Source: Mustelus asterias (lineage: Eukaryota). Taken from it: a DNA stretch of 64,000 bases. Both the position numbers and the translations under genes were made by a program. Shown here piece after piece: positions 1 through 64,000 of the stretch. The notes below the pieces were generated by a model. That model made no database searches, was not told the DNA's origin, and saw only the letters and a list, made by a program, of their open reading frames with translations. The DNA lies in assembly GCF_964213995.1 (NCBI RefSeq), contig NW_027590140.1:992001-1056000 (forward strand), read 5' to 3'. Position 1 is the first letter of the stretch. The number at the start of each line of letters is the position of its first letter.

Positions 1-12918: not shown

Positions 12919-12989
12919 GCCTGGCTACCTTAGTCGGTTGCATGGCAGATGTAATTGCAGAGTCTTGGGTTCAAGTTCCACGTTAGGCG
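12919..12989 (+). pseudogene. tRNA-Lys pseudogene
   Basis: GCCTGGCTACCTTAGTCGGT..GTCTTGGGTTCAAGTTCCACGTTAGGCG resembles tRNA-Lys(CTT). Confidence 0.65.
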
Positions 12990-14408
12990 CCATTGTTTTT
13001 AAACTTTGCTGATTTCCTGGTTAAATTCCAGCTCTCCATTCCTCCGGCAGTGACACCACTCAAACTGAGGCTTTCTCCATCTCGCGTTGTTCATCTCACA
13101 ATTACAGATTTCTGAATAAAAACTGTTTGCAATCAGTAGAAGTCAAATAGTTTAGTGTTTCATTCAGGGAGAAGTTTTTTAGAAGTCATTTAGCCCGAGA
13201 TTTTTATCCAGAAATTAGTGATATTTCTGTCAGTGTAAACGGTTAAATCTGACCTATTACCACCCGGATTTTAGCTTGTATCACCATCTCCATCGTCAGC
13301 GCTTTGGAGCTCATCACTGCCTTTGACTGTCTGTGTTTGATCTCAGCCTGTCACCCATGTAACATTTCCAACTCGGAAACAGTGATCCTGCTGCAGATGA
13401 TTTACATTGCAATAAAAGCAGTAAATCCTGGAACTTTCAGCCAATCTGAGTGCTTCTGTGAAGAGCGAAACATTGTTTACATTTCTAGTCTATGTTCTTC
13501 CATTGGAATTGCATTGTGTCGCTGACAACTCGATTGGCTCTGTTTATCAATCCACTGAAGCTGTCAGTGAAAACTGCCCCCCACTTCACTGGGAGTAAAT
13601 GGAACACGTTTATCATTGCAGCCGAACAAATATTCCTTCATGGGATATTCCCTTAACACCTGATGGGGCAGAGGGAACCTCAGTTTAAAATATCCGTTAG
13701 TGCAGCAATCTCTCAGTTATTCCGGAATTTTAACCTATATTGTTGTGTTCAAGTCACAGTAATGCAATTTGGCCTAATGACATTCCAAAATCGTTACCAA
13801 CAGAGTCACAGGAAATTAAACTATTTAATGTAACAGAATTAATGGCAGGATTAGTGGGAGTGGTTCAGTAATGCATTTCACCCAGACGGTGGCTTATAGA
13901 ACTCACAGCCTGAACTGTGATGAGGCAGAACTCTCCATTGGTTTTGAAAATAGAATACTTGGAAAAAAACTTGTGGTCCTGTAACCGACGGAAATGCAGA
14001 GAAACAGATACGATGTGGGATTAAACTGGAAGAAATTAGAGATTTAATGGTTTACAACGAATACAGAGTCAAGGAAAACAGAGCATGAAAGGAGGAAAGA
14101 TCAAACGTCCTTACGGTAAAATGTAAGGCTGGAGTGATTGAATTACAACGGGAATGATTATTGTTTCCACTGACACAATATCCCAGATTTGGTTTCAAAT
14201 TTGGCGCAAAATTAGAAGAATCCTTCTCGCTGAATAAAGCACTAAACTCGTCGACTTCCAGGGAAACAGAGACAGCTTTAAAGCAGAAAGCAATAAATGT
14301 GATGTGAACAAAGTGGGATGGAGAAAGTCTCAGTTTGAACGTTGACACTGCCGGGGGAAAGTGGAGCTGGAGTTCACCCAGGAAAGCAGCAAAGTTTAAA
14401 AGTAATGA

Positions 14409-14472
14409 CACCTAACTGGGGCTCAAACCCTGAAATTAAAGCTTCATGTTTTACCGACTGAGCTAGACAGGA
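14409..14472 (-). pseudogene. tRNA-Lys pseudogene
   Basis: GGGGCTCAAACCC..TTACCGACTGAGCTAGACAGG is the reverse complement of tRNA-Lys(CTT) with a deletion. Confidence 0.65.
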
Positions 14473-15089
14473 ACACGGAAGAAGCGGCACTCCATATCCT
14501 AAAATATGTGAAGACTAACTTTTTTTTTGTCCATTTGTTGTCTCAGTTTATTCTGATTGCAAAGTTTGCAATTAATCGAACGACAGAATCCCCAAGATTT
14601 CAATGTATTCCTCTCAATCATTAATAATTTCATTCACATCCTCCACTTCTTAGTTTCATCTCCATCCTAACATAGCAAACTCCTTTTACATGTTTCGCCT
14701 TAATATTTTTGTTCCAAGTCCCCCGGCTAGGTGAAATCAACGTTTCGGTATGGACACTGTAAAACTGTCTCCCAGTTACAGAATTTTTAATCAGATTACT
14801 TCTGCTTATTCTGAACTATAGAAAGAACAGACTCATCCCACTGAATATCTCCTCCCTGGACAACCGCCTCATCACAGAAATCAATCCAGGGAATTTAGCT
14901 CACACAGACACAGCAGAAAAAAAGAGCAAACAATGAACAGTGATAGATGCACAGACAGAGAGACTGAGGGGAGAAAAGAATGGGACAGTTATAGAGACAA
15001 AGTGAGACAGACAGTGACAGAGATTGGGATGGACACACAACCCACGAATGAATCATAATAAACACACAGCCAGCTGTCCGAATTACAAG

Positions 15090-16610
15090 CATAGAGTCAT
15101 GGAGGTTTACAGCATGGAAACAGGCCCTTCGCCCCACATTGTCCATGCCGCCACTTTTTTAAACACTAAACTTGTCCCAATTGCCTGTGTTGGGCCCATA
15201 TCCCTCTATAACCATCTTACCCATTTAACTGTCTAAACACTTTTTAAAAGACAAACCTGTACCCGCCTCTCCTACTACATCTGGCAGCTTATTCCAGACA
15301 CTCACCATCCTCCATGTGAAAAGATTGACCATCTGGGCACTTTGTATCTCTCCCCTCTCACCTTAAACCTATGCCCTCCAGTTTTAGACTCCCCTCCCTT
15401 TGAGAAAATTTTGACTATCTAGCTGATCTATTCCCCTCATTATTTTATAGACCTCTATAAGATCACCCTCAGTCTTCCATGCTCCAGAGAAAAAAGTCCA
15501 AGTCTATCCATCCTCTCCTTATAACTCAAAATATCAATCCCGGCATCATCCTAGTAAATCTTGTCTGCATTCCTTCTAGTTTAATAATATCCCTTCTATA
15601 ACAGGGTGGCCAGAGCTGTACACAGTATTCCAAGTGTGGCCTTACCAATGTCTTGTACAACTTCAACAAGACGTCCCAACTCCTCTATTCAATGTTCTGG
15701 CCAATGAAACCAAGCATGCTGAATGCCTTCTCCACCACCGTCCACCTGTGACTAAACTTTGAAGGAGCGATGAACTGTACCCCAAGATATCTTTTTTTCT
15801 AAAACTCTCACCAACGCCCGACCATTAATTGCGCAAGTCCTGTCCTGGTTCGATCTACCAAAATGCATCACCTCGCATTCATCTAAACTAAACTCCATTT
15901 GCCATTCGTCAGCCCACTAGCCCAATTGATCAAGATCCCGCTGCAATTCTCGATAACCTTCTTCACTGTGCATAATGCCTCCAATCTTGGTGTCATCTGC
16001 AAACTTACTAACCATGCCTGCTAAATTCTCATCAAAATCATTAAAATAAATGACAAATAACAGTGGAACCAGGACCGACCCTGAGGCACACCGCTGGTGA
16101 CAGGCCTCCAATTTGAAAGCAACTCTCTACAACCACCCTCTGTCTTCTATCATCAAGCCAATTTTACATCCATTTGGCTACCTCACGCGGAATACCGTAA
16201 GATTAAACTTATGCAACAACCTGCCATGCGGTATCTTGTCAAATGCCTCCTAAAGTCCATGCAGACAACATCAATTACACTGCCCTCATCGGCCTTCTTG
16301 GTTACCCTTTCAAAAAACTCAATCAAATTTGTGAGACATGATTTTCCACTCACAGAACCATGCTGATCAGTCCTTGCCTCTCTAAATGCCTCCAGATCCT
16401 GTTTCTCAGACTACCTTCGAACAACGTACCCACTACAGATGTGAGGCTCAGCAGCCTGTAGCTCCCAGGCTTCTCCCTGCAACCCTTTTTAAACAAAAGC
16501 ACGGCATTTCCCACCCTCCAGTCTTCAGGCAGATCACCTGTGGCTTTCGATGATTCAGATATCTCTGCAAGGGGACCCGCAATTTCCCCGAGTCTCCCAT
16601 AACGTGGGTG
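15090..16610 (-). mobile_element. CR1 LINE, 5'-truncated and degenerate
   Basis: RT fragments ([27 protein letters not shown]); same subfamily as 44665-45915. Confidence 0.9.
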
Positions 16611-16619
16611 GTCGTCTGA

Positions 16620-19245
16620 AGCATAGAAGCATAGAAGCATAGAAAAACAGCTCAGAAACAGGCCTTTTGGCCCTTTTTGTCTGTGCCGAACCATTTTATG
16701 CCTAGTCCCACTGACCTGCACTTGGACCATATCCCTCCACACCCCTCTCATCCATGAACCCGTCCAAGTTTATCTTAAATGTTAAAAGTGACCAACATTT
16801 ACCACTTTATCCGGCAGCTCATTCCACACTCCCACCATTCTCTGCGTGAAGAAGCCCCCCCTAATATTCCCTTTAAACTTTTCTCCTTTCACCCTTCAAC
16901 CATGCCCTCTGGTTTTTTTCTCCCCTAGCCTCAGCGGAAAAAGCCTGCTTGCATTCACTCTATCTATACCCATCAAAATCTTATACACCTCTATCAAATC
17001 TCCCCTCAATCTTCTACGCTCCAGGGAATAAAGTCCCAACCTATTCAATCTCTCTCTGTAACTCAGCTTCTCAAGTCCCGGCAACATTCTTGTGAACCTT
17101 CCCTGCACTCTTTCAATCGTATTTACATCCTTCCTGTAACTAGGTGACCAAAACTGTACACAATACTCCAAATTCGGCCTCACCAATGCCTTATATAACC
17201 TTACCATAACACTCCAACTTTTATATTCGATACTCCGATTTATAAAGGCCAATGTACCAAAGGCACTCTTTACGACCCTATCCACCTGTGACGTCACTTT
17301 TAGGGAATTCTGTACCTGTATTCCCAGATCCCTCTGTTCAACTGCACTCTTCAGAGTCCTACCATTTACCCAGTACGTTCTTCTTTGGTTTGTCCTTCCA
17401 AAGTGCAATATCTCACACTTGTCTGCGTTAAATTCCATTTGTCATTTTCAGCCCATTTTTCTAGTTGGTCCAAATCCCTCTGCAAGCTTTGAAAACCTTC
17501 CTCACTGTCCACTACACCTCCAATCTTTGTATCATCAGCAAACTTGCTGATCCAATTTACCACATTATCATCCAGATCATTGATATAGATGACAAACAAC
17601 AATGGACCCAACACCGATCCGTGCGGCACACCACTAGTCACAGGCCTCCACTCAGAGAAGCAATCCTCCACAACCACTCTCTGGCTTCTTCCATTGAGCC
17701 AGTGTCTAATCCAATTTACTACCTCCCCATGTATACCCAGCGACTGAACCTTCCTAACTAACCTCCCATGAGGGACCTTGTCAAAGGCCTTGCTGAAATC
17801 CAGGTAGACAACATCCACCGCCTTCCCTTCATCCACTTTCCTGGTAACCTCCTCGAAAAACTCTAATAGATTGGTCAAACATGACCTACCACGCACAAAG
17901 CCATGTTGACTCTCCCTAATAAGTCCCTGTCTATCCAAATATTTGTAGATCCTATCCCTTATCACACCTTCCAATAACTTGCCCACCACCGACGTCAAAC
18001 TTACTGGCCGGTAATTTCCCGGATTTCTTTTGGAACCTTTTTTAAACAACGGAACAACATGAGCCATCCTCCAATCATCCGGCACCTCCCCCGTGAATAC
18101 TGACATTTTAAATATGTCTGCCAGGGCCCCTGCAAGTTCAACACTAGCTTCCCTCAAGGTCCGTGGGAATACCCTGTCCGGTCCTGGGGATTTATCCACT
18201 CTGATTTGCCTCAAGACAGCAAGCACCTCCTCCCCTTTAATCTGTAACGGTTCCGTGTCCTCCCTACCAGTTTGCCCTATTTCCGTGGACTCCATGCCCG
18301 TTTCCTCAGTAAACACGGATGCAAAAAACCCATTTAGTATCTCCCCCATCTCTTTTGGTTCCATACACAGTCTACCACTCTGGTCTTCAAGAGGACCAAT
18401 TTTATCCCTCACTATCCTTTTGCTCCTAACATACCTATAGAAGCTCTTTGGATTTTCCTTCACTCTGTCTGCCAAAGCAACCTCATGTCTTCTTTTTGCC
18501 CTCCTGATTTCCCTCTTAAGTAGCTTCTTGCACTTTTTATACTCCTCGAGCATCTGATGTGTTCCTTGCTGCCTGTACATTTCATACAACTCTCTCTTCC
18601 TCTTAATCAGTGTTACAATCTCCCTCGAGAACCAAGGTTCCTTATTCCTATTTAGTTTGCCTTTTATCCTGACAGGAACATACAAACTCTGCACTCTCAA
18701 AATTTCTCCTTTGAAGGCCTCCAACTTTCCATTTACATCCTTACCAGAGAACAGCCTGTGCCAATCCACACTTCCCAGATCCCTTCTCATTTCATCAAAT
18801 TTGGCCTTTTTCCAGTTCAGAACTTCAACCCGAGGACCAGATCTATCCTTATCCACGATCAGGTTGAAACTAATGGCATTATGATCACTGGGTCCAAAGT
18901 GTTCCCTCACACTCACATCCATCACCTGCCCTAACTCATTTCCCAATAGGAGATCCAATATCGCATCCTCTCTAGTTGGCACCTCTATATACTGATGTAG
19001 AAAATTCTCCTGAACACATTTTACAAACTCTACCCCGTCTAAACCTTTAACAGTATGCGAGTCCCAATCTATATGTGGAAAATTAAAATCTCCTACTGTC
19101 ACAACTTTGTGTTTCTTGCAGTTGTCAGCTATCTCTCCACTGATTTGCTCCTCCAATTCTCGCTGACTATTGGGTGGTCTATAATACAAGCCCATTAATG
19201 TGGTCATACCTTTCCTGTTTCTCAGCTCCACCCATAGGGCCTCTG
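16620..19245 (-). mobile_element. Young CR1 LINE, ORF2 (partial APE endonuclease plus RT) with one frameshift near 17445
   Basis: ORFs 17366-19231 and 16896-17438: GDFNFP, SDHN, YRPVSLTS, FADDTK; (TTCTATGC)n tail. Confidence 0.97.
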
Positions 19246-19433
19246 TCGAAGGAATGAGGTCCTCTCAATTCGTGTCTGCAAGCAGAGTCAGCCATTGAAA
19301 ATGTTTTGATTTACTTGTGAGCCTGCTATGGCGTTAGAATGTGTTCAGGTTCTCAACCCAAAGCCCATGTGAAGCAATCCCGCCGTGTACACGGAAAACA
19401 AATTTACAGAACCAGTACCTTGTCCAATTCAAA

Positions 19434-19523
19434 ACAGCAGAAATGGATTTGAACCCGGGACCTCTCGCAAGCTTGCGAATTTCAACACCCAAAGCGAGAA
19501 TCATACCCCTAGACCAACGAGCC
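19434..19523 (-). pseudogene. tRNA-Pro(TGG) with 18-nt intron (19470-19487); 3' acceptor strand replaced
   Basis: GGCTCGTTGGTCTAGGGGTATGATTCTCGCTTTGGG[TGTTGAAATTCGCAAGCT]TGCGAGAGGTCCCGGGTTCAAATCC followed by a non-pairing 3' end. Confidence 0.88.
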
Positions 19524-19894
19524 TTCGTTGCAAATGTTTGCCAAATAATTATATTTTCATTGTCATCCAAAATTGATCATACATCTGCAGTGAAAGTTGA
19601 AAATGCTGGAATCGCTCAGAAAGTCAGAGAGTGTGTGTGCACAGAGAAACAAAGCTCATCTTTCACCTCTATACCCTTTAACTGACACTGGGGATGCTTA
19701 AAGATGTAGAACGTTTCGAGCAAATGAGATGCAGGAGGGACGAAACATAACATCCTGTCGGGTGGAAGTCAGGAGAGGTGAGATGAGGGAAACAAAGAAA
19801 CACAAAGCGATTAACCACAGAATGAGGCCGTTCGGAAGTTCTTTCCAGGACACACATGTGCTGTGGATAAAGGGGAACCGGTGAATGTACTGTA

Positions 19895-20522
19895 CATAGA
19901 TTACACTGGATTGCTTGCCTTTATCGGACGGGGCATAGAGTTTAAAAGTTGGGGTCTGATGTTGCAGTTGTATAGAACGTTGGTTTGGCCGCATTTGGAA
20001 TACTGCACCCAGTTCTGGTTGCCACACTACCGGAAGGACATAGAGGCTTCAGAGAGAGTGCAGAGGAGGTTTACCAGGATGCTGCCTGGTATGGAAGGGC
20101 TTAGTTATGAGGAGAGATTGGGTAAACTGGAGTTGTTCTCACTGGAAAGACGGAGGATGAGGGGTGACCGAATAGAGGTGTATAAAGTTATGAAAGGCAT
20201 AGTTAGGGTGAACGGTGGGAAGCTTTTTCACAGGTCGGTGGTGACGTTCACGAGGGGTCATAGGTTCAAGGTGAGGGGGGGAGGTTTAACACGGATATCA
20301 GAAGGACGTATTTTACACAGAGGGAGGTGGGGGCCTGGAATGCGCTGCCGGGCAAGGTGGTGGAGGCGGACACACTGGGAACGTTTAAGACTTATCTAGA
20401 TAGCCACATGAACGGAGTGGGAATGGAGGGATACAAAAGAATGGTCTAGTTTGGACCAGAGAGCGGCGCGGGCTTGGAGGGCCGAAGGGCCTGTTCCTGT
20501 GCTGTATTGTTCTTTGTTCTTT
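19895..20522 (+). mobile_element. CR1 LINE 3' fragment
   Basis: PHLEYCTQFW..RRRMRGD motifs with a (TTGTTCT)n tail; absent from the paralogous region near 980. Confidence 0.9.
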
Positions 20523-21189
20523 GGAGCCACATTGAGTTTTGCAAGTTCCACTCAGTAATATGGAAACATAGGAATCAGGAGCTCAAAGAGGCAAATTCAG
20601 CCCTTCGAGCCTGCTCCGTCATTCAATCAGATCATGGCTGATCTCTCCCTGGTCTCAAGTCCACTTCCCCATTGTTTCCTTAAAAAGAGGTCAAGTCCAC
20701 TTCCCCATCTGTTCCTCATTTCCCTTTAAACATTTTTTGAAAAAAATCAGAAATATATCTATCTCCTTTTGAAACCATTCAATCTTTCAGAACCCACCGC
20801 GTTCTGGGGCAGCGAATTCCAGACACTCGCCACTCTGCGAGAACACTCTATGCGAGAAGTACGTCCTCCTCATTTCAGATTTAAATCAACCGCCTCTCAA
20901 TCTATACCTGCGTCTTCTTGTTCTACATTGCCCCATTGAGGAATCATTTGGTCGACGTTTATTCCATTTGTTCCCTTTAGACTCTTGTACACCTCGATAA
21001 CTTCAGCAACTTGTGAGACTATTTCACCTCGCTGTCGACGTCATGTCCTGGCAAATACAGTGGGTGTTGTCATTCGCTGAAAGAACCAAGTCTGTCCCTC
21101 TAAACAGGATATTCTGAAGGAAATACTTGTCGTTGATGAAAATGATCTGAGATGAAAATAATAAGCAGAGAGATGTATTTTAAAGTTTA

Positions 21190-21480
21190 TTTAGTCGTGT
21201 TACAAGTAGGCTTGCATTAACATTTCAATGAAGTTGCTGTGAAAATCTGCTGGTCGCCACACTTGGCTGCCTGTTTAGGTAATTAGCAGAAGAATTAGCA
21301 TAGCCAACCCAACTACCGTGCGCATCTTTGCACTCTGGGAAGAAACCAGAGCATTCGCAGGAAACCCACACAGAAACACGAAGAACGTGCAGGCCCCACA
21401 CAGACAGTGATCCAAGCCAAGTATCGAACGCTTGTCTTTCGCACTGTGAGGTAACAGTATCAAACACGACACCACCGTCC
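21190..21480 (-). mobile_element. SINE (HE1-related)
   Basis: GAAACCCACACAGAAACACG..CACACAGACAGTGATCCAAGCC body. Confidence 0.7.
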
Positions 21481-21517
21481 CATAGGGTACGTCAGTTTAA
21501 AAATACAGTTCACCCGT

Positions 21518-21688
21518 TACCCTTGGAGTTAAGTGGTTTGTGTTCAGTACCCACCCCTCCCGCTCCCTCCCCCCCCCCCACCCGCCCACCCGCCCCCACC
21601 GTCCCTCCCCCCCCCCCCCCCCCCCCCCCCCACCCGCCGTCCCCCCCGTCCCCGGGTTATGTTTGCTTTCAATTCCCGCTCAGGAAAA
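21518..21688 (+). pseudogene. tRNA-Glu remnant interrupted by a C-rich tract of about 100 bp
   Basis: Paralog of 1644-1714; C tract at 21551-21653; ends TTCAATTCCCGCTCAGGAAA. Confidence 0.5.
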
Positions 21689-22820
21689 GAAGAATCATTT
21701 GCTGTTACCAATTTTGAGGTTCATGGACAGGGTGAACGGAAAGCACCTCTTCCCCTTGGTTGCGAAGTTAATCGTTGCTCTCAGCAAACGGTTAAAAGTA
21801 ACCTGATTTAAACTCTGATGTAAAGCAGATCAGCAAAATCAGCAGAGTGAAGTTTGCAAGTTTACTTCAGAGCTGAAAATGTCTAGAACAAACACAGAAA
21901 GAGAAGAACAGTGATAGGTTGTAATGAGGTGGAGCTGCTGGCATTGTGGGCTGGGCACAGAAATAAATCTAACAACACCAACTTAAAGTCCAACAGCTTT
22001 ATTCGGAATCAATCACTCAAAGAAGCAGCGCTCCCTCAGCTGGTGATTCCAAATAAACCTGCTGGACTTTACCCTGGTTGTTGTGAGACTTCTAAAAGTG
22101 ATAGATTACAAATCGCTGAGGACAGCGATGGTGAAGCAAGGTAAAATCTGGAAGACAATGGATCAGATTTCACCGTTTATACTGACACTGAATTGTAAAA
22201 CTTTGAAAATTATCTCACTCTGTAATGAACAATATTTGGAAATATTTATGTCCGGTTTCGCACCCTCGGAACCAAACGTGATAACTGCAGTGGAGCGTTT
22301 GTTGTCATTATCTGAACACATTCAATTATGGATGGTGACAAAATAACAAATAGAACGTGGATGAATCAAATTGTAAAACACGCTGCAAGATGCTTGTCTG
22401 GGGGTTAGAGTTTGATACTTCACTGCTGTGTTAATTGAAGGTCAGAAAATGAAGATTTATTGCTCTCGTCCTAACCGTGAAAATAAATATCGGATATTTC
22501 CTGGAAGAACAGAGAAATCTCAGTCTCGCCTCGTGTCCGTCCTTTCTGAAGTGAAGACCGTGATCAGATTCAACAGGAAGTTTTATTTTCATTTCGCAGG
22601 AGATTGGGAAACAGGCGAGGTTAAGGTAGTTTAAATGGTGTCGACCCTTCACTGCAGCTCATTTTGTCTCAGACTGGAGATGGATTCTATTTGTTACACA
22701 GTTCAGGATTACCAGATTCAGCGAAGGAGCAGATTCAAGCCTTCTGATGGCCTTTCCCAGCTCCGTTGCTTCTAATGTATTTCAGTAACAATAACAGTAA
22801 ATAACACGCTTACCATATTG

Positions 22821-22902
22821 TTTAGCGTGGCCGAGTGATCTACGGCGCTGGAAATAATACTCCAGTTTCTGCCAAAAAGTTTCTTCGAATCCCACAATTG
22901 AC
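22821..22902 (+). pseudogene. tRNA-Leu pseudogene
   Basis: TAGCGTGGCCGAGTGATCTACGGCGCTGGA..TTCGAATCCCAC; flanks are paralogous to the 2648 and 3709 units. Confidence 0.8.
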
Positions 22903-23465
22903 AGAATTGTTGTTTGCTTTGGCCCTTGCAGCTGAAGATAAACAGTTCAGATTGAATGTAGCAGTGTGGGCGGTGTCGTTCCTGGTAGGAAAAAAGAGGA
23001 GGAACAGTGCCAATGAAACAGTTGTTGGGGGAAAGGAGAATGTGTGGAAGGAGTGCAGTTGCTCCTATAGGGGGAACACACGGAAACACCGGCTGAATGA
23101 CTGGCTGCCGATATAAGCAACAGTATTGCAAACAGTGAGACTGTATTCCCGGCCCAGGGGTTAAATTCTGGATAAAAGCAAATTACTGCGGATGCTGGAA
23201 TCTCTGAAAGTGAGTCATCTGGATTCGAAGCTACAGCTCTTTTCTCTCCTTACAGATGCTACCTGACCTGCTGAGGTTTTCCAACATTTTCTCATTTGGT
23301 TCCAGGGACAAATGTGACGAATTTAAATTTTCCAAGTGAAGTTCAAATCCTGTCCTGTACGCTTCCCATCATTCCTCATTGTGACTATGTTTTTAGGGAA
23401 AGTCATTTGAATTAAAGCAATGGGTACGAAGATGATCATCTCATTACCAATGTGTCACGTCAGCT

Positions 23466-23529
23466 TCCCTGAGAGCATAATGATCAGGATTCGGCGCAGT
23501 GGCCCCACGTTCAATTCCCAGTCATGGAG
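23466..23529 (+). pseudogene. tRNA-Glu remnant
   Basis: TCCCTGA..AGGATTCGGCGC..GTTCAATTCCCAGTCATGGA. Confidence 0.55.
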
Positions 23530-23749
23530 TCAATCATCTTTTGTTCAATTCTTCATTTACTGAAAACACGACTCACAGCGCCTGTGAAGGGAGAAACAAG
23601 GTTAATCTTCCAGCTGGATGAGTTTATATCAGAGCTGGGAAAATCAAACGTGTAACTTTGACAATAAACTCTGAAGAAGAGTCAGATGATACACACGACG
23701 CACATGTCAAATCTTACCATTTTCAAGGTGCATATTTTAACTTCCTTCC

Positions 23750-25730
23750 CCTGTGACTGAGGGAAGTGCAGTTGATCTAGTTTGTTTTGTTCGAGCAAAG
23801 CACTGAGAAGGTCCCACAAGGGAGACTGATTGAGAATATAGAAGCACTTGGAATTCAGGAAACTGGGCGAGATGGATCCGAAAATGTCTTCATAATAGGA
23901 CACATAGGGCAGTGGTAGAAGTCTGTTCGAATGAATGGAGGTTAGAGCAAACTGGCCTACTATAGGTTTCAGTGCTGAGACGCTTTTTGTTTGTTACATG
24001 CATAAATAATATAGATGATAATTTGAGGGGAATTATAAGCAAGTTTGCAGCTGGTACAAAGATTGTTGGCGTGGTTAATATTGAAGACGAAAACCCTATG
24101 TTCAAGGAAGATCTCGATAGGTTGGTCAGATGGAACCAACAGTGGCAGATGGTGTATAAACCGGATAAGTGCGAGGTGATGCACTTTGGAAGAAATAATA
24201 ACACAGGTGACTATTTAATGAATCGCAGGACATTAGGAAGCTCAGAGGAACATGTGGATTAGGAGTACTTATAAACTGATCCCTGAAGGTAGCAGAGCAG
24301 TTGAATAGGCTAGCTACGACGGCATAAGGGGCACCTTGTTTTTATCAGTCGTGGCATAGAATATAAGGGCAAGGAGTTAACGTTGGAGTTGTACAGCGCG
24401 GTGGTTAGGCCAGAGCTGGAGTACTGTGCGCAGTTCTGGCCAGCTCACTGTAGGAAGGATGTGATTATACTAACAGGGGAACAGAGCAGATTCACCAAGA
24501 TTTTTCCTGGGACGGAACATTTGAGCGAAAAGGGGGAACAAAGAACAAAGAACAGTACAGCACAGGAAACAGGCCCTTCGGCCCTCCAAGCCTGTGCCGC
24601 TCCTTGGTCCAACTAGACCAATCGTTTGTACCCCTCCATTCCCAGGCTGCTCATGTGACTATCCAGGTAAGTCTTAAACGATGTCAGCGTGCCTGCCTCC
24701 ACCACCCTACTTGGCAGCGCATTCCAGGCCCCCACCACCCTCTGTGTAAAAAACGTACCTCTGATATCCGAGTTATACTTCGCCCCTCTCAGCTTGAGTC
24801 CGTGACCCCTCGTGATCGTCACCTCCGACCTGGGAAAAAGCTTCCCACTGTTCACCCTATCTATACCCTTCATAATCTTGTACACCTCTATTAGATCTCC
24901 CCTCATTCTCCGTCTTTCCAAGGAGAACAACCCCAGTCTACCCAATCTCTCCTCATAGCTAAGACCCTCCATACCAGGCAACATCCTGGTAAACCTTCTC
25001 TGCACTCTCTCCAATGCCTCCACGTCCTTCTGGTAGTGCGGCGACCAGAACTGGACGCAGTACTCCAAATGTGACCTAACCAGCGTTCTATACAGCTGCA
25101 CCATCAGACTCCAGCTTTTATACTCTATACCCCATCCTATAAAGGCAAGCATACCATATGCCTTCTTCACCACCTTCTCCACCTGTGTTGCCACCTTCAA
25201 GGATTTGTGGACTTGCACACCTAGGTTCCTCTGTGTTTCTATACTCCTGATGACTCTGCCATTTATTGTATAACTCCTCCCTACATTATTTCTTCCAAAA
25301 TGTGGATAGTGGATAGGGTTGGATTATTTTCCTTTGAACAGAGAAGGCTGAGGGATTGCGGGGGCTGATTGTGGCGTATAAGTTTGAGGTTCATGGACAG
25401 GGTGAAGGGAAAGCAGCTCTTCCCCTTTGTTGAGAAGTTAATCACGAGGGGGCATAGTTTTAAGCTAAGGGGCTAGAGATTCGGCAAATATTTTTTTTTC
25501 ACGAAGAGGTTGGGGAAATATGTACTACAGCGCCTGGGAAGGTATTATTGGAGGCCGGAAAAGTTACAAACTTTAAAAAGTATCTGGATGAACACTTGAA
25601 AAATCATAGCATTCAAGGATATGGGACATGTGCTAGAAAATGGGATTAGCGCGATGTTCGTGGCAGTTATTGTTGTTGTACACTCGATGGGCCAAACCGT
25701 CTCTACTGCGCTGTACGACGCTATGACTAA
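23750..25730 (+). mobile_element. Old CR1 LINE containing a nested antisense CR1
   Basis: Degenerate RT (SKFAAGTKI, RPELEYCAQFW) on + resumes after 25302. Confidence 0.8.
24535..25302 (-). mobile_element. CR1 LINE 3' fragment (nested)
   Basis: ORF 24613-25218 encodes the CR1 ORF2 C-terminus; (TTCTTTG)n tail. Confidence 0.92.
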
Positions 25731-25749
25731 GCACAGTTCACAGTGAACT

Positions 25750-26112
25750 GGGGCGGCACGGTAGCACAGTGGGGCGGCACGGTAGCACAGTGGTTAGCAT
25801 TGCTGCTTCACAGCTCCAGGGTCCCGGGTTCGATTCCCGGCTCGGGTCACTGTCTGTGTGGAGTTTGCACATTCTCCTCGTGTCTGCGTGGGTTTCCTCC
25901 GGGTGCTCCGGTTTCCTCCCACAGTCCAAAGATGTGCGGGTTAGGTTGATTGGCCAGGTTAAAAATTATCCCTTAGAGTCCTGGGATGTGTAGGTTAGAG
26001 GGATTAGCGGGTAAATATGTGGGGGTAGGGCCTGGGTGGGATCGTGGTCGGTGCAGACTCGATGGGCCGAATGGCCTCCTTCTGCACTGTAGGGTTTCTA
26101 TGGTTTCTATGG
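25750..26112 (+). mobile_element. HE1-type SINE with duplicated 21-bp 5' head
   Basis: GGGGCGGCACGGTAGCACAGT occurs twice; B box GGTTCGATTCCC; (TTTCTATGG)n tail. Confidence 0.92.
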
Positions 26113-26485
26113 TGAGGAGAAATGCAACATGTCCTCTGTTAGTGACCAACGCCTCTGCTGATAATTCGACCTATCAAGGGAAAAAAGGCACAACCAAACT
26201 GAGGAGAAACTGTGATAATGCGGGGATTGCGGGAAGGGATTCAAGCAACATAAAGTAAGAGACAAATGAATGGGGAAAGAAGCGCGAATGAAAATCACAT
26301 CCTTACATCGGAAGAACAGAGTCTGATACCAGCCAATCAGATTGCCGAAAACCCCAGCATCTGACGGTTTCTCTGGTACATCTTACATTAGGGGAATATT
26401 GAAGTTGTTGATTCGCTTCGTGCCTTTCTGCTGTGAGATGTGCTATATTTTCCGATTGACATTTTTATTGTATTACACGGGGCAA

Positions 26486-26905
26486 ATGAATCTGTTCCAT
26501 TTTATTATGGTTCTACTAATTTGTAAGTGCAAGAAATTTACTCTATAACGTGTGGAGACTGCTATTTAAATACATTTTGCTCCAGTGCCTAATTGACTAA
26601 ATGTTTTTTTTTATAGATCGGTGTCGTTCGGACTAAGTTTCACAAACTCCCATAGCCAGAACAGCCCAGAGCGGGGATTCGGTGCGGCTAAACTGCAGCT
26701 ATGATATGTCCAGCATTTACAGAATGTATCGGTACAGAGAAAAACCCGGTCAAGGTCTGCAGTGGATAATACGTAGATTCTCGGATGGCAAAGAGAGAAA
26801 GGACCGATTCGAATTGGAACTTTCCACTGCGGACAAATCGAGCCAGTTGATGATTGAAAACACGGAGAGCACGGATACCGCTTTATATTACGGTGCGATA
26901 GAGCC
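26486..26905 (+). pseudogene. TCR alpha/delta-type V pseudogene (leader 26486-26522, intron 26523-26616, V exon 26617-26905)
   Basis: Leader MNLFHFIMVLLI plus phase-1 GTAAGT donor; D*VSQTP..GDSVRLNCSY..MYRYREKPGQGLQW..DRF..DTALYYGAIE; in-frame TAA, conserved Trp->Arg and second Cys->Gly. Confidence 0.9.
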
Positions 26906-26944
26906 CACACTGAGAGGAAAGACGGCAGTCACTGTACAAAAACC
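26906..26944 (+). other. 23-bp-spacer recombination signal sequence
   Basis: CACACTG + 23 nt + ACAAAAACC. Confidence 0.93.
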
Positions 26945-27174
26945 TCACGCCTGTTTACAGTTGCTGTAGCAATCAAATAAACAGCACACTGCAGGCAAGA
27001 CGTGTCAGAACGAGAACAGGAAATGGAGTATGTGAGCGCGGTTGCCAGGGCTTTGCAATTCCTGACAGCGGCTTTGCTCAGACATATTGACAGTCAGGGC
27101 ATAATTTATCAGATTGAAGAAGCAGTCACTCAGTGAGAGTGGGGTTTGTGATGAGAAAATCATCCGCATTCTTT

Positions 27175-27495
27175 AATTTAAGGATGATACTGCATTGTCT
27201 GACAGTCTGAGGATTCGGGGTAGACCATTTAGGACGGAGGTGAGGAGACATTTCTTCACCCAAAGAGTGGTGAGCCTGTGGAATTCATTACCACAGGAAG
27301 TAGTTGATGGCAAAACATTGAATGCATTCAAGAGGCGGCTAGAATTAGCACTTTGGGCAAATGAGATCAAAGGTTGTGGGGATAAAGCAGGATTAGGCTT
27401 TTGAGTTGGACGATCAGCTATGATCGTAATGAAAGGCGGAGCAGGCTGAAAGGGCCGAATGGCCTCCTCCTCTTCCTTTTTCTATGTTTCTATGT
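27175..27495 (+). mobile_element. CR1 3' end fragment
   Basis: RRHFFTQRVVSLWNSLP; (TTTCTATG) tail. Confidence 0.85.
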
Positions 27496-27499
27496 CTCG

Positions 27500-28295
27500 A
27501 ATCAGACATTTGGTCTATGCCCAAATACCGCAAGACCTGGACAATATTCAGGTTTGATCTGATAAGCAACCAACACTCACGTCGCAAAAGTTCCAGACCA
27601 TGATCATCTCTTAAAAGAGAGGATCTAACCAACGTTCCTTGATGTTCAATGGCATTGCCATTGCTGAATCCTCCCCCCTGCTCCCGCCTCCCCACCTCCC
27701 CCCCGCCCCCGCCCCCCATCCCCCCCCCCCCTACATCCTAGGAGTCGACCGAAAATTGAACTGGACCCAGGAATATTAATACAGTGGCTACCAGAGCAGA
27801 TCCAATTAATCCTGCGGCGAGTAACACGCCTCGTGACTCCCCAAAGCCTGTCCAGCATCTATAAGGTAGAAGTCAGGAGTGTGATGGGATACTCTCTGCT
27901 TGCTTGGATGAATGTAGCTCCAACAAAACTCAATAAGGTCGACAAGATACATGAAAAAGCAGCCCACTTGATTGCTACCCATTCCATAAACATCCATTCC
28001 TGCCACCACAGACGAACAGTGGCAGCCGTGTGCACCACCTACAAAATAGACAGCAGCGACTCACCAAGGTTTTTTTTAGATCGCAAAATCCAAACACACG
28101 AAGGACAAGGGCAGCAGGCACATGGGAACACGACAACCTAGAGGTTCCCTTCCAAGTTATTCCACATCCTTACTTGGAAATATATCGCTATTCCTTCACG
28201 GTCACTGGGTCAACACCCTGGAACTCCCTCACTAACAGCACATGGGTGTACCTGCATCTCGGGCAGCGCTTCAAGAAGGCAGCTCACCACCAGAC
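27500..28295 (+). mobile_element. CR1/L2-clade LINE 3' fragment (second family)
   Basis: IYKVEVRSVMGYSLLAWM motif; related antisense copies at about 29240-29760 and 42235-43035. Confidence 0.7.
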
Positions 28296-28319
28296 AATAC
28301 ACTAATGTCAGCTGTGAGA

Positions 28320-28665
28320 ATCGACTATCTTCGTGCTGATGGGTAAGCATCTGTGTCCCGGATTTATAATAATAGTCGTGCTGTTGGGTGAGTCTGTGTG
28401 GCAGTTATTCTACATCTTATTTGTTAAGCACTTAAGATTTTTATCCAATTAGTATTTAGTATACTCCAAGAGTACCGGAGATTCGGTGTCCGGGGGGTTA
28501 TTTGAGCGAGCAATTCTGAAAGAACAGCCTGTAATTTTCTGCCATATTTTCACCTGAGTTCACCCTTCTGATGATATTCCTGGTTCGTGCTTACTATGTA
28601 AATCGCGGCATGGGGATTTCCCAAACTGCTTCTTTGCCGATCTCAGTCAAGACAAAGAGGCGGGG
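28320..28665 (+). pseudogene. Possible highly decayed TCR V relic
   Basis: STIFVLM-G|GTAAGC donor; STGDSVSG..ILKEQPVIF; a W codon in a shifted frame; PNCFFADLSQDKEAG; truncated by a SINE fragment, no RSS. Confidence 0.4.
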
Positions 28666-30187
28666 GGAGATGGGGGGCGGGGGAAGGGGGGGGGGGTGTG
28701 GGGGATCAGCTAGGGTAAATGCATAGGGTGATGGGGATAGGGCCTGGGTAGGATTGTTGTCGGTGCAGACGCGATGGGCCGAATGGTCTCTTCTGCACTG
28801 TAGGGATTCCATGATTCTATGCTGAGTGCTTTCAACAATTTTGGCTTTTAAAGAGATTTCTGAGCTGCTTTGGATACAAACAAATGAGTGAGACTTTGGT
28901 GAAAGGACTGCAAGTGTAGACTCATTGGTAGAGTGGAACGATTCTTGCTCTTGGTCTTTGAGGTCAAAGTATGCGAGAAGTCTAGACTTCACATGCGGGC
29001 CGAGCTGTTTGATGTTTATTGACTCATCCGCAGGTTTTGTGCATTTCTTTCAGGTGCAGACAGCGGGATTGGTTAATATGTGGTCTGGTTTGAAATCCTG
29101 AGCACAAACTGCAGGGAATCCATCAGCACAACACGCTCACGAGAAAAAAACATTTTCAAAAGGGTTGACTTGGCAGCGGATATTCAGTTTGTCACCATTC
29201 ACCTGTTCAAGGGATCCCATAATTGCCCGTTCTTTTTCTTTTATTCATTAACGAGATGTGGGTGTCACTGGCTGGGCCTGCATTTATTACCCATCACTAA
29301 TTACCCTTGACAAGGTGGTGGTGAGCTGCCTTCTTGAGCAGTGCAGTGTATTCATAGAATCATAGAATCATAGAAACCCTACAGTACAGAAAGAGGCCAT
29401 TCGGCCCATCGCGTCTGCACCGACCACAATCCCACCCAGGCCCTACCCCCATATCCCTACATATTTACCCACTATTGGTGTAGGTACATCCATAGTGCTG
29501 TTCGTGAAGGGGTACGGGTTGTTTTCCCTGGTCATTATATTTCCAAGTCAAGGTCATTGATTGCCTTGAGGGGAACTTGCAAGTGGTTGCGGTCTTGGAT
29601 TTGAAAACAGCTGTCTGGGGTGTATTTGGTGAGTTCCTGCATCATCCAAATAAGTGGGGAGTATTCACTGACACCCGACTTGTGCCTTGCAGATGGTGGA
29701 CAGGTTTTGGGGAGTCAGGTGAGTTACTCGCTGCAGGATTCCCAGCCTCTGATCTGCTCGTGAAGACACTGCACGAACTGATAATATGTGTGCTGAGTCA
29801 AAATAGGAGCATTTCTTTTCCTGCTCAGTGTGCAGAGAATTTTCAACACTTCTATTTCTTTGTTCTGGATACGTGTTGAGGCATATGTAAGAGCTAATGG
29901 CACATGTGTGTAAAATATTATGTTCAAGTAATATTCGATCGTTGATTCACTGAGGGGAGCGGTGAGTGGTTGGGTAGCCTTATTGTATTGAGACAGCAGT
30001 TTGAATTCCAACACGGCAGGTTAACTCAGCAATTCAATTCAAGGGCAATTAGGGATGATTGTAAATGAATAAAGACACTCTGAATGATGAAACTTTTCCT
30101 CACAAGTGAACGCAGAATTTTTTTAAAAAATCTGCCTGATTTCGAAACATTGGACCAACATGTAACATCTTCCACAAGGATGGGTGT

Positions 30188-30260
30188 GGGCCAGTGGCGT
30201 AATGAGTAACGGCTCTCCCTGCATATCAGGCGATTCCAAGTTCGACTCCTGGTTAGTTCG
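30188..30260 (+). pseudogene. tRNA-Arg(ACG)-type pseudogene
   Basis: GGGCCAGTGGCGTAATGAGTAAC..GATTCCAAGTTCGACTCCTGGTTAGTTCG. Confidence 0.7.
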
Positions 30261-31859
30261 GCGTGAAACTTCAAAATAAGTTCACAAATTCCATGTTACT
30301 TTGGATAAAAAATGTCTGCAATAACTTTCGACCTCTTCAGGCAGATACTGACGAACTTTAGTCCGCTTCTCTGGAGAAATTCATGTTAGCTAATTGCTTT
30401 TCAACAGAAACTGATTATTTTAAGTTAAATTCTGCTCAAAGATTTTCATCAAGTAAGTTTAAGACATTAAGTAAATGTTAATCTCAATTACGTTTTGTTC
30501 ATAATCCAAAATGTTTGAGAGAATTTACACAATTTTGTATAATTTGCGTCATCAAATTCAGCATTTCTGATTTTGAAGAAAGCATGTGAGGCCGGAGTCA
30601 GAGCAAAGATAATATGGCTGCAACATCGAGATTCAGGTAATGTTTACCAACAAACTGAAATCAAACATATTCCTCTCACCCTGCATGGGAAACCTAAATG
30701 AATGTTCCTTCCTGGTTCGGAACCAGGAACCGCCTGCGTATTAGGTGAATGTGATAACCAAGTGACAGCATAGCGCCGCCAATCGGCCTGACTACAATGT
30801 TCAACTCCACTGTGTTGCTGCAGGTTCTCGCGGTTAGATTGAGGGCCCATGTCACTCAATACAAGAACATATCCGTTACTTTGAACCTGACGTCTCAACT
30901 TATCTTGTACTTCAAAATTAAAAAGCGATCGTCCGGCAAATGTCTAAGGGAGCAATGATTTCTGCTCAATCATTAATGCAGCATTCTCATCTTCCGTCCA
31001 ATAATTTCAACCGTTTATATCCAGTATTGGTTCGTTATTCAACATTTAATATCAATACATGTATTTAACCAAATGCCCGCATTCTGAATTGAATATCTCT
31101 GAAATATAAAATATTGAATTGCAAACATGACAGGCCATCAAAATAAATCGATTCACTGTGTAATACACATCCTATGGTACTGATTTGAGAATGGCCATAT
31201 TTTTTTTAGAAATCAAATATCTTCCAAGGGAAGAGATTTATGAATGTTCTGTTATTTATACTTGATCCTTCTTTATTCTGTTTGTCAAACATTGTGGCAT
31301 CTAAATCTCGTTCATCTGCAGGAAGTCCAGCAGGTCCGCACTGATTCGCGATTTCCTCATCTGCCTGAGTGCTTGTTTCCTATTTCTTTATCATGAAGAA
31401 CAATTTTAAAAATGATGCTTCGAAGAAATGTGCGCCATTACCTCTAATTCAATTGCAGCTTCACTTCTGTTTGCCTTCATGAGGAGGCAATACGATCAGA
31501 CATGTTTCAGATGGTGATTAGATATGTTAGTCTGCATCCATAAACCCATTAAATTCTGTTGTGGGCTGAACGAGGAGCGAATATGTATGCAAACCATACA
31601 AACATTTATTTGCTGCCATAGCGTCCTAAAATACAGCATTTCTGATTTTCCTCAAAGCATTTGAGTTGGTGTAACCTCGAGGTTCGCTGAATGTTGAATC
31701 ATGCAGAAACCAAAAGAGAAAATGCTGGAAAGTCTCAGCAGGTCTGGCAGCATCTGTAAGGAGACAAAAGAGCTGACGTTTCGAGTCCAGTTGACTCCTT
31801 GTCAAATCTTTATTAAATCATGCAGACTTCGCCAAAGCTTAACGAGAAGGATCCAAAAG

Positions 31860-31932
31860 TGCTTGCGCCCTGTTTCAAACCGGGGTCTTTCCGCGTGTGA
31901 GGCGAATGTAATAACCACGACACTACAGAAAC
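31860..31932 (-). pseudogene. tRNA-Val (CAC) pseudogene
   Basis: GCCCTGTTTCAAACCGGGG..CGCGTGTGAGGCGAATGTAATAACCACGACACTACAGAAAC. Confidence 0.8.
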
Positions 31933-32199
31933 TGACAGCACCCTGCAGCTAATCGGCCTGTCGGCAATGTTCAACCGCGCTGTGTTGCTGCAGGGTCCAA
32001 TGGTTCGACTGAGAGCCCACGTTACTTAATTCAAGAAGAAAGCTGTCTCTTTCAACCTAATTTCTCAACTTAGCTTGATCTTCAAAATGTAAAAGTGTTC
32101 GTCTGGCAAATTTCTAAAAGGGCAATGATTTCTGCTGATTCATGAATGCATCATTCTCATCTTCCTTCGAATAATCTCAACCAATTGTACTCATTATTT

Positions 32200-34705
32200 C
32201 GAACATAGAGCACAGAACATAGAAAAGCTACAGCACAAACAGGCCCTTCGGCCCACAAGTTGCACCGAACATGTCCCTACCTAATAGGCTTACCTATAAC
32301 CCTATATCTTACTAACTTCCATGAGCTTATCCAAAAGTCTCTTAAAAGACCCTATCGAATCCGCCTCCACCACCACTACCGGCAGCCGATTCCACGCACC
32401 CACCACCCTCTGAACGAAAAACATACCCCTAACATCTCCTCTGTACCTACTCCCCAGCACCCTAAACCTGTGACCTCTTGTGGCAACCATTACAGACCTG
32501 GGTGAAAGCCTCTGAGAATCCACTCTATCAATACCCCTCAACATCTTATACATCTCTATCAGATCACCCCTTATCCTTCGCCTCTCCAAGCAGAAAATAC
32601 CTAGCTCTCTCAACCTATCCCCATAAGGCATACCACCTAATCCAGGCAACATCCTTGTAAATCACCTCTGCACCCTTTCTATGGCTTCCACATCCTTTCT
32701 GTAATGAGGCGACCAGAACTTGGCACAGTACTCCAGGTGGGGTCTGACCAGGGACCGATACATCTGCAGCATTATCTCCCGATTTCTAAACTCAATTCCT
32801 CTATTGATGAAGGCCAGTATTCCATACGCCTTCTTAACCACAGCCTCCACCTGCGACGCTGCTTTGACCGTCCTATGAACCCGGAGCCCAAGGTCCTTCT
32901 GATCTTCCACACTGCCAAGCGTCCTACCCTTAATATTATATTATTTCATCCTATTCGACCTGTCAAAATGACCCACCACACACTTATCTGGGTTGAAGTC
33001 CATCTGCCACTTCTCCGCCCAGTCTTGCATCTTATCTATGTCTCTTTGCAACTGCTGACATCCCTCTACATTATCCACAACCCCACCAACCATTGTGTCA
33101 TCAGCAAACTTGCCAACCCATCCTTCCACTTCCTCTTCCAAGTCATTTATAAAAATCACAAAGAGCAAGGGTCCCAGAACAGATCCCTGAGGCACTCCAC
33201 TGGTGACAGACCTCCATGCTGAAAAAGACCCATCTACAACCACTCTTTGCCTTCTGTGGGCAAGCCAGTTCTGAATCCACAAAGCAATGTCCCCTTGAAT
33301 CCCATGCCCCTTCACTTTCTCAATGAGCTTTGCATGGGGCACCTTATCAAACGCCTTGCTGAAATCCATATAAACTACATCTACCACTCTTCCCTCGTCT
33401 ATGTGTCTGTTACATCTTCAAAAAATTCAATTAGGCTCGTAAGGCATGATCTGCCTTGGTCAAAGCCGTGCTGGCTATTTCTGATCATACTATTCCTCTC
33501 CAGATGTTCATAAATCCTGCCTCTCAGGATCTTCTCCATCAACTTACCAACCACTGAGGTTAGACTCACCGGTCTATAATTTCCCGGGCTATCTCTTCTC
33601 CCTTTCTTGAAGAACGGAACCACATCCGCAATCCTCCAATCCTCTGGAACCTCTCCCGTCTCCATTGATGATGCAAAGATCATCGCCCGAGGCTCAGCAA
33701 TCTCGTCCCTCGCCTCCCACAGTAACCTGGGGTACATCCCATCCGGTTCCGGCGATTTATCTAACTTGATGCTTTTCAAAACCTCCAGCACATCCTATTT
33801 CCTAATGTCCACATGCTCAATCTTCTCAGTCCACTGCAAGTCTGCACTGCAACAACCAAGATCCTTTTCCACTGTGAATACTGAAGCAAAGTATTCATTG
33901 AGTACCTCTGCCATTTCTACCGGTTCTATGCAGACTTTCCCACCGTCACATTTGATAGGTCCTACTCCTTCACATCTTATCCTCTTGCTCTTAACATAGT
34001 TGTAGAATGCCTTGGGGTTTTCCTTTATGCTGTCTGCCAAGGCCTTCTCATGACCCCTTCTTGCTCTTCTAATTTACCTCTTAAGTTCCTTCTGACCAGT
34101 CGTATACTCTTCTAGATTTCTAACATTACTTAGCTCCCTGAACCTTTTGTAGGGTTTTATTTTCTTCTTGACTAAATTCGTTACAGCTTTCGTGCACCAT
34201 GATTCCTGTGACCTACCATAACTCCCCTGTCTCATTGGAACGTTGCTGTGTAGAGCTCCAGACAAATTTTCCTTGAAGATTTGCCACATTTCTTCTGAAC
34301 ATTTTCCTGAGAAAACCTCCTTCCAATTTATGCCTCTAATTTCCTGCCTAATAGCCTCATAAATACCCTTACTCCAAATAAACACTTTCCAAGCTTGACT
34401 GATCCTATCTCTCTCCAATGCTAATGTAAAGGAGATAGAGTTATGATCACTATCCCCAAAATGCTCTCTCACTGAGAGATCTGACACCTGCCCAGGTTCA
34501 TTCCCTAATACCAAATCAAGTACAGCCTCTCCTCTTGTACGCTTATTCACATACTGTGTCAGGAAGCCCTCCAGAGCACACCTAACAAACTCCTCCCCAT
34601 TTAAACCCCTTACCCTAGGGATATTCCAATCGATATTTGGGAACTTAAAATCTCCCATCACGACCACTCTGTTATTATCACATCTCTCCAGGATCTGCTT
34701 CCCTT
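32200..34705 (-). mobile_element. CR1 LINE inserted in a Val-array unit
   Basis: Serial broken ORFs from GDFKFP and SDHN through FADDT to the C-terminus; unit sequence resumes at about 34705. Confidence 0.95.
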
Positions 34706-35434
34706 TGTTTCGTTATTCAATATTTAATATCAATACATTTTTTGACACAAATATCCTCATTATGAATTGAATATCTCTGAAAATGAATATTACTGAATTG
34801 GAAACATAACTGAGCAAAAAAAGGAAACGAGTCACCGGGTAATACAGATCCTATGGTGCATACTTGAGATTGAGCATAGTCAGCTTTTAAACAAAGTCAA
34901 TTATATTTAAATAGAAGAGATTGAAGAATTACCTGTTAATTATACTTGAGCATTGTTATAAAATTATGGATGTGAAACATTCAGACATATAAAATCTGCC
35001 CATCTATTGGAAAGTCCTGTTGATCCGCACTGAGTCTTGATTTCATCATCTGTCTGAATGGTTTTTCCGACTTCTTTGTTACGAAAAACGATTTTTAAAA
35101 TGATTCTTCTGGGCAATGTGCGCCATTTTCTCTAGTTCACTTACAGTATCACTTGTGTCTGCCATTTGGATCGCACTCTACTATTTGACATGTTTCAGTT
35201 GGTGATTAAGTATGTTAGTCTGCATCTATAAACCCATTAAATTCTGCTGTACACGAAAATGTTTTTTTTCTGTGAGTTTGTCAAAAATTTAGGCTTTTCT
35301 TATTTTACAGAAAGCATTGGAGGCCGAGTTCAGAGAAAAGAAACTATGGCTGTAACATCGAGATTCGGATAATGCTCAGCGACGAACTGAAATCATCCAG
35401 GTCTTCCTCACCCTACATGAGAAAACTTAATGAA

Positions 35435-35500
35435 TGTTTCTGCCCGTTCTCGGACATGCCGCGTGTTAGGCGAACGTGATAACCGCTACAATACAGAAAC
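35435..35500 (-). pseudogene. tRNA-Val (AAC) pseudogene
   Basis: CGCGTGTTAGGCGAACGTGATAACCGCTACAATACAGAAAC; T arm deleted. Confidence 0.78.
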
Positions 35501-38500
35501 AGCTAACATTGCAAAACCACCAATTGGCTTGACTACAATGTTCAACTCCATTGTGTTACTGCAGATTCTCGTGGTCAGATTGAGACCCCTTGTCACTAAT
35601 TACAAGAACACATCCGTTACTTTCAACCTGATATCTCAACTTACCTTGTACTTCAAAACAAAAAAAAACGTTCGCACGGCAAATGTCTGAGGGAGCATTG
35701 ATTTCTGCTCAATCATTAATGCATCATTCTCATTTTTGGTCGAAAAGTTCAACCAGTTATATCCAGTATTTGTCATTATTCAGCATTTAATGTTAATACA
35801 TTTTTAACACATGTCGTCATTCTGAATTGAATATCTCTGAAATATACAACATTGAATTGCAAACATGACTGACCAACAAAAGAAATCGAGTCACTGGGTA
35901 ATACACATGCCATGGTGCTTATTTGAGATTGACCATAATAATCTTTTAAACAAAATCAAATATCTTTCAAGGGAAGAGAGTTAAGAATGATCTGTTCGTT
36001 ATTCTTGATCCCTCTTTATTCCGTGTGTGAAACATCCAGACGCCTAAATCTCGTTCATCTAAAGAAAGTCCAGCAAGTCCGCACTGATTTTTGATTTCCT
36101 CATCTGCCTGAGTGGATGGTCCTGTTTCTTTATCATGAAGATCAATTTTTAAAAGATGCTTCTGGGAAATGTGCGCCATTTCCTCTAGTCCAGTTACAGT
36201 TTCACTTGTGTCTATCTTTACGAGCACGCAGTACCATCAGACATGTTTCAGATGGTGATTAGATATGTTAGTCTGCACGGATAAACACATTAAATTCTGT
36301 TGTGGACTGAACGAGTTGCGAATATGTGTACACATTTAAAAAACATTTATTTCCTTTCATTGTGTCCTAAAATACAGCATTTCTGATTTTGCTGAAAGCA
36401 TTTGAGTTAATTAAACATCGAGATTCGCCAAATGTTGAGTAATGAACTTAAATCATGCGGACTTCGGTCACGCTTAGTGAGAATGATCCAACAGCGTTTC
36501 GGCGCGCTTTTGAACCGGGAACATTTCGCATGTAAAACTTCGTAGAACTTCGACGCGACAGAAACAGCTGAGAGCACACTTCAACTAATCGGCTTGCCCG
36601 TAATGTTCAACTGTGCTGTGATGCTGCAGGTTCCATTGCTTTGACTGAGAACCCATTTCGCTTAATGCAAGAAGAAAACCGTTACTTGCAACCTAATTTC
36701 TCAACTTATCTTGAAATTCAAAAATTAAAAACGTTCGCCTGGCAAATATCTAAGTGAGCAATGATTTCTGTTCAATCAGTAACGCATCATTTTCAACTTC
36801 CTTCGAATAATGTCAACCAATTGTACTTAGTATTTGTTTCGTTGTTCAATATTTAATACAATACATTATTTAACACATGTCCTGATTGTGAATTCAATAT
36901 CTCTGAAATTGAATATCATTGAATTGCAAACATAACCTACCAACAAAAGGAATCGAGTCACCGGTTAATACAGACCCCAGGGTGCTGATTAGAGATTGAC
37001 CATAGTCTGCTTTTAAACAAAGTCAACATTTTTTAAATGGAAGAGATTTAAGTATTATCCATTATGTGGAGATGCCGGCGTTGGACTGATGAAGGAGCAG
37101 CTCTACGGATGCTTGTGCTACAAATAAACCTGTTCGACTTTAACCTGGTGCTGTGTGACGTATTATCCATTAGTTATACTTGAGCCTTTTTTATTCTGTG
37201 TGAAACATTCAGGCGCCTAAATTCCGTCAACCTATCGGAAAGTCCAGTGGATCTAAACTGAGTCTGAGCCTGAGTGGTTTTTCCTATTTGTTAGTTATGA
37301 AGAACGACTAAAAAAAAGATTCTTCTGGGAAATGTGTGCCATTTCCTCTAGTTCATTTACAGGATCACTTGCTCCAGTATTTTTGAGCACACACTAGATT
37401 CAGAGATGTTTCAGATGGTGATTAACTATGTTAGTCTGCAACTATAACCCCATTAATTTCTGTTGCACACTGAACGAACGAGATCCTACTTTCTGCACTC
37501 TCTCGTTTCCTTCTCTATGAACGATGTGCTTTGTCTGTATAGCGCACTCGAAACAATATTTTTCACTGTATGCTAAGACATGTGAAAATAGTAAATCAAA
37601 TAAAATAAAAATTTATGTGTGCACAGAGAAACGTTTCTTTCCTGTCAGTGCGTCAAAGAAATCAGCACTTCCAATTGAACAGAAAGCCTTCGGAGCCGAG
37701 ATCAGGTCAAAGAAAGTACACCTGTAACATCGAGATTCGGATAACTTTGAGCAACAAACCTAAATCCGACAGATTTCCCTCACACTACATGTGAAAGCTA
37801 AAGTATCGTTGATGCCCGGTTTGAACAGCGGCTCTCTCACACGTTAGGCGAAAGTGATAACCACGACATTACAGAACAAAGTGACAGCAACGCGCCCCAA
37901 TGGGCCTGGCTGCAACGTTCCAAATGTGTAGGAAACAAGTGCAAGGAAAAAAGTGTAGGAAGAATCTGTGGAATGCATTGACCGCAGAAGGCTGTGGAAG
38001 ACAGGTAATTGAGTGTATTTAACACCGAGATGGATAGGTCCTTGATTGGTAATGGGATCAAAGGTTACGCGCAAAGGGAGGGAGAATGGGGTAGAGAAAC
38101 GTATCAGTCATGGTCGAATGGTGGAGCAGGCTCAATGCGCCGAATAGCCTACTTCTGCTCCTATATTTTAATGCCTATTGGTCTAAACGGCAGCTGTGAT
38201 ATCTTCTGTGTTTGCATGGGAGGTTTGGAGTCGGGAGTAGGGGTTTGCTGGAAGGGGCGGTGGAGGCACGAATGGGTTATTTTCCAGGGGTCCTGGGAAA
38301 ACTTGGAGCGTGGGATTGAGTGAAAACCATTGATAAACAATGAAGGTATTCACAATCTGCTGTATGTTATTTCCCTGCAATGATGTGATCACAGCCCTGG
38401 TTCTTATTTGATAATTATTTACAACTGTTTGTGGCTACCCTCGCAACTTTGTGGTGGTGGCTTAGCGATATTGTAGCTGGACTAGTAATCCATAAACAAA

Positions 38501-40176
38501 GCAGAATATTCTGAGAATTGGGTTTTGCAAACCACCACGGCAGATGGTGAATTTTGAATTCATTACCTGGAATTAAAAGGCTAATGATGATCATGAAACA
38601 GTTGTTGATTGTGGTGAAAATCGTTCTGATAGATGTTCTTCAGAGAAGCAAATTTGCATTCCTTGCCTCGACCTCGATGTTACTCCAGAGCCATAACAAT
38701 GTGGTTGACCCTTAAATGCCCTCAGGAATGGGCACGCTCACATTCCGTGAATGAATATTTAAAAGAAACTCTGCCTTCTGCCCGAAAAGTTTATTATTTT
38801 TTAGATATCCCAACAGAGGCGCAGTGATCGTTTTTGTCAACGTGAAATTATAGGGAAAGAGCCGTTGGCAACACAGCCACCGGCAATCCCACCAACTGAA
38901 ATTTCCAGTTTAAACTTAGCAAAATGGTAATAGCAGGAACAGCGGAGCTCTGGCACCCTCCTGCGCCTTTCAATCAGCCCAGACAATGTACTGCACTACG
39001 GGGCAGGAAGAAAGCTCATCAAGTCATCTGCAGGTGACTGGATATGATATCTGGAAACATTCACTGTGCTCACTGAGGGACTGAGTTCACGCTCAGATAC
39101 TTTAAACTGGATGTTCACAGTTAAGGGAAGCAGACATAACAGAAATTTCCTTTGGAGATTGAAAGTTAGTTACAGAATGGTCACTGTTGACAAATGGATA
39201 TGAAGTCGAGATGTTGACCTGATCGCGTTTGCAGGAAAAATCTAATTCCTGGATGATTACAGCTTCGAATTTCCATTTTTTAATTAATGCGTTCAGAACT
39301 GCCAGGCCCTTGGGGTTTTTCATTTCAAACTCAGAACTAAATATATCCTATTTCAATAGGGAATTAATTCCCTGTCTTAATTTGTTTGTTCAGTGTTGCA
39401 AAACCCACATGCCCACTGAGATCGCAGCGGCCATAAAAATATGCGGTTGTGATCCCTCGAATTTTATTTCAAAGAGATTGCCTTAAAGACGGAGAGGCAG
39501 AACTTTCCCCATTGAAAATGATGGAAGCTTTTTCCAGGATCAAGAAAGGGTACTACACGTTCCTTGCATCGTTGGTATTCCTGGTAAGTAACAATAACCA
39601 CTGCAGCTATCCAAACCAGGGGTGATCTCTTATACGGACGCCTGATTACTCATAGCAGACAGTTCAGTCAAAAGTCAGGAATTATCCATTTGATGTAATG
39701 CCAGTCCATCTATTTCCAAGGCTCGCTGAATCAGCAATGTTTTGCTTCTAGAGGAACATGGTATGCCGCCGTTCAAGCAGACAGCAGTGCAGTTGCCTGT
39801 CTCATCCAAGGTATTAGTGGGGGTGTCTGCAATTAAAGAAGTTTAACGAGTCTGGGTCATTAAGCAGAGAGGAAAGCCTGACAAAAGTTGGAAGTATTAC
39901 TAAATGTTTATACTGACTGAATTTGAGTCACTAACTGAAGTTAGACAATTTGCTACAGAGGACATGTCTTAATGGAAGTTTCTGTCGTTGTAGTACGTAC
40001 CTAGTTTCGGGCACTGGCGGAAGAAAAGCACATGGCACCAGTGTCAATATATTCCGACATGTGCCTGTCAGAGCAGAATTCCACTAAACTGGGCGGCTAA
40101 CAGTTTGGAATAAGTCACTCGGAAATTATGTATTACATGGAACATGTGGCACGAAGTGTCTGTCTTTTTCCGGCTG

Positions 40177-41518
40177 GATGCCTGTGACTAGTGGTTTTCC
40201 GCAGGGCTCTGTATTGGGACCTCTGCTGTTTGTGATTGATATAAACGATCTGGAAGAAGGTGTAACTGGGGTGATCAGTAAGTTTGTGGACGACACGAAA
40301 ATGGCTGGACTTGCAGATAGTGAGGAACATTGTCAGAGGCTACAGGAGGATATAGATAGGCTGGAAATTTGGGCAAAGAAATGGCAGATGGAGTTCAATC
40401 CAGATAAATGCGAAGTGATGCATTTTGGTAGAACTAACGTAGTGGGCGAAGTGGGGAGCTATACGATGAATGGCAGAACCATAAAGGGTGTAGATACGCA
40501 GAGGGACCTGGGTGTGCAAGTCCACAGATCCTTGAAGGTGACGTCAGAGGCGGAGAAGGTAGTGAATAAGGCATATGGCTTGCTTGCCTTTATAGGACGG
40601 GGCATAGAGTATAAAAGGGGCGGCACGGTAGCACAGTGGTTAGCACTGCTGCTTCACAGCTCCAGAGACCTGGGTTCGAATCCCGGCTTGGGTCGCTGTC
40701 TGTGTGAAGTTTGCACATTCTCCCCGTGTCTGCGTGGGTTTCCTCCGGGTGCTCCGGTTTCCTCCCACAGTCCAAAGATGTGCGGGCTAGGTTGATTGGC
40801 AATTCTAAATTGCCCCTTAGTGTCCCGGGGTGCATAGGTTAGAGGGGTTAGTGGGTAAATATGTAGGGATATGTAGATAGGGCCTGGGTGGGATTGTGGT
40901 TGGTGCAGACTCGATGGGCCGAATGGCCTCTTTCTGCACTGTAGGATTCTATGAAAAGTTGGGGTCTGATTTTGCAGTTGTGTAGAACGTTGCTTCGGCC
41001 GCATTTGGAATACTGCGCCCAGTTCTGGTCGCCACACTACCAGAAGGACGTGGAGGCTTTAGAGAGAGTACAAAGGAGGTTTAACAGGATGTTGCCTGGT
41101 ATGGAAGGGCTTAGTTATGAGGAGAGATTGAGTAAACTGGAGTTGTTTTCACTGGAAAGACGGAGGAAGAGGGGTGACCTAATAGAAGTGTATAAAATTA
41201 TGAAAGGCATAGATAGGGTGAATGGTGGGAAGCTTTTTCCCAGGTCGGTGGTAACATTCACGAGGGGTCATAGGTTCAAGGTGAGGGCGGGGGAGGTTTA
41301 ACACGGATATTACACAGAGGGTGGTGGGGGCCTGGAATGCGCTGCCGGGCAAGGTGGTGGAGGCGGACACACTGGGAACGTTTAAGACTTATCTCGATAG
41401 CCACATGAATGGAGTGCGAATGGAGGGATACAAAAGAATGGTCTAGTTTGGACCAGGGAGCGGCGCGGGTTTGGAGGGCCGAAGGGCCTGTTCCTGTGCT
41501 GTATTGTTCTTTGTTCTA
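40177..41518 (+). mobile_element. CR1 LINE 3' portion interrupted by a SINE
   Basis: [18 protein letters not shown] and C-terminal motifs; same subfamily as 19895-20522. Confidence 0.92.
40618..40953 (+). mobile_element. HE1-type SINE nested in CR1
   Basis: Full A and B boxes; AAAAG on both sides (short target-site duplication). Confidence 0.92.
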
Positions 41519-42115
41519 TTTAGCAGAGTGGAAGACGTGATCCGATTGCCCGGTATTACTTGGGGTATCCATCCGTTCATGCAGCATTTTACTGACTGTG
41601 AGTCGCCAAACTAGTTAGAACAGCTGGAACAGACACCTGATAATGCCAGAGTGTACATGAGATTATCGCTCATCTTTTCTAACAGTGACTCTCCATCTGG
41701 AATTGGAGCTTAACAATTGATCCCAGTGGCCACAGAATACTGGGCTCGTCTTTCAATTTTAATTCTGCTGAACATCGGCTTCAAAGGGGGTGGAAAAGCC
41801 GGTCGTACTTTGCAATCATTATATTAACTGGCTACTATCTTAACTGCATAGGGCTGTTTTCATGCTTCCCTGAAGATATTTGATTGCAAAGATGAAGATA
41901 TTTTGCTGCTGGTTGATATTTGGTCATAAGTCTAACGAGTGAAATGCAATGTTATTGCCCCGAACTGCCGCATCCGAAATTCAAGATCGTTGTTTACTGA
42001 AAGGTAATTGGGAGAGCGGTATTCAAATTCAGTGAATAATGACATTGCTTGCAGTAGATATTGATATGCAATAGATATTGATACTCCCCGTATATCTTCT
42101 GGCGCTGAGTGATCT

Positions 42116-42195
42116 CCCCCCCCCCCCCACCTCCCCCCCCCCCCCCACCTCCCCCCCCCCACCTCCCCCCCCCCCCCCCCCCCCCCCCCCACCAC
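42116..42195. repeat. Poly-C low-complexity tract
   Basis: About 80 bp of almost pure C. Confidence 0.9.
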
Positions 42196-42234
42196 CTACC
42201 CTAACACAGTCCTGAGAACCTGTGTTATTTATTG

Positions 42235-43035
42235 TTCATTTGTGGGACATGGGCATCGCTGGCTGGCCAGCATTTATTGCCCATCACTAGTTGCCCTTCA
42301 GAAGATGGTGATGAGCTGTCTTCTTGAAACGCTGCAGTCCGTGCTCTGTGGGTTGATCCACAATGTCGTTAGGGAAGGAGTTCCAGGATTTTGAGCCAGC
42401 GACTGCGAAAGAACGGTGACATATTTCCAAGTCAGGATGGTGAGTGGGTTGGAGGAGAATTTGTAGGTGATGGTGTTCCCATGAATTCTCTGTCCTTGCC
42501 CTTCCAGAAGGAAGTGGTCGTGTGTGCTGTCTAAGGATGTTCGGTGAATTGCTTCAGTGCATCTTGTAGAGAGTACACACTGCTACCAGTGAGCGTCGGT
42601 GGTGGAGGGAGTAGAGTTTTGTGGATGTGGTGCCTACCAACTGGGTTGTTTTGTCCTGGATGGTGTCAAGCTTCTTGAATGTTGTTGGAGTTGCACACAT
42701 CCCGACATGTGGGGAGTATTCCATCACACCCCTGACTTGTGCATGGTAGATGGTGGACAGGCTTTGGGGAGTCAGGAGGTGGGTTACTCTCTACAATATT
42801 CCTCGACTCTGACTTGCTCTTGTAGCCACTGTGTTTATGTGGCAAATACAATTGAATTTCTGGTCAATGACAACCCTAAGGATGTTGATACTGAGGGATT
42901 CAATGATGGAAACACTATTGAATGTCAAGGGGCGACTGTTGGAGTATCTCCTTTGGTGATAACCATTGCCTGGCATTTCTATGGCACGAATGTTACTTGC
43001 CACTTGTCAGTCCAAGCTGGATATTGTCCAGATCT
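42235..43035 (-). mobile_element. CR1/L2-clade LINE 3' fragment
   Basis: Antisense homolog of 27500-28295. Confidence 0.7.
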
Positions 43036-44664
43036 CTCATTACTTTTTTTTTTGTTTATTATTATCTTGCTCTTACACACGGTGAATTTTACAGTTATTT
43101 TATTCCACTGTTTAACTGGTTACGTTATCAAACACCGGGCTACATAGAACTCGGTGTCTACATCAGCATTATTGAACTTAGATATAGAGCTGCAAAGAAT
43201 TATCTACGCAACTGAGGGATATCCATTTCCAGTTCTCCTAATGCAGAGATCTGTTCAGCGACAGTAAATGAAAATATTGGTACATAGTGGGTACTTCAAG
43301 CACTTAAGAAATTTAATAAATCAACAAAGTTAACTCCTATATGGAACTCTTTTATCCAAGAGGTCTGTGGAAGCTTAATGCGTGAACATGTTAAAAACAG
43401 AATTCAATTTACCTCTGGATATTAATTATGTAAGGTAAATGGGGATAATTGTATCGTGAGTACAGGATCTACTGTGATCTATTTGAATGGTCGAGTAACC
43501 TTGCCGAGCTGAATGGCGTACTCCTGCCCTTATTTACCATGTTTCAAAGATATCTGCAATATTATGAAAGGGCAAATCATTCTGATATATCACCAAACAT
43601 GTTACATTGAATTTCAAAAATAATACAGGACAGTTGGTTTATGCTTATTGTCTTGCTTCGCAGGAGTCCCTCTTCACCCACGACTGTCTAGGTTTAAGCT
43701 TCTGCGTTTTTCTTTTCTGCTTAATTACCTTATATATCTTGTCATTCAATGTTCGCGACATCCACATTCTCACCACTCTGCAGTTAAGGTGTCTCCGTAA
43801 TCCCTTCGGAAATTGCTGGAAAATCTCTGCAGGTCTGACAGTATCTGTGGAGAGAGAATGCAGCCAACGCGAGATTTATGTTTTTTACCTGCCAGAGTTA
43901 ACAATGAGATTAAATTATGTTTCACATCATGGCCATCGCTCAGATATCGCAGAACACATATGCTTCTACTGGAAGATGAGTGCACGAGAGAGACTGCAAG
44001 TGTGGGAGTAGGATTGGTATTTTTGCTGGGGATCTCCGATCGATGCACCGTCTATACTCTGATCGTTACGCCATGTATATCTGTGTCACATTTCTGACAA
44101 CTCCTTTCGAACTTTCCGTCTGGCACTCTGTTTTTTTGTAGAAGAATTGGCCCTCCTTGCGACCCATCTCTCCTTTCTTTAATTCTCTCTTTCACCTTGT
44201 ATCACTTTCATTATTAATTGATTCCTGACTTCCAAACCATCGCATCATCTTCGTCCATTTTCTTTCCTCCCGCTATAGCCAGGTCTCCTATTCCACTCAC
44301 ATTGTTTCCCTCCTCAGTTCACTAGCGAAAGGTAGGTCTGAACCACAACGCCAACCTCTTAACCACGGGCAGGTCAAGGAGGCACGTCCCGAATTCATCC
44401 CAGATTGAATGACGATCGAACCCTATGCTGCAGACACCAATCTGATCCACACTGGCCAAGTACAGAAATCAGCTCCTCAACGAGCCTGCAGTACTGTAAT
44501 AATATACACTTTCACATGCATTTTGAGACTGAATTGATGGAATGGAGAAGATTGGTGTCCCTTTCCTTTTACATCACATGGCTGACCAGGATTCATTGTT
44601 AAACTTACCGCCTGCCATTTTCATAGTTTGGAAGGATTTGGTCAGTGTGTTTGGCTGTTCGATT

Positions 44665-45915
44665 AACCCAACTCCTTGATTGAATTTTTTGAAGCAGTAA
44701 CCAAGAAGGTAGATGAGGGAAATGCAGTTGATGTGGTCTACATGGACTTTAGCAAGGTCTTTGACAAGGCATCAGATAGTAGGTTGTTGCATAAGGTTAA
44801 ATCTCACGGGATCCAGGGTGAGCTAGCCAAATGGATACAAAATTCACTTGATGACAGAAGACAGAGGGTAGTTGTGGAGGGTTGTTTTTCAAACTGGAGG
44901 CCTGTGACCAGCGGTGTGCCTCAGGGATCGGTGCTGGGTCCACTGTTATTTGTCATTTATATTAATGATTTGGATGAGAATTTAGTCGGCATGGTTAGTA
45001 AGTTTGCAGATGACACCAAGATTAGTGGCATAGCGGACATTGAAGAAAGTATCTAGGATTGCAACTGGACCTTGATCAATTGGGGCAGTGGACTGACGAA
45101 TGGCAGACGGAGTTTAATTTGGACTAATGCGAGATTATGTATTTTGGTAGATCGAACCAGGGCAGGACTTGCCCAGTTAATGGTAGGGCGTTGGGGAGTG
45201 TTACAGAACAAAGGGATCGATAGGTACAGGTTCATATCTCCTTGAAAGTGGAGTCACGGGTGGACAGAATGGGGAAGAAAGCATTCGGTATGCTTGGTTT
45301 CATTGGTCAGAACGTTGAATACAGGAGCTGGGACATCTTGTTGATGTTGTACAAGGCATTGGTAAGGCCACACTTGGAATATTGTGCACAGCCTGGTCAC
45401 CCTCTTGTACAAAGGATATTAATAAAATAGAAAGAGTGCAGAAGAGATTTACTCGGGTCCTACCAGGACTTGATGATTTGAGTTATAAGGAGAGGCTGGA
45501 TAGACTGGGACATTTTTTCTCTGGAGCGGAGGAGCCTTCGGGCTGATCTGATAGAGATCCATAAAACAATGAGGGGCATGGATCATCTAGATAGTCAATA
45601 TCTTTCCCCAAGGGTAGGGGAGCCTGAAACTAGAGGGCTTAGGTTTAAGGTGAGAGGGGAAAGAACAAAAGGGTCCAGAGGGGCATTTTGTCACACAGAG
45701 GGTGGTGAGCATCTGGAACAAGCTGCCAGAGTTAGTCGTAGAGGAGCGTACAATTGTATCTTTTAAAAAGCGTTCAGAGAGTTACATGGGTAAGATGGCT
45801 ATAGAGGGATATGGGCCAAAAATGGGCAATTGGGATTAGCTTAGGGGTTTAAAAAGGGGCGGCATGGACAAGTTGGGCAGTTATTTCCGTGCTGTAAACC
45901 TCTCTGACTCTATGA
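44665..45915 (+). mobile_element. CR1 LINE 3' portion
   Basis: [23 protein letters not shown]; broken frame. Confidence 0.92.
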
Positions 45916-48869
45916 CCATTCGGACTTGGCTTCAATTTTGAAGCCTGAAGCCCAGCTTTTGTGGAAAGGGCTCGAACACTGCACCACAAAACTTCCCAAT
46001 CTTTGCTTTAAGCTCGCTCATTTATCATATCTTCCATTTATGATGAACGATTATCTAGGTAAGACGTTAACATTCTTTCCCTGTTCACAGATGCTGCCTG
46101 GCCTGTGTACAGATTTCAGTATTGTCTTCTTTTTTGGTATAATTGTCCTAATTTCTCAACTTCGTCCCAGGATTGATACAGGGATTTATTTCACTAGAGG
46201 TAGCTTGTGGAGGGGCTGGGAGGGAGGCGGTGGATGAAGATTTTTCAGAGTTTCAGGCGCCACAATCTCAACACAAGCTGTGCAGTTGCAATCCACCTGT
46301 GCCATGTTTGTCCTTCCAGGTCCACTGCACATAAGGTCACCGAACTGGGAGAAGAGCAAAATACTGTGGATGCTGGAATCTGAACCCAAAACAGAAAATT
46401 CAGGAAAATTCCAGCAGGTCGAGCAGCGTCTGTGAAGTGGGAACGGAGCCAACGTTTCGGGTCTGGATGACTTTCGTCAGCAGTCAATTCTTTCTCCACA
46501 GATGCAGTCGGAGATTTTCCAGCAGTTTCTTTTATGTGTTGAACTGAGAGGTTAGACTTCAGTGAAGTGATTAAGTGATTCACCGAAACAGGCTGCAGTA
46601 CCAAGGAGGTCTAATCCAGCACATATTGAGTTTGCTCAGAATGGACGCAGAATTGCCGTCCAGTCTCCCAATGCGGGTAAATGTGTCTGAGGAAAATGCA
46701 GAGTTAATAGTTTTGGGAGGCAATGGAAATATTGTTGATGCTAGCTAATAAGTTGTTCAGTAAAAGCAATTGTTTATTTGGAAATCATCTGCCCTCCCGT
46801 CGCTTTGTCATCTAGGATTCCTGAGGCTTGGTAATTCTGGTATGCCAAGAGAAAAGAAGTTAGCAAGATTCAACCAGAGGCTACCGGTGTGATTAAAACA
46901 TTAACCAAGCTGAGATACCTCCTGTAGTTTCTGCTGCGTTGTGAATATCCCGGATATGATGAACGTGGAAGTGAACAATTTGCAAGCAAAGAGTGGTCAT
47001 GTTAAGTGTTCTTCAAAGAGTGAAAAGAAAAGAAAGTAAAGTTTATTTAATCGTCACAAGTAAAGCTTACATTAACACAGCGATGAAGTTACTGTGAAAT
47101 TCCCCTAGTCGCCACACTTAGGCGCCTGTTCTGGCTAAAGTACCTAACCAGCACATCTTTCAGATACTGACACATCCATTGTTCCTGCTGTAATATAGCC
47201 CTGGCTGGCTGCGTTTTGGGCGGGAGATATTGGGTAAATAATTTTAACACATTTCTCTTCTTTCTTACAGCTAATTTCGTGGCCATTCTGATCCTGTCCA
47301 GAGGGAAGTGCGGACTCTCCAAATGCACCTCTCGTTACCTGTTGGCCATGGCAGTCGCAGATCTATTGGTTATTATCACTGATGTCATATTATTAGAAAT
47401 CAGTTCTGATTATTTCGAAAGGTCTTTCCTGCACATCACCCAGATTTGCAGCACTATCCACGTCCTGACTAATGCAGCCACAGACTGCTCCGTCTGGTTC
47501 ACCATCACTTTTTCCTTTGATCGTTTTGTCGCAATTTGCTGTCAGAAGCTGAAACAAAAATATTGCTCTGAGAAAACTGCAGCTGTGGTTCTAGCATCCA
47601 CCTCCATCATGCTATGTTTAAAAAATGTTCCCTTCTGCTTTACATTTGAACCTGGGGAGGTAATAGACAATGAATCGTGGTTCTGCAATGATGCTCCAAG
47701 CTATTATACCGAGCCTGGATGGGTTGGATTGGACTGGCTTGATAAAATGTTAACACCATTGCTTCCATTCCCTTTAATTCTATTGCTTAACGCTCTGACA
47801 GTCAGGTACGTTTTAGTGGCCAGTCAACTCCGCAAAGGATTGAGGGGTCAGAGGAAAGGGGAGAATCAAACTGACCTGGAAATTCAAAGCAGAAGGAAGT
47901 CGATGATTTTACTCTTCACCGTATCTGGTACATTCATCCTTCTGTGGTTAATATATTTCATAGATTTTCTATATTACACCTTTTTGGGAATAGATCCCAA
48001 TAATTCTAACGAATCCTTATATATCTTTGGAGAATTTGGGTTCATGCTGCGGACATGAAGTTGCTGCGCAAACACATTTATATATGGGGTGACTCAGTCC
48101 AAGTTCAGAGAACAGTTCAAGAGAACATTGAAATACCCGGTCACATTTGTTATTCGATTGACTAATAAACAAAACAACTGACAGCAGCCAATTTGTGGGT
48201 GTCAATCTGCTTCATTCATAGACTATATATTTATTTTACGACATTCAACAACAGAATGCCAGGAATTGCTGGTGATGAAAAGCTTTCTGAGATAAAAGAT
48301 CAGAAACTCGGATTAGGACAACAGTGGATGTAAGAGATGGCAATTAAATTCCCCTTCGGCAATATGCAGAAACGAGTTGAAACTTGGCTCTGCAAAGCAA
48401 AGCAAAGGGACCAGGAGGGAGAAAGGTCATGATAATCATCAAAGACCTTGCTGAAAAAGAACAGGACCAATCACTTCTCTTGCTGGAAGCAAAAAGCGTG
48501 TCTTCAAAAAGTGCATAACCAAGGCAAACATGGCAGAATGGCTTGAAGGTTATGCAGATCTGATGAAGATCAACTCCACAATTCCACCGGAAACCACCTG
48601 ACTTCAACGACTACAATAGTCCATCATCTACGCCTCATGGACGAAGAAATCACTTGAACATTTATTCTTCTTACTTTAATTTGGACTTTACGATTACTGA
48701 TTCGTGTGTGTTAACCCACGGAAACAGACTGGGTACTCAGACAAGCACTCAGATCCTGCATTGGACCACCAGGAGGGCGAATTTGCAGGCGTCTTTAACA
48801 TCTCGTTATACTGACCTGAGGTTCTTACCTGTTTCAAGAACACGGACATAAAATAAGAATTTGGCAGCG

Positions 48870-50200
48870 TACCTTAATGGCTATCGCCCGGTGGCTCTAA
48901 CATCCATCAGTATGAAATGCTTCAGAAGGTGACTCGTGTCAGACATCAATTCCAGTCTCGCAGAGTGCCTGGATCCATGACAGTTCGCCTATCTCTGGAA
49001 CAGGTCCACAGCAGAATCCATCTCCCTGGCCCTGCACGTAACCCTGGAACAACTGGACAACAAGGATATTTACGTCAGACTCCTACTTATTGACTACAGC
49101 CCAGGCTTCAACACTATTTTCCCTACAAAAGCTTATCTCCAAAATCTGTGGCCTGGAGCTCGGCTCCCCTCTCTCTACTTTTGGTGGCACAGTTATCAGC
49201 ATTTCTGCCTCACAGCGCCAGAGACCCAAGTGCAATTCCAGCCTTGGTCAACTGTCTGTGTGGAGTTTGTACGTTCTCCCCGTGTTGACATGGGTTTCCC
49301 CCAGGTGCACCGGTTTCCTCCGACAGTCCAAAGATGTGCGAGTAGGTTAATTGGCTATTCTTAATTGTCCCTTAGTGTCAGGAGGGCTAGCAGGGTAAAT
49401 ACGTAGGGTTACGGGGATAGGTCCTGGGTGAGATTGTTGTTAGTGCAGGCTCGATGGGCGGAATGGCCTCTTTCTGCACTCCAGCGATTCTATGATTCTA
49501 TGACTGGATCCTAGGCTTCCTAATCCACAGAACACAATTAAAAAAGATAGATAATGACACCTCCTCCAGAATTATATTTAACGCCAGTGTCCCGAAAGGC
49601 TGTGTCCTCAGCCCCTTACGAAATTGCTGATACACTAACGACTGTGCGGCTAAATTCCGCTCCAGCCCCGTTTTGATGTTTTCTGATGACAGCACCGTAG
49701 TCGGGCGAATTTCCAACAATGATGAGAGGGAGTATAGGAGAGAGATAGAGAATCTGATGAACTTGTGCTCCGACAATAATATCTCCCACAATGTCAGTAA
49801 AACGAAGGAGATAGTCATTGACTTCAGGAAACGTAGTGGGGGGGCATGCCGCTGCTTCAGGTTTCTGGGTGTCCAGATCATCAACAACCTTCCCTGGCCC
49901 TTCCATGCTGACACTCTGGCCAGGAAATCACATTAACGCCTCCGTTCTCAGGAGGCTAAGGAAATTTGCCATACCCGCTACGAATCTCACCAATTTTTAC
50001 CGATGCACCATAGAAGCATCCTCTTCGGATGTATCAAAGCTTAGAATGGCTCCTGCTGTGCCCAAGACCGCAAAAAACAACAAGGGGTTGTGAACGAAGC
50101 CCAGCCCATCACTCAAACCAGCCTCCCATCCATTGACACTGTCTACACTTTGCGCTGCCTCCGCAAAGCAGCCAGCAAATCCCGCTGCCTCGGAAAAGCA
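48870..50200 (+). mobile_element. Rex1/Babar-type LINE RT fragment with nested SINE (about 49180-49503)
   Basis: [49 protein letters not shown] motifs. Confidence 0.8.
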
Positions 50201-50339
50201 ACGGTTATCCATTGTGCCACTAACCCACATGAAGCAGCCACCGCCCTGCTTCTGATTCGAACTTTATTCCACAACCTCAGCTGGGTATTCAGGTCAGCTT
50301 CGGAAGAGATGCTGCTGATAAGCTGTTAATTCCCATAAA

Positions 50340-51032
50340 GTGGAGATGCCGGCGTTGGACTGGGGTGAGCACATTAAGAAGTCTCACAACACCAGGTTAA
50401 AGTCCAACAGGTTTATTTGGTAGCACAAGGCACAAGCTTTCGGAACGCTGCTCCATCATCAGGTGAGTGTTCACAAGCAGGGCATGTAAAGACACAAACT
50501 CAATTTACAACATAATGACAAATACCAGGCAGGAGTATTCTCTTCCTGTTGGGGAACACTTCAGCAGTCATGGGCGTTCAGCCTCTGATCTTCGGGTAAG
50601 CCTTTTCCAAGGATGCCTTCACAAAACACGACAATGCAGGATCGCTGAGCAGAAACTAATAGCCAAGTTCCGCACACATGAGGACGGCCTCAACCGGGAT
50701 CTTGGGTTCATGTCACACTATCTGTAACCCCGACGACTTGCCTGGGCTTGCAAAATCTCACTAACTGTCCTGGCTGGAGACAATACACATCTCTTTAACC
50801 TGTGCTTAACCCTCTCTCCACTCACATTGTATGTACCTTTAAGACGTGATTACCTGTAAAGACTCACATTCCAAATATTATCTTGTAAATTGAGTCTGTG
50901 TCTTTATATGCCCTGTTTGTGAACACAACTCCCACTCACCTGATGAAGGAGCAGCGCTCCGAAAGCTTGTGGCTTGTGCTACCAAATGAACCTGTTGGAC
51001 TTGAACGTGGTGTTGTGAGACTTCTTACTGTG
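50340..51032 (+). mobile_element. Penelope-like element fragment (GIY-YIG C-terminus) flanked by inverted pLTR segments
   Basis: LPVGEHFSSHG..AEQKLIAKFRTHEDGLNRD; 50372-50468 is inverted relative to 50933-51032. Confidence 0.8.
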
Positions 51033-51107
51033 CAATCCCATGAACCCAGGGCTGGCTATTCAGATGAGCTCCGGGAGAGATGTTTCTGATCATCAGCCAC
51101 GACCCAC

Positions 51108-51610
51108 TGACGTCATTCGGACTTCACAGTGACGTCACATGGCCGACAGTGTGACGTTACATATGCTCGCTTTCTGACGTCACAATACTCGATGCTCTGA
51201 CGTTGGGCGGCATGTTGGCACAGTGGTTAGCACTGCTCCCTCACAGGCAGGGACCCGGGTTCAATTCCAGCCTTGGGTCACTCTCTGCGTGGAGTTTACA
51301 CATTCTCCCTGTGCCTGCATGGGTTCCCTCCGGTGTTCCGGTTTCCTCCCACACTCCAAGGATGTGCAGGTTAGGTTGATTGGCCATGGTGAATTGGCCC
51401 CTAGTGTCAGGGTGATTAGCGGCGTAAATATGTGTAGTTAAGGGGAGGGGGCGTGAGTGGTACTGTGGTCGGTGCACGTTCAATGGCCGAATGGTGTCCT
51501 TCTGCACTGTCGGGATTCTATGATTCTGTGACGTTCAATGCCGGATGCTCTGACGTCAGAATGCCGGATGTTCTGACGTCACACTACCGGATGTTCTGTC
51601 GCATGCGCAC
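51108..51610 (+). promoter_or_regulatory. 22-23-bp minisatellite of CRE motifs upstream of a TCR V leader
   Basis: TGACGTCA or TGACGTT at 51108, 51130, 51152, 51175, 51198, [SINE], 51529, 51551 and 51574; ends in NRF1-like CGCATGCGCA. Confidence 0.75.
51205..51528 (+). mobile_element. HE1-type SINE with 7-bp TSD TGACGTT
   Basis: TGACGTT at 51198-51204 and 51529-51535 flanks the SINE. Confidence 0.9.
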
Positions 51611-51809
51611 TCTCCTCCCCCACACTATCAATGCTGAAGCTCCCTCACGGCTTCACTTTGTGATCACAAGTCCCAGCGACCCGGCTCACACAGCCATTGT
51701 GTGACTGGTTTGGTGCTCGGTTTGATATCCAATAGCATTCCTTTTCCAGGAGCTTCTCTCAGCCTGGAATTTGCTGACAGGTGTATCACATAAGTCGATA
51801 GGATCCAAC

Positions 51810-53917
51810 ATGTTTCTGAGCTTCACTTTTGTGATTATTTTCCTGGATTTCTTACTGTTCTCTCAGTCTAAGTGTGGTCACAATTTCTGACAGGAATATT
51901 TCACACCTCAGCAATGTTATGTTCTGTTAAATTGTACTCAGCTTGATTGTATTATCTCGAATTGTGAATACAATTGTACTTCATTGTGCGACATTATATT
52001 ACGATATGTTATTACTGCAAATGTACATATTCTTCCCAGATGCCGCTGGCAGTGAAGAGCTATCACAATCTCCGGAGTGAGTGGTTGTTACCGAGGGAGC
52101 CACTGCATCGTTGACCTGTTCAACCACAGTAGACAAGTCCTACAATGGTGCAGACAAAATCCTGACAGAACCATAGAAACCATAGAAAATTACAGCTCAG
52201 AAACAGGCCTTTTGGCCCTTCCTGTCTGTGCCGAACCATTTTATGCCTAGTCCCACTGACCTGCACTTGGACCATATCCCTCCACACCCCTCTCATCCAT
52301 GAACCCGTCCAAGATTTTCTTAAATGTTAAAAGTGACCCCGCATTTACCACTTTATCCGGCAGCTCATTCCACACTCCCACCACTCTCTGCGTGAAGAAG
52401 CCCCCCCCTAATATTCCCTTTAAACTTTTCTCCTTTCACCCTTAACCCATGCCCTCTGGTTTTTTTCTCCCCTAGCCTCAGCGGAAAAAGCCTGCTTGCA
52501 TTCACTCTATCTATACCCATCAAAATCTTATACAACTCTATCAAATCTCCCCTCAATCTTCTACGCTCCAGGGAATAATATTCAATCTCTCTCTGTAACT
52601 CAGCTTCCCAAGTCCCGGCAACATCCTTGTGAACCTTCTCTGCACTCTTTCAATCTTATTTACATCCTTCCTGTAACTAGGTGACCAAAACTGTACACAA
52701 GACTCCAAATTCGGCCTCACCAATGACTTATATAACCCTACCATAACACTCCACCTTTTATACTCGATACTCCGATTTATAAAGGCAAATGTACCAAAGG
52801 CACTCTTTACGACCCTATCCACCTGTGACGTCACTTTTAGGGAATTCTGTACTTGTATTCCCAGATCCCTCTGTTCAACTGCACTCTTCAGAGGCCTACC
52901 ATTTACCCAGTACGTTCTTCTTTGGTTTGTCCTTCCAAAGTCCAATATCTCACACTTGTCTGCGTTAAATTCCATTTGCCATTTTTCAGCCCATTTTTCT
53001 AGTTGGTCCAAATCCCTCTGCAAGCTTTGAAAACCTTCCTCACTGTCCACTACACCTCCAATCTTTGTATCATCAGCAAACTTGTTGATCCAATTTACCA
53101 CATTATCATCCAGATCATTGATATAGATGACAAACAACAATGGACCCAACACCGATCCGTGCGGCACACCACTAGTCACAGGCCTCCACTCAGAGAAGCA
53201 ATCCTCCACAACCACTCTCTGGCTTCTTCCATTGAGCCAATGTCTTATCCAATTTACTACCTCCCCATGTATACCGAGCGACTGAACCTTCCTAACTAAC
53301 CTCCCATGAGGGACCTTGTCAAAGGCCTTGCTGAAATCCAGGTAGACAACATCCACCGCCTTCCCTTCATCCACTTTCCTGGTAACCTCCTCGGAAAACT
53401 CTAATAGATTGGTCAAACATGACCTAACACGCACAAAGCCATGTTGACTCTCCCTAATAAGTCCCTTTCTATCCAAATATTTGTAGATCCTATCCCTTAT
53501 CACACCTTCCAATAACTTGCCCACTATCGACGTCAAACTTACTGGCCGATAATTTCCCGGATTTCTTTTGGAACCTTTTTTAAACAACGGAACAACATGA
53601 GCCACCCTCCAATCATCCGGCACCTCCCCCGTGAATACTGACATTTTAAATATGTCTGCCAGGGCCCCTGCAAGTTCAACGCTAGCTTCCCTCAAGGTCC
53701 GTGGGAATACCCTGTCCGGTCCTGGGGATTTATCCACTCTGATTTGCCTCAAGACAGCGAGCACCTCCTCCCCTTTAATCTGTAAAGGTTCCTGCAGCAC
53801 CTGGTGAGCGATCAGGGCAGGATCACGGCTCGATACAGTTTCGCAGAGAAACGCAGTGTTCTGAATGTCAGTGAACTGGACTGACAGACACCGCTACCTA
53901 GTTCTGTGCGATGGAGG
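51810..53917 (+). pseudogene. TCR alpha/delta-type V pseudogene split by CR1 (leader 51810-51867; V exon 52040-52172 plus 53792-53917)
   Basis: Leader MFLSFTFVIIFLDFLLFSQ with donor mutated to CTAAGT; EELSQSPE*VVVTEGATASLTC..VLQWCRQNPDRT|LQHLVSDQGRITARYSFAEKRSVLNVSEL-LTDTAT*FCAME. Confidence 0.88.
52173..53792 (-). mobile_element. Young 5'-truncated CR1 LINE
   Basis: ORF 52553-53800 encodes RT; nearly identical to 16620-18254. Confidence 0.97.
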
Positions 53918-53956
53918 CACAGTGGAGCAAAAACCATTTGGGGCTGTACAAAAACC
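53918..53956 (+). other. 23-bp-spacer RSS (consensus)
   Basis: CACAGTG + 23 nt + ACAAAAACC. Confidence 0.95.
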
Positions 53957-54145
53957 TGCTGCGATCATCCGAAAGCTGTATAGTCTGTGTAGAGAGCAGG
54001 GGATTTAATCACTCCCTTTTTTGGATACGCACCACAGTCACCCTATCAGTGAGATCTGTTCCTGATTTGGGGTTACTCTTTGATATCAAGAGAAGGGACA
54101 AAATACATTTAAATTCGGTTGTTTTCTGTGGAAATGTCATCCGGG

Positions 54146-54530
54146 AAACACGTGTTCCGTGGTGCTTCCAGATTGAAATAACCGTGCTATTCGGTAAGTT
54201 AATATTCAAATAATCCTTATCTATTTCCTGTGATGGATCCAATTCCAGTCTGTTTGGTTGCAGGGACGAGTGACACACGTTGAATTTCCCAGAATCCATC
54301 AGAGTTGAAGGCTCTGGAGGGACAGACAGTAACGTTAAGGGACAGCCACGCCATATCTGGAAGCTTTCTGTATCAATCTAGACAGAGCAGTATTCTGGGT
54401 AAGTTACAGAATGTTTCATGAGGAAGTAGAGGCCCAGACATTGAGATAAGCCCCAAGATATTTCCGACCGGTTCGCTGTTGATTTGAACGAACAAAGGCA
54501 ACAATGCACCTGTTCGATAAATAAACGACG
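54146..54530 (+). pseudogene. 3'-truncated TCR V relic with a short upstream exon and 70-bp intron (54194-54263)
   Basis: G|GTAAGT..TTGCAG|; *ISQNPSELKALEGQTVTLR..SFLYQSRQ..DISDRFAVDLNEQ; no YYC or RSS. Confidence 0.65.
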
Positions 54531-55009
54531 AAGTCATCCCACTTTCACAGAAAAGTGGACAGGGATCGATAAATGTCAGTTATTGCATTGTTATTTGTTA
54601 CCATCTGGAGTAGGGCGCCGCAAACTACAAGGGAAGAGCATTCAATAGTAAATTTCAAAATGAATTGTCAGACCTTGAGAACGGAATGCGTGGTGAAAAG
54701 GACAATTGGGAACGACCTTTCATAGAGCCACAGGGAGAGTCAATTGTTTCTGATCCATTCACGCCCGTCCGTCACTATTTCTTTCTCAGTCACTTGAGCA
54801 GTGACCAGATGCAGGCTTGTCACCAACTGCTGCAAATTCAGCCGTCGCTATTTCCACTGCCGCTGAGAACTTTGCATTTTCATCAGCTTTGAGTCTGCGG
54901 TGTCCCCGGCCACAGCTTCCGTTTGCTGTTCTCACTCGAACACCATTGTGAGTTTCTAGACATTGCTGTCGCTGGTTAATTTCTGTCATTGGTTAGATCA
55001 GCAGCGCAA

Positions 55010-55282
55010 CTTTTAAGTGTATTTATTAGTGTCGCAAGTGGGCTTACATTAACACGGCAATGAAATTATTGTGGAAATCACCTAGTCGCCACACTACGGC
55101 GCCTGTTCTGGTCAATGCACCAACCAACACGTCTTTCAGTCTGTGGGAGGAAATCAGGGCACCAGGAGGAAACCCACACAGACACGCGGAGAACATGCAG
55201 ACTCCGCACAGACCATGACCGAAGCTTGGAATCGAACCCTGATCCCTGGCACTGTGAGGCAGCACTACGAACCACTGTGCCA
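55010..55282 (-). mobile_element. SINE (HE1-related)
   Basis: GTGGCACAGTGGTTCG head on the minus strand with an HE1 body. Confidence 0.8.
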
Positions 55283-56253
55283 CAATAACATAATAATTAA
55301 CCAGCAGAACCACAGGCTTCCTCTGGAAATTGATCTATTTTTAAATTAATTTGATTCCAAAAACTGGGCAAACCTCCTTTTGAAGCACCTCCCGATCCCG
55401 AAATCTCTAATATCTGGAAGGACAGGGGCAGCAGACACAAGGGGACATCACCTCCGGTCACACACCATTCTGACTTGGAAATGTATCGCCATTCCTTTAG
55501 ATATGCTGGGTGCGAAAACCCTTCAAATCACTTTACGAATAATACCTTTAAGATTTTGTGTAGCGGGCAAAAGACTAGAAATGTGAGGAAGCAAAAGTGC
55601 AAGAAAGTGAGAAATAAAGATTTCAAAATGCAAACTAAAAAGGTACGAACAAAATATAAAGAAATCCATAAATAAAGGGAAATGCATTTCCTCTCAACTG
55701 ACTCGCATTTCCATTGCGTCTATTTGCAGTGCTGAATTGTTTGAAACACATCTCTCAAAAGAAAACCACTGGAAAATGTATCATTGACGACCTTGCACAT
55801 TTTTGGTGATCGGGACAGTGTACAGTTCCCTGACTCACCGTCAGAGGGCGCTGTCATCGCATGTTTCTCCTCGTTCCCAACCGGGAATTCCTGAAAAAAG
55901 TTTCGTGGAGCGATTCCCAGTGGCAGCCGCACCCGGAGCCTTATTTCACTGCTCAGCCTCTGATCCGCCTTACCCGCCCTTGTATTATTTAAGATGATGC
56001 CGCCGATGTCCACTATTCAGTACTGGTTATATCAGCAATGTGCTGGGCCGGGAATCTGTATTCCCGCTCCCGCAGAAGATTCCCGAATCTGCGGAGTTAC
56101 AGACTGACATAAAGGGAAGCGGAACCACAGTTCATCGCTTTTCATCATGATCATTATTCGTCAGCACGTTTTCCCAGTTATAAATATCTGTTGTCCTCCT
56201 GACTGCTGTCACTCAAATCTTACTGTCGCGAAAGAATGATGACTTATTTGTTA

Positions 56254-56441
56254 AAAGCAAATTTCTGCGGATGCTGGAACCTGAACCCAAAAGGGAAAAC
56301 GTTGGAAACTCTCAGCAGGTCTGGCAGCATCAGTAAGGAGAGAAAAGAGCTGATGTTTCAATTCCAGATGACCCTTTGACAAAGCTTTATAGTCAGATCT
56401 TTTCTCTGTTACACATGCGGCCAGACCTGCTGAGATTTTCC
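56254..56441. mobile_element. Penelope-derived palindromic element with 15-bp TSD
   Basis: ATGACTTATTTGTTA at 56239-56253 and 56442-56456. Confidence 0.75.
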
Positions 56442-59142
56442 ATGACTTATTTGTTATTCTTCGGTCTTTAATCTGTCATGTGCAGTTTCCTGTTCTAGCC
56501 CTCAGTCCACTGATTCTGATCCCGGTTTCCGCCCTTTCACTAACCCCTGGATTTGTTCTGCCAGGGTATCGAACTGGGGAATAAATTTCCTGCAGTAACT
56601 AAACAAACACATCACCCGCCGTGCCCCGCGCATTGTTGTGGGTCGGAGCATGTTAGCGATGGCGGTTTTGCGGTCTGTGGGAAGAATCTTGTTTCCCTGA
56701 ATTATGTCACGACCCAAGTATCGTACTGTAGTCTGTCCGATCTGAGCTTTTCTTGGGTTTTCCTTGAATTCCGTCATCTCCAATGTGCACAATCCTGTGG
56801 CCCGAGCTCCCAAATGTTCACGCTCAGTCTCCGAGGCTATCAGGAGGTCATCGACGCATTGTAAGATAGTGCTATTATATGGGGCGAGATCGGATTTTTC
56901 TAAGTCCCTATTCATGACTCGGTGGAAGACGTTTGGGCTGTTATGAAACCCTTGCGGTTAGCGGGTCCAGGTATCTCGCTTTCCCTTTGAAGTAAAAGCA
57001 AACTTCTCCTGTGATTCCGGATCTAAAGGGACGGACCAGAATCCATTTGCTATGTCTAGGATTGTGAAAATTCTGTATTCTGGGCGGAGTCCATTGAAGA
57101 TGGTCGTTGGACTGGCCACCATAGGGTGTTCCCTCAGGGTCACCTTATTTAGAGCGGTGTAATCTATAGTTAAATGGTAACATCCGTCCGGTATCCAGAT
57201 CGGTCACACTGGCGAGTTGGTGACCGAGACCGCTGGACGTAGGATGCTTTGCCGGACTAGTTCCCGCACTATCTCTTCCTTGGCCTTCAGGGACTCTGGC
57301 TTGATGGGATATTGTCGGTGCGGCGGGTATGTTGGCCCTGCAATCTTTTCTGAGGTCGTTTGTATAAGACCACAATCCTGCTTACTAGTCGCCCACACCC
57401 CGGGAATGGCCTGGCATAACTTCCCAAATGCTCCATCCTTTGACCAATCTCTTGTCAGGGGGTCCGTGTTTGCGCTGGCTATCTTGGGAACATTCCGCAA
57501 AGAGGCCCATTTCCCGACCATCCGGTCTTTGTGTCACTTTTTGGCGGTCCCGATTAGCTGTCCACTTCGGGCATTTACAATTGCCCCTAATTCCTCTCGG
57601 TCGTCCATTCCCAAGATGGAGCCCTCAGGTTAGGACATACCCAAAACTGAGCGGGCAGCATTATTTCATCTATCTCTAGTAATGTTGGTTCGCTTTTATA
57701 TGCATTAATTTTCTCTTCCCCCCCACCTCCCCCACACCACCACCACCACTCCAATTACCGTGATGTGGTGTGGGGTAGAGGGAATGTCCAAATTAATTAA
57801 AGGCACCGAAGCCCCCGTATCAACTAATGGTGCATTAACCCACATACGGGGATCGGTTCCTTTCCAGGGGGCCAACGCTATTCGCGGCATCGGGTCTGGA
57901 TGATACCGTGCAATCATCTGGTTGACATCAGAGAGATTCTCGTCGGAATCTCTGTCCCTCTCCCGGTACCGTTGGGGCCCCCTGACCTCCTGACCGCCCC
58001 CTTTTCCCCAACATTCCCTTGCTTTGTGTCCCATTTTATTACAATTTCTGCATTTCTTTCTATTGTCTCGTTTCGGGGCTCTACATTCGGCGCGATGTTG
58101 CCCTGGTTTATGGCAATTATAACATGCCCCCTCTGTCTTTGCAGCGGCAATGGCGCTGGTGTCTGTCATATTCAGCGGGGCAACGACGACTACCTTAGAT
58201 TTCTGGTGGTTATCTACAACCGTTGCCCAACTTTCCAAATCACCATAATTGTTAAAAGATACCAGCCCTGACTTTAGTATCGCCTCGTGCTCAAGACTAA
58301 GTCCGTCATGATATAATTGGAGGAAGGCTGGGGTCTGCCGATCGGCATTTGGCACACCGCTATGTGCACGGAAAGATTCAACTTCCTGTTCCCATATTCT
58401 TGTGCTCCTTCTCCTTTGTTTTGGGTGACCCCTACGATGGCATTCCAATTTCCGGGAACCTGACCTAGGGTATCAATTACGTCGGCGTTAAAAGCCAGGA
58501 AGTCTTGGGCGTTTGCGGTCAGCTCCGCAGACCAAGTTCCATCCTGGTGGGCACCCTGCAATCGCAGCCAGTAGTTTTCAGGCATGAGGATGAAAGTACC
58601 CAGACTGCCTCCTTCCACCTGTGTGACCTCATGTCTCAGCCCATCCAAATTCCTGCCTTTATAAACCTCCATACGCTCGACTATTCCCCAGTTCAACTGG
58701 CTTGAGTTCTTCCGGGATTCTGCTGCCTGCTGCCTGCATTTTAACTCGTTCCAAGGCCTGGTCACACTACATCCCTGTGCTCCCATTCCAGTAACATCTC
58801 AATGTTAAAATCCCTCCCTAACCTTGCCCCCGTTTATCTCTGTAACTTCCTCCAGCCCAACAGCCCTGCGGTTTCAATCATTCTGCCCATCCCTCATTTT
58901 AATCAGACACCCACTGGCAGCCATGCCTTCAGTTGCCTCCAAGTTCTGAAGCATCCTCCCTAAAGCTCTCTGATTCTCCTCATTTTTGTTCTAACTCGCC
59001 CCGCAACATCCCGATTGTGGATTTGATGGCAGACCTGCATTACTTTAAGCTTCTGCCAGAAAACTGCGTTACTACTGTGCGGCTTCAGTACAGATAATTT
59101 ATCCAGCAATGCCATAGTCTCCCCAGGGGATAGGGAGACATA

Positions 59143-59484
59143 TAGAATCATAGAATCCTACAGTGCAGAAAGAGGCCATTCGGCCCATCGAGTCTGCACC
59201 GACCACAATCCCACCCAGGCCCTATCCACACATCCCTACATATTTACCCACTAACCCCTCTAACCTATGCATCCCGGGACACTAAGGGGCAATTTATCAT
59301 GGCCAATCAACCTAACCCGCACATCTTTGGAGTGTGGGAGGAAACCGGAGCACCCGGAGGAAACCCACGCAGACACGAGGAGAATGTGCAAACTCCACAC
59401 AGACAGTGACCCAAGCCGGGAATCAAACCCAGGTCCCTGGAGCTGTGAAGCAGCAGTGCTAACCACTGTGCTACCGTGCCGCCC
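59143..59484 (-). mobile_element. HE1-type SINE inserted in gag
   Basis: Full-length head and (GATTCTAT)n tail. Confidence 0.92.
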
Positions 59485-60312
59485 ATTATGTCAACCTCAA
59501 CTGAGGTGGTCGTGCTGGTGCCCCCGGGGGCTACTCCCCACATTCCCAGTTCGGCAGGAATCGCTGGGATGTATTCAATCTTTCCAGGGGCTGCTGTAAA
59601 TTGAGTCTCTGGGTCATAAGGGGCGGGGCGTCCCGCTTCCTCCCGAAACCTTTACTGAGCAGCTCTAACGTCTTTGTTGTCCAATCTACATCCACGGTAT
59701 AAGACGGGATTTGTTCCGTGACTGCTGGCAACACTGTCTGTCCTGTCAAAACTGACAGCTGTTGTTTTGTGCTGTTAACATATGCATTTACCTTTTCTGT
59801 CAGAACTACATGGGCACGAAGTATTAACACCAATGCCTTTTCATCCTTTACTTTCATTTCGGCCTTCCACCACTCCCACTGGTTTTCTGGGGGGTCGTGG
59901 GGCTTCCAACCTGATTTGTCAATAACTTTCTTATTTTTCTCCGCGGCTCAAGGAGCCTTCTGGCCCCCATTCGAGCTCGCTTTCCTTACTTATAATGATT
60001 GGGTGGGATTAGAACCGTTAGAAATCCACTCTCAGAAGTCCACGCTTACATTCGCGCTACTTGGAGTGGACACGTCTCTTGGCTAATTGTCTGACACAAG
60101 TCGGTTACTTATTCTAATACAATAAACAATATCCGGCAATGCCTACGTCTCTTAACGAAATACCCACTGCCGTTTTGTCTGCTGGCCACACCCTATTCAC
60201 AAGTTCGGAAATTCGTCAGTCGCCGAACATCACCCATGTCCCGGGATATGTCTGTACTGATAATGAGTAAATATACTCACCCGGTCCTCTGATGGCATCG
60301 GTCGACTGAGAA

Positions 60313-60330
60313 ATCCGAGTCACGGCACCA
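60313..60330 (-). promoter_or_regulatory. Primer-binding site complementary to tRNA-His
   Basis: TGGTGCCGTGACTCGGAT, 3 nt after the LTR end; splice donor GG|GTGAGT at 60280-60275. Confidence 0.93.
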
Positions 60331-60333
60331 AAC

Positions 60334-61102
60334 TGTTAGCGGGAGAGAATCTCAAATAAATCACTCAACACTCAGGGTTGGTCCTCGCATCAAACGGTTT
60401 ATTTTCGCCGGCGGGGAGATAGCTTCTGTTAAACCCAGTGCCTCTTTCCGATGAACAAAGGAAAAACATCCATTCTTATACATTTTTCAAACATCTACAC
60501 AGTCCATCACAGCTGGACCTTGTCCAATAATATTGATTACAGATTACATACAGCTGTCACATATCCAATGAAAACGGTATTACGTAAGGTGGGCTTGTGC
60601 ATGATCAGCTCGTGGTCTCATGGACACGACTCATGGTACCTCAGTCAATATTATCGTTCTTTCTCCCATCTGGAGTCCTTGAGTGTGCAATACTCCTTGC
60701 CCAGTGGGCCTCCTTATCATCTCCCATGACTGTCCTCCCTAATCCTCCGTGTCTGGTTTTCATCCGAGACCTCAGATCATAGACTGGGACCAGTCACCAG
60801 TATCTGTGTTCTATTGTATACAAGCTTATGCTCAAGCCAGCTAATGATGTTCAGGAATGTGGCCAAAAGCTAGCATCCATCTTGTGTCGTTTTACTATCC
60901 TGAGCTCCTTTTAACATGGTGGAGTTTTCATGCATGCCCTTTGTGATCGTATAACAGTAAATTCATACATATTTATTATATATTATTTATTCCTACTCAT
61001 ATAAATTGCTATACAGGCACCTTTGAATATAAATTGTTATACATGCAGCTAAACCAAGGATATTGTTTCCTCTTAACCTATTCTTTAAATCTCCCCTCAA
61101 CA
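60334..61102 (-). repeat. Retroviral LTR
   Basis: TGTT...AACA termini; TATAAG near 60480-60475; AATAAA at 60403-60398. Confidence 0.82.
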
Positions 61103-61500
61103 TCATCTTCCGTCGAATAATTTCAACCAATTGTTCTCAGTAATTCTTTTGTTATTCAATATTTAATGTCAATACGCTATTTAACACAAATGTCCTCATT
61201 ATGAATTGAATATCTCTGCATTTGAATATCACTGAATAGCAAACATAACTGACCAACAAATGGAATCGAGTCACCGGGTAATACAGATTCCATGGTGCTC
61301 TATTTGCGATTGACCACATTCAGCTTTTGAACAAAGTCAACTATCTTTGAATGGAAGAGATTGAAGAATTATCTGTTAGTTACACTTGAGCCTTTTTTAT
61401 TAGGGGCGTGAAACATTCAGGCACATAAATTCCGGCAATCTATGGGATAGTCCAATAGATCCGCACTGAGTCTCGATTTCCTCATCTGTCTGAGTATTTC
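61103..61500. repeat. Displaced fragment of the tRNA-Val array spacer
   Basis: TCATCTTCCGTCGAATAA..GAATCGAGTCACCGGGTAATACAGA matches 32157-32200/34705-35060 and 36795-37270. Confidence 0.85.
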
Positions 61501-62890
61501 TGCAGCTCAGAAACAGCTGCACAGTGGGAGGACCCCGTCACTGTGGTCCATGTAGCTACCAATGACATAGGTAGGACAAAGGAGGAGGATTTGCATGGTT
61601 AGTATGAGGACCTAGGTATCAAATTAAGAAGCAGGATCTCAAAGTTCATAATCTGTGGATTATTACCTGATTCACTTGCTAATTGTCTTAGGACAAATCA
61701 GATCGGAGGGATGAATGTGTGACTCAAGGACTGATGTTGGGAGCATGGTTCTGTTTCATGGGACACTGACACCAGTACTGGGGAAAACAGTTTAAAACTA
61801 AAAAGTGGACAGGGAATCAAATTAGGGGCAAGGAATCAAAAAAATTATATAAATGACTGGATGAAGAGAAGTTTGGCAAATTTGCCGATGACACAAAGAT
61901 AGGTGAGAAAGTAAGTTGTGACGAGGACATACGGAGGGTTCAGAAAGACAGAAAGATTAAGTGAGTGGGAAAATATCTTGCAAATGGAGTAGAATTTGGG
62001 CAAATGTGAAATTGTCCATTTTTGCAGGAAGAATGAAAAAGAAGCATTTTGTCTAAATGGTGATAGATTGCAGAGCTCAGAGATTCAGAGGTACTTTGAG
62101 TGTCCGAGTGCATAAATCACAAAACACGAATAAGCAGGTAAAGCAAGTAATTAGGAAAACTATTAGAATGTTTTCATTCATTGTGAAGGGAATTGAATAC
62201 AGAACTAGGAAGATTATGCTTCAGTTGTACAGGTCACTAGTGAGACCGCATCTGGAGTACTGTGTACATTATTGATCACCTTATTTAAGGAAGGATGTAA
62301 GTATGCTGGAGACAGTTCGGAGAAGGTTTATCAGACCAATACTTGAAATGATGTGGAGATGCCGGTATTCGACTGGGGTGGGCACAGTAAGAAGTCTCAC
62401 AACACCATGTTCAAGTCCAAAAGTTTTATTTGGAATCACGAGCTTTCGGAGTGCTGCTCCTTCCTCAGGTGAGGAAGGAGCAGCGCTCCAAAAGCTCGTG
62501 ATTCCAAATACACCTGTTGGTCTTTAACCTGGTGCTGTGAGACATCTTACAATGCCTGAAATTGATGGGCTGTGTTATGAGGAATGGTTGGACTGGCTGG
62601 AGTGTATCCGCTGGAGTTTAGAAGAGTAAGTGGCGACTTGTTCCTGCAGGGTCTTGACAGGAAGGAGGCAGAGAGAATGCTCCTTCTTGTGGGATAATCT
62701 AGAACTAGGGGTCACCCATTTAAAGTAGGGATGAGATTCCTTCTCCAAGTGTCGTGAGTCTTTGGAGCTCTCTTCCTGAAAAGGTGGTGGAAGCAGAGTC
62801 TTTGAATATTTTAAGGCCGAGGTAGATGGATTCTTGGTAAGCAAGGGGGTGAAAGGATATTAGGGGTCAGCCGGAATAAGATTTAAGGTT
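61500..62890 (+). mobile_element. Old deleted CR1 (ORF1 esterase fragment plus ORF2 3' part) with a nested Penelope-derived palindrome (about 62350-62552)
   Basis: VVHVATNDIGR, KFADDTK and RPHLEYCV motifs. Confidence 0.8.
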
Positions 62891-63262
62891 ACGAGCAGAT
62901 TAGAGAGTAAAGGCCCATTCTGCTCAATCTCTTCTCATTGGCAGTCCTGTCATTCCACGAAGCAGTTGGTGAACATTTCTTTCTCTTCCTCTGGGGCAAT
63001 TCTCTGGGTAAGAAGACCCAAACTCTGCAGCGTGTTCCAGGTGCGGTTTCACCAAACTCGACAAAATTGCAGAAAGATTTCCTCACTCTGAAACTGCATC
63101 CCCGGGGAATAAATGCTAACCGACCATCTGCATCCTAATGTCCTACTGTATCTACATGCTGTCTCTTTGTGATTTGAGGACAAGTATTCTCTGATTCTCT
63201 CTGAACTTTTCTCCGTCTCTCACCTCTTTCTGAACTTCCTCCTTTTCCATTCTCACTCTCAG

Positions 63263-63423
63263 TCTGTAGGGTGTTGGGAAATTCGAATCAGCTCTGGCTG
63301 CAGTATCTCGACTACTTCATCATCGACCTGTTGGGGTTGGCCCTGGCCATCTACAAGTGCCAGGTGATGGGGCTGCTGCCCACTCACGCCTCCGACTGGT
63401 TGGCATTCATCCAGCCATCCCAG
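63263..63423 (+). pseudogene. EMC4: Isolated EMC4 (TMEM85)-like exon
   Basis: Polypyrimidine-CAG acceptor and CAG|GTGAG donor; open frame [53 protein letters not shown] matches the EMC4 C-terminal signature [25 protein letters not shown]. Confidence 0.85.
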
Positions 63424-63699
63424 GTGAGAGCGGCACTCGGTATGTGAGGGGGAGCCAGGAAAATAGGAAGAGGAAACCATGCAGGGCTCTGGAGCCTGAG
63501 AGATTGAGTAGATTGTGCCAAATTTGTTTTATGCATTTGTGGGGCATGGGCATCGCTGGCTGGTCACCATTGATTGCCCATCCCCAGTTGCTCTTGTTAA
63601 TTAGATGTGTTTGAGTGGCTGACATCCTCGTTGTGATTACATCTTCCCGAGATTCTTGACAATCTCAACTGGCAGGAACCGCAGTTTCAATCGGAAGAC

Positions 63700-63738
63700 A
63701 GTTTTTGTACAGGGTTGGCGCTGTTTTCAATTACTGTG
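63700..63738 (-). other. 23-bp-spacer RSS
   Basis: CACAGTA + 23 nt + ACAAAAACT. Confidence 0.92.
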
Positions 63739-64000
63739 AGTCCCAGGGCGCAGTAATACACGGCAGCGTTAATCGGCTGCAAGTCCATGATGGTTAACCT
63801 TGTGGTGGAGTGTGACAGCTGCAGGTCTGAAGCAAAACGGTTTCCTAACGCCGAGCCTTTCCATTCCACGGTATCCCAAGACCTTCTCCATACAATAAAT
63901 TGGGGCTCCTTCGCTGGTTGCTGCAGGTACCAATGTACATAGTACCAACCTTCTGTAGTGCTATAGGTACATTTTATAGTCACGGCTTCACCTTCTCTCA
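63739..64000 (-). CDS. TCR delta/alpha variable gene segment (5' end beyond window)
   Basis: EGEAVTIKCTYS..YVHWYLQQPAKEPQFI..NRF..LTI..AAVYYCALG: both Cys and the Trp are intact, open frame, followed by RSS. Confidence 0.92.

What the first reader, a model, noticed from the sequence alone, without database searches (positions are those of the whole stretch)
51108..51610. Helically phased CRE minisatellite as a putative V-gene promoter or enhancer
Seen: CRE cores at 22, 22, 23 and 23 bp spacing, then a SINE whose TSD is the core itself (TGACGTT), then 22, 23 and 23 bp spacing. This gives about eight units, five with perfect TGACGTCA, ending in an NRF1-like CGCATGCGCA about 200 bp before a V leader ATG. 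The CRE cores are better conserved than the spacers and keep their CpG. Knowledge: mammalian TCR V promoters use CRE/ATF motifs, usually single. Inference: tandem amplification at about two helical turns built a multimerised CREB/ATF platform, an architecture I do not recognise as described for TCR V genes. This is the strongest regulatory novelty in the window.
Basis: partly seen in the sequence, partly recalled or inferred. Interest (0 to 1): 0.7.

Follow-up and report, generated by a model that had tools for sequence, protein, structure and literature searches.

The report
Multiplied CRE sites, shark TCR promoter
One family of shark T-cell-receptor V genes carries a tandem repeat of CREB-type binding sites upstream of each gene, likely an ordinary promoter site multiplied by repeat slippage rather than a helically phased design, and the copy in this window sits in front of a dead gene.

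Summary
The array is real and sits where stated. It belongs to one TCR alpha/delta-type V family: 55 of 58 family loci carry a multi-unit array, 0 of 77 loci of other V families do, and all 81 exact genome hits of the unit lie at family loci. It is not a transposon part. The window's own V gene is a pseudogene (dead splice donor, stop, frameshifts, LINE insertion). Across eight lineages three CRE cores are far better conserved than flanks (3 changes, about 18 expected), which points to selection on roughly three CREB/ATF sites; other cores decay. Phasing is not supported: 23 bp slips 69 degrees per unit, spacings run 15-48 bp, and three different insertions split the array. In the youngest clade (about 1% divergent) unit number varies 2-8, a VNTR. 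The NRF1-like and ETS-like motifs are not family-wide. An unrelated 58-copy CRE minisatellite lies elsewhere in the genome with no sign of a promoter. Best reading: the known TCR V-promoter CRE, multiplied by slippage. No binding or reporter data. The scan noted a similar array before in another genome (unchecked).

The parts
51108..51197 (+). Distal half of the array: four 22-23 bp units (cores TGACGTCA, TGACGTCA, TGACGTTA, TGACGTCA). The cores at 51108 and 51175 are two of the three family-wide conserved CREs
51198..51204 (+). TGACGTT, left copy of the likely target-site duplication
51205..51528 (+). High-copy SINE-like insertion, one event shared by a 29-row clade; 8 other matches in the window at 70-79% identity
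51529..51596 (+). Proximal half: right duplication copy plus two perfect 23-bp units. This segment is the VNTR (2-8 units in paralogues); the core at 51574 is the third conserved CRE, 236 bp before the ATG
51597..51609 (+). Degenerate terminal unit TGTCGCATGCGCA containing the NRF1-like stretch; 213-215 bp before the ATG in 7 of 8 lineages, 204 in the eighth
51610..51809 (+). Proximal promoter / 5' UTR, shared by the family; start of transcription not mapped
51810..51867 (+). Leader exon (58 nt); the donor after it reads CTAAGT instead of GT
52040..52168 (+). 5' part of V exon with in-frame TGA at 52078 and a small deletion
52169..53795 (-). Truncated LINE (reverse transcriptase fragment, Pfam RVT_1 E 7.9e-34) inserted antisense in the V exon
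53796..53917 (+). 3' part of V exon, with deletions and a stop
53918..53956 (+). Canonical 23-bp-spacer recombination signal

Best explanation
The array is a family-specific tandem repeat upstream of one shark TCR alpha/delta-type V family, in which about three conserved CRE sites likely act as CREB/ATF-bound promoter elements while the surplus units likely come and go by slippage. Shown: V linkage, family restriction, age (older than the SINE), core constraint, copy-number turnover, pseudogene state of the window copy. Inferred: an ancestral single CRE, like the TRBV CRE/decamer of mammals, was duplicated into about five units plus a terminal half-site; CREB/ATF binding supports germline transcription and access for RAG, then transcription of the rearranged gene; spacing is free; the SINE cut the array in one clade and the proximal half re-expanded.
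For: All 81 exact hits of the 20-mer unit are at family loci: 79 within 800 bp of a family V exon, 2 before a leader-only relic; reversed control 0. All 77 matches of a SINE-free promoter lie on V-bearing contigs. 55 of 58 family loci have a multi-unit array. On a fixed tree of 8 lineages, cores U1, U3 and the last full core show 3 changes in 24 columns against 17.8 expected at the intron rate (Poisson p 2e-5; three of five picked after the fact, so about 2e-4). Only 15 of 472 flanking 8-column windows are as conserved; 3 of 5 cores are (binomial p 3e-4). Core CpG kept in 32 of 37 cells against 31 of 56 in the proximal flank. Among 24 gap-free units chosen by spacer alone, non-CpG core positions match 139 of 144, spacers 241 of 288. 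45 of 56 family exons span the domain without stops. One contig in a run guessed to be RNA joins leader to V across a GT..AG intron. A CRE in TRBV promoters is documented for cattle, human and mouse (PMC2685407 passages).
Against: All five position-matched cores together are only weakly below the intron rate (21 vs 29.7 changes, p 0.06). Core vs spacer CpG retention in the 24 units is 18 vs 10, p 0.057. Units share ancestry and unit orthology is assumed from position, so p values are optimistic. Two ORF-intact members have lost the array (L025, L145) and lineage D keeps one perfect site. The nearest CRE is 236 bp from the ATG, further than the 80-120 bp reported for TRBV. A 58-copy perfect-CRE minisatellite lies on contig C5 with no CpG island or gene seen around it, so such arrays arise without evident function. 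74 of 77 other V loci have no perfect CRE in the stretch read. No binding, chromatin or start-site data.
Confidence: 0.6

Rival explanations
1. Dosage dial: the number of CRE units sets promoter strength and thereby how often each near-identical V paralogue is rearranged or expressed.
For: Perfect CRE count ranges 3-11 (0 in one) among 18 paralogues about 1% apart, unit number after the SINE 2-8. Re-expansion happened on the gene-proximal side of the SINE. In human TRIB3 the copy number of a C/EBP-ATF-bearing 33-bp repeat raises expression (PMC7425993 abstract).
Against: No usage data. Large ORF-intact clades stay at 2-3 perfect sites. Near-identical units are expected to slip whether useful or not, as the C5 array shows.
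Confidence: 0.2
2. Neutral minisatellite: the array is carried along by V-gene duplication and the cores look conserved through homogenisation, methylation protection or choice of units.
For: Independent CRE minisatellite at C5; genome-wide CRE pairs at 21-24 bp (178) are fewer than the reversed control (505); pseudogene copies keep 3-5 perfect sites; all-core test p 0.06.
Against: Homogenisation would spare spacers too, yet they change faster than flanks; non-CpG core positions are conserved; units were chosen by spacer or by position, not by core.
Confidence: 0.13
3. Helically phased CREB/ATF platform: two-turn spacing puts all dimers on one face and is itself the selected feature.
For: 173 of 218 neighbouring-core distances under 60 bp in 40 loci are 22 or 23 bp.
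Against: At 10.5 bp per turn 22 bp slips 34 degrees and 23 bp 69 degrees per unit; only 8 of 218 distances are 21 bp, 24 are 15 bp; the conserved perfect cores of SINE-free clades lie 44 and 46 bp apart (69 and 137 degrees off). Three different insertions split the array. Regular spacing follows from tandem duplication alone.
Confidence: 0.05

Closest known systems
CRE/decamer motif of mammalian TRBV promoters (PMC2685407, passages read)
   Same: TGAnnTCA core upstream of a TCR V leader, present in some V subgroups and absent from others
   Different: Here alpha/delta-type V of a shark; 1-11 perfect palindromes in a tandem array 236-700 bp before the ATG, against one motif at about 80-120 bp
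TRIB3 promoter 33-bp VNTR with a C/EBP-ATF site (PMC7425993, abstract read)
   Same: Tandem repeat whose unit holds a bZIP site, variable copy number, promoter position
   Different: There variation is between alleles of one gene and the effect is shown; here it is between paralogous V segments and no effect is shown
ETS-CRE composite motif (PMC3464117, abstract read)
   Same: An ETS-like CCGGATGT precedes the CRE in young units
   Different: The known motif needs exact overlap of the two sites; here three extra bases separate them and only 4 of 24 units keep the ETS-like word
Viral CRE repeats: HTLV-1 21-bp and cytomegalovirus 19-bp repeats (recalled, no call)
   Same: Multimerised CRE cores in short repeats driving transcription
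   Different: Viral, mostly not head-to-tail; no sequence relation tested
Elasmobranch antigen-receptor complex with TCR alpha/delta and NAR-TCR (PMC12227049, abstract and section 6 read)
   Same: Genomic setting: many TCR alpha/delta-type V exons, NAR-TCR-like V nearby
   Different: The paper has no occurrence of 'promoter' or 'CREB' in its main text

Membership tests
TCR alpha/delta V gene segment | V-set domain closest to TCR alpha/delta V | tested here: met
   Pfam V-set E 6e-12; best PDB hits are TCR alpha V, using intact paralogue L003
TCR alpha/delta V gene segment | Leader exon, intron, V exon, 23-spacer RSS | tested here: met
TCR alpha/delta V gene segment | Functional open frame in the window copy | tested here: not met
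   CT donor, TGA at 52078, deletions, LINE insertion
TCR alpha/delta V gene segment | Joins J-alpha or D-delta/J-delta | not tested
   The one spliced contig ends inside V; alpha versus delta use is open
TCR V-promoter CRE | CRE core upstream of the leader, conserved among paralogues | tested here: met
TCR V-promoter CRE | Position about 80-120 bp upstream as in TRBV | tested here: not met
   nearest core 236 bp before ATG; start site unknown
TCR V-promoter CRE | Binds CREB/ATF and is needed for promoter activity | not testable with these tools
   needs binding and reporter assays
Promoter VNTR | Head-to-tail units with variable copy number | tested here: met
   2-8 units among 28 SINE-bearing loci; variation is between paralogues, allelic variation not resolved
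Promoter VNTR | Copy number changes expression | not testable with these tools
   no raw RNA reads available
Helically phased multimer | Spacing at whole helical turns, conserved | tested here: not met
Transposon-borne repeat | Dispersed, unlinked to V genes, high copy | tested here: not met
ETS-CRE composite motif | Exact overlap CCGGAAGTGACGTCA | tested here: not met
NRF1 site | 12-bp palindrome kept across the family (consensus recalled) | tested here: not met
   10 of 12 bases at best; broken in lineage G, which is ORF-intact

The most novel reading that the evidence does not exclude
A mutable CRE repeat acts as a dosage dial on the T-cell repertoire: dozens of near-identical shark V segments differ mainly in the number of promoter CREs (2 to 11), and that number sets how often each is opened for recombination, so repertoire bias evolves by repeat slippage rather than by coding change.
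Probability: 0.2. Interest if true: 0.65.

Novelty: new variant of a known kind. Interest (0 to 1): 0.38.

Why it matters
What sets V-segment usage is an old question, and promoter strength is hard to separate from position, RSS and coding sequence. Here about 18 paralogues roughly 1% apart differ in CRE number, with array-less members as natural controls, so one repertoire data set could test the promoter's share. It also suggests CRE-based TCR V promoters exist in cartilaginous fish. If copy number has no effect, it is an ordinary promoter minisatellite around a known motif.

Tried and rejected
Transposon origin of the unit: rejected (contig depth over the units is like the V exon, about four orders below the SINE, a rough measure). 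Capture of a zinc-finger-gene promoter: no match outside V-bearing contigs among 77 (40 of 63 candidates scored), so no support. Helical phasing: rejected. ETS and NRF1 as family features: rejected. General feature of shark V promoters: 0 of 60 loci and 0 of 17 have two perfect CREs; in several of the 17 the leader was not located, so their promoters may lie outside the stretch read. Naming the family from protein databases: one unnamed hit. Expression and start site: no RNA holder listed on record; only contigs, which cannot show a start. Other shark genomes are not held, so cross-species conservation was not tested; look-ups by sequence and by relatives in earlier findings were blank. The gapped unit alignment gave stronger CpG contrasts but had alignment artefacts and was set aside for gap-free units. 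The original papers on the TRBV decamer, shark VH promoters and the sandbar shark TCR gamma locus were not held.

Full report
Observation. Five cores are perfect TGACGTCA; the window has 8 in all against 0.75 expected. TRF reports both halves with period 23. TGACGTT lies on both sides of the SINE.

The gene. An intact paralogue is a V-set domain whose best solved relatives are TCR alpha V domains. It has a 58-nt leader, a short intron and a 23-spacer RSS. Neighbouring DNA holds other TCR V types and a segment I recognise from memory as NAR-TCR-like, which fits the shark alpha/delta region described in PMC12227049 (section 6). The window's copy is dead: donor CTAAGT, TGA at 52078, small deletions, and a 1.6-kb antisense LINE fragment in the exon. 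The family has 56 exon matches at 66% identity or more, with a gap to the next family at 49% or less; 45 span the domain without stops. Some are allelic or duplicated assembly copies. One contig from a run guessed to be RNA, under another organism code, joins leader to V over a GT..AG intron, a hint that relatives are transcribed; it starts 18 nt before the ATG and does not show the start site.

Linkage and specificity. A 20-base pattern of the unit has 81 exact hits in 3.68 Gb, reversed control 0; 79 lie within 800 bp of a family V exon and 2 before a leader-only relic. Of 58 family loci read, 55 have a multi-unit array, one keeps a single unit and two have lost it. Of 77 loci from other V families none has two perfect CREs upstream: 0 of 60 have any in 1.5 kb, 3 of 17 have one. 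CRE minisatellites do arise elsewhere: of 178 genome-wide CRE pairs at 21-24 bp (control 505), 100 fall in 40 family loci and 49 in one unrelated 22-bp array of 58 perfect sites on contig C5, where I saw no CpG island or gene.

History. A tree of 55 rows built from sequence downstream of the array (three rows with foreign tails have unreliable long branches) puts all SINE-bearing copies in one clade of 29 rows (100/100). SINE-free lineages carry five or six units plus the terminal unit, so the array is older than the SINE. Two other lineages have different insertions inside the array. In SINE-free clades the usual pattern is perfect, decayed, perfect, decayed, perfect, with perfect cores 44 and 46 bp apart. 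In the youngest 18 rows, about 1% apart, the segment after the SINE has 2 to 8 units and total perfect CREs run 3 to 11, with 0 in L025. That is ongoing slippage.

Constraint. Among 24 distinct gap-free units admitted by spacer similarity only, non-CpG core positions match consensus 139 of 144 times and spacer positions 241 of 288; the CRE is the best of 23 possible 8-base windows; core CpG is intact in 18 and spacer CpG in 10 (p 0.057). Counting each variant once gives 5 of 18 against 21 of 36, p 0.046 (23 units). On a fixed tree of one representative for each of 8 lineages, five position-matched cores show 21 changes against 29.7 expected from the intron (p 0.06); three of them show 3 against 17.8 (p 2e-5 before, about 2e-4 after allowing for the choice). 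Lineage D lacked two units and one lineage-H spacer was left out; the first spacer was aligned without gaps, which inflates its count. Only 15 of 472 flank windows are as conserved. So about three CREs look selected and the rest are free. Shared ancestry and conversion between paralogues make these p values optimistic.

Phasing. Taking 10.5 bp per turn (established value, recalled), 21 bp is in phase, 22 bp slips 34 degrees and 23 bp 69 degrees per unit, so five 23-bp units wind once around the helix. Of 218 neighbouring distances 115 are 23, 58 are 22, 24 are 15 and 8 are 21. With the insertions and copy-number changes, nothing suggests selected geometry. The NRF1-like stretch is the decayed terminal unit and is broken in a large ORF-intact clade. 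The ETS-like spacer word is intact in 4 of 24 units and does not have the exact overlap that the ETS-CRE motif needs (PMC3464117 abstract).

Mechanism. Most likely (0.6) an ancestral V-promoter CRE was duplicated in tandem; about three sites bind CREB/ATF and help open and transcribe the segment; surplus units are turned over by slippage, and after the SINE split the array the proximal half re-expanded. Binding, activity and any effect on recombination are inferred. A dosage effect of unit number (0.2), full neutrality (0.13) and phasing (0.05) are the rivals.

Comparison with print. A CRE in TRBV promoters is known (PMC2685407 passages); a bZIP-site VNTR that tunes expression is known for TRIB3 (abstract). 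Passages of the nurse shark TCR alpha paper contain no 'promoter' (PMC5931798); PMC2435157 notes that shark IgH lack the octamer (passage). Nine searches (listings only) showed no paper on a CRE tandem array in a TCR V promoter, but the library lacks most subscription journals and the older key papers, and no supplements were read. Earlier notes of this scan describe a 22-bp CRE repeat before a dead shark TCR V gene in another genome, a minisatellite promoter of shark TCR beta genes, and a 28-bp CRE repeat at zinc-finger genes in this genome; I could not check them.

Verdict. Real, family-wide, partly under selection, not phased, and at this locus attached to a pseudogene. A new variant of two known kinds, worth a moderate score because the paralogue series makes the effect of promoter dosage on V usage directly testable. 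Interest 0.38.

Noticed in passing
G000:C71 about 6.5-19.4 Mb and dozens of smaller contigs: Very large V repertoire: each protein search gave 1000-1200 candidates and 150 scored matches, many as identical pairs on different contigs (haplotype or segmental duplicates).
   Followed up: no
window 16627-18254 and 52169-53795: Two copies of the same truncated LINE, 96.6% identical over 1.6 kb with matching ends, 35 kb apart.
   Followed up: partly
L111 (G000:C5:136134405-136135960): Unrelated 22-bp minisatellite with 58 perfect CREs, each followed by ATTGG (reverse CCAAT), among repeat-like DNA.
   Followed up: partly
window 51655-51672: Near-palindrome around TTGTGATCACAA in the proximal region, kept in 7 of 8 lineages; possible factor site or initiator.
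   Followed up: partly
L049 (G000:C71:12854083-12855159): Near-identical twin of the window's pseudogene with a deletion of about 50 bp in the proximal region.
   Followed up: partly
L145 (G000:C3978:20600-22500): ORF-intact family member whose upstream region is replaced by a long 14-bp G-rich satellite.
   Followed up: no
L048:5267-5524 and L048:1476-1712: NAR-TCR-like V and supporting-delta-like V segments about 35 kb before the window (labels recalled; Pfam V-set for the first).
   Followed up: partly
G000:C71:19363814-19397191: At least 11 related V exons in tandem at about 2.46-kb period.
   Followed up: no
window 26616-26950 (+) and 63700-64000 (-): Two more V segments with RSS: a pseudogene and an apparently open one on the minus strand; neither has a CRE array.
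   Followed up: partly
L003:2019-2291: The family's V domain is several residues shorter than mammalian TCR alpha V around CDR2.
   Followed up: no
L030-L032, L038-L040, window 51205-51528: Three independent insertions landed within the 150-bp array, which may mean it is open chromatin in the germ line.
   Followed up: no
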